Shown here: one piece after another, positions 1-31,993 of the stretch
Layout of the letters: each line of letters opens with the position of its first letter
Numbering within the stretch: position 1 is the stretch's first letter
NCBI GenBank assembly: GCA_049317625.1
Contig: JBMOHX010000001.1
Location: forward strand, 1-31,993
Direction: 5' to 3'
Length of the DNA: 31,993 bases
Source of the DNA: Phycisphaerales bacterium
GTDB taxonomy: Bacteria > Planctomycetota > Phycisphaerae > Phycisphaerales > UBA1924
The notes under the pieces: model-generated
Databases searched by the model: none
What the model was told of the DNA's origin: nothing
The model's input: only the letters and a program-made list of their open reading frames with translations
Translations under genes and position numbers: made by a program

Positions 1-216
1 TGCGGCACCGCCTGCGCCTGGCAGGCCGACGGCTGCTACGCCGACTACGACAACAACGGCGGCATCGACGGCGACGACGTGATCGCCTTCTTCGCTGACT
101 GGGATGCTGGCGGCAGCTGCGCCGACGTCGATGGTGCCAACGGCACCGACGGCGACGACGTGATCGCCTTCTTCGGCACTTGGGACGCGGGTGGCGTTGG
201 CACCCCCGGCTGCTAA
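1..216 (+). CDS. 3' end (partial) of a GC-type dockerin domain-anchored secreted protein
   Basis: Not in the ORF track. Frame 1 reads CGTACAWQADGCYADYDNNGGIDGDDVIAFFADWDAGGSCADVDGANGTDGDDVIAFFGTWDAGGVGTPGC-TAA(214-216): two EF-hand-like dockerin loops and a terminal GC. Same motif as the C-termini of 496-2721 and 3818-6013. Confidence 0.9.
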   Translation, partial: CGTACAWQADGCYADYDNNGGIDGDDVIAFFADWDAGGSCADVDGANGTDGDDVIAFFGTWDAGGVGTPGC

Positions 217-251
217 GTCCTCTACAAGTTCTGAACTCAGCTCAAACTGAC

Positions 252-288
252 CAGCCCCCCCGGATCACTCCGGGGGGGCTGTGTTTTT
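252..288 (+). terminator. Rho-independent terminator
   Basis: Perfect 13-bp stem CAGCCCCCCCGGA / TCCGGGGGGGCTG with TCAC loop, followed by TGTTTTT, 35 nt after the TAA at 216. Confidence 0.9.
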
Positions 289-495
289 GTGTTCGGTGCG
301 CCCGCGCGGCAGACCGATCCTGTTACCGGTCGATCCCTCGGCCCTCCGAGGCTGGATCACGATCACCTTCGCGCCATCCTGTTGAGAGTTCCTTGCACGC
401 GGGGCCCGAGGGTGGGAAGATGGTGCAGCCAGCGGCCGTCGGCGAGTTCGGGACTTCCGAGCCCGCGATGGGCACGCGTGAAAGGACGATTCGTC

Positions 496-2721
496 ATGCG
501 CAGTACGGTGTGGCCCGCTTGTGCCGCGGCTGTTGTTGCGGGGTGTGGGCTTGCGAATGCTCAGGAGTTTTCGTCTGGCCCCATTGCCGTGCCGATCCCC
601 GACAATCCGACTGTGCAGTCTCGGATCACGGTCGCGCCGTCGATTGTGATCGGCGACCTCGATGTGAGGGTGAACATCAACCACACGTGGGACACCGACC
701 TTGATATCGCTCTCGTGCCGCCCTGGGGCACGGAGTATCTCCACCTGTGTTCGGACGTCGGTGGTTCGGGTGACAACTTCACGAACACGGTCTTCGATCA
801 GGACGCGAGCATCGCGATCAACCTCTCTGCCGCGCCGTTCAACGGCCGCTTTCTCCCTGAGGGTGGCCCGATCAACTGGGTTGGTTCGATCGCACTCCCG
901 CCGGTCGCGATGGCCAATCTGGATGGAGTGAACGGTCGATCCACGCAGGGGGATTGGACGCTGTTGATTGACGATGACGCCGCGGGTGTGACCGGCACGC
1001 TCACCGAATGGGCGCTGCTTGTGACCGCGGGCGGCGGACCTACCCCTCCAACGGGTATTGCGACACTGAGCCCCGCTGCCGGCGCGCCGGGCGCGGCGGT
1101 TCTTGCGACCGTCGTGGTGACACCGGGGACGAACCCCGCGAGCAGCGGGCTGAGTGTCAATGCCGATGCTTCTGAGATCGATGCTGGGAGCATCCCGCTT
1201 CGTGATGACGGCGTTGCGCCCGATTCTGTCGCGGGAGACAACGCCTTCAACGGTCTGATCACCGTCGGGCCGCTCGCCGTGACCGGGCCGCGCCAGGTGC
1301 GGTTCACCGTCGCCGATCAGCAGGGGCGATCGACCGAAGGAGGTACGCAGTTCGCGGTGCGGAACCGCGCCGCGCCGAACGACGCGTGCGGCGGCGCGGA
1401 GGTGATCCCCTCGGGCTTCTTCCCGTACGAGTCATCGCCTGTGTTCGTGAGCGGGAACGCCGCTGCGGTGGAAGCGGGCCTCGTTTGCTCGCAGGGTGGA
1501 GCGACCAACGCGAACTCGTCGGTGTGGTACCGATTCCAGCCAACGCTCGACGGTTTGTACCGGCTTTCCACCTCGGAGAATCTCGCGACGGGCAACACGC
1601 TGGCGGACACCGTGCTCGCGGTGTACGACGGGACACCGGGTGGTTGCGCGGCGCTGACGGCGCTCGCGTGCGACGACGACTCGGGCGTGCCTTCCAACGG
1701 GAGCGATCTCCAGTCGGACCTGACGGTGCAACTGACGGCGGGCCGCGTGTACTTCATTCAGATCGCGAAGTGGGGCGGCATCCGGCCCACCGACTCCGAC
1801 ACCACCGCGATTTTCGTTGACCTCATCATCCCCGCGGGGGCGTGCTGTCTCGGCGAGGGTTGCGAGGTTCTCGCCCGGGCCGACTGCGAATCGCGCGGTG
1901 GCGCTTACCTGGGCGACGGCGTGGTCTGCCGCGAGCCGAGCACCTACCAGATGGGCCCGATCGCGTCGGCGTTCGAGGACATCTCGGAAACCGGTGCGTC
2001 GGTTCCGGCGAGCGACGATTCCTTTGCGCCGGTTCCGCTGGGCTTCGAGTTCGGTTTCTTCGACGTGCCCCAGTCGGGCGCGTTCATGTCGAGCAACGGG
2101 TTTCTGTCCTTCGGGGTGGGGAGCGCGTCGCTCGCCAACTCCCCCATCCCCTCGCCCACCATCCCCAACAACGCGATCTACGCCCTCTGGGACGACCTCA
2201 ACCCGGACGCGGGCGGTACGCTGAAGTACGAGACTCGCGGCGAGGGCCAAGAGCTCAGGTTCATCGCGCAATGGACGGGGGTGCCGCAGTTCGGGCAGAA
2301 CGACGCGAACACGTTTCAGATTGTGATCTTTCAGAACGGCAACATCGAGCTGCGTTATCAAACCGTCTCCGCGTTCAGCGACGCCGACGCGACCGTTGGA
2401 GTTGAGAACGCCGACGGGGACCTCGCGTACAGCGTGAATGGCTCGGCGGTGCAGCCCAACGTCGCGTTCGGGGTGCGGTTGATCCAGGGAACCTCGAACT
2501 GCGCCTCGCCCGCGTGTCCCTGGGCGGGTGACGGGTGCTTCGCGGATTACAACAACGATGGCAACGGCATCGACGGTGACGACGTCATCGCGTTCTTCGC
2601 GGACTGGGACGGCGCCCTGGGGTGCGCGGACATCGACCAGGCGAACGGGGTGGACGCGGACGACGTGATCGCGTTCTTCACGGCGTGGGACCAGAGCGGT
2701 GCCGGCTTCCCGGGGTGCTGA
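496..2721 (+). CDS. Secreted multidomain GC-type dockerin-anchored protein (proprotein-convertase P-like domain, choice-of-anchor-X-like, Cys-rich ACC motif, nidogen-like domain), about 741 aa
   Basis: Start moved from 289 to ATG 496 (AAAGGA at 481-486; signal peptide MRSTVWPACAAAVVAGCGLANAQ). P-domain motifs IPDN...HTWDTDLDIAL...GDWTLLIDDDAAGVTGTLTEWAL; LRDDGVAPDSVAGD; PNDAC; GACC...ADC...GG.YLGDG..C; IYALWDDL; C-terminal dockerin ending FPGC. Domain names come from motif recall, not an HMM search. Confidence 0.8.
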   Translation: MRSTVWPACAAAVVAGCGLANAQEFSSGPIAVPIPDNPTVQSRITVAPSIVIGDLDVRVNINHTWDTDLDIALVPPWGTEYLHLCSDVGGSGDNFTNTVFDQDASIAINLSAAPFNGRFLPEGGPINWVGSIALPPVAMANLDGVNGRSTQGDWTLLIDDDAAGVTGTLTEWALLVTAGGGPTPPTGIATLSPAAGAPGAAVLATVVVTPGTNPASSGLSVNADASEIDAGSIPLRDDGVAPDSVAGDNAFNGLITVGPLAVTGPRQVRFTVADQQGRSTEGGTQFAVRNRAAPNDACGGAEVIPSGFFPYESSPVFVSGNAAAVEAGLVCSQGGATNANSSVWYRFQPTLDGLYRLSTSENLATGNTLADTVLAVYDGTPGGCAALTALACDDDSGVPSNGSDLQSDLTVQLTAGRVYFIQIAKWGGIRPTDSDTTAIFVDLIIPAGACCLGEGCEVLARADCESRGGAYLGDGVVCREPSTYQMGPIASAFEDISETGASVPASDDSFAPVPLGFEFGFFDVPQSGAFMSSNGFLSFGVGSASLANSPIPSPTIPNNAIYALWDDLNPDAGGTLKYETRGEGQELRFIAQWTGVPQFGQNDANTFQIVIFQNGNIELRYQTVSAFSDADATVGVENADGDLAYSVNGSAVQPNVAFGVRLIQGTSNCASPACPWAGDGCFADYNNDGNGIDGDDVIAFFADWDGALGCADIDQANGVDADDVIAFFTAWDQSGAGFPGC

Positions 2722-2742
2722 TCGCGCGCGAGCGGGTGGAGC

Positions 2743-2748
2743 TATGCT
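2743..2748 (+). promoter_or_regulatory. Putative -10 hexamer TATGCT for a near-leaderless rsmH transcript
   Basis: TANNNT 5 nt before GTG 2754; same pattern at many genes in this window. A GGAG at 2738-2741 is an alternative SD reading. Confidence 0.4.
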
Positions 2749-2753
2749 CCGGC

Positions 2754-3719
2754 GTGTCCCGCCGCGATCTCCATGTCCCCGTTCTGCTGCGCCAGGTGCT
2801 GGAAGTTGTTGACCCCAAGCCGGGCCAGACGGTGGTGGATTGCACGCTCGGGCTGGGGGGGCACGCGTCGGCGATTCTCGCGAGGCTGCGGCCCGGGGGC
2901 CTGCTGATCGGGATCGACTTCGACCCATCGAACATCGCGGAGGCGACGGTGAAGCTCCACCGCGCGCGGGGGCGTGAGGGGGGCGTGGAGTTCAAGCTCT
3001 TCAACACGAACTTCGCGGGGCTGCCGGGGGTGCTGGGCCGCGCGGGGGTTGAGAGCGGACGGGTTGACGCGGTGCTGGCGGACATCGGGGTCGCCAGCAC
3101 GCAGATCGACGACCCGACACGCGGCTTCTCGTACCGCCGGTCGGGGCCGTTGGACATGCGGATGGACCCGACGCGCGGTGCTCCGGCGTCGACGCTGATC
3201 AACCGGCTCTCGGAGCAGGAACTCGCGGACGCGATCTGGGAGTTTGGGGATGAGAGCGATGCGCCGACGATCGCGCGGCTCATCGTGGAGCGCCGCAAGC
3301 TTGCCCCGATCGAGACGACGGACCAGCTCACCGCGATCGTGTGCGAGGCGCGGGACTTTACTCTCGAGCGGGCGGCGGGCGCGAAGCTGCACCCGGCGGC
3401 ACGGACGTTCCAGGCGATGCGCATCCTGGTGAACCGCGAGATGGCGAATCTGGAGCGGCTGCTGACGGTTCTGCCGGATGTGCTCAACCCCGGCGGCATC
3501 GCGGCGATCATCACGTTTCACAGCGGGGAGGACCGGCGGGTGAAGCACTCGTTCCGGGATCTCCAACGCGCGGGCGTGTACTCGGAGGACGGGCGCGACC
3601 CGCTGATCGCTGACGAGGACGAGATCCGCGACAACCCGCGCGCGAGGTCGGCGAAACTCAGGTGGGCCCGCAGGTCCGATCGGATTGAGGGGCTTTCGAA
3701 GGGATCGACAGGCTCATGA
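2754..3719 (+). CDS. rsmH: 16S rRNA (cytosine(1402)-N4)-methyltransferase RsmH/MraW
   Basis: HVPVLL, VDCTLGLGGH, GIDFD, DIGVASTQID...RGFSY, PLDMRMD, HPAARTFQAMRILVNRE, ITFHSGEDRRVK, NPRARSAKLR. Start GTG 2754 chosen because the ORF-track start overlaps the upstream gene. Confidence 0.95.
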   Translation: MSRRDLHVPVLLRQVLEVVDPKPGQTVVDCTLGLGGHASAILARLRPGGLLIGIDFDPSNIAEATVKLHRARGREGGVEFKLFNTNFAGLPGVLGRAGVESGRVDAVLADIGVASTQIDDPTRGFSYRRSGPLDMRMDPTRGAPASTLINRLSEQELADAIWEFGDESDAPTIARLIVERRKLAPIETTDQLTAIVCEARDFTLERAAGAKLHPAARTFQAMRILVNREMANLERLLTVLPDVLNPGGIAAIITFHSGEDRRVKHSFRDLQRAGVYSEDGRDPLIADEDEIRDNPRARSAKLRWARRSDRIEGLSKGSTGS

Positions 3720-3779
3720 TCCGCGGGCCGCTTCTCGGAACCTGGCGGGGTGAGCGGCGGGTGCGCGGTCAGTTGCCTC

Positions 3780-3807
3780 TTGTTTGAGACCGCCGATCCG
3801 TTATGGT
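3780..3807 (+). promoter_or_regulatory. Putative sigma70-type promoter TTGTTT-N16-TATGGT
   Basis: -35-like 3780-3785 and -10-like 3802-3807, 10 nt before ATG 3818. Confidence 0.35.
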
Positions 3808-3817
3808 AGTGCGACGC

Positions 3818-6013
3818 ATGTGGACCTCCCGCGATCTCCGATTCGCCGCTTGGACCTGGCCCCTCTGGGCGGTGTGCGCGGCCGGTGCGCAGGTGTACTC
3901 CTCGGGCGGGGTCAACACGCCGATTCCCGACGCGGGGGTGCTGTCGTCGGTCATCCATGTTGAGGCGGGCCCCGGGTCGATCGGAACGCTGCGCGTCCGG
4001 GTCCGACTCGAGCACTCGTGGGACGCGGACCTTGATCTCGCGATCATCCCTCCGGGGGCGACCGCGTACCTGCACCTCGCGAGCGATCTCGGGGGAAGCG
4101 GCGACGGATTCGATGCGACGACGTTTGACGGGGCGGCTTCGAAGTCCATCCGCGAGGCGGGGGCTCCCTTCGCGGGCACGTACCGGCCGGAGGGTGGGCC
4201 GATGATCTGGAACTTCGGCCCCGGGCTGCCGGGTTTGGCGCTCGACCAACTCCAGGATCTCTCCGGCGGGCCCGCCGATGGGGATTGGACTCTGCTCGTC
4301 GCGGACGACTTCCTGGGGGAGACCGGCACGCTCGTGGAGTGGGCGCTGATGTTCTCCGGTCCCGGAGCACCGTCTCCGATGCAAGCTGCGCTCACGTTGT
4401 CGCCGGGAGCGGCGGGGCCCGGCGCATCGGTTGTCGCGGAGCTGCGGGTGCAGTTCGGGCAGTTCCCGCTGAGCACTGGTGTGGTTGCCTCGCTGGACGC
4501 GACCGCGGTCGGCGCGGGCGTGGTTCCGCTGGCGGACGATGGCGTTGCTCCGGATGAGTCGGCCGGCGACCGGACCTTCACGGGCCAGCTCGCGATCGGC
4601 GGGTCCGCACCGCCGGGGCCGGCGGCGCTCGTGTTCGCCGCGGCCGATGCGCAGCTCCGCACGGCCACTGGTTCGGCGGTGGTGACGGTGCTTCCGGCGC
4701 CCGCGGTGAACGACCGGTGCGAGGAGGCTGTGGAGATCGGGCAGGGCGCACTTCCCTACGTCGCGCCGGCGCAGCCCGCGGCTGGGAACTCCGTGGACTG
4801 CGAGCATCCGCTCGCGTGCGCGGCGGGGGGCGGGGAGAACGCGGCGCGGTCGGTGTGGTACCGGTTTGTCTGCGAGCAGAGCGGTGCGTATCTCGTCTCA
4901 ACATCGCAAGCCCGTGCGCCCGGATGTACCGTGGCCGACACGGTGCTGGGGGTGTACGAGTCGCAGGCCGGGGATTGCGCAGCGCTGATTCCTCTGGCGT
5001 GCGACGACGATTCGGGGAGCGGGAAGGCGGCGGAACTCGAGATCAATCTGGCGGCGGGGGGTGTGTATTACGTGCAGGTCGCGGAGTGGGCACCGGGGGG
5101 CGGCGCGGCGGGCGAACTGTCGGTCTCATTCGAGCGCTCGGTGGTCGTCGGGGCGTGCTGCACGGTGACAGGCTGTGCGCGGGTGACCGCCGACGAGTGC
5201 GCGGCGGTGGGAGGGAGTTACCTCGGCGATGGCATCGGGTGCGCTCCGGGGAGCGGGCTGGTGCTGGAAGGCGCGGCGTACGCGTTCGAGGACATCGCGC
5301 AGTCGGGCGCGGTGCTGTTGCTCGGTGACGACGCGAGCGTGCCCGTGCACCTGGGGTTCGAGTTCGGGTTTCTGGGCGGCTCCTACACGGCGTGCAACGT
5401 GGGCTCAAACGGGCTGATCACGTTTGGTTCGGCGTCGACGACGTACCTGAACACGGCGATCCCCTCTGCGGCACCACCGAACGCGGCCGTGTACGCGCTG
5501 TGGGATGATCTGGATCCTGGCGCGGGGGGCGATGTGCGCTTCGAGGTCCGCGGCGCTGCGGGGGTCGACCTTCGGCTCATCGTGCAGTGGAGCATGGTTC
5601 CGCAGCACGGCTTCGGCGACGCGAACACGTTTCAGGTGGTGCTGATGGAGGGCGGATCGGCCTTCCTGTCGTATGGCGTGATCAGCGCGTTCAGCGATGG
5701 AGACGCGACGATCGGCGTGGAGAGCGCGGACGGCACTATCGCGCTGTCGCGTCCGGCGTCGCTTGTGGTGACCGGGACCACGCTCCGCCTTTGGACTGCG
5801 CCCGGCGTTGCGTCGTGCGCGGTCTGCGCGTGGGCGGTGGACGGGTGCGGCGCCGACTACACGAACGACGAGGCGGTGGACGGCGACGACGTCATCGCGT
5901 TCTTCGGCGATTGGGACGGTGGGGTGACCTGTGCCGATGTGGACCTCTCCGGATCGGTGGACGGGGACGACGTGATCTGGTTCTTTCAAAGGTGGGATTC
6001 CGGCGGCTGCTAA
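3818..6013 (+). CDS. Secreted GC-type dockerin-anchored protein, full-length paralogue of 496-2721, about 731 aa
   Basis: Same domain order: P-like domain (HSWDADLDLAII...GDWTLLVADD), LADDGVAPDESAGD, VNDRC, GACC motif, VYALWDDL, dockerin ending WDSGGC. Signal-like N-terminus. Start at 3818 or 3803 is uncertain. Confidence 0.8.
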   Translation: MWTSRDLRFAAWTWPLWAVCAAGAQVYSSGGVNTPIPDAGVLSSVIHVEAGPGSIGTLRVRVRLEHSWDADLDLAIIPPGATAYLHLASDLGGSGDGFDATTFDGAASKSIREAGAPFAGTYRPEGGPMIWNFGPGLPGLALDQLQDLSGGPADGDWTLLVADDFLGETGTLVEWALMFSGPGAPSPMQAALTLSPGAAGPGASVVAELRVQFGQFPLSTGVVASLDATAVGAGVVPLADDGVAPDESAGDRTFTGQLAIGGSAPPGPAALVFAAADAQLRTATGSAVVTVLPAPAVNDRCEEAVEIGQGALPYVAPAQPAAGNSVDCEHPLACAAGGGENAARSVWYRFVCEQSGAYLVSTSQARAPGCTVADTVLGVYESQAGDCAALIPLACDDDSGSGKAAELEINLAAGGVYYVQVAEWAPGGGAAGELSVSFERSVVVGACCTVTGCARVTADECAAVGGSYLGDGIGCAPGSGLVLEGAAYAFEDIAQSGAVLLLGDDASVPVHLGFEFGFLGGSYTACNVGSNGLITFGSASTTYLNTAIPSAAPPNAAVYALWDDLDPGAGGDVRFEVRGAAGVDLRLIVQWSMVPQHGFGDANTFQVVLMEGGSAFLSYGVISAFSDGDATIGVESADGTIALSRPASLVVTGTTLRLWTAPGVASCAVCAWAVDGCGADYTNDEAVDGDDVIAFFGDWDGGVTCADVDLSGSVDGDDVIWFFQRWDSGGC

Positions 6014-6133
6014 GCCCGCCCTCAAGAAAATCCAAGCCGAGCCCCAACGAACGGCTCCCCCGGCGCATACCAGAGATGAAGCACGTGACGTGCCCATGAA
6101 TCTGGGATCGGGCCTTGGGGAGGTGTCGCGCGG

Positions 6134-6691
6134 ATGGACTACCGAGACAGCAGCGACGAGTCGCTCATGGAGACGACGCGTGGAGGGTCGAGGGCCGCGT
6201 TCGAGGTGCTCATCAGGCGCTTCTCGACGCGGCTGCTCACCTTCCTCGTTCGGCTCACGGGGCGGTTGCATTCCGCGGAGGATCTCTTTCAAGAGACCTT
6301 CGCGGCGGTGTGGACCAGGCGGGAGACCTACAAGGTCGGCCGCGCGTTCAAGCCGTGGCTGTACGCCATCGCGGTGAACAAGTTCCGCGAGGGTGTGAGG
6401 CGTGCACCGGAGCTCACGGTGGATGTGGACCCTGATCACGCGTCGTGGGCGAGGGGCGAGGAGGCCGGCGGGGGGCGGGAGCTCGCGGCGGCGACAACGG
6501 CCGCGCTCGCTCGGCTGAGCGACCGGCAGCGGGAGGTGCTGGTGCTTCACCTCTACGGCGGCTTGAGCTACGCGCAGGTTGGCGAGTGCCTCGACTGCGG
6601 GGAGGCGACCGCGCGGGGTCACATGTTCCAGGCGTTGGCGGTTCTGCGGCGCGAGATGAGGGTGGCGGAGTCAAAGGAGGCGGCGCGGTGA
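6134..6691 (+). CDS. ECF-family (sigma-70 group 4) RNA polymerase sigma factor, 185 aa
   Basis: Region 2: AFEVLIRRF...AEDLFQETF..VW...FKPWLYAIAVN. Region 4: LSDRQREVLVLHLYGGLSYAQVGECL...TARGHMFQA. GGAGG at 6119-6123. Confidence 0.93.
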   Translation: MDYRDSSDESLMETTRGGSRAAFEVLIRRFSTRLLTFLVRLTGRLHSAEDLFQETFAAVWTRRETYKVGRAFKPWLYAIAVNKFREGVRRAPELTVDVDPDHASWARGEEAGGGRELAAATTAALARLSDRQREVLVLHLYGGLSYAQVGECLDCGEATARGHMFQALAVLRREMRVAESKEAAR

Positions 6692-9600
6692 TGAACCCGG
6701 ACACGAACAACGAGAAGCTGAATGAAACGGCGGATGCGCTGGTGTTTGGGCTGTTGAACGAGAACGAGGCGGCCCGCGTTCAGGCCCGCGCGGCGTCGGA
6801 TCCCGCGATGGCCGCGGCGATCCAGAGCGCCCGGGCTCGGCGTGAGGCGTTGCTCGCGCTGCCGACGGCGGAGCCATCGAGCGCGCTCATCGCGGCGGCG
6901 TTGAACTCGGCCCAGGCAGATGCCCAGCGTGTTGCGAGGCGGCACGGCCGCCGGCGCAGCATCTCACGCGGGATCGGAGGGGTGCTCGCGTTCGCGGTCG
7001 CCGTGATCGCGTGCTTTCACGCGTGGATCGACGGGTGGAAGCCGCCGGTGGTCGGTGTGCAGCTTGTCGCCCAGCAGGAAGTGAACGCGGGATCGCGCGG
7101 CTCGATGCGGGTTGTGGTGCAGGACGTCTCCGGCGAAGAGCCCGCGACGGGGAAGAACGTGAGTCTCGTGCTGCGCGGCGGGTCGGGGGGCGCGGTGACG
7201 CTCGCGTCGTTCAAGACTGATGCGAACGGGACGGCGTCGCCGAGCTTCGAGTACCCCGACTGGGCCGCGGGTAACTACACGCTTTCGGTCGAGGTCGAGG
7301 GGCAGACGCACCTGGAGCGCACCGTGGAGCTTAAGCGTGAACGCCGCGTGATGCTCAGCACCGACAAGCCGCAGTACCAGCCTGGGCAGACGATCCACGT
7401 GCGTGCGCTGGCGCTGACCCGGGGCGACGGGAAGCCCGCCGCGAAAGAGTCGGCGGTGTTCAGCGTGGTGGACCCGAGCGGGAACACGATTTTCAAGAAG
7501 TCGGGGGCGACCAGCGAGTTCGGGATCGTGTCGGCCGACTGCGAGCTCGCGAGCGAGATCCGGGAGGGGCCGTACACGATCCGCGCGGACATCGGGACGA
7601 CGCAGTCTTCCCGCACGGTGGAGGTGAAGAAGTACGTCCTGCCGAAGTTCAAGGTCGGGCTGGAGCTTGATGCGCAGTTCTACACGCCGGGCGCGACGGT
7701 GAAGGGGACGATCGACGCACGCTACTTCTTCGGCAAAGCCGTGAGCGGCAAGGTCGAGGTGGTTGTGCGCCCCATCGGCATCGTCACCGACGAGATCAAG
7801 GCCCCGGCGGTGAACCTCGACGCCGACGGCAGGGGCGCGTTCAGCGTCGAGCTGCCGAAGAAGCTCTTCGGGCGCGAGCAGGACGGGGGCGATGCGCGGG
7901 TGGAGATCGTGGCGACGGTCCGCGACACCGCCGGGCAGGAGGTCAAGCGCGTGGCCTCGCGCGTCGTGAGCGCGGCTGCGCTGCGGATGGAAGTCGTCCC
8001 CGAGTGCGAGACTCTTGTCGTGGGCGTGCCGCAGAAGATTCACGTGTTCGTGACCGCGCCGGATGGATCACCCGCGTCGGCCCGCGTGGGCGTGGGCGAT
8101 GGCGAGGGGATCGCGACCTCCGACCAGGGGCTCGCGACGATCGAGTGGACGCCGACACAGGACAACGAGAAGCTCGATGTGTGGGCGAAAGCGGGCAAGT
8201 CCCGCGTGCACCGCGTGGTGTCGCTCAGCTCGGTGCGCGAGGGGTTCGTGCTGCGGACCGACGGCGCATCGTACGAGGCGGGCGGGACCATGGTCGTGAC
8301 TGCGCTCGGTGCGGGCGTGCAGCCGGTCTTCGTGGATCTCATCAAGGACGGGCAGACGGTGGCGACGTACGTCGTCGAGATGAAGGAAGGTCGCGGCGAG
8401 CTCGCGGTTGATCTCCCGGCGGAGCTCAGCGGCGCGGTGATGGTCGAGGCGTACCGGTTCAACGCGATGGGTCTGCCGGTGCGCACGAGCCGACCGGTGC
8501 TGGTGCGGCCCGCGACGCGGCTCAATGTGGCGGTCGGGGCGGACAAGCCCGAGCACCGGCCGGGCGAGGGGGCCTCGCTCACGTTCACGCTCACGAGCGC
8601 TGACGGCAAGCCGGCACCGGGCGCGGTGAGCCTCGCGGTGGTTGACGAGGCGGCGCTGAGTGTGATGAAGGACCGGCCGGGGATGGAGAGCGCGTTCTTT
8701 CTGCTGGAGGACGAGCTGCTCAAGCCCGCGGCGGTCTTGTACCGGGAGGACATGCTGTCGCCGCGGCTGACGAAGGAGCAGTCGAACAGGGCGAGCTTCG
8801 GCGCGGCGATGTCGCGCGGGAGCGTGCGGGGTGTGGACCCGGCGACGCGGCTGGAGCAGCTCGGGTTCGGTCGGGTGTCGCGGAATGAACTGTGGAGGTA
8901 CCTGGAGAATGGCGGGGCGGGGCTCGCGCCCGCGGACTTCGGCTCGCCCAACGTGAAGGCGCTCCTGGCCTCGAGCCACGGGGAGGCGGAGTGGCGGTTC
9001 GAGCACGAGCGTCGGGAGGCGATGAGCTCGGTTTACGGCGCGTGGGCCATCACGGTGGTGGCCGCGGTACTCGCGGGTTTGGTGGTGCTGGGTTTGTACG
9101 TGCGAAGCACAGCCATCATGTTCGCGGTGGTGATCGCGCTGCTGGCCCTCGTGACGGCGCTGATGCTCCCGGCCCTGGGCCAGGCCCGGTCCTCTGCCCG
9201 GGGCCTGAGGGGGCAGATGCCCCCCGACGCGGCGGCGGGGCCTTTCTTTGGAGGAATGCCGACAACCGACGCGCAGCTCCCGATGCCGATGATGAACGCG
9301 TCGGCGGGCCCGTCCAAGTCGCCGTTGTCTCCGACCCGGGTGCGTGAGTGGTTCCCCGAGACACTCGTGTGGGCTCCGGAGCTGATCGCGGATGAGAACG
9401 GGAAAGCGACGATCGGCTTCGATTTTGCGGACTCGATCACGAACTGGAAGGCTCTGGGGAGCGTGGTCTCGCCGACGGGTGCGCTCGGGTCTTTCGATGC
9501 CGATCTGCGGGTCTTCCAGCCGTTCTTCGTGGACGTGAACGCGCCGGTTGCGCTGGTGCAGAACGATGTGATTGACCTGCCGCTGGTGGTGTACAACTAC

Positions 9601-11451
9601 CTGGAGACGCCGCAGCGGGTGAAGCTGAACGCGGAAGTCGGCGACTGGTGCGTGCTGCTGAGCGAGCCGGACTTTGAGATCGACCTCAAGCCCGGCGAGG
9701 TGCGCTCGGTGGGGCTGCGGCTCCGCGCGACGAAGGTGGGCGTGCATTCGCTGCTGGTGAACGCGGGGGCGGACGGGGTTGCCGACGCGATCCGCAAGAC
9801 GATCGAGGTGGTGCCCGACGGTGTGCCGGTGGAGCAGGTGGTGAGCGCGTCGATCGACGATGCGCTGGAGTCTGAAGTGGTGCTTCCGCCCGGCGCGATC
9901 GGGGGCAGCGAGCGGTTGCTGGTGCGCATCTTCCCGTCCACTTTCAGCGAGGTGCTCGGCGGGCTCGATGGGATCCTGGCCATCCCGCACGGGTGCTTCG
10001 AGCAGACGTCGTCGACCACGTATCCCAATGTGCTCGCGCTCGATTACCTGCGCACGACCGGCAAGGCTGCGCCGGAAGTTGAAGCCCGCGCACGGCAGTA
10101 CATCCACCTCGGGTACCAGCGGCTGTTGAGCTTCGAGGTGGCGGGCGGCGGGTTTGACTGGTTCGGCCGTGCGCCCGCGAACCTTGTGCTCACCGCGTAC
10201 GGGCTCATGGAGTTCGAGGACATGGCCCGCGTGCACGACGTGGACCCGGCGCTGATCGAGCGGACGAGGAAGTGGCTCCTCTCCAAGCGTGCGGCCGACG
10301 GCTCGTGGAACGCCGATGCCCACATGCTCAACGACGGGCTGGCGGGGAGTGTGCACCGGGGCGGCGACCTCACCCTCGCGACCACGGCGTACGTGGCGTG
10401 GTCGGTCTTCGGGAACGGCCAGGCATCGGAGGAAGCTGAGTCGACGCTGAACTGGCTGCTCTCGCACGAGCCTACGACGGTTGACAACCAGCACACGCTC
10501 GCGCTGATGTGCAACGCGCTTCTGGCGATGTCGCCGAAGGACGCGGGTCCGTATCTTGCGCGGCTGGTCTCGCTGGCGGAACGCGCGGAGAACGGGAAGT
10601 CGGCCCGGTGGTCGATGCCCGTCGAGGCCCGGACCACGTTCTACGGTCGCGGCGGCTCGGCCGAGATCGAGACGACATCGCTCGCGGTGCTCGCGCTGAT
10701 GAAGGCGAAGCAGGAGTCTCCGCTGTGCCGTTCGGCGCTGACATGGATCACGGCCCAGCGTGACGCGCGCGGCGCGTGGCACTCCACCCAAGCGACAGTG
10801 CTCGCGCTCAAGGCGCTGCTTTCGGCTTCGGGGCGTGCCCTCGGCGGTGACGGGCAGAAGGACATCCGCATCTCGGTCGACGGGCGCGAAGTCCGCAAGG
10901 TGTCTATCGAGGCGGATCAGTCCGACGTGGTGCAGCTGGTGGACTTGAGCAAGGAGTTCGCGGCGGGCGCTCGCGCGGTGCGCGTTGAAGACGTGACCAA
11001 GTCGGGGTGCACGGCGCAGATCACGACCCGGGCGTTCGTCCCGCGTCCGGACGACACGGTCGGAGAAGCCACGCTGGCGGTGGACGTGGTGTACGACAAG
11101 TCCGAGCTCAAGGTGGGGGACACGCTGAAGGCCAAGGCCACTGTTCGGAACCGGGCGGCGGAGGCTGCGCCGATGGTGATGGTGGATCTGCCGGTGCCGG
11201 CGGGCTTTGCCCCGGATCTCGACGCGTTCGATGGGCTGCGGGAGAAGGGTGTCATCGCGCGGTACGAGGCGACGCCGCGATCGGTGATCGTGTATCTGAC
11301 GTCGATCCCGGCGGGCGGCGCGGTGAGGCTGGACTACGGGATGCGTTCGACGATGCCCGTGGAGGTGACGACGCCGGGCGCGGCGGTGTGGGAGTACTAC
11401 AACCCGGCGAACCGTGGTGTGGGTCGATCCGGGCGCGTGAAGTCCTTGTGA
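6691..11451 (+). CDS. Alpha-2-macroglobulin (thioester protein) with N-terminal anti-sigma-like domain and TM helix, 1586 aa
   Basis: ATG 6691 overlaps the sigma stop (TGATG) and has SD AAGGAGG about 10 nt upstream. A2M motifs: LSTDKPQYQPGQT, VKKYVLPKFKV, VREWFPETLVW, DSITNW, FQPFFVD, thioester GCFEQ (9991-10005), GYQRLLSF..GGGFDWFG, LTAYGL, STQATVLALKAL, MVDLPVPAGF, WEYYNP. Confidence 0.93.
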   Translation: MNPDTNNEKLNETADALVFGLLNENEAARVQARAASDPAMAAAIQSARARREALLALPTAEPSSALIAAALNSAQADAQRVARRHGRRRSISRGIGGVLAFAVAVIACFHAWIDGWKPPVVGVQLVAQQEVNAGSRGSMRVVVQDVSGEEPATGKNVSLVLRGGSGGAVTLASFKTDANGTASPSFEYPDWAAGNYTLSVEVEGQTHLERTVELKRERRVMLSTDKPQYQPGQTIHVRALALTRGDGKPAAKESAVFSVVDPSGNTIFKKSGATSEFGIVSADCELASEIREGPYTIRADIGTTQSSRTVEVKKYVLPKFKVGLELDAQFYTPGATVKGTIDARYFFGKAVSGKVEVVVRPIGIVTDEIKAPAVNLDADGRGAFSVELPKKLFGREQDGGDARVEIVATVRDTAGQEVKRVASRVVSAAALRMEVVPECETLVVGVPQKIHVFVTAPDGSPASARVGVGDGEGIATSDQGLATIEWTPTQDNEKLDVWAKAGKSRVHRVVSLSSVREGFVLRTDGASYEAGGTMVVTALGAGVQPVFVDLIKDGQTVATYVVEMKEGRGELAVDLPAELSGAVMVEAYRFNAMGLPVRTSRPVLVRPATRLNVAVGADKPEHRPGEGASLTFTLTSADGKPAPGAVSLAVVDEAALSVMKDRPGMESAFFLLEDELLKPAAVLYREDMLSPRLTKEQSNRASFGAAMSRGSVRGVDPATRLEQLGFGRVSRNELWRYLENGGAGLAPADFGSPNVKALLASSHGEAEWRFEHERREAMSSVYGAWAITVVAAVLAGLVVLGLYVRSTAIMFAVVIALLALVTALMLPALGQARSSARGLRGQMPPDAAAGPFFGGMPTTDAQLPMPMMNASAGPSKSPLSPTRVREWFPETLVWAPELIADENGKATIGFDFADSITNWKALGSVVSPTGALGSFDADLRVFQPFFVDVNAPVALVQNDVIDLPLVVYNYLETPQRVKLNAEVGDWCVLLSEPDFEIDLKPGEVRSVGLRLRATKVGVHSLLVNAGADGVADAIRKTIEVVPDGVPVEQVVSASIDDALESEVVLPPGAIGGSERLLVRIFPSTFSEVLGGLDGILAIPHGCFEQTSSTTYPNVLALDYLRTTGKAAPEVEARARQYIHLGYQRLLSFEVAGGGFDWFGRAPANLVLTAYGLMEFEDMARVHDVDPALIERTRKWLLSKRAADGSWNADAHMLNDGLAGSVHRGGDLTLATTAYVAWSVFGNGQASEEAESTLNWLLSHEPTTVDNQHTLALMCNALLAMSPKDAGPYLARLVSLAERAENGKSARWSMPVEARTTFYGRGGSAEIETTSLAVLALMKAKQESPLCRSALTWITAQRDARGAWHSTQATVLALKALLSASGRALGGDGQKDIRISVDGREVRKVSIEADQSDVVQLVDLSKEFAAGARAVRVEDVTKSGCTAQITTRAFVPRPDDTVGEATLAVDVVYDKSELKVGDTLKAKATVRNRAAEAAPMVMVDLPVPAGFAPDLDAFDGLREKGVIARYEATPRSVIVYLTSIPAGGAVRLDYGMRSTMPVEVTTPGAAVWEYYNPANRGVGRSGRVKSL

Positions 11452-11673
11452 GAGCGTCCGAGAACGGTTCGCAAGGCCCGAGAAAAGCGCCGCTGGCGCC
11501 GTGAGCGCGGAGATGTGGCTGGGCGGTGCGCGAGGAACCATTGTTTGTGCTTGCCTCTTTCGACCCTGACGGGAGAATGTCGGCAGAGGAGAGAGAGGAA
11601 CAAAGACCAAAGCCCCCGTGTGCGTTTCCGCGCGCAGGGGGGAATCGCCGGTGCGTGAACCCGGCGCCTCTCG

Positions 11674-11690
11674 ATGAACATGTCGTTCAT
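11674..11690. promoter_or_regulatory. Palindrome ATGAAC-N5-GTTCAT, possible operator upstream of the PEP-CTERM gene
   Basis: Perfect 6-bp inverted repeat in the intergenic region, 56 nt before ATG 11747. No regulator identified. Confidence 0.3.
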
Positions 11691-11746
11691 TCCTTGCGAT
11701 CGGTGCGCGTCGTTTTGTTGTGCGCACTTTGAAGAGAGAGACTGAG

Positions 11747-12385
11747 ATGAAGAACAGCATGATTCTTGCGGTCGTCGGCGCCGCCGCCGCGGTTTCGGTC
11801 GCGCAGGGCGCGGTCGTCACGGCGAACTACACGGGTGATTACGGTCGCCAGGTGCAGACCAGCATGGGCAACTACCAGACGGTGAAGTTCACCTGGACGC
11901 GCGTCGATGCCCCGGGCCCGGGCGTTGACACGACGATCGCGTCGACCTTCAACACGTACTGCGTCGAGATCAACCAGCACGTCAGCGGCGGGAACGACTA
12001 CACGTACAACGTCGTCTCGGCCGCGGCTCACGGCTTCTCCCCCGTGCAGGAGGCCCTCCTGGGCCGCCTCTGGTGGAGCTACTTCGCGCAGATCAACACG
12101 GCCGTCGAGTCGTCCGCGTTCCAGGTTGCGGTGTGGGAGATCGCGCTCGACAGCGGGCTCGACTTCGCGGGCGGTGGTCTGACGATCAACGCTCCGGCGG
12201 ACACGATCGCCCTCGCGTCGTCCTGGCTCAGCGCGATCACCAGCGCCACGTACGCTGGCGCCGCCGAGTCGATCGTGGTGCTCGAGAACGGAAGCGCTCA
12301 GGACCAGATCACCGTGGTCCCGGCTCCGGGCGTGCTCGCTCTGGCGGGCCTCGGCGCTCTGGCGGCGGGTCGTCGTCGCCGCTGA
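11747..12385 (+). CDS. Small PEP-CTERM (exosortase-target) surface protein, 212 aa
   Basis: Signal peptide MKNSMILAVVGAAAAVSVAQG; core motifs FNTYCVEINQ and FQVAVWEI; C-terminal VPAPGVLALAGLGALAAGRRRR. Confidence 0.88.
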   Translation: MKNSMILAVVGAAAAVSVAQGAVVTANYTGDYGRQVQTSMGNYQTVKFTWTRVDAPGPGVDTTIASTFNTYCVEINQHVSGGNDYTYNVVSAAAHGFSPVQEALLGRLWWSYFAQINTAVESSAFQVAVWEIALDSGLDFAGGGLTINAPADTIALASSWLSAITSATYAGAAESIVVLENGSAQDQITVVPAPGVLALAGLGALAAGRRRR

Positions 12386-12408
12386 ACGCGGTCTTGCAAG
12401 TGAAGATT

Positions 12409-12446
12409 CGGACCGGGCCGAGACCTTCTCGGCTCGGTCTGTTTTT
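12409..12446 (+). terminator. Rho-independent terminator
   Basis: 15-bp stem CGGACCGGGCCGAGA / TCTCGGCTCGGTCTG (two G-U pairs), CCT loop, then TTTTT. Lies between the convergent PEP-CTERM gene and trpS. Confidence 0.85.
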
Positions 12447-12487
12447 GGATGAGCGGAGCGATCGTCCGCGCGCAGTGGGCGGGCGAA

Positions 12488-13567
12488 TCAGGTCAGGGTG
12501 CGCGGGCCGAAGTCGAGCTTCATCGCCTTCTTCGCGAGGTAGAGCGTCTCTTCGGCGAGGGCGTTGGCCTTGCGGACGTGGGCGCGGATGAGATCGACGA
12601 CCATCCGGTCACCCTCGGCGCCGTCGAGCTTGGCGCGGCGCTGGCGCATGGGTTCGAGGAGGGCATTGATCGCCTCGCCGAGTTCCTGCTTGATGTGGCC
12701 GTCGCCGATGTTGTCACCGGCGGTGTAGCGTTGTTTGAGTTCGGCGGCGCGGGACTCGGTGAGAAAGGCCTCGCAGAACTTCATGAGGATGTTGTTGGGA
12801 TCGCCGGGTTCGGTGGGGCTCTGGCGGCCGGTGGTGATCTTGTTGATCTTCTTCTGCACTTCCTTCGCGGAGTCGTTGAGGAAGATCGCGTTGCCGAGGC
12901 TCTTGCTCATCTTGTTGATGCCGTCGATCCCTGGGAGGCGTGCGACGCGCCCGATCTTGGCCTTGGGCACGGGGAAGACGCCGCCGGCCTTGACGTGCTC
13001 CTCGACCGGGACGCGGTTGCCGACGCCGCAGTAGACCTGGTTGAACTTCCCGGCGACGGCGCGGCACATCTCGATGTGGGCCTCCTGGTCTTCGCCCACG
13101 GGCACGAGCTCGGGGCGGAAGGCGAGGATGTCGGCGCACTGGCCGACGGCGTACATCGGGAAGCCGAAGCTGTAGGTGTCGCCCAGTCCCTTCATGTCGA
13201 TCTCGGTCTTGATCGTGGGGTTGTTCATCACCCGGTTGAAGGGGAGCAGCATCGCGAAGTACCAGCTGAGCTCGGCGATCGCGGGGATCTCGGTCTGGAG
13301 CACGAAGACGCTGCGCTCGGGGTCGAGGCCCACGCTCAGCCAGTCTTTCACGATGCCGATGGTGTTCTCGCGGATCTGGTCGGTCTTCTCTGCGAGCGTC
13401 GTGAACGCGTGCATGTTCGCCACGAGGAAGTAGCAGTCGTAGTCGTCCTGCAGGCGGACGCGGTTCTCGAGCGAGCCCACCCAGTGGCCCAGGTGGAGCC
13501 CGGTCGAGGTGGGGGTGTCCCCTGTGAGAATGCGCGGCCGGCCCGAGGAGATGGTGGCGTTGGTCAT
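12488..13567 (-). CDS. trpS: Tryptophan--tRNA ligase
   Basis: ILTGDTPTSTGLHLGHWVGSL (HIGH), QCADILAF, VPVGEDQEAH, KMSKSLGN (KMSKS). Confidence 0.96.
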   Translation of the reverse strand: MTNATISSGRPRILTGDTPTSTGLHLGHWVGSLENRVRLQDDYDCYFLVANMHAFTTLAEKTDQIRENTIGIVKDWLSVGLDPERSVFVLQTEIPAIAELSWYFAMLLPFNRVMNNPTIKTEIDMKGLGDTYSFGFPMYAVGQCADILAFRPELVPVGEDQEAHIEMCRAVAGKFNQVYCGVGNRVPVEEHVKAGGVFPVPKAKIGRVARLPGIDGINKMSKSLGNAIFLNDSAKEVQKKINKITTGRQSPTEPGDPNNILMKFCEAFLTESRAAELKQRYTAGDNIGDGHIKQELGEAINALLEPMRQRRAKLDGAEGDRMVVDLIRAHVRKANALAEETLYLAKKAMKLDFGPRTLT

Positions 13568-13575
13568 GGCCGGGG

Positions 13576-13581
13576 AGGGTA
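13576..13581 (-). promoter_or_regulatory. Putative -10 hexamer TACCCT for leaderless trpS
   Basis: 8 nt before ATG 13567; no SD between the hexamer and the ATG. Confidence 0.5.
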
Positions 13582-13595
13582 GGAACTCCCGCCGC

Positions 13596-14582
13596 TTAGG
13601 TCTTGACCAGCGTGAGGAGGATGTTCGCGAGGTTGAACAGGACGTGCATCACCACGGGCACCATGAGGCTCCGAGTGCGTTCGAACGCCACGCCCAACGC
13701 GGCGCCGAAGATGAACAGTGCCGCGATCGCGTGCCAGGTGCCGGCGCGGGCTTCGCCAAGGTGCATCGCCGCGAATGCGGCGCTGGTCGCGGCCACCGCG
13801 ACCCAGGGCCTACCGAAGAGCCCGACCAGCGCGGACTGCAAGCACCCGCGGAAGATGAACTCTTCGACGATGGGTGCGCCGAGCACCGCGCACGCGGCGA
13901 GCGCGAGCGCCCAGGGGTCGCGGCCGTTTGCCTGCAGCGCGGCGAGCGTGGAATGGGCGACGTCGCTGGGCGCGGGGCCGCCGAACTTCACGGTGACCCA
14001 GGCGGCCCCGATCGCCGTGCACTGCACGAGCGGCCACGCCAGCAGGAGGGCGAAGATGCCCTTGGTGAAGTCCGGGGGCTTGACGGTCATGCCCGAGTCC
14101 GGCGCGGACATCGCCATCAGCCGGGCCAAGAGCAGGGCGGTGGGCACGGAGATCGCGTAGTTACCGAGCTGAAGGAGCGCGGCGTCACGGAGGCTCGAAG
14201 ATCCGGGCGTGATCCCCAGCGTCGATGCCGCGATGACCCCGCCAGCGACCATCGCCAGGAACGCGAGCGCGCCGCTGGCGAGCCAGATGACCGTGGGGTG
14301 AGATTCGACCTTTCGAGGCCCTCCGGCGCTGAGGGAGTCCTTCTTCAGCACCCCGAGGAACCAGAGCGCCGCGAGCGCGACCGCGCCGCCGATCAGGTGC
14401 AGCCATGTCCAGGGGTCGGCCCGGATCTGCTTGACCCAATCTGCCGCGGCGTCTTTGGCGGTGGCCCCGGCCTGCGTGGCGAGTTTCTCGACCTGGGTCC
14501 CGAGGTCCGGTGCCGCCGAGGCGTCCGCTGCCGCACCCATCAGCAGGCCAACAATGAGCAGCGTGAACCAAACCCCCGCCAT
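13596..14582 (-). CDS. CPBP/Abi (CAAX type II) intramembrane glutamic endopeptidase
   Basis: APIVEEFIFRG (EExxxR), FAAMH (FxxxH), VMHVLFN (HxxxN), multiple TM helices. Start is ATG 14582 (signal-like) or ATG 14540. The ORF-track extension to 15653 is antisense to trpC and is rejected. Confidence 0.85.
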   Translation of the reverse strand: MAGVWFTLLIVGLLMGAAADASAAPDLGTQVEKLATQAGATAKDAAADWVKQIRADPWTWLHLIGGAVALAALWFLGVLKKDSLSAGGPRKVESHPTVIWLASGALAFLAMVAGGVIAASTLGITPGSSSLRDAALLQLGNYAISVPTALLLARLMAMSAPDSGMTVKPPDFTKGIFALLLAWPLVQCTAIGAAWVTVKFGGPAPSDVAHSTLAALQANGRDPWALALAACAVLGAPIVEEFIFRGCLQSALVGLFGRPWVAVAATSAAFAAMHLGEARAGTWHAIAALFIFGAALGVAFERTRSLMVPVVMHVLFNLANILLTLVKT

Positions 14583-15462
14583 CCTCGCGGAGATCGTCGA
14601 GCACAAGAGGCTGGAGGTCGAACGCGCCAAGAGCTTGCTCTCCTTCGCCGAGCTGCGCGGCCGAGCGTTGGCCGAGCCGCCGCCCCGCGAACTCGCCGCG
14701 GCGGTGCGGCGGGGGCCTGCCGACCGCACGTCCGTGATCGCGGAGATCAAGCGGATGTCGCCCAGCAAGGGGCTCATCCGGGCGGAGATCAAGCGGATGA
14801 GCCCGAGCGCGGGCCTGATCCGTCCTGAGTACGCGGGCGAGGGGTTCCTGCCGGAGGGGATCGCCCAACGGTACCACGCCTGCGGCGCTTCGGCGATTTC
14901 GTGTCTAACGGATGAGAAGTTCTTCGGCGGGCATCTCTCGTACATCGAGAGGGTGCGGCTGGCCTGCCCCCTGCCGGTGCTTCGGAAGGACTTTCTGATC
15001 GACCCCTGGCAGGTGTGGGAGAGCCGCGCGGCGGGGGCGGACGCGGTGTTGCTGATCGCCGAGTGCCTGCCGGGAGGCGAGCTCGAGGCGCTGCTCGAGC
15101 CGGCGCTGGCGCTGGGCATGTCGGTGCTGGTCGAGGTCCACGACCGCGAGAATCTGGAGAGGGTGCTTCCGGTGGTTGAGGGGCGGGAGCGGGTATTGCT
15201 CGGCGTGAACAGCCGGGACCTGAGGACGATGCGGGTCGATCTGGGCCACGCGATGGCGCTGGCGGCGTTGGTCGCCGACCGGTCGTCGTTCGTAGCGGAA
15301 TCGGGTATCCGAACGCCACACGATCTCGCAAGATTGCGCGAAGCGGGCGTGCGCATCGCCCTCGTTGGCGAACACCTGATGAGACAATCGGACCCTGGAC
15401 TCGCGCTGCGCGCGTTGTTCGGGGGTGCCGGAGCCGATGAAACCCTTCCGGACCCTTGCTGA
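14554..15462 (+). CDS. trpC: Indole-3-glycerol phosphate synthase, with an internal 14-aa duplication
   Basis: ILAEIVEHK, IAEIKRMSPS, AISCLTDEKFFGG, PVLRKDFLIDPWQVWE, GADAVLLI, VLVEVH, GVNSRDL, VAESGI, LVGEHLM. Start ATG 14554 or GTG 14563. Confidence 0.95.
   Translation: MSSVNQTPAILAEIVEHKRLEVERAKSLLSFAELRGRALAEPPPRELAAAVRRGPADRTSVIAEIKRMSPSKGLIRAEIKRMSPSAGLIRPEYAGEGFLPEGIAQRYHACGASAISCLTDEKFFGGHLSYIERVRLACPLPVLRKDFLIDPWQVWESRAAGADAVLLIAECLPGGELEALLEPALALGMSVLVEVHDRENLERVLPVVEGRERVLLGVNSRDLRTMRVDLGHAMALAALVADRSSFVAESGIRTPHDLARLREAGVRIALVGEHLMRQSDPGLALRALFGGAGADETLPDPC
14740..14823 (+). repeat. In-frame 42-bp tandem duplication inside trpC (AEIKRMSPSKGLIR / AEIKRMSPSAGLIR)
   Basis: Copy 1 is 14740-14781 and copy 2 is 14782-14823. 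The first 18 nt are identical; later codons differ mostly synonymously. Confidence 0.95.
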
Positions 15463-15502
15463 TGGCGAGGCGTTCGAAGACCCCATGATGGAGACGTCTG
15501 TG

Positions 15503-17062
15503 ATGAATCGTGTTTCGACCTTGCTCTCGCTCCCCGTTGCGTTTCTCCTGCTGGCCGCCGGTGCACCCGTGAGCTTTGCTCAAGACCAGCCCGAGCACCA
15601 GGAAGATGATGCAAAGCCCAAGCCCAAAGCTCCGGAGCTGAAGCCTGATGCACCGGAGCAGCCGGCCGCGGTGGAGAAGCCGGCGGACGAGCAGCGCGAC
15701 GGCCCGGAGCACCGCCTGCTGCGGGACGCCGCGGAAGCGATCCGCGCGGCCAAGAGCCTCACGTACAAGGCGAGGGCGTACGGGACGGAGTCGATGGAGT
15801 CGATGTCTCCGAAGACCAACGCGTCGGTGTGGATGATGCGTGACGAGTCGGGCAACTGGCTTGTCCGAGCCAAGGGCACGGGCCAGGGGCGTTCGGGCGG
15901 CGACCAGGAGTTCGATGTCGCGTGGCGCAGGGAAACCGTCGAGTTCGTTGATCACAAGGAAAAGAAGGTCGTCGAGCGTCGGCCGCGCGAAGCCAGGAGC
16001 GGCGCGCTGCAGATCGCCTCGGCCTCGCGGATCGCGGAGCTGGTGGGACCGAATCCGTACGCGACGCTGTTCGCTGCGACTTCGCTCACGCTCGAGGATC
16101 GGCAGTCGGTCGCGGGCGTTGACTGCGACGTGCTCGTGGCGACGTCTGGCGCGAAGAAGTCGAAGGTTCGGTGGTGCTTCGGCGTCGAGGATCGCCTTCC
16201 CCGGAAGGTCGAGAAGATCATCGAGGGCGAGAAGGTCGCCGGCAGCATGGTGGTCGAGATTTCCGAGATCGAGGCCTCGCGCGACGAGTCGAAGGTGACG
16301 GCGGCGCAGGCCCGCGTGGAGGCTCCGAAAGACTACGCCGAAGACCGCTTCCAGCCGCGGGGCGCTCAGGACGCCGCGAACGCCGAGCTCCCGGCCGGGG
16401 AGCAGGCGAAGGTCGACGCGGAGAACGCCCGCCTGTTCGGCGGCGGCAGCCCCCAAAAAGGTCAGCCGGCGGAAGAGAAGTTGAGCGAGGACGAGATCAA
16501 GACCAGAGAGAAGCTTCGGGAGGCACAGGAGGCCGAGGCAAAGGCCAAGGCACAGGGGGGCGAACCGGCACCCAAGCCAGCCAATCCGCCGGTGCCCGCT
16601 GGCCCCGCCGCACCGACTCCCCAGCCGGCTCCCGCGGCCGCGCCCGTCCCCGTGACGAAGCTCCCGGCGTTTGAGATCACCTCGGCGTCGGGGAACAAGG
16701 TGAGCGTGGACTCGCTGAAGGGGTCGGTCGTGGTGATCGACTTCTTCGGCAGTTGGATGCCGCAGAAGTCATGGCAGCCAGCCTTGAACGCTTCGATCAA
16801 GGACGTTACCGACGTGAAGATCTACGCGGCCTCGGTCCGCGAGAAGTCGCAGGACGCGGCCGGGAAGGCGCTGAAGGATCGCAGCATCTCGTGGGAGCAC
16901 CTCCCGAACGCCGACCAGCTCGCGAAGGACCTGGGAATCAAGGTGTTCCCGGCGACGGTGGTCGTCGGCAAAGACGGCTCGATCGTGGAGATTTTCCAGA
17001 ACTGCCGGGGCGACGAGACGGCGGCGCGGGTGAAGGCGGCGGCGGAGAACGCTCGGAAGTAG
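15503..17062 (+). CDS. Secreted protein: LolA/DUF2092-like domain, Pro/Ala-rich linker, cysteine-less TlpA/thioredoxin-like domain, 519 aa
   Basis: GGAG at 15490-15493; signal peptide MNRVSTLL...VSFAQ; DRQSVAGVDCDVL...RLPRKVE typical of LolA-like folds; C-terminal LPAFEITSASGNKVSVDSLKGSVVVIDFFGSW and FPATVVVGKDG match the redoxin fold but CxxC is absent. Confidence 0.7.
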   Translation: MNRVSTLLSLPVAFLLLAAGAPVSFAQDQPEHQEDDAKPKPKAPELKPDAPEQPAAVEKPADEQRDGPEHRLLRDAAEAIRAAKSLTYKARAYGTESMESMSPKTNASVWMMRDESGNWLVRAKGTGQGRSGGDQEFDVAWRRETVEFVDHKEKKVVERRPREARSGALQIASASRIAELVGPNPYATLFAATSLTLEDRQSVAGVDCDVLVATSGAKKSKVRWCFGVEDRLPRKVEKIIEGEKVAGSMVVEISEIEASRDESKVTAAQARVEAPKDYAEDRFQPRGAQDAANAELPAGEQAKVDAENARLFGGGSPQKGQPAEEKLSEDEIKTREKLREAQEAEAKAKAQGGEPAPKPANPPVPAGPAAPTPQPAPAAAPVPVTKLPAFEITSASGNKVSVDSLKGSVVVIDFFGSWMPQKSWQPALNASIKDVTDVKIYAASVREKSQDAAGKALKDRSISWEHLPNADQLAKDLGIKVFPATVVVGKDGSIVEIFQNCRGDETAARVKAAAENARK

Positions 17063-17187
17063 CCGCCCGATGCTCGGCCTGGGGCGGTGAAGGAACGGGT
17101 ACCCTGGGTAGGTCACGCTTTGCTCCTCGCGGCATCTTAAAGGCTGCCAGCCGCGAACCCATCGCGGGGCACCAGGAGTCCTTACCC

Positions 17188-18333
17188 ATGTCGACCGCGT
17201 TCGGGAAGAGTGTTTTCCTCTTGACGGGATTGCTCGCGGTGGCCGGGAGCATGTGGCTGGCGATCGCGCGAGCGGAGCAGCCCGGGAACGACCTGTTGCG
17301 TTCCAGGATGCCGGGCTCTGAACCTTCGCCAGGGGAGAAATCCGACATGAAGATGGCCGAAACCTCCAAAGACCAGCCCTCGACCAAGAAGCTCTCGCGC
17401 TCGGCGTACGACATCACGCCGCTCACGAACGAGCGGATCGAGGAGCTCGCGAAGAAGCTCAAGCCGGAGGAGTCGCGGGTCATCCTGAACAAGGGCACCG
17501 AGCCGGCGTTCTGCGGCAACCTTCTCGACAACAAGAAGCAGGGCACGTACACCTGCCGCCTGTGCCAGCTTCCGCTGTTCTCGTCGGAGCACAAGTTCAA
17601 CTCGGGGACGGGTTGGCCGAGCTTCTTCCAGCCGGTGGACGTCGATCACGTCGCGTACAAGAAGGACGGGGCGCACGGCATGGAGCGCATCGAGATCCTC
17701 TGCACGCGGTGCGGCGGTCATCTCGGTCACGTCTTCGAGGACGGCCCTGCGCCGACGGGCTTGCGCTACTGCCTGAACTCGGTGTCGTTGGAGTTCTTTG
17801 AGAAGGGGGCGGAGCTGCCGGCGAAGCCCCTCGCCACGCAGACCGCGTACTTCGCGGGCGGTTGCTTCTGGGGGGTCGAGGACCGCTTCCAGCAGACCCC
17901 GGGGGTCGTGAACTCGGTCAGCGGGTACATGGGAGGCAAGGTCGAGAAGCCCACGTACAAGCAGGTGTGTTCGTCGGACACGGGCCACGCCGAAACAGTG
18001 ATGGTGACGTTTGATCCCTCGGTGATCAGCTACACGCAGCTGTTGGAGAAGTTCTTCAAGTTCCACGATGCGACGACCCTGAATCGGCAGGGGCCCGACG
18101 AGGGTGAGCAGTATCGCTCGGCGATCTTCACGAACGACGAGGAACAGCAGAAGGCGGCGAGGGCCTTGATCGATGAGCTCTCGAAGAAGCCCAAGTACCA
18201 GAAGCGCCCGATCGTGACCCAGGTGCTGGCCGCGAAGGATGCCGGAGAGTTCTGGCCCGCCGAGGCGTACCACCAGGACTACCACGAGAAGCACGGCGGC
18301 CACTGCGCGATGCCGCCCTCGGATGGGGATTGA
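17188..18333 (+). CDS. msrAB: Exported bifunctional methionine sulfoxide reductase, MsrB-MsrA order, 381 aa
   Basis: SD AGGAG 17174-17178; N-terminal hydrophobic signal/anchor; MsrB GTEPAF, CRLC, SGTGWPSF, CTRCGGHLGHVF, RYCLNS; MsrA FAGGCFWGVE, GHAE, QGPDEGEQYRSAIF, AEAYHQDY. Confidence 0.95.
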   Translation: MSTAFGKSVFLLTGLLAVAGSMWLAIARAEQPGNDLLRSRMPGSEPSPGEKSDMKMAETSKDQPSTKKLSRSAYDITPLTNERIEELAKKLKPEESRVILNKGTEPAFCGNLLDNKKQGTYTCRLCQLPLFSSEHKFNSGTGWPSFFQPVDVDHVAYKKDGAHGMERIEILCTRCGGHLGHVFEDGPAPTGLRYCLNSVSLEFFEKGAELPAKPLATQTAYFAGGCFWGVEDRFQQTPGVVNSVSGYMGGKVEKPTYKQVCSSDTGHAETVMVTFDPSVISYTQLLEKFFKFHDATTLNRQGPDEGEQYRSAIFTNDEEQQKAARALIDELSKKPKYQKRPIVTQVLAAKDAGEFWPAEAYHQDYHEKHGGHCAMPPSDGD

Positions 18334-18342
18334 CGTCGAGGT

Positions 18343-19626
18343 TCAGTACGCGGAGGTCTCTCGCCAACGGGCGACCTTGAGCCGGGGGCGGCCCGCGTTG
18401 GACTCGAAGGGTCCGAGGTCGAACTCGCCGGCCCCGTCGCCGTCGCCATCGGTCGGCCGAGCCGCTCCGAGGATGTCTGTCGTCGCTGCTCCAAGAGACG
18501 TACCTTGGTCGATCCCGACGGTGCCGGTCAGCGTGAAGTCACCGTCGGAGGCGTTCGCGTAGGTGGGCGTCTGGTTGAAGAGGATGTTGCGCTTGGTCGC
18601 GGCGACGAGCGATCCGCAGGACATCCAGTTGGAGCCGCAGGGGTTGCTGGTGAGGTTGTAGACGAGGAAGCTGTCCACAGTTCCCGACGGCGTGTAGATG
18701 TACGAGGTGTAGCTGTTGCCGACGATGTTGTTCGTGACGGTGCACGGGTTGGGGGAAGGCGTGTAGACATAGGTGCCGTAGTAGCACCCTTCCGCGAGGT
18801 TGTTCGAGATCGTGACGGAGTTCGTGGCGCTCGCGTAGGGGACGTAGCAGTACACGCCGTAGGTCGCGTCTGAGACCGCGTTGTTCTGGATCACGACGGT
18901 GTTGTTGGTGTTGACGTACGGGAGCGCGATGATCCCGTAGATGATGGTGTTGAGCTGGCCCGTGCGCTGGGTGGTGCTGAGGTACGAGGATCCGCTCAGC
19001 AGCACGCGGTTGCCGGTGATGGTCATGCGGTTGCCCCCGGTCTGGTACAGGTAGGTGCAGTAGCGGCTGGCCGCGTTGCGGATGAACGTGCAGGAGTTCA
19101 CTGTCAGGTTCTGGCCGAATGCGACGTAGAGGCCCCAGTTGGGCGTGACGGTGAAGACGCAGTCGTCGAACGTGAGGCCGCCGTTTGGGGAAACGCAATA
19201 CGCGTTGCCGGACGTCTGCCCCGACACTGTGAGTTTCTCGAACGACCAGTCTCCACTCGACTGCACCACCAGCCCATACGCGCGCGAGCTTCCCCCGCTG
19301 ATGGTGACCGCTCCGGGGGTCACTCCGAAGCGAGTGCCAGCGGTATCGCCCACGAGACGGATCGGCTGCGTCGGGGTGCCACGGCGCGTCGTGCTGCTGA
19401 GCGAGACTTGTTCCGGGTACGTTCCCGGACAGACGTAGATCGTCGCGCCCGGCAGCGAGACGAGGTTGACGGCCCGCTGGATTGTGCGGAGGGCGGTGTT
19501 CGCGGAGAGGCCGTCGTTCGAGTCGCTCCCCGTCGGCCGGACGAACAGCGTCTGCGCGCCGCAGATGGCGGGCGTCAGGACAGCCCAGGCCAGCGCCCAG
19601 TTCCAGTGCGGGGATCCTCTTGCCAT
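18343..19626 (-). CDS. Secreted right-handed parallel beta-helix (pectin-lyase-like) protein with choice-of-anchor-Q-like C-terminus, 427 aa
   Basis: Signal peptide MARGSPHWNWALAWAVLTPAICGAQ; FVRPTGSDSNDG...ALRTIQRAV..GATIYVCPGTY.E; repeated N/V/I-rich strands; IDQG...DILGAAR..DGDGDG...DLGPFE. Start ATG 19626 chosen over the 20022 extension. Confidence 0.8.
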   Translation of the reverse strand: MARGSPHWNWALAWAVLTPAICGAQTLFVRPTGSDSNDGLSANTALRTIQRAVNLVSLPGATIYVCPGTYPEQVSLSSTTRRGTPTQPIRLVGDTAGTRFGVTPGAVTISGGSSRAYGLVVQSSGDWSFEKLTVSGQTSGNAYCVSPNGGLTFDDCVFTVTPNWGLYVAFGQNLTVNSCTFIRNAASRYCTYLYQTGGNRMTITGNRVLLSGSSYLSTTQRTGQLNTIIYGIIALPYVNTNNTVVIQNNAVSDATYGVYCYVPYASATNSVTISNNLAEGCYYGTYVYTPSPNPCTVTNNIVGNSYTSYIYTPSGTVDSFLVYNLTSNPCGSNWMSCGSLVAATKRNILFNQTPTYANASDGDFTLTGTVGIDQGTSLGAATTDILGAARPTDGDGDGAGEFDLGPFESNAGRPRLKVARWRETSAY

Positions 19627-19783
19627 GGAGGGCTTTTCGGCGCTTTCAGAGGATCGCTTGAGCCGGGGATTCTCCAGACGACATCCTGCATTTTTTGAAT
19701 CGTGAGGGCGTGCTTCTTCGCTCTCGAGCTGGGGCAGCGGGGAGCCGATAAGTGCTGCCGAGTGCATACCGTTGGAGCATCTC

Positions 19784-20626
19784 ATGAAAAGCCTACTCGT
19801 GATTGTTTGTAGCGTGTTCGGTGTGTTGGGATCCTGCGCTGAGGCGCAGATCGGTCCGGGTCCGGTCCCCGCCAAGGAACCCAAGCCCGAGCCGGTCGCC
19901 CAACCCGCGGAGGAGAAGCTCCCCGCGCTCCCGGTGCCCACAGGCGTCGCGATGGAGCGTCGCCAGCTTGAGAGCGGCGTGGTGGTCGAGGACCTGCGGA
20001 TGGGTGATGGCGACGCGATCACCGCGACCTCGCACGCGGTCGTGCACTATCAGGGAGTGCTGAGGGCTGACGGGAAGGAGTTCGCCTCTTCGTACGCGCG
20101 GGGCGAGCCCTTTGCGCAGTCGTTCGCGACCGCGCTCAAGGGCTGGCGGGAGGGGCTCCCGGGGATGAAGGTGGGGGGTATCCGCCGGCTGACGATTCCC
20201 GCCGCGCTGGCCTACGCGGAGAAGGGCCTGAAGCGCAACACCGACCAGTTGGAGTTGGTGCCGCCCAACGCGGACGTCATCTTCACGGTCGAGATCGTCG
20301 ATTCGATCAAGGTCGAGGACATCAAGGAGGGTGAGGGAGAGCCGCTCTCTGGGCGGTTCGTCGCCGTCGGTCCTTTCACCATCAAGGACGAGGCCGGGAA
20401 CGTGCTCGAGAAGGCGGACCCCGACAAGCCGTACATCTGGGTGCACGGGGAGTACCAGCCCATGGATCTGGCGCTGGAGGGCATGAAGGCCGGGGGGCAC
20501 CGCCGCATCACTGTGCCGCGCCAGTTTGCGTTGGCCAAGGGGCTCGGGAAGAGCCACCCGGTTTCCAAGAAGGTGGTCATCGACTTCGAGATGATGTACT
20601 ACCGGTGCATTGACATCAAGGACTGA
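19784..20626 (+). CDS. Secreted FKBP-type peptidyl-prolyl isomerase with two FKBP-like domains, 280 aa
   Basis: GGAG 19774-19777; signal peptide; VHYQG..ADGKEFASS...GWREGLPGMKVGGIRRLTIPAALAY...PPNADVIFTVEI; degenerate second domain. Confidence 0.88.
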   Translation: MKSLLVIVCSVFGVLGSCAEAQIGPGPVPAKEPKPEPVAQPAEEKLPALPVPTGVAMERRQLESGVVVEDLRMGDGDAITATSHAVVHYQGVLRADGKEFASSYARGEPFAQSFATALKGWREGLPGMKVGGIRRLTIPAALAYAEKGLKRNTDQLELVPPNADVIFTVEIVDSIKVEDIKEGEGEPLSGRFVAVGPFTIKDEAGNVLEKADPDKPYIWVHGEYQPMDLALEGMKAGGHRRITVPRQFALAKGLGKSHPVSKKVVIDFEMMYYRCIDIKD

Positions 20627-20658
20627 GGCGGACGGGCCGTCTCGGGCGCTGGGGGCGG

Positions 20659-20667
20659 TGCTACACT
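20659..20667 (+). promoter_or_regulatory. Putative extended -10 element TG-C-TACACT
   Basis: 8 nt before ATG 20676; no SD in between. Confidence 0.55.
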
Positions 20668-20675
20668 TTCGCCCC

Positions 20676-21524
20676 ATGAAAAAGATCATCACCGCCGCCT
20701 CGATTGTGTGCCTCGCCGCTCTGACGGCTTCCGTGACCGCGCAGGAGGGCAAGACTGCTCCCGCGAGCGCTCCCCCCGCGAACGCTGCGCAGCCCGAGGC
20801 CGTGCAGCCGGCGACTCCCGCGGCCCCGCAGGGCATCCCGGTGCCGGATGGTCCCGTGGTCAATCGTCAGGAGCTCGAGGGTGGCCTCATTATCGAGGAC
20901 CTGAAGGTCGGCACCGGCTATGAGGTGCTTGCCGGGGGCGCTGTCGTTGCCCACTACCACGGCACACTGAAGGCCGACGGCAAGGTCTTTGATTCGTCCT
21001 TCCAGCGCGGCGAACCGGTGGCGTTCCCGCTGAGTGGTGTGATCGCTGGTTGGCAGAAGGGTGTTCCGGGGATGAAGATCGGCGGCGTCCGCCGCCTGAC
21101 CGTTCCCGCCGCGTTGGGCTACGGAGAGCGTGGCGCTGGTGCGTCGATCCCGCCGAACTCTGATCTCGTGTTCACGATTGAACTCGTGGACGCGATCCAG
21201 ACCGAGGACACCAAGGTCGGCGAGGGCGAGGCCATCAGCGGCCAGTGCGTCGCGGTGACCTACTTCACGATCACGGATGAGAACGGCAAGGAACTGGAGA
21301 AGTGCGATGCGACCAAGCCGCCGCACATCTGGTTCCCCAACGAGTACCAGCCGCTGAGCTTCGGGCTCGACGGGATGAAGCCGGGCGGAAAGCGGAAGAT
21401 CACCGCCCCCAAGGCGATGAACAAGGCCAACCCGAACCCGATGAGCGGTGCGCACCCGACTGATCAGAAGGTGATCATCGAGGTCGAGCTGGTTGCGGCC
21501 CGCAACCTGCAGCCGCGTCGCTGA
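20676..21524 (+). CDS. Secreted FKBP-type peptidyl-prolyl isomerase, tandem paralogue, 282 aa
   Basis: Signal peptide MKKIITAASIVCLAALTASVTAQ; canonical HYHGTLKADGKVFDSS...VIAGWQKGVPGMKIGGVRRLTVPAALGYGERG...IPPNSDLVFTIEL; degenerate second domain. Confidence 0.92.
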   Translation: MKKIITAASIVCLAALTASVTAQEGKTAPASAPPANAAQPEAVQPATPAAPQGIPVPDGPVVNRQELEGGLIIEDLKVGTGYEVLAGGAVVAHYHGTLKADGKVFDSSFQRGEPVAFPLSGVIAGWQKGVPGMKIGGVRRLTVPAALGYGERGAGASIPPNSDLVFTIELVDAIQTEDTKVGEGEAISGQCVAVTYFTITDENGKELEKCDATKPPHIWFPNEYQPLSFGLDGMKPGGKRKITAPKAMNKANPNPMSGAHPTDQKVIIEVELVAARNLQPRR

Positions 21525-21525
21525 T

Positions 21526-21969
21526 CTAGACGGGTCTCGCCAAATCGAGTTCGCTCTTGCCTTCTGCGACCGCCGCGATCGCCGCGATATGCCATTCCGA
21601 GAGGGGATGGTGCGCGAGGTCGCTGGGGGCTATCCAACGCGGTTGGCGTCCCGCCTCGGTCTGGAGAGTCGTTGCGGCGTCGATGGTGAGCGTGTAGAAC
21701 CAGGCGACGCGACGCGGGCCGATGCGGAGGGTGAGGCGGTGAGGCCCCAGGTCGGCGGGGGCTGAGCGGAGTCCGAGTTCTTCGAGGAGTTCGCGGGCGA
21801 TGCAAGCGTCCGGGTGCTCTCCGGGCTCTCGGCGTCCGCCGAAGCAGGTCAGCTTCCCCGCGGCGAGCCGGGTGTCGGGGGGCCGTTCTTCCAGCAAGTA
21901 GCGACCCGCGTGGTCGCGGATGATGGCGCAGCAGTACTCCGGCCAGCTTTCGTTGATGGTGGGCTCCAC
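21526..21969 (-). CDS. NUDIX hydrolase, 147 aa
   Basis: Nudix box GGRREPGEHPDACIARELLEELGL. Start GTG 21969 is preceded by TATCCT. The ORF-track extension to 23310 is antisense to ftsW. Confidence 0.88.
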   Translation of the reverse strand: MEPTINESWPEYCCAIIRDHAGRYLLEERPPDTRLAAGKLTCFGGRREPGEHPDACIARELLEELGLRSAPADLGPHRLTLRIGPRRVAWFYTLTIDAATTLQTEAGRQPRWIAPSDLAHHPLSEWHIAAIAAVAEGKSELDLARPV

Positions 21970-21976
21970 GCGGCGG

Positions 21977-22036
21977 AGGATACCTGGGGCGGCCGGCAGA
22001 AGATTGATCGTGGGAACTTGCGCGGGCCGATAGGAT
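21977..22036. promoter_or_regulatory. Divergent -10 hexamers: TATCCT (minus, 21977-21982, NUDIX) and TAGGAT (plus, 22031-22036, ftsW)
   Basis: 7 nt and 8 nt before the respective start codons in a 75-bp divergent intergenic region. Confidence 0.5.
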
Positions 22037-22044
22037 GAGGCTCC

Positions 22045-23322
22045 ATGATCCGCGCCGGACACGTCATCGCGCTGTGCGTCATCGCGCTGCTCACCATCGG
22101 TGTTGTGATGGTGAACTCGGCGGTGATGTCTGTTGCGCGCGTGGGCACGACGGCGCCCCAGGTGCCGGTGCTGACGGCGGACGCGATCATCCTGTCGAGG
22201 CAAACGCTGTACATGCTGCTGGCCGTGGCGGCGATGGGTGTGGGGGCGATGCTCCCGGCTCGCCGCATGCTCGCGATGCTGCCAGGACCGTTCGAGGCGG
22301 ATGACCTCGTGGGCTTGGCGAAGCCGCTGGCGATTGTCGGTGGGGCGATGCTGCTCGCGTGCGGGCTGGTGTACGTTCCGGGGCTGGGAGCGGAGATCAA
22401 CGGCGCGCACCGCTGGCTGAGGTTGCCGGTTCCGGGGATGGGTGACGCGCTGAGCGTGCAGCCGAGCGAGCTGGCCAAGTGGGGGCTCATCCCGCTGGTC
22501 GCGTGGTACTGCTGGGCGCGGGCGGGGCAGATCGGGGAGTTCGCCCGCGGTTTGCTGCCGATGCTCCTGATCGTGGGCGCGATCTCGGGGTTCATCATCC
22601 TTGAGGATCTCGGGACGGGGGCGCTCATCGGGGGGATGGCCTGCCTGCTGCTGGTGGCGGGCGGCGCGAAGGTCTGGCACTTTCTGCTGTGCGTTCCCAT
22701 CGGGGTGCTCGGGCTGAGCGCGGCGATTCTGTCGAGCGACTACCGCCGCAAGCGGATCCTCGCGTTCCTTGACCCGTACGACGATCCGAAAGGGATTGGG
22801 TACCACACGGTTCAGTCGCTGATCTCGGTTTCGAACGGCGGGGGTTTCGGGCGCGGCCTCGGCCACGGCCTCCAGAAGTTCGGGTACCTGCCGGAGGACA
22901 AGAACGACTTCATCTTCGCGGTGATCTGCGAGGAGCTGGGCATCGCCGGGGCCGCGCTGGTCTGCGGCTTGTTCGCGATGCTGCTGGTGGCGGGCTTCGC
23001 GGTTGCGAAACGCGAGCGCAACTCGATCCTCAGGCTGGTCGCCTTCGGAGTCCCGGCGATGGTGGGATTCCAGGCGGTGTTCAACCTTGCGGTGGTGACC
23101 GGGCTTGCGCCGAACAAGGGGATCGCTCTGCCGCTGCTCTCGGCGGGCGGCACCGGGTGGATTCTCACGGCGTTCTCGCTGGGCGTTGTGATCTCGATCG
23201 ATCGGACCCGAGTGGCGGCCGCGCCGCTGCCGGTGATCGACATGCACCCCGCGAGCTCGGAGGCCGGTGCCCCGTCCGATCCCGGCCCTGACCTCACGGC
23301 CCCGGTTCACGCGCAGGCATGA
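22045..23322 (+). CDS. ftsW: SEDS-family peptidoglycan glycosyltransferase FtsW
   Basis: INGAHRWL, VQPSELAK, EDLGT, FLDPY.DP.GIGYHTVQSL, GLQKFGYLPE.KNDFIFAVICEELG, PNKGIALPLLSAGGT; followed directly by murG. Confidence 0.92.
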   Translation: MIRAGHVIALCVIALLTIGVVMVNSAVMSVARVGTTAPQVPVLTADAIILSRQTLYMLLAVAAMGVGAMLPARRMLAMLPGPFEADDLVGLAKPLAIVGGAMLLACGLVYVPGLGAEINGAHRWLRLPVPGMGDALSVQPSELAKWGLIPLVAWYCWARAGQIGEFARGLLPMLLIVGAISGFIILEDLGTGALIGGMACLLLVAGGAKVWHFLLCVPIGVLGLSAAILSSDYRRKRILAFLDPYDDPKGIGYHTVQSLISVSNGGGFGRGLGHGLQKFGYLPEDKNDFIFAVICEELGIAGAALVCGLFAMLLVAGFAVAKRERNSILRLVAFGVPAMVGFQAVFNLAVVTGLAPNKGIALPLLSAGGTGWILTAFSLGVVISIDRTRVAAAPLPVIDMHPASSEAGAPSDPGPDLTAPVHAQA

Positions 23323-24470
23323 ACGCTCCAGGCGCGCAACGGGCGTTCGTCTTTGCTGGTGGCGGAACCGGCGGCCATATCTTCCCCGCGCTCGCGATCG
23401 CCGAGCACATCGCGGCGCTCGACCCCGCGGCGGCGCTCTCGTTCGTGTGCTCGACCCGCGAGATCGACCGCTCGATCCTGAGCCAGGAACGGATCGCGGG
23501 CCAGTCGGCGAGTTTCACGCCGCTGGATGCGAGGCCCTTTGGTCTGAGCCCACGGACCCTTACGAGGTTCGTATTGAACTGGGGCGCTTCGCTGCGGGCC
23601 TCGCGCGAACTGCTGCGCCGGGTGAAGGCCGGTCACGCTCGGACCATGCTGGTGGCGATGGGTGGCTTCGTCGCCGCGCCGATGGCCCAGGCGGCGCGGG
23701 TTGAAGGCGTCCCGATCGTGCTGGTGAATCTCGACGCGGTGCCGGGGCGGGCGAACCGCTGGATCGCGGCGAAGGCGAGGTCGGTGGTGACGTCCGCGCC
23801 GCTGGCAACGAACGCGCGGGTAGGGGGCGGGTGGACGCTGGTGCCACCGATTGTTCGAGCGGGGGCGGTATGCGCCGACTCCCCTGGCGCGTGCCGGGTC
23901 GCCCTGGGTCTGAGCCCGGATCGCCCGACGCTATTGGTGACGGGGGCGAGCCAGGGTGCGGGCTCGATCAACGAGTTCATGATCGCGTTCGTGGGGCAAC
24001 GGGGGGACGTGATGCGGTCCGGCGGATGGCAGGTGATCCACCAGACGGGGAAAGCCGGAGAGGACGCCGTAAGGGCGGCGTATGAGGGCGCGGGGATTCC
24101 CGCGCGGGTGGCGGCCTTCTTCAGGGAAATGGGGATGGTGTGGAGAGCGGCGGATGTCGCGGTGAGCCGTTCCGGGGCCGGGAGCGTGGCGGAAGCATGG
24201 GCCAACGCGGTGCCGAGCCTGTTCCTGCCGTACCCTTTCCACAAAGACGATCACCAGCGTCACAACGCGAGCTCGCTGCTGCGGGCGGGCGCGGCGCACG
24301 TTGAAACGGACTTCGTTACTCCAGAGAAGAATCTCGAGCGAGCGGGCGTGACATTAGAATCGTTCCTCAGTCGAGCGGAGCTTCGGGAGTCGATGAAGCG
24401 GGGGCTTGCGACCCTGGGTCCCGCCGACGGGGCGGCGCGGGTTGCCGCGGCACTTTTGCACGAAAACTAG
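23319..24470 (+). CDS. murG: Undecaprenyl-PP-MurNAc-pentapeptide GlcNAc transferase MurG
   Basis: AGGGTGGHIFPALA, GGFVAAP, NLDAVPGRANR, GASQGA, SRSGAGSVAE, PYP..KDDHQRHNA; ATGA overlap with the ftsW stop. Confidence 0.95.
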   Translation: MNAPGAQRAFVFAGGGTGGHIFPALAIAEHIAALDPAAALSFVCSTREIDRSILSQERIAGQSASFTPLDARPFGLSPRTLTRFVLNWGASLRASRELLRRVKAGHARTMLVAMGGFVAAPMAQAARVEGVPIVLVNLDAVPGRANRWIAAKARSVVTSAPLATNARVGGGWTLVPPIVRAGAVCADSPGACRVALGLSPDRPTLLVTGASQGAGSINEFMIAFVGQRGDVMRSGGWQVIHQTGKAGEDAVRAAYEGAGIPARVAAFFREMGMVWRAADVAVSRSGAGSVAEAWANAVPSLFLPYPFHKDDHQRHNASSLLRAGAAHVETDFVTPEKNLERAGVTLESFLSRAELRESMKRGLATLGPADGAARVAAALLHEN

Positions 24471-24514
24471 GGATTTTGAGCGACGAGCAGCGGGGCTCTT
24501 CGTAGGATGACGGT

Positions 24515-25093
24515 ATGAGCGCGGGCACGTCCAAGGCCTCCATGAAGTCAACGCGTTGTGTGATCTGGCATCCGAGGCGACAGCCCGTCGATCCTGAGTT
24601 GATCGGCGCGTTGCGCACGAAGTCGATCGAACTGAGTCAGCGCGCTGACAACGAGTTCGCGGCGTTCGCCGCCGTGTGCACGCTCGCGAAAGCCGCGGAT
24701 GCGCCGCGCAACTCGGTCGTGCTGCTGATCGTTGAGCCTCGCTCGCACCCGTCGGCTGGATCGCTCACGAGGCTCATGCAGAAGTACCCGTTGAACGCGG
24801 CGGTGTGGGTCTACGACCGGACGACGTCGCCCCGGCTCCGCGCCGCCTCGCCCCGCGATTTCGGTGAAGCCTCGTCTCCGGCGCCGGCTCCCGTGCTCAG
24901 GAGCGTCGAGGTCCCCAAGCTGCGGCTCGCGGGCGACGAGCAGGGCCCGTTGGAACAGGGCCCGTTGGAACAGGGCCCGATGGAAAAGGTTTCGATGGTG
25001 CAGGCGCGGCCTCAGCCGACCCAGCCCGCCCACCTGCTCACCGACGAAGAACTCGCTCTGCTTTTGGCAACCGACCCCAGGCGCGAGTTGTAA
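24515..25093 (+). CDS. Hypothetical protein: possible pseudo-receiver domain, low-complexity linker, C-terminal LLTDEELALLL helix
   Basis: Fills the gap between murG and the GGDEF gene; TAGGAT (24503-24508) 6 nt before ATG; alternating beta/alpha pattern with no receiver DD/D/K residues. Confidence 0.65.
   Translation: MSAGTSKASMKSTRCVIWHPRRQPVDPELIGALRTKSIELSQRADNEFAAFAAVCTLAKAADAPRNSVVLLIVEPRSHPSAGSLTRLMQKYPLNAAVWVYDRTTSPRLRAASPRDFGEASSPAPAPVLRSVEVPKLRLAGDEQGPLEQGPLEQGPMEKVSMVQARPQPTQPAHLLTDEELALLLATDPRREL
24941..24985 (+). repeat. 15-bp coding tandem repeat x3 (QGPLE QGPLE QGPME)
   Basis: CAGGGCCCGTTGGAA x2 then CAGGGCCCGATGGAA. Confidence 0.95.
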
Positions 25094-25108
25094 GTTCTCG
25101 GACCTCTC

Positions 25109-26596
25109 ATGACACCTCGCGGCGCACCATTGGATCGTACCCTCTTTCCGTCGAATCGACGAAACGGTGTGACCGTGTCGTCGAGCTCGGCGAAGGACGT
25201 CGTCGCCATGGGTGGGCTTGGTGATGTCAGCTCGAAGGTCACGCGGGTTGTGCTCGTCGGCAGGACGGGCATCGACTCGGCGCTGCGGGCGGACTCCTCG
25301 CTCATGCTGGTGCGCGTTCACTCAGCGCTGGATGCCATCGGCGAAGTCGCTTTCCCGGTGAGCGAGTCGGAGCTCTCACCGGTGGTCGTCCTCGCCCGCG
25401 AAGTGCAGGCCGAGCTTTGCGGTGCCTCGCAGAGTTCCGCCGCGGGAGGGCGGCTCGGCGAGTTTGTCGAGAGCCTCCGCGGGCTCTGCCCCGGTGTGCG
25501 CGTCGTCGCGATGAGTGACGGCGGCCCGCTGCCGTTCAGCGTTCTCTTCGACGCGATCGTTCCCTCGGAAGCGCACGCCGAGAGTGTGCGTTCTTTGCTC
25601 GCAGTGCCGAATCAGGTCCCGGTACCGAGTCAGGTCGCGGTCCCCAATCAGGTCGCCGTCGCCAAGGCCGCGTCGGTGGTGGACCCTGTGTTCGAACCCA
25701 AGGTCGAGTCGCTGGCGGGACAGGAGCCCCCGCTGGTGGAGGTGCGCCGTCCCGAGACCTCGCCGCGCGCCGGGGCGTGCGGCGACACGGCGCTGGTCGC
25801 GCTGGTGCTCAAGGGGCTTGATCCGCTCCCCGCTGCGGTGGAGATCCTGCGTGACCGTTGCGGGGATGTGAGCATCCAGTTCCACCGTTCGCGCGAGGGG
25901 TCTTCGGCGCGTGGTGTCGCGGTGTCGTGGGACGGGGGCGAGCTGGGTTGCCTCACCTCCGAGCGCACGCCCGTGAGCGTGCTGGCGGGGCACGCGAAGT
26001 GGTTGGCGGGTTGGCTGCGGCTGCACGGCCAGCACACGCAGCTGCGCGACGCGGCGTTCCGGGACCACCTCACCGGCGCGTGGAACCGCAGGTACTTCGA
26101 GCGGTTTCTCGGCGCTGCGGTGGATCAGGCCCGGTCTCAGCGCCAGCAGCTCTCGGTGATGGTGATCGACATCGACAACTTCAAGCAGTACAACGATCAG
26201 CACGGCCACGAGGCGGGCGACAAGATCCTCTGCGAGATCGTCGGGCTGCTGACGAGCGTCATCCGTCCGTCGGACCGTGTCTGCCGGCTCGGCGGCGATG
26301 AGTTCGTTGTGGTCTTCCACGATCCCGAGGGGCCGCGGCAGGAGGGGAGCAAGCACCCCGCCGACGTGCACCAGATCGCGCGCCGGTTCCAGGATCAGGT
26401 CTCGCACCACCGCTTCCCCAGGCTGTCGGATCGCAGCGCGGGAACGCTGACCGTGTCGGGCGGACTGGCCACATTCCCTTGGGACGGCTCGACGACCGAC
26501 CAGCTCCTGGCCCGCGCCGACGAGCTCGCGATGCAGGGCAAGCGTCAGGGGAAGAACATGATCACGTTCGGTCCGGGCCCGGGCGGCCCCGGCTGA
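25109..26596 (+). CDS. Diguanylate cyclase (GGDEF) with degenerate N-terminal receiver-like region
   Basis: DHLTGAWNRRYF, DIDNFKQYNDQHGHEAGD, I-site RPSD five residues before GGDEF, LTVSGGLA. Start uncertain (25109 or ATG 25208). Confidence 0.9.
   Translation: MTPRGAPLDRTLFPSNRRNGVTVSSSSAKDVVAMGGLGDVSSKVTRVVLVGRTGIDSALRADSSLMLVRVHSALDAIGEVAFPVSESELSPVVVLAREVQAELCGASQSSAAGGRLGEFVESLRGLCPGVRVVAMSDGGPLPFSVLFDAIVPSEAHAESVRSLLAVPNQVPVPSQVAVPNQVAVAKAASVVDPVFEPKVESLAGQEPPLVEVRRPETSPRAGACGDTALVALVLKGLDPLPAAVEILRDRCGDVSIQFHRSREGSSARGVAVSWDGGELGCLTSERTPVSVLAGHAKWLAGWLRLHGQHTQLRDAAFRDHLTGAWNRRYFERFLGAAVDQARSQRQQLSVMVIDIDNFKQYNDQHGHEAGDKILCEIVGLLTSVIRPSDRVCRLGGDEFVVVFHDPEGPRQEGSKHPADVHQIARRFQDQVSHHRFPRLSDRSAGTLTVSGGLATFPWDGSTTDQLLARADELAMQGKRQGKNMITFGPGPGGPG
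25604..25657 (+). repeat. 18-bp degenerate coding repeat x3 (VPNQVP VPSQVA VPNQVA)
   Basis: GTGCCGAATCAGGTCCCG / GTACCGAGTCAGGTCGCG / GTCCCCAATCAGGTCGCC in the linker of the diguanylate cyclase. Confidence 0.85.
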
Positions 26597-26598
26597 TC

Positions 26599-26640
26599 GG
26601 GCTCGACGAGGGCTCGACGAGGGCTCGACGAGGGCTCGAC
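26599..26640 (+). repeat. Intergenic perfect 11-bp tandem repeat (GGGCTCGACGA x3.8)
   Basis: Three full copies plus 9 nt, ending 2 nt before a TATCAT hexamer (26643-26648). Confidence 0.95.
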
Positions 26641-26657
26641 CGTATCATGTTGAACGC

Positions 26658-27023
26658 GTGGAGACTCCGGCTCATTCCGTCAACTGCACACGGTGCGGCT
26701 ACGACCTTTCGGGCCAGACACTGACCCATGCGCCCGGTGTCCGCTGCCCCGAGTGCGGCGAGCCGGACGCCGCGGCGGAAAGGCCAGCGCCCGGCCCGCG
26801 TTTCCTCGCGTCGCGGGTGCTGCTCTCGGGGTTCCTGTCGATGGGTGCGGCGATGGCGCTCGCGCTCAACGCGTCCTTCGCGGTGATCGTGTGCATCGCG
26901 GGGGCCGGGTACGTCGGGTGGGGCGCGGTGCGTCGGGCGACCCCGGTCGAGCGGGTGCTGATGACCCCGTTTCTGTTGTGGCCGGTGCCGTTCGCGGTGC
27001 ATTGGATGCTGCGCGGCCGGTGA
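26658..27023 (+). CDS. Small zinc-ribbon membrane protein (CxxCGYDL...CPECG plus about 3 TM helices), 121 aa
   Basis: CTRCGYDLSGQ...RCPECG, then hydrophobic segments; paralogue at 31065-31460. Confidence 0.75.
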   Translation: METPAHSVNCTRCGYDLSGQTLTHAPGVRCPECGEPDAAAERPAPGPRFLASRVLLSGFLSMGAAMALALNASFAVIVCIAGAGYVGWGAVRRATPVERVLMTPFLLWPVPFAVHWMLRGR

Positions 27024-27028
27024 GTGGA

Positions 27029-29044
27029 CTACTTCTTTTCGATGACCACGCGGGGTGAGCCGTGGACTTCGCCGATCCACGTCTCGCGCTCGCCGAGTGA
27101 GCCCTGCACGCGCTGGCCGATGCGGCGTTCCATGTTCGTCATGAAGACGGTCGCGGGCTTGGCCGACGCGTGGCGCGTTGGGGTGAAGGAGTCTCCCGTG
27201 TACAGCGCACCTCGCGCGAGTTCGACGGCGTCGATGCGGCCCTTGAAGAACGAGTTGGGTTCGCCGTTTCCGCCCACGTCGGCGCCGACGACGAGCGGGA
27301 GCTTGTTGGTCTTGCGGACGCCTTCGCCGGGCGTGCGTCCGACGACCTTGCCGTCGATGTAGAGGCGGACCTCCTTGCCGTCGAAGACGCCGGCGACGTG
27401 ATACCAGGTCCCGGGTGTGAGGGTGCCTTCGGGCGCCCGCGCGACCGCGTACGCCGAGCCGAGGAAGACGGAGAACTCAGGGCGGCCGTTGCTGACGAAG
27501 ATCCCGTAGTCGGACGATTCGGTCTTGCAGATCAGGCCGGCGCGATCGCCGAAGTCGTCGGCGTTCATCCAGCATTGAATGGTGAAGGGGCCGTCGTCGA
27601 GCCGGCACTGGCCCTGCGGGATCATCAGCGCATCGTCGCCGTCGAGGCGGAGCACGGTTTCGTCTTTGAGAGGGGGGAACTCGACCGAGTCGAGGGCCAC
27701 CGGGATCTCTGACTCGAAGTTGGGGAGCGGGTATCGGGCGGTGGGCATGAGCACGTCGGCGTCGATCGAGGCGACCGGGGGGTAGTACGACGAGTCGATG
27801 CCGCCCGACTCGCGCGCGAGGACGAACTCCATGACCGCGGTCTTGCCGGGGGCGATCTTCTGGTGGGTGTGGTCGGGGGAGAGCATCCAGCGTGAATCGG
27901 GGCTCTGGGCCGAGACGGTGAGCTCGATCTCGTACGGCGTGACGTTGCGGTACTCGAGTTTCGCGGTGCCCGATACCGCCCCGTTGCTGGAGGCCTTCGC
28001 ACCCGAGCCGAAGCGTGGCCTCTCGCGCGACTGCTGGAGGCAGGCTTCCGTGAACTCGCCGGTGATCTCGCGGACGTTCTGGGCTTCACCGACCGGGATG
28101 CTCGCCATGGCGACCTGGTTCTTCCGGACGGTGATCAGCTCGTAGTGATGCAACCAACCCGCCGACGGCACGTCGCCCGACTGACCGCCGCCGACGGTGG
28201 CGAGGGTGACGTACTCGATGCCGTCCTTGGGGTCGTAACGCATGCGGTGGATGTGACCGGCGAAGACGGCGGTGACGTTGCCCGCGGAAACCAGCCGCTG
28301 GTGCACGCGGTCCCACTCGTTGCCGTAGCTGCCGCCGGTCCAGCGGGGGTGGTGCAGGAAGAGGAAGACGTGGTCCGCGTCCTTGGCCTTGGTGAGCACG
28401 CCGTCGAGCCAGGAGAACTGCTCCTCGCTCATCTTGTGATTCTCGGGTTTCCCGAAGTTCTTCTCGCCGGTCTGCGGGTTGGTCTCGTCGCTGTACAGCG
28501 CGATGAACCAGCTGTTCTTGTGCTCGAAGGCGTACCAGAGGGGACCGAAGTGCATTTCGTAGTCTTCGTCGTGCTCGAACTTGGGCTTGTCGGGTCCGCG
28601 CCAGTAGACGTCGTGGTTGCCCGCGACCGGGAACCACGGGCAGCGGAGTTCGTTCATGATGCTCTTGAACTCGCGCATCTGCTCCATCCAGGCGTCGCGC
28701 GCGTTGTAGCCGTTGATGAGGTCGCCGACGGTCATGACGAGGTCGGGCTCGAAGAGGTTGGTGTCGCGGACCGCGTCGGCGAGCACCTTCACGCCGTCCA
28801 CGGGGCCGCCGGTGCGGTCGCCGAAGACGGCGAACGTGAAGGAGTCCTTCTCTTCGGGGAGAGGGAGCACCACGTCGCTCTTGCGACTGGTGATGAACCG
28901 GAGCGGGCTCGGCGATTCGGTGGCGTGCTTGGGGTTGTGGTGGTGGACGTGGCGGTCGTGGCCGATGTTGTCCTTCGGCTGCTCCTGGGCCATCGAGGAC
29001 TGAGTCAGCAGCATCGCGAAGACGGCGAGAAGTCGGTTCGTCAT
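27029..29044 (-). CDS. Secreted calcineurin-like metallophosphoesterase with C-terminal LamG domain, 671 aa
   Basis: Signal peptide; motifs FGDRTGG, VGDLING, AGNHD, FLHHP, AGHIH; LamG motifs FTIQCW, WYHVAGVFDG..VRLYIDG, FKGRID. TACCCT (29051-29056) 6 nt before the ATG. Confidence 0.88.
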   Translation of the reverse strand: MTNRLLAVFAMLLTQSSMAQEQPKDNIGHDRHVHHHNPKHATESPSPLRFITSRKSDVVLPLPEEKDSFTFAVFGDRTGGPVDGVKVLADAVRDTNLFEPDLVMTVGDLINGYNARDAWMEQMREFKSIMNELRCPWFPVAGNHDVYWRGPDKPKFEHDEDYEMHFGPLWYAFEHKNSWFIALYSDETNPQTGEKNFGKPENHKMSEEQFSWLDGVLTKAKDADHVFLFLHHPRWTGGSYGNEWDRVHQRLVSAGNVTAVFAGHIHRMRYDPKDGIEYVTLATVGGGQSGDVPSAGWLHHYELITVRKNQVAMASIPVGEAQNVREITGEFTEACLQQSRERPRFGSGAKASSNGAVSGTAKLEYRNVTPYEIELTVSAQSPDSRWMLSPDHTHQKIAPGKTAVMEFVLARESGGIDSSYYPPVASIDADVLMPTARYPLPNFESEIPVALDSVEFPPLKDETVLRLDGDDALMIPQGQCRLDDGPFTIQCWMNADDFGDRAGLICKTESSDYGIFVSNGRPEFSVFLGSAYAVARAPEGTLTPGTWYHVAGVFDGKEVRLYIDGKVVGRTPGEGVRKTNKLPLVVGADVGGNGEPNSFFKGRIDAVELARGALYTGDSFTPTRHASAKPATVFMTNMERRIGQRVQGSLGERETWIGEVHGSPRVVIEKK

Positions 29045-29115
29045 GGGCGGAGGGTACCCGTGCCGCTTTGGACGAATGCAAAGACGGCGCGAAGGCTGGG
29101 CCCGACGCGGCTTCG

Positions 29116-29154
29116 AAAAACAAGACGGGCCCCGGATGTTCTCCGAGGCCCGCC
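29116..29154 (-). terminator. Rho-independent terminator after phoD
   Basis: On the minus strand: GGCGGGCCTCGGA-GAACA-TCCGGGGCCCGTC (13 bp, two G-U pairs), then TTGTTTTT. Confidence 0.85.
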
Positions 29155-29178
29155 AAGCGATGGTGAGACCGATTCAGA

Positions 29179-30903
29179 TCAGCGGCGGCGGCGACCCGCG
29201 AGGGCCAGCAGGCCGAAGGCGACCGCCCCGGCACCCGGTGCCGGGATCGCGTCCACGGTGAACTGCTGCATGATCTGGGGCTGCAGGGAAGCGACGATCT
29301 GGGGGTTGGCGAGGAGGAAGGCCTCGTCGTACCACGGCACGCCCCAGGTGGTCACGCGGAGCTGCTGGGTGAGGGGGTTCACGTCGAACTCGGTCCAGCC
29401 GAAGGTGTTGGTGGCGGTCCAGGTGCCCTGGAGCAGCTGGGCGGGGATGCCCGAGCCCTGGAGACCGAGCAGGTCGTAGCCCAGGGGCCCGAGCTGCGCG
29501 TTGATGAGGCCCTGGATATAGGCCTCCTGCTGCGCCACCGGGAGCGAGAGGTAGGTCTGGATCGGGATCGAACCCGGAAGGTTGAGCTGCGCGGCGAGGC
29601 CCGCGACGGTGGGCCCGAAGGGAGCCGAGTAGGCGCCCGAGCCGGTGGAGATCTCCCACGCGCCGCTCTGGATCTGCGGGGCGAAGGGAGCGCTGTTGTA
29701 GGTGAGGTTGTTCACGAGCGAGCCGTGGATGTCGGCGGTGACGAAGACCACGTTCTCGATGTTCTGCTCGTCGATGTAGCGGAGGAGGTTGTTCCGCTCG
29801 GCGGCGTATCCCTCGTAGCGGTCAGAGGCCGCGAGCACGCCGAGGTTCTGGGCGGGCTCGGGCATCATGACGAACTTCCAGGTCACGCCCGCGGCCTGCG
29901 AGGCGCTGAGGTCGGCCATGAGGCGGTCGAGCTGCGGATTACCGAGCATGGTGCGGCCGGGGGTGAAGGTGCTGGCGACGTAGCCGGGCCACGAGGCGGG
30001 GTTGGCGGGGTTCGCCGCGGGGAGTTCCTGATCGCGGAAGCTGCGGGCGTCGACGGAGAAGAACTGGGCGTCCTGGCCGTACTGCTGGGTGCGGTAGAGG
30101 TCGGGGCGGCCGTCGGTGCGGGCGTCGCCCGTGCCGGACCAGGTCCGCGACTCCATGGGGTGGTATTCCTGGAAGGCCTGGAGACCGTTGTTGTAGAGCT
30201 GCGTCTGGTTGATGAGACCGGTATTGGTCCCGAAGCGGGGGTCGGTCGACGCGGCGGCGCCGCCGGCGAAGTCGTTGGTGACTTCGTGGTCGTCGATCAC
30301 GGCGTACACCGAGGTGGACTGGCGGATGTCGCGGTGGATGTTGAGGCCGAGGTGCGAGGAGAGCACTTCGTTGTGCTTGGCGCGGTATTGGGCGAGGGTC
30401 TGGGCCTGACCCTGAACGGCGGGGGAGGAGACGTCGGCGTAGATGGTGTCGCCGAGGTTCATGAACATGTCGAGGTTCGCGCCCGCGACGTTGCGGAGGG
30501 AGGGGTACGGGGCGAGCTCGCCGCGCCAGTCGCCGGAGACGCCCATGCGGAAGCCGTTGCGGCCGACGGTGGTCGGGGTCTTGAAGGTGCCGGCGGAGCG
30601 GGCGCCGCTGGCGTCGGTAGCGCGGTAGTAGTACTGGCTGCCGGAGGAGAGGCCGGTGACGGGGGCCTTGACGGGGGCGGAGACGTCGGTGACGGCGACA
30701 TTCTGCGTGCGGATGATGTTGTTGAAGAGGGGGTCGGTGGAGACCTCGAAGGTCACGTTGCCGAGGCTCTCGCTGCGGGTCCAGAGGAGCGAGGAGTTCG
30801 CGGTGGTCTCACCGGCGGCGACGCCGTTGGACAACTGACCAAAGGCGCAGGGGGCCGCGAGGGCGAGCCCGGCGACGGCGACAAGACGGAACGCATTCTT
30901 CAT
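29179..30903 (-). CDS. phoD: Alkaline phosphatase D family protein with PEP-CTERM tail, 574 aa
   Basis: SD GGAGA; signal MKNAFRLVAVAGLALAAPCAFG; GVAAGE...LLWTR, LGDTIYAD, DDHEVTND, DARSFR, DRYEGY.AER, VTADIH; tail IPAPGAGAVAFGLLALAGRRRR. Confidence 0.9.
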   Translation of the reverse strand: MKNAFRLVAVAGLALAAPCAFGQLSNGVAAGETTANSSLLWTRSESLGNVTFEVSTDPLFNNIIRTQNVAVTDVSAPVKAPVTGLSSGSQYYYRATDASGARSAGTFKTPTTVGRNGFRMGVSGDWRGELAPYPSLRNVAGANLDMFMNLGDTIYADVSSPAVQGQAQTLAQYRAKHNEVLSSHLGLNIHRDIRQSTSVYAVIDDHEVTNDFAGGAAASTDPRFGTNTGLINQTQLYNNGLQAFQEYHPMESRTWSGTGDARTDGRPDLYRTQQYGQDAQFFSVDARSFRDQELPAANPANPASWPGYVASTFTPGRTMLGNPQLDRLMADLSASQAAGVTWKFVMMPEPAQNLGVLAASDRYEGYAAERNNLLRYIDEQNIENVVFVTADIHGSLVNNLTYNSAPFAPQIQSGAWEISTGSGAYSAPFGPTVAGLAAQLNLPGSIPIQTYLSLPVAQQEAYIQGLINAQLGPLGYDLLGLQGSGIPAQLLQGTWTATNTFGWTEFDVNPLTQQLRVTTWGVPWYDEAFLLANPQIVASLQPQIMQQFTVDAIPAPGAGAVAFGLLALAGRRRR

Positions 30904-31064
30904 TGCAATCTCTCCAGGGCGCGGAAGATGCCGCGCGGAGAAATCGTCACCTGCTCGAAAGGCCGTGTCGCTGGGCGCGCTGATCAAGATCGCGCAAAGC
31001 GAGCGCGGCGGTGTCTCTGAAATGTCGGCTCTGAACCAAGTCTTTGCGCGAGTCGTAGACTCTC

Positions 31065-31460
31065 ATGATGCCCGCCGACGAAGGACCGACATGCAGCCGC
31101 TGCGGCTACGACCTCTCGGGCCAGACCGCCGGGGAATCAGGGGGACTGACCTGCCCCGAGTGCGGCCAAGCCGACGCCGCGAAGCGGGAAGTCTCAACGG
31201 CGGACGAGAACGACCAGGTGTTGCTCCGAGCGATGGGGTGCGTCGCGTGCGGCACGGGCTCGTTTATGGTGATGAGAGATTCCAGGGTTCAGGGAATCCT
31301 CGCGTGTGTGCTGGTGGGCTTGACCGCGGCGTTCGCGATCAGCGTGCGTCGGCGGTCTCGCGGCTCGAATCGCTTGCTAGGACTCGTCGTCTTTGTGTTC
31401 GCCTTCGTGTATGTGGGGCTCTTCGTCGCGGCGGCGTGTGCGTTCCGGTTCCGTCGGTAG
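31065..31460 (+). CDS. Small zinc-ribbon membrane protein, paralogue of 26658-27023
   Basis: CSRCGYDLSGQ...TCPECG plus about 3 TM helices and a basic C-terminus; TAGACT (31056-31061) just before the tandem ATGs at 31065/31068. Confidence 0.75.
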   Translation: MMPADEGPTCSRCGYDLSGQTAGESGGLTCPECGQADAAKREVSTADENDQVLLRAMGCVACGTGSFMVMRDSRVQGILACVLVGLTAAFAISVRRRSRGSNRLLGLVVFVFAFVYVGLFVAAACAFRFRR

Positions 31461-31478
31461 GCGTACCGATCTGACACG

Positions 31479-31993
31479 TCAGTCGGGGAACGTGAGGAAC
31501 GCGGGCGGGACCGCGTCCACGAGCCAGACGCCGTTGGCCGAGAGGAAGAACTCGTGTCCGGCGCGGGACATCGCGCCCGCGGCGACGGAGAGGATGATCG
31601 CTTCGCCGCGGCGGTCGCCGACTCGGGAGGCGGTCTCCACGTCGGCGGAGAGGTGGACGTGGTGGCGCTTCTTTTTCCTGAGACCTTCGCGGCGGATGGA
31701 GTCGAGGAAGCGCTCGACGGTGCCGTGGTAGAGGATCTCTGGGGGCAGCGCGGACGGGAGCTCGAGGTCGACCTCGACGCTGTGGCCCTGGTTGGCTCGG
31801 ATGCGCAGGCCGTCGTCGCTGATCGCGAAGCGCTGCTTGTCGTTGGAGGCAACGACGGCGAGGAGTTCGTCGCGGGTGAACGCCTTGCCCTTGGCGGTGG
31901 CGCCGGCGATGAGGGAGTTGATGTCGCACCAGCCGGAGGCGTCGAGGGTGATGCCCGCGGCGGCGGGATTGTGCCGGAGGACGAGGCTGAGGA
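31479..31993 (-). CDS. kptA: RNA 2'-phosphotransferase KptA/Tpt1 (5'-truncated by the window edge)
   Basis: Hand-translated; not in the ORF track. LSLVLRHNP...LDASGW...NDKQRF...IRANQGHS...LYHGT...RHHVHLS...NGVWL...FPD-TGA. The RH, KQR, HGT and HLS motifs are diagnostic. Confidence 0.95.
   Translation of the reverse strand, partial: LSLVLRHNPAAAGITLDASGWCDINSLIAGATAKGKAFTRDELLAVVASNDKQRFAISDDGLRIRANQGHSVEVDLELPSALPPEILYHGTVERFLDSIRREGLRKKKRHHVHLSADVETASRVGDRRGEAIILSVAAGAMSRAGHEFFLSANGVWLVDAVPPAFLTFPD

Follow-up and report, generated by a model that had tools for sequence, protein, structure and literature searches.

A predicted ECF sigma/anti-sigma pair of Planctomycetota in which the anti-sigma domain is fused to a membrane-anchored thioester macroglobulin

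ECF sigma/anti-sigma pairs are a major mode of bacterial signalling, the inputs of which are mostly unknown. Thioester macroglobulins are known, to our knowledge, as traps or tags and not as receptors. A 31,993-nucleotide stretch of DNA (the window) from a freshwater planctomycete with a genome of 4.5 Mb brings the two together, as an ECF sigma gene runs directly into a gene for an alpha-2-macroglobulin (A2M) protein. This raises the question whether the N-terminus of the A2M protein serves as the anti-sigma factor of the adjoining sigma factor, as the original prediction for this DNA had proposed, and whether the trap could act as its sensor. The features of the locus are compiled in Table 1.

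Table 1. Features of the sigma/A2M locus in window coordinates.
Feature	Position (nt)	Strand	Basis
Candidate ECF-type promoter	6024-6069	+	Family motif and alignment with L002
ECF sigma gene	6134-6691	+	185 aa ORF
Shine-Dalgarno sequence and stop/start overlap	6674-6693	+	Direct sequence reading
A2M gene	6691-11451	+	1586 aa ORF
Predicted cytoplasmic anti-sigma domain (residues 1 to ~82) and basic stop-transfer RRHGRRR (83-89)	6691-6969	+	Profile, alignment and complex model
TM helix 1 (residues ~94-113)	6970-7029	+	Kyte-Doolittle scan
MG1 to MG6a, extracytoplasmic	7030-8670	+	Pfam and AF2
Helical hairpin of two TM-length helices (residues ~780-832) at the bait position	9028-9186	+	Kyte-Doolittle scan and AF2
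Disordered Pro/Met/Ala-rich bait-like linker (residues ~833-885)	9187-9345	+	Model pLDDT <50
MG6b/MG7, CUB, thioester domain, C-terminal receptor-binding-type domain	9346-11451	+	Pfam
PEP-CTERM protein gene	11720-12385	+	Weak PEP-CTERM match
Strong terminator-like hairpin	12409-12441	+	Sole terminator-like site in 5900-12500

Direct reading of the sequence bore out the proposed overlap with a strong Shine-Dalgarno sequence. The sigma stop codon (TGA, 6689-6691) and the A2M start codon (ATG, 6691-6693) share the sequence TGATG, and AAGGAGG (6674-6680) is located 10 nt upstream of the ATG. The same TGATG overlap is kept in a Phycisphaeraceae locus (L002, 67% identical), and other Phycisphaerae-like loci display sigma/A2M overlaps of 4-26 nt. 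Neighbours of the A2M gene in the window encode RsmH, P-domain proteins and a PEP-CTERM protein. The PEP-CTERM gene is conserved (78-79%) in just the two closest loci, L002 and L045, and may represent a lineage-specific third gene of the operon. No family-wide conserved neighbour other than the sigma gene was found. Among sequencing runs, the window sequence was present in freshwater metagenome DNA runs alone and in none of the RNA runs.

Pfam searches with the sigma protein returned Sigma70_r2 (E 3.5e-15), Sigma70_r4 (E 8.6e-11) and nothing else. Region 3 is absent, and with 185 aa made up of regions 2 and 4 alone the protein corresponds to a group 4 ECF sigma factor. Consistently, the sigma70-ECF model TIGR02937 scored 74 bits with a cut-off of 42.9. 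None of the NCBIfam equivalogs or subfamilies reached its cut-off, the best being PRK12513 with 108 bits compared with 206. A profile of A2M-linked sigma factors, which also matches SigW, SigH and RpoE, gave 220 bits with the window protein and no more than 128 bits with the ~20 further ECF sigma factors that the genome encodes. In a tree that included 19 paralogues from the genome, 30 of the 35 A2M-linked sigma factors fell into one supported clade. The sigma factors of the window and L002 form a long-branch pair, which joined the main A2M-linked clade in 72% of the bootstrap trees.

The candidate promoter upstream of the sigma gene consists of an A-rich element (6024-6032), a -35-like CCCAAC (6043-6048), a 15-nt spacer and a -10-like CGCATA (6064-6069), and these three elements are the conserved blocks in an alignment of the window with L002. 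At least 27 of 35 family loci carry the motif TTCAAC-N15-CGCATA at a constant spacing ahead of the sigma start codon, compared with no more than 5 in shuffled sequences. PWM matches of at least 19 bits were confined to the promoter position in the loci, apart from one 20-bit match in L029. The exact sequence CAAC-N15-CGCATA is found once in the 4.5-Mb genome, in front of the sigma gene. The window promoter is weaker than the consensus: its -35 element deviates at two positions, and the PWM gives it 8.8, compared with 21-40 for the training sites. Since a conserved ECF-type site precedes the sigma gene and is present almost nowhere else in the loci, these sequence data suggest that the operon is autoregulated by its own sigma factor. 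A search of the window genome with a PWM derived from the promoters of relatives revealed no convincing second site (top matches at most 18 bits versus 21-40), and in five other genomes the degenerate promoter pattern was no more common than the reversed control.

The original prediction had described the A2M protein as devoid of a cleavable signal or lipobox, and this description held: the first 90 residues contain neither a hydrophobic stretch nor a lipobox. A cleaved N-terminal signal peptide was rejected because these residues lack a hydrophobic core. Residues 1-120 produced a weak match to the NCBIfam anti-sigma model NF052375 (E 2e-5, far below the cut-off). The domain aligns column for column with homologues carrying an HxxxCxxC motif; the N-termini of these homologues exceed the Pfam zf-HC2 threshold, whereas the window segment falls short of it. 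In the columns of the zinc motif the window protein displays A-x3-D-x2-M instead of H-x3-C-x2-C, and all four zinc ligands are gone. HxxxCxxC is kept in 94 of 118 homologues (80%), and the remaining 24 still have the domain. The window copy retains all positions of the anti-sigma domain that are invariant or nearly so. When the family profile was compared with solved structures, RslA (3hug_B, E 3.5e-4) and RsiW (5wuq_C, E 6.4e-4) were matched. Judged from these comparisons, the most fitting description of the N-terminus is a class I anti-sigma domain that descends from ZAS domains and no longer carries their zinc ligands. An RskA-type domain, to which the segment had been likened, did not find support, as no RskA family was among the Pfam or NCBIfam matches to residues 1-120 and the nearest relatives carry ZAS domains.

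Modelling of the sigma factor together with the A2M N-terminus yielded an ipSAE of 0.77 in three runs, while the best of three controls reached 0.00. Of 80 solved complexes 58 reached this mark, as did 2 of 110 mismatched pairs. The score is to be read with the caveat that a model may merely reproduce known structures where a family has solved relatives. The predicted interface spans residues 20-61 in region 2 and residues 117-179 in region 4 of the sigma factor and takes in the invariant anti-sigma residues D15, R50, P58, E61 and L66. The model thus supports a clamp of the anti-sigma domain between sigma regions 2 and 4. Sigma binding by the zinc-less window copy in particular is predicted from the model and the retained interface residues.

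The N-terminal domain, the first TM helix, the hairpin at the bait position and the GCFEQ motif are common to over 100 homologues (~1550-1650 aa, 40-68% identity). Members of the family occur across Planctomycetota and fall into hundreds of sequence clusters, and some database entries name them 'anti-sigma factor RsiW'. A sigma gene is located directly upstream in 38 of the 40 loci that have the domain and sufficient flanking sequence. None of the 13 outgroup A2M loci without the domain (L047-L057, L059 and L060) has a same-strand sigma gene directly upstream; here the matches to the window protein begin at residue ~200-219, and weak opposite-strand sigma matches were restricted to L047 and L056. 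Conservation of the sigma-A2M pairing, a further point of the prediction, was thereby established. The TGATG overlap and this adjacency indicate that the N-terminal domain is encoded beside its cognate sigma factor. One locus of a selenocysteine sister clade (L063) has the domain and an upstream sigma gene; the other five loci analysed from this clade gave no sigma match, the domain being absent from at least four of these, and the N-terminus of L067 is ambiguous. At the thioester site the family carries a cysteine and the sister clade a probable selenocysteine. In a search for a selenocysteine insertion hairpin in the sister clade, single sequences folded into hairpins, but RNAalifold calculated no consensus for six sequences.

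Four independent lines of evidence support the view that the sigma factor and the N-terminus of the A2M protein are cognate ECF and anti-sigma partners: the ZAS homologues, the profile match to RslA and RsiW, the gene adjacency that tracks the domain, and the complex model with its controls. This part of the original prediction is backed by sequence and modelling.

Downstream of the first TM helix, Pfam assigned MG2 (residues 220-312), MG3 (314-387), a weak MG4, A2M_BRD (525-657), A2M (891-979), TED_complement (1083-1376, E 1.4e-43) and A2M_recep (1493-1575), six of these families being above the cut-off (MG2, MG3, A2M_BRD, A2M, TED_complement and A2M_recep). AF2 modelled residues 505-1000 with beta-sandwiches at pLDDT >90. 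The thioester motif GCFEQ (residues 1101-1105, nt 9991-10005) is invariant in 118 of 118 homologues. By its sequence the ectodomain is thus a complete thioester macroglobulin of the complement/A2M/TEP type with an intact GCFEQ, as had been read from the window, and both thioester formation and protease trapping are predicted. Its closest solved chains are human A2M, CD109, TEP1, A2ML1 and C3 (E 9e-61 to 2e-44), and ECAM chains were absent from the 60 best solved-structure matches.

The proposed N-terminal layout, a basic RRHGRRR followed by a single TM helix, proved correct for these two elements and incomplete in the number of helices, as the hairpin in the bait region adds two more. The position of the first helix is conserved family-wide. 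It is followed by a conserved juxtamembrane motif running into MG1, which starts just ~10 residues past the helix. AF2 placed the long helices of the hairpin at residues 764-803 and 806-840 (pLDDT 77-90). A hydrophobic hairpin at this position is conserved across the family, and a crude hydropathy scan counted three TM-like segments in 86 of 118 members. In homologues, the second hairpin helix passes the Pfam DUF1559 N-terminus model, and the family includes copies both with and without this pilin-like helix. The adjacent bait-like linker has a length of 32-84 aa in the family (median 47.5) with variable sequence and ends at the conserved motif RVREWFPETL. According to the models, the bait region would be pinned to the membrane by the additional helical hairpin.

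The locus resembles established class I systems such as SigW-RsiW (5wuq), SigL-RslA (3hug) and RpoE-RseA/ChrR. Sigma and anti-sigma factor are co-transcribed, an ~80-residue cytoplasmic N-terminal domain is followed by a basic stretch, a TM helix and an extracytoplasmic part, and a clamp between sigma regions 2 and 4 is predicted. In contrast to the small extracytoplasmic domain of these ZAS-type proteins, the window protein exposes a thioester macroglobulin of 1470 residues; it also has two extra membrane helices and has lost the zinc ligands. With human alpha-2-macroglobulin (7von, 6tav), CD109 (9fx2, 8s3o), TEP1 (4lnv), A2ML1 and C3 it shares the MG order, the bait position, the RVREWFPETL-type motif, the CxEQ thioester, the TED and the C-terminal domain. 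Like CD109 it is attached to the membrane, although by an N-terminal TM helix and the bait hairpin instead of a GPI anchor. Unlike these metazoan proteins, it is bacterial and contains a cytoplasmic domain predicted to bind a transcription factor.

Bacterial A2Ms are presumed to guard the envelope against proteases, and ECAM/YfhM is encoded with pbpC. The window protein has in common with E. coli ECAM/YfhM and the thioester-less YfaS/MagD that a large macroglobulin faces the periplasm at the inner membrane. In contrast to ECAM/YfhM, it is linked to a sigma gene and has neither a lipoprotein signal nor pbpC or mag-operon neighbours. Assignment to the type I bacterial A2Ms (ECAM/YfhM) was rejected, as the lipobox and the pbpC neighbour are missing. 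An anti-sigma factor that is itself the receptor, proposed here by analogy, is a concept shared with RsiV-sigmaV (lysozyme) and RsgI-SigI (polysaccharide), the ectodomain folds of which are unrelated. In RsiV and RsgI the encounter of the ectodomain with an outside agent licenses regulated intramembrane proteolysis, and the RsgI ectodomain is autocleaved. No description of an ECF factor with an anti-sigma::A2M fusion was found in the searched literature. Neither the main text of the ECF reclassification paper nor the class I anti-sigma paper mentions macroglobulin, A2M or MG2, and a preprint on a 'CAGE complex' was discarded as a prior description since it concerns a different fold.

How might such a protein signal? 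We consider it about an even bet that the two genes constitute a self-regulated signalling unit in which a sprung trap frees the sigma factor and turns the operon back on. The sigma factor would be co-produced with a membrane protein and would be held at the cytoplasmic face of the membrane by the N-terminal ~90 residues of the latter. An outside protease would cleave the ~50-residue bait, the trap would change shape and the thioester would fire. The spent or altered protein would then be cleared by regulated proteolysis comprising a periplasmic cut, an RseP-type intramembrane cut in the first TM helix and degradation of the cytoplasmic stub. The released sigma factor would transcribe its own promoter (CCCAAC-N15-CGCATA), and sigma factor and fresh trap would be re-made. 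In this scheme the stimulus, the course of proteolysis and the regulon are inferred, as is the release of the sigma factor by the firing trap. The window genome encodes an RseP-type M50 protease, but so do 14 of 14 control genomes, and its presence hence does not discriminate. RseP-type proteases normally require prior trimming of the periplasmic part. Bait cleavage alone would leave MG1-MG6 on the anti-sigma helix, which makes a simple protease-sensor version harder. More tentatively, and with somewhat less than even odds, the complement-like thioester protein may be a bacterial transmembrane receptor whose trap is fired by a predator, competitor or phage-borne protease. The membrane-pinned bait would then be the trigger, the signal would reach transcription via the fused anti-sigma domain, and the circuit would re-arm itself.

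Other explanations have to be weighed against signalling by the sprung trap. The operon might form a stoichiometric set-point loop without any outside signal, in which the A2M-fused domain titrates the sigma factor translated along with it and sigma activity reports biogenesis, insertion or turnover of the macroglobulin and not an attack. A promoter found solely in front of the operon itself, a sigma:anti-sigma ratio fixed by translational coupling and the lack of any further conserved neighbour or target fit this idea. We regard it as unlikely. Were the state of the trap irrelevant to the fused module, one would hardly expect the thioester to persist in all 118 homologues, or the family to keep a variable, disordered bait. 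Moreover, a closed negative loop without input would keep the operon near off permanently.

It is similarly improbable that the ectodomain senses a cue other than a protease, be it thioester attachment to a nucleophile of a foreign surface or cell wall, pulling, membrane perturbation via the hairpin or, in zinc-bearing homologues, cytoplasmic thiol or redox stress on the ZAS domain. Closest solved relatives that include the opsonin-type TEP1, C3 and CD109, more than protease traps, point in this direction, as does a membrane hairpin in the bait, which is unusual for a trap of soluble proteases. The bait-like linker, however, is as long and as disordered as protease baits typically are. Some ZAS proteins, such as RsrA, sense redox through HxxxCxxC, the motif kept in most homologues (80%), but the window copy is devoid of the Cys/His ligands, so that a redox cue is inapplicable here. 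That the N-terminal segment is a mere membrane anchor, a decayed anti-sigma domain that lost sigma binding in this lineage with adjacency as a leftover, would agree with the four vanished zinc ligands, the missed zf-HC2 model and the sub-threshold NCBIfam match, but is very improbable given the 24 motif-less members that keep the domain, the retained invariant and near-invariant positions, the TGATG coupling in L002 and a complex model that passes its controls.

Natural comparisons exist within the family, namely zinc-bearing versus zinc-less domains, Cys versus probable Sec sites, and presence or absence of the pilin-like helix. If the state of the trap controls the sigma factor, ECF signalling would gain a new class of input, and a bacterial A2M would for the first time be assigned a part in signalling. 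The locus would then also provide a compact switch that responds to proteases and could be transferred to other hosts. Such a circuit would have no known counterpart in ECF systems or thioester proteins and, if true, would amount to an innate-immunity-style loop of sensing and replenishment.

Homologues of the A2M protein were searched among 5.8 billion proteins, which gave 783 matches at E ≤ 1e-3 among 8000 candidates scored. The best 120 of these measured 1450-1660 aa and covered 97-100% of the query, in most cases at 40-45% identity and in one relative at 68%. They belong to Phycisphaerae, Tepidisphaerales, Gemmatales, Pirellulaceae, Planctomycetaceae and Singulisphaera. Their aligned N-termini follow approximately the pattern H-x-VDDYLH-x(13)-H-C-x2-C-x2-C ... 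LP-x-x-EAS-x-x-LI and are, as judged from this pattern, classic zinc anti-sigma (ZAS) domains. For a few of the homologues, databases already give a Pfam zf-HC2 tag or, from JGI, the name 'anti-sigma factor RsiW'. Behind the ZAS domain come a basic stretch, a TM helix and a conserved juxtamembrane motif, with the first MG domain directly after it. The HxxxCxxC motif was kept in 94 of 118 homologues and lost in 24, including the window copy and its 68% relative. The zf-HC2 gathering score was passed by two homologue N-termini and missed by that of the window. A profile of 35 N-termini matched the solved anti-sigma factors RslA (3hug_B, E 3.5e-4) and RsiW (5wuq_C, E 6.4e-4), and all invariant or near-invariant alignment columns (D15, L22, A43, A47, R50, P58, E61 and L66) are present in the window copy. 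From these comparisons we take the window N-terminus to be a class I anti-sigma domain, descended from the ZAS type but now without zinc. A relationship to RskA-type anti-sigma factors, which the original prediction had suggested, could not be demonstrated; ZAS-bearing homologues and the RslA/RsiW profile matches were found instead.

The window has a G+C content of 67-70%. The TGA stop of the sigma gene (6689-6691) has one base in common with the A2M ATG (6691-6693), and an AAGGAGG sequence lies 10 nt upstream of this ATG. A longer, GTG-initiated A2M frame from 6445 owes its extra part only to overlap with the sigma frame; the homologue N-termini align from ATG 6691. The A2M gene is single-copy in this genome. 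Both an N-terminal hydrophobic core and a lipobox are absent, in agreement with the proposed lack of a cleavable signal. The earlier description of a charged N-terminus, RRHGRRR, a TM helix and a complete A2M with GCFEQ was borne out, but had omitted two further TM-length helices (Table).

Table. Features of the sigma/A2M locus and of the thioester codon in sister-clade loci.
Feature	Position	Strand	Details
Promoter candidate	window 6043-6048 and 6064-6069		CCCAAC, 15 nt, CGCATA
ECF sigma gene	window 6134-6691	+	ATG start, 185 aa, Pfam Sigma70_r2 and Sigma70_r4 only
A2M ORF	window 6691-11451	+	1586 codons
Charged, helix-prone segment	A2M residues ~1-82		
Basic stretch	A2M residues 83-89		RRHGRRR
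Hydrophobic helix	A2M residues ~94-113		
Two-helix membrane hairpin	window 9028-9186, A2M residues ~780-832		bait region, conserved across homologues
Thioester motif	A2M residues 1101-1105		GCFEQ
TGA at thioester codon	L063:4531, L065:5122, L066:4457		
TGA at thioester codon	L064:2547, L067:2463, L068:2436	-	

Adjacency of the two genes was examined in 60 loci, taking one genome per species. Of the 40 loci whose match reached the N-terminus and whose upstream flank was 600 nt or longer, 38 had an ECF sigma gene directly upstream on the same strand, and these sigma factors were 36-64% identical to that of the window. The predicted conservation of the pair thus held, with two exceptions, the Isosphaeraceae-like loci L040 and L061. 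In both (L040:3512 onward) a ZAS domain is fused to A2M and the preceding 4 kb contain no ECF sigma gene; any partner sigma would be encoded elsewhere. The L040 A2M frame looks frameshifted after about 685 codons. Spacing between the genes ranged from overlapping to near-abutting in Phycisphaerae-like loci (-1 to -26 nt) and from 16 to 207 nt in Planctomycetia. Thirteen outgroup A2M loci from Myxococcota and Chitinophagales (L047-L057, L059 and L060) matched only from about residue 200-219 and had no same-strand sigma gene directly upstream, with weak opposite-strand matches only in L047 and L056. In a sister clade, L063 is the sole copy whose N-terminus is ZAS-like, and an ECF sigma gene lies upstream of it. 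No sigma match was obtained in the remaining five sister-clade loci fetched; a signal peptide or short TM anchor opens the protein in four of them, and the N-terminus of L067 is ambiguous. Sigma adjacency therefore goes with the anti-sigma domain rather than with the macroglobulin.

The window sigma passed the ECF superfamily model and scored 220 bits on a profile of A2M-linked sigma factors, on which the roughly 20 other ECF paralogues of the genome reached at most 128 bits. In the tree, 30 of 35 A2M-linked sigma factors formed one supported clade; the window sigma and that of L002, a Phycisphaeraceae MAG whose 67% orthologue shows the same gene overlap, form a pair on a long branch that joins this clade in 72% of bootstrap trees. 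The distribution of the A2M is patchy, and no match at E ≤ 1e-50 to the window query was found in 16 sampled, mostly 98-100% complete genomes of the window organism's own family, order and class. Typical planctomycete pairs also occur in MAGs labelled Bipolaricaulota, Alcaligenaceae, Krumholzibacteriia or Alphaproteobacteria (L005, L017, L023, L027, L058 and L061), which probably reflects mis-binning or mislabelling and not true spread to such groups.

The sigma/anti-sigma complex was predicted from 35-row alignments of each partner. As anticipated, an ASD-like interface was obtained, with ipSAE values of 0.77, 0.76 and 0.77 compared to 0.00 in three controls. In calibration, 58 of 80 solved complexes but only 2 of 110 mismatched pairs attained such a score, counts that are only rough because the alignments were custom-made. 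On the sigma factor, the predicted interface comprises residues 20-61 in region 2 and 117-179 in region 4, the regions contacted in solved class I pairs; on the anti-sigma domain it comprises residues 11-21 and 46-81, with the invariant positions among them. As related complexes have already been solved, the model indicates likeness to known pairs, short of proof, for sigma binding by the A2M N-terminus.

Bipartite words were enumerated in the 230-nt regions that precede 35 of the sigma genes. TTCAAC-N15-CGCATA occurred in up to 15 loci versus at most 5 in shuffles, and in 27 of the 35 loci when up to two mismatches were allowed. The motif ended 19-44 nt before the start codon in 26 of the 27, often preceded by a T-rich stretch; the window copy ends 64 nt before the sigma start. 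A PWM derived from these sites reached at least 19 bits at this upstream position in 23 loci, with one weak match elsewhere on both strands of all loci. Alignment of the window and L002 upstream regions displayed conserved blocks at an A-rich element, the -35, the -10 and the ribosome-binding region, separated by variable spacers. Exact CAAC-N15-CGCATA has its sole copy in the 4.5-Mb, 86%-complete genome at this site. A conserved site before the sigma gene is what positively autoregulated ECF operons usually show, and suggests such control here. No second target emerged from a PWM scan of this genome or from degenerate-pattern counts in five others. One relative has at least two sigma/A2M pairs and, in addition, a third site (L081:3694-3720, minus strand) that shares the extended -35 (TTCAACGGATTG ... 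CGCATA) and has a T-rich stretch ahead of it. The gene 118 nt further downstream (L081:1794-3575, minus strand) is lipoprotein-like, contains a VWA domain and is a possible regulon member there.

Several neighboring genes were recorded. A PEP-CTERM gene directly 3′ of the A2M gene (11720-12441 including a terminator-like hairpin, the only strong one of the region) is conserved only in the closest relatives, at 78-79% in the two nearest versus 67-69% for A2M itself. Upstream lie two large paralogous ORFs (289-2721 and 3803-6013) with proprotein-convertase P-domain and weak NIDO matches and no recognised protease domain; an RsmH (MraW methyltransferase) gene sits between them.

Pfam identified MG2, MG3, MG4 (weakly), A2M_BRD, A2M, TED_complement (E 1.4e-43) and A2M_recep, and GCFEQ was invariant in 118 of 118 homologues. 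The closest solved chains in sequence were human A2M (E 9e-61), CD109, mosquito TEP1, A2ML1 and C3, and E. coli ECAM was not in the best 60 matches. The bait position lies between the end of A2M_BRD (residue 657) and RVREWFPETL (residue ~885). In homologues it contains a helical stretch, two TM-length helices and a disordered linker of variable sequence (32-84 residues, median 47.5). An AF2 model of residues 505-1000 displayed MG sandwiches (pLDDT > 90), two long antiparallel helices (764-803 and 806-840, pLDDT 77-90) and disorder at 840-885. The second hairpin helix of many homologues resembles a DUF1559/pseudopilin N-terminal helix and passes the Pfam model, without the glycine a prepilin peptidase would need; it is degenerate in the window copy. 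This arrangement points to a cytoplasmic N-terminus and an external MG1-6a part, followed by a hairpin that crosses the membrane and, again on the outside, by the bait and the remaining domains.

In many sister-clade planctomycete A2M genes the precise position of the thioester cysteine codon is occupied by an in-frame TGA (G-TGA-FEQT), and the frame stays open before and after it. SelA turned up in each of the four TGA-bearing genomes tested; a search of the window's genome, whose thioester codon is Cys, did not find it. Six sequences yielded no consensus selenocysteine insertion hairpin. The TGA is a candidate selenocysteine codon.

There is strong support that the sigma factor and the fused domain belong together as a cognate pair, co-produced from a promoter that probably depends on this sigma itself. 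What becomes of the anti-sigma domain may be determined by the state of the trap. In the simplest chain, a cut in the bait would cause a conformational change and thioester firing, proteolysis would remove the altered ectodomain, an RseP-type cut within TM1 would follow, and the freed sigma would drive renewed synthesis of both proteins. An M50 protease is present in the genome but is universal. This chain has a weak point: a cut in the bait leaves MG1-6 attached to TM1, and release of the sigma would call for another cleavage in the periplasm or for some other mechanism. Alternatively, the pair could form a signal-free set-point loop, or respond to a non-protease cue such as surface attachment, force or the membrane. 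The N-terminus might also be a decayed anchor. Redox sensing through the ZAS motif cannot hold for the zinc-less window copy. No description of an anti-sigma/macroglobulin fusion was found among the roughly 8.4 million papers and preprints searched, several key planctomycete ones not included. We regard the sigma/A2M system as an ECF/anti-sigma pair with a new class of ectodomain.

What the first reader, a model, noticed from the sequence alone, without database searches (positions are those of the whole stretch)
9034..9201. A2M bait region contains a two-helix hydrophobic hairpin ending in a degenerate type IV prepilin helix
Seen: just before the Pro/Met-rich bait stretch and RVREWFPETL lie two TM-length segments, YGAWAITVVAAVLAGLVVLGLYV and TAIMFAVVIALLALVTALMLPALGQARSSAR. 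Known: A2M bait regions are normally disordered and soluble. The planctomycete prepilin/DUF1559 N-terminus reads roughly GFTLIELLVVIAIIALLIGILLPALGKARxxAR. By hand alignment the second helix matches VVIAxxAxxxxLxLPALGxARxxAR but has lost G(-1), F1 and E5, so it is probably not a prepilin-peptidase substrate. Inference: a co-opted pilin helix tethers the bait to a membrane or to pilus machinery. It could couple bait cleavage mechanically to the membrane, or make the A2M respond to intramembrane proteases (a CPBP protease is encoded about 2 kb downstream).
Basis: partly seen in the sequence, partly recalled or inferred. Interest (0 to 1): 0.8.

Follow-up and report, generated by a model that had tools for sequence, protein, structure and literature searches.

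The report
Pilin-derived membrane hairpin inside macroglobulin bait
A protease-trap protein (alpha-2-macroglobulin) fused to an anti-sigma factor in a planctomycete carries two membrane-spanning helices in its protease "bait" loop. The second helix is a copy of the stem helix of the cell's own pilin-like proteins, an unreported layout found across the phylum whose function is untested.

Summary
Window 9034-9201 encodes residues 864-919 of the ORF 6445-11451 (true start 6691, 1586 aa), exactly the two hydrophobic segments quoted. They lie between the A2M bait-region domain and the RVREWFPETL strand.

The pilin reading is supported.
- An HMM of the genome's own 44 pilin N-termini hits helix 2 at E 0.002. 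It is the only internal hit among 41,279 six-frame ORFs.
- The helix DNA hits own pilin genes (77% identity, E 8e-7).
- A profile of the window's clade matches the pilin profile at 98% probability. Hairpins of non-pilin-like relatives score under 3%.
- Of 120 relatives, all have the hairpin. 39 hit Pfam DUF1559 and 42 hit GspG at this spot.
- None of the 120 keeps a canonical prepilin-peptidase site.
- The helix follows each lineage's own pilin flavour: LPAVQxAREAARR in Planctomycetia, LPxLGxAR in Phycisphaerae.

Most likely it is an uncleaved pilin-type signal-anchor. It would re-export the C-terminal half and string a 45-residue disordered linker between the membrane and the A2M body, beside the anti-sigma membrane helix.

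The suggested link to the CPBP protease is not supported. The scan had already noted the hairpin on another genome; the pilin homology and the co-variation are new here. I found no paper describing either.

The parts
6134..6691 (+). ECF sigma factor gene; its stop overlaps the A2M start (TGATG)
   Evidence: Pfam Sigma70_r2 3.5e-15 and r4 8.6e-11. Sequence at 6681-6700. A homologous sigma gene lies directly upstream in 60 of 80 related loci.
6691..11451 (+). Anti-sigma::alpha-2-macroglobulin fusion, 1586 aa (database copy P0002)
   Evidence: Pfam MG2, MG3, MG4, A2M_BRD, A2M, TED, A2M_recep. Weak NCBIfam anti-sigma hit at the N-terminus. It is the only A2M found in this 86%-complete genome.
6970..7029 (+). 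First membrane helix (TM1), preceded by the basic stretch RRHGRRR; anchors the cytoplasmic anti-sigma-like N-terminus
   Evidence: Hydropathy 2.22. Coordinates. AF2 gives a long helix at 65-114 of P0002.
9034..9102 (+). Hairpin helix 1 (outside-to-inside membrane helix)
   Evidence: AF2 helix with block pLDDT 82-91 in the short model and 75-87 in the long one. A hydrophobic helix stands here in all 120 relatives.
9103..9108 (+). Two-residue loop (R-S), predicted cytoplasmic; occupies pilin positions -1 and +1
   Evidence: Register fixed by the ungapped alignment on P22. Basic residues are enriched at -4 to +1 in relatives.
9109..9201 (+). Hairpin helix 2: degenerate copy of the pilin alpha-1 helix (pilin positions 2 to about 33), no peptidase site
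   Evidence: Own-genome pilin HMM E 0.0022. DNA hit to own pilin genes E 8e-7. hhalign 98.0% probability, E 3e-13 for the window's clade. 17-19 of 37 identities in register.
9202..9336 (+). 45-residue Pro/Met/Ala-rich disordered linker, the likely protease-accessible bait proper
   Evidence: pLDDT under 50 in both AF2 models. Variable in relatives, median 45 residues, Met enriched 2.8-fold.
9337..9366 (+). RVREWFPETL, the strand where the conserved A2M domain resumes after the bait
   Evidence: Invariant R, F, P, E, T, L and W in 120 relatives. Pfam A2M domain starts at residue 973.
9991..10005 (+). GCFEQ thioester motif in the TED domain
   Evidence: Pfam TED 1.6e-43. G, C, F, E and Q are invariant in 64 relatives.

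Best explanation
Window 9034-9201 encodes a two-helix membrane hairpin. It is inserted at the bait position of a thioester-containing alpha-2-macroglobulin that is itself the outer part of an ECF anti-sigma factor.

Helix 2 descends from the N-terminal alpha-1 helix of the cell's own type IV pilin-like (DUF1559/GspG-like) proteins. Here it is degenerate and has no prepilin-peptidase site.

Proposed mechanism (inferred):
- Helix 1 stops transfer and returns the chain to the cytoplasm.
- The two-residue basic loop stays inside.
- Helix 2 acts as an uncleaved pilin-type (class III) signal-anchor and re-exports the C-terminal half (MG6b, MG7, CUB, TED, receptor-binding domain).
- Both halves of the trap therefore sit in the periplasm. 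The only long flexible stretch, the 45-residue linker after helix 2, is strung between the membrane and the A2M body.
- A protease that cuts this linker frees the C-terminal half from its anchor and should trigger the usual A2M rearrangement.
- The hairpin lies in the same membrane as the helix that anchors the anti-sigma domain, so this is the likely route by which cleavage reaches the sigma factor.

The pilin character follows each lineage's own pilins. I take this to mean the helix uses the same membrane partners or insertion route as pilins.
For: Shown:
- Position and sequence.
- The hairpin is present in 120 of 120 relatives.
- Pilin homology in the window itself: HMM E 0.0022, the only internal hit in the genome; DNA hit E 8e-7.
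- Pilin homology in its clade: hhalign 98.0%, E 3e-13, against 0.8% and 2.8% for the non-pilin-like hairpin groups used as controls.
- Pilin homology in relatives: 39 of 120 hit DUF1559 and 42 of 120 hit GspG.
- The reverse search agrees: a profile of the A2M hairpins retrieves hundreds of 300-400 aa pilin-like ORFs at 1e-14 to 1e-16.
- No canonical cleavage site in any of 120 relatives. In the LPAVQ type, G(-1) occurs in 8 of 47, while P22, R28 and E29 each occur in 46 of 47.
- Co-variation with host pilins by class: Phycisphaerae 8 LPxLGxAR type and 0 LPAVQ type; Planctomycetia 16 LPAVQ type and 3 LPxLGxAR type.
- Co-variation by genome: the A2M helix is most similar to the pilins of its own genome in 4 of 5 genomes.
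- Codon identity at shared residues is in the range seen between pilins (0.43 v 0.35 in one genome, 0.45 v 0.53 in the window's). The best donor-like DNA match is 83% over 80 nt. Recent gene conversion therefore does not explain the likeness.
- AF2 gives a helical hairpin followed by a disordered linker.
- Solved A2M, C3, C5 and CD109 structures align to only about 265-285 of 496 residues of the model. That number is about the size of its two beta-rich (MG) stretches, which suggests the roughly 230-residue insert has no counterpart; the per-residue alignment was not inspected.
- The sigma gene is translationally coupled and conserved upstream.

Precedent: membrane pilin pools are read through the pilin N-terminal helix by membrane helices of the sensors PleC and PilS (PMC7196804).
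Against: - There are no experimental data of any kind.
- Topology rests on hydropathy, the positive-inside pattern and AF2 secondary structure. I could not inspect model coordinates, so packing of the hairpin against the first membrane helix is not shown.
- The window's own helix is a weak, degenerate copy. Likeness ends near pilin position 33, and no Pfam or NCBIfam model hits it directly.
- About a third of relatives keep the hairpin but have no pilin likeness. Pilin features are therefore dispensable for whatever the hairpin does at its core.
- In the 5-genome matrix the window's helix is not closest to its own genome's pilins (0.27 v 0.34 for another genome).
- Only five genomes were compared, and relatives are not independent samples.
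- How cleavage would release the sigma factor is unknown.
Confidence: 0.55

Rival explanations
1. Inert anchor with inherited or converted sequence. The hairpin is only a membrane tether. Its pilin likeness is a relic of an ancient insertion of a pilin gene's 5' end, kept close to the genome's pilins by occasional gene conversion from the 50-150 pilin genes per genome, with no pilin-specific function.
For: - About a third of relatives have lost all pilin likeness yet keep the hairpin.
- The window's copy is decaying.
- DNA-level homology to many pilin genes exists, which is the substrate conversion needs.
- Pilin-like forms occur on the deepest branches of the family tree, which fits a single old origin.
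Against: - No near-identical donor was found; the best is 83% over 80 nt.
- Codon identity at shared residues is no higher than between pilins.
- The most conserved part of pilins (GFTLIELLVV) is the least conserved part in the A2M copies, and no copy has regained the cleavage site. This argues for selection rather than neutral homogenisation.
- P22, R28, E29, N38 and A46 are kept in 41-46 of 47 copies although the pilin head domain they pack against is absent.
Confidence: 0.2
2. Self-mimic bait. The exposed pilin-like stretch just outside the membrane (positions 22-49) is itself the bait. It would be a decoy of the cell's own abundant pilin-like proteins, so that a protease attacking those proteins is trapped and reported to the sigma factor.
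For: - The stretch sits at the bait position.
- It follows the genome's own pilin flavour.
- The periplasm-exposed part is more conserved than the processing and assembly end.
- The pilin's conserved Cys36 is replaced by Ala, as expected for a free, head-less peptide.
Against: - Baits in characterised A2Ms are variable and disordered (general knowledge). This stretch is strongly conserved and predicted helical.
- A variable, disordered, Met/Pro/Ala-rich linker that looks like a normal bait follows it.
- The window's own protein has lost most of the exposed pilin-like part.
Confidence: 0.12
3. Processed two-chain form. Helix 2 is a working internal signal that is cleaved, by prepilin peptidase in pilin-type relatives or by signal peptidase II in lipobox-type relatives. 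This would give a two-chain A2M split where complement C3/C4 are split, with the C-terminal chain carried as a modular pilin or a lipoprotein.
For: - Some relatives end helix 2 in lipobox-like motifs (for example ...TAGC-SSG...LGC-GAA) at the same place. These number 12 of 120, in at least three places on the tree.
- The genome encodes a prepilin peptidase and LspA.
- About 22 of 47 LPAVQ-type copies have a Gly within three residues of the expected site.
- Splitting at this position is tolerated in C3/C4 (general knowledge).
Against: - The window's protein has R at -1, S at +1 and no Cys, so neither enzyme has a site here.
- None of 120 relatives has a canonical prepilin site.
- The one apparently split gene examined is a frameshift far from the hairpin.
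Confidence: 0.08
4. Chance resemblance between two hydrophobic helices.
For: Membrane helices share composition, and the window's own segment gets no Pfam or NCBIfam hit.
Against: - Same-position hairpins without the motif, used as controls, score 0.8-2.8% against 98%.
- It is the only internal hit among 41,279 ORFs.
- The DNA-level hit has E 8e-7.
- Relatives reach DUF1559 at 4.8e-16.
- The reverse search finds pilins.
Confidence: 0.02

Closest known systems
Bacterial alpha-2-macroglobulins ECAM/YfhM (E. coli) and Sa-A2M (Salmonella)
   Same: MG-domain ring, bait-region domain, CxEQ thioester in a TED domain and a receptor-binding-like end. They are the best structural matches to the modelled part: 4ziq Z 14.2, 4u48 Z 13.9. 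They are also held at the inner membrane facing the periplasm (general knowledge).
   Different: Those proteins are anchored by an N-terminal lipid and have a short soluble bait. Here the anchor is an anti-sigma membrane helix plus a hairpin inside a roughly 230-residue insert at the bait. The gene is paired with an ECF sigma factor, not with a penicillin-binding protein.
Type IV pilins, type II secretion pseudopilins and planctomycete DUF1559 proteins (class III signal peptide plus alpha-1 helix)
   Same: Helix 2 aligns in register with pilin positions 2 to about 33 (up to about 49 in relatives). This includes P22 and the lineage-specific LLPxxxxAR motif.
   Different: The helix is internal, about residue 806 of 1586. 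It has no G(-1)/F1 site, no E5 in this protein and no globular pilin head. Its upstream neighbour is another membrane helix rather than a short leader.
Complement C3/C4 chain processing and CD109 (membrane-tethered thioester protein)
   Same: The hairpin divides the protein where C3/C4 are cut into two chains (general knowledge). CD109 and C3/C5 are among the structural matches, Z 12-12.6. CD109 is likewise held at a membrane (general knowledge).
   Different: No cleavage is indicated here. The tether lies in the middle of the chain, not at the C-terminal end.
Sensing of membrane pilin pools through the pilin N-terminal helix (PilA-PleC in Caulobacter, PilA-PilS in Pseudomonas)
   Same: A pilin alpha-1 helix in the inner membrane contacts membrane helices of a signalling protein (PMC7196804). 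Here a pilin-type helix is built into a signalling protein.
   Different: In those systems the pilin is a separate, processed protein and the receiver is a histidine kinase. No such contact has been tested here.

Membership tests
Alpha-2-macroglobulin / thioester-containing protein superfamily | Series of MG domains with a bait-region domain | tested here: met
   Pfam MG2 7e-23, MG3 2e-11, MG4 1.6e-5, A2M_BRD 3.9e-6, A2M 2.9e-21. Structural matches to ECAM, Sa-A2M, A2ML1 and C5 at Z 12-14.
Alpha-2-macroglobulin / thioester-containing protein superfamily | TED domain with a CxEQ thioester motif | tested here: met
   TED_complement 1.6e-43. GCFEQ at nt 9991-10005, invariant in 64 relatives.
Alpha-2-macroglobulin / thioester-containing protein superfamily | Protease cleavage of the bait triggers covalent trapping | not testable with these tools
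   Needs biochemistry.
Type IV pilin / pseudopilin (class III signal peptide proteins) | Profile similarity to the hydrophobic alpha-1 helix with P22 | tested here: met
   Own-genome pilin HMM E 0.0022. hhalign 98%. P22 in register.
Type IV pilin / pseudopilin (class III signal peptide proteins) | Short basic leader at the protein's N-terminus ending in G(-1), followed by F/M(+1) | tested here: not met
   The helix is internal, with R at -1 and S at +1. 0 of 120 relatives has a canonical site here.
Type IV pilin / pseudopilin (class III signal peptide proteins) | Glu at position 5 | tested here: not met
   Met in the window. Glu is kept in 26 of 47 LPAVQ-type relatives.
Type IV pilin / pseudopilin (class III signal peptide proteins) | Globular head domain after alpha-1 (for DUF1559: the rest of the 268-position Pfam model) | tested here: not met
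   Only 31-71 residues separate helix 2 from the A2M strand. Own-genome DUF1559 matches elsewhere also cover mainly the N-terminal part of the model.
ECF anti-sigma factor (class I, membrane-anchored) | Gene directly follows and is co-oriented with an ECF sigma factor gene | tested here: met
   (TGATG overlap). 60 of 80 related loci. Also L001.
ECF anti-sigma factor (class I, membrane-anchored) | N-terminal anti-sigma domain, often with a zinc motif HxxxCxxC, then one membrane helix | tested here: inconclusive
   NCBIfam anti-sigma E 2.4e-4, 21 bits, below the cut-off of 100. AF2 gives three short helices followed by a long helix that includes the membrane segment. The consensus of relatives contains HCxxCxxC but the window's protein does not.
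Bacterial lipoprotein signal (lipobox) | L-x-[GA]-C at the end of the hydrophobic helix | tested here: not met
   There is no Cys in or after helix 2 of the window's protein. 12 of 120 relatives have lipobox-like motifs.

The most novel reading that the evidence does not exclude
The built-in pilin helix ties a protease-sensing anti-sigma factor to the cell's pilin system. It would either dock with the membrane pool of DUF1559 pilin-like proteins or their assembly platform, so that sigma activity reflects both protease attack and pilin state. Or it would serve as a decoy of those proteins. In both cases selection keeps it in step with each genome's own pilins across the phylum.
Probability: 0.25. 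Interest if true: 0.85.

Novelty: new variant of a known kind. Interest (0 to 1): 0.7.

Why it matters
A2M-type traps are thought to carry a free, soluble bait. Here a family found across the phylum puts the bait region through the membrane, using a helix borrowed from pilins. Relatives occur in at least 509 stretches of species-representative Planctomycetota genomes, and most have an ECF sigma gene directly upstream. If the proposed reading holds, there are three consequences.
- It offers a concrete route by which a protease cut outside the cell could be turned into a transcriptional response.
- It shows a class III (pilin) signal-anchor reused inside a large non-pilin protein.
- It gives the hugely expanded and functionally obscure DUF1559 pilin-like proteins of Planctomycetes a first candidate link to a signalling pathway.

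A cultured carrier exists (Singulisphaera sp. Ch08, locus L050), so the predictions can be tested.

Tried and rejected
- Direct Pfam and NCBIfam scans of the window's own segment gave only noise-level hits to membrane families and no pilin model. The homology needed a genome-specific HMM and relatives.
- A natural split gene at the hairpin: the 926-aa relative P0022 looked like one, but it is a frameshift about 120 residues upstream of the hairpin.
- Recent gene conversion: no near-identical pilin donor was found, and there is no excess codon identity.
- CPBP protease link: opposite strand, with intervening unrelated genes.
- Counting carriers by searching 201 phylum genomes with the hairpin profile failed. 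The profile mostly retrieved pilin genes, so that tally (121 of 201) says nothing about A2M distribution.
I could not check packing of the hairpin against the first membrane helix or whether the three helices share a plane.
- I did not run a complex prediction. Hydrophobic helices would probably outscore unrelated control proteins whatever the truth.
- Literature searches found nothing on this architecture. The term sets were DUF1559 with macroglobulin; macroglobulin with anti-sigma, ECF and Planctomycetes; and thioester with anti-sigma. Subscription-only papers were not searched.
Full report
**What is there.** The ORF at window 6445-11451 (+) most likely starts at the ATG at 6691. That start overlaps the stop of an ECF sigma factor gene (6134-6691; TGATG) and gives the 1586-aa protein held in the database as P0002. 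Pfam finds a complete alpha-2-macroglobulin: MG2, MG3, MG4, A2M_BRD (residues 607-739 of the ORF as read from 6445), A2M (973-1061), TED (1165-1458, with GCFEQ) and the receptor-binding domain. NCBIfam gives a weak anti-sigma hit at the N-terminus, which is followed by one membrane helix. It lies in the 230-residue gap between the bait-region domain and RVREWFPETL. The two segments are the most hydrophobic part of the protein: the best 19-residue window scores 2.92.

**Structure prediction.** I ran AlphaFold2 on residues 517-1012 of P0002 with 90 relatives, and on residues 1-1187 with 64 relatives. Both models give two long helices separated by two residues, with block pLDDT of about 59-91. 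A stretch of roughly 40 residues with pLDDT under 50 follows, and then the beta strands of the next MG domain. Solved A2M, A2ML1, CD109, C3 and C5 structures align to only about 265-285 of the 496 modelled residues (Z 12-14). That number is about the size of the two beta-rich stretches of the model, which suggests the insert has no counterpart in solved structures; I did not see the per-residue alignment. I could not read the coordinates, so packing against the first membrane helix is untested.

**Is helix 2 pilin-like beyond chance?** The genome (a 770-contig assembly) encodes about 45-50 prepilin-type proteins. Their N-termini read [GA]FTLIELLVVIAIIALLIGILLPALGKAR....
- An HMM built from 44 of them was searched without filters against all 41,279 six-frame ORFs. 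It hits the A2M at E 0.0022 (HMM positions 9-34). Every other hit below E 0.01 begins at HMM position 1-3, that is, at a true pilin N-terminus.
- Aligned without gaps on P22, the helix shares 17-19 of 37 residues with individual pilins, including T2, I4 and V8-A11 as well as the LPALG-AR motif.
- The coding DNA 9126-9189 matches a pilin gene on contig 89 at 77% identity (E 8e-7), and several other pilin genes more weakly.
- Profile-profile comparison of the window's nine-member clade against the own-genome pilin profile gives 98.0% probability, E 3e-13, over 46 columns. The same test on same-position hairpins of relatives without the motif gives 0.8% and 2.8%, so this is not generic membrane-helix likeness.

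**Relatives.** A search with the insert region returned 326 proteins of about 1600 aa.
- All 120 examined have an N-terminal membrane helix near residue 85-110 and a hydrophobic hairpin 31-112 residues before the invariant R-x-R-x-x-FPETL-x-W.
- About 80 of the 120 have a pilin-like helix 2.
- Scanned individually, 39 of the 120 segments hit Pfam DUF1559 (best E 4.8e-16). 42 hit GspG, 11 ComGC, 9 GspH and 8 PilA.
- In the 47 LPAVQ-type copies the likeness runs from position 2 to about 50. P22, R28 and E29 occur in 46 of 47, N38 in 41, A46 in 42 and E5 in 26. G(-1) occurs in only 8, and the pilins' Cys36 is usually Ala.
- No relative has a canonical cleavage motif at the hairpin.
- In the other direction, an HMM of the A2M hairpin segments pulls out hundreds of 300-400-aa pilin-like ORFs from other Planctomycetota genomes at 1e-14 to 1e-16.
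- On a tree built from the C-terminal 700 residues, pilin-like forms occur throughout, including the deepest branches. The pilin helix is therefore probably ancestral and was lost repeatedly (FastTree, midpoint root, so direction is not proven).

**Co-variation with the host's pilins.** Among species-representative genomes at least 509 stretches encode a relative, across Phycisphaerae, Tepidisphaerales, Pirellulales, Planctomycetales, Gemmatales and Isosphaerales.
- Loci from Phycisphaerae carry the LPxLGxAR/LPSLSRAR type (8, against 0 of the LPAVQ type).
- Loci from Planctomycetia carry mostly LPAVQxAREAARR (16, against 3, and those three come from genomes labelled only "uncultured Planctomycetales").
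- I extracted pilins from four further genomes. A Phycisphaeraceae genome has pilins reading ...VVISIIALLVGILLPALGAAR, and its A2M helix reads ...VVSIIALLVGILLPALGAARHSAR.
- In a 5x5 matrix, the A2M helix is most similar to the pilins of its own genome in four of five cases. The exception is the window's own degenerate copy.
- Codon identity at shared residues is in the range seen between pilins (0.43 v 0.35, and 0.45 v 0.53). The best DNA match to any pilin gene in that genome is 83% over 80 nt. Recent gene conversion is therefore not the cause.
- Five genomes is a small sample, and related genomes are not independent.

**Context.** A homologous ECF sigma gene lies immediately upstream in 60 of 80 related loci and in L001. 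Most of the other loci end too soon to tell. It lies beyond a PEP-CTERM gene and a minus-strand tRNA-synthetase gene, and it is absent from the neighbourhood in L001. The genome has one prepilin peptidase, one LspA and only this A2M.

**Interpretation.** The topology that fits is as follows.
- The anti-sigma domain is in the cytoplasm.
- The first membrane helix leads out.
- MG1 to the bait-region domain are in the periplasm.
- Helix 1 leads back in.
- The R-S loop is inside.
- Helix 2 leads out, exactly as a prepilin helix is oriented.
- The rest of the A2M is in the periplasm.

Helix 2 then works as an uncleaved pilin-type signal-anchor. The Met/Pro/Ala-rich linker after it is the exposed bait, strung between the membrane and the trap. 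Cutting the linker would disconnect the C-terminal half from the membrane next to the anti-sigma helix. This part is inference.

The conservation pattern has three features: a lost processing site, strongly kept positions 16-49 without any pilin head domain, and tracking of the host's pilins. To me this pattern argues for a shared membrane partner or insertion route rather than neutral decay. However, a third of the family does without the pilin features. Known cases where a sensor's membrane helix reads the pilin N-terminal helix (PleC, PilS; PMC7196804) make such contacts plausible.

**Rivals.** The alternatives are an inert anchor with converted sequence, a self-mimic bait, and a processed two-chain form. 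The last is suggested by the lipobox-like endings of helix 2 in 12 relatives, but the window's own sequence argues against it for this protein. Chance resemblance is excluded.

**Novelty.** No paper in the searchable library mentions this architecture. Earlier notes of this scan had recorded the sigma/anti-sigma::A2M pair and, on another genome, the membrane hairpin in the bait. The pilin origin of helix 2, the family-wide loss of the cleavage site, the co-variation with host pilins and the lipobox-type variants are new here.

Noticed in passing
relatives P0025, P0026, P0038, P0044, P0047, P0060, P0072, P0074, P0077, P0085, P0091, P0068; loci L051, L058, L062: In about 10% of relatives helix 2 ends in a lipobox-like motif (such as ...TAGC-SSG or ...LGC-GAA) instead of the pilin motif. 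These lie mostly in one clade, with at least two further origins. This suggests that a lipoprotein-type or a pilin-type signal can serve at the same position.
   Followed up: partly
relatives P0097, P0117, P0119: In these deep-branching relatives the insert holds about six hydrophobic segments instead of two, and still ends in a pilin-like helix (LLPALAKAK / LLPALGQAREKAR).
   Followed up: no
window 9202-9336 and the same linker in relatives: The linker between helix 2 and RVREWFPETL is enriched 2.8-fold in Met, and also in Ala, Pro, Ser and Asn. Some relatives have runs such as MPMMAMAGMP. Met-rich baits are unusual and could point to a particular protease class or to oxidation sensitivity.
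   Followed up: partly
window 6691-6960: The window's N-terminal domain lacks the zinc motif HCxxCxxC that stands in the consensus of 64 relatives. It is a non-zinc variant of the anti-sigma domain.
   Followed up: partly
window 3803-6013 (+): The gene just upstream of the sigma factor encodes a 736-aa protein with a proprotein-convertase P-domain (7e-7) and a weak nidogen-like hit. It is a possible secreted protein related to protease biology.
   Followed up: no
window 11720-12385 (+): The gene directly downstream of the A2M encodes a 221-aa protein ending in a weak PEP-CTERM sorting motif (E 0.002).
   Followed up: no
window 13596-15653 (-): This 685-aa minus-strand ORF is probably over-extended. 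Only its C-terminal end (about 13.6-13.9 kb) is Rce1-like/CPBP (3.9e-20), and the rest overlaps the plus-strand indole-3-glycerol-phosphate synthase gene at 14431-15462.
   Followed up: partly
L001:6004-10781: An orthologue on a 1.13-Mb metagenomic contig is called as two genes (647 and 926 aa). The cause is a frameshift at ...PLPG/ALSLAAVDE..., so it is a sequencing error or a pseudogene, not a natural split.
   Followed up: yes
L012, L080, L081 (labelled Alcaligenaceae), L034 (labelled Bipolaricaulota): Four carriers of this planctomycete-type gene sit in assemblies labelled as other phyla. The labels are probably binning or naming errors, but transfer was not excluded.
   Followed up: no
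own genome contigs 183 and 651 (L110:3036-4079; L111): Two own pilin-like proteins lack Cys36 and read ...ARQLKDSTQIRGI.... This is the same continuation as in the A2M helices of the window's clade (ARQLRDQ..LRG.G), which points to one pilin subfamily as the closest kin of the insert.
   Followed up: partly
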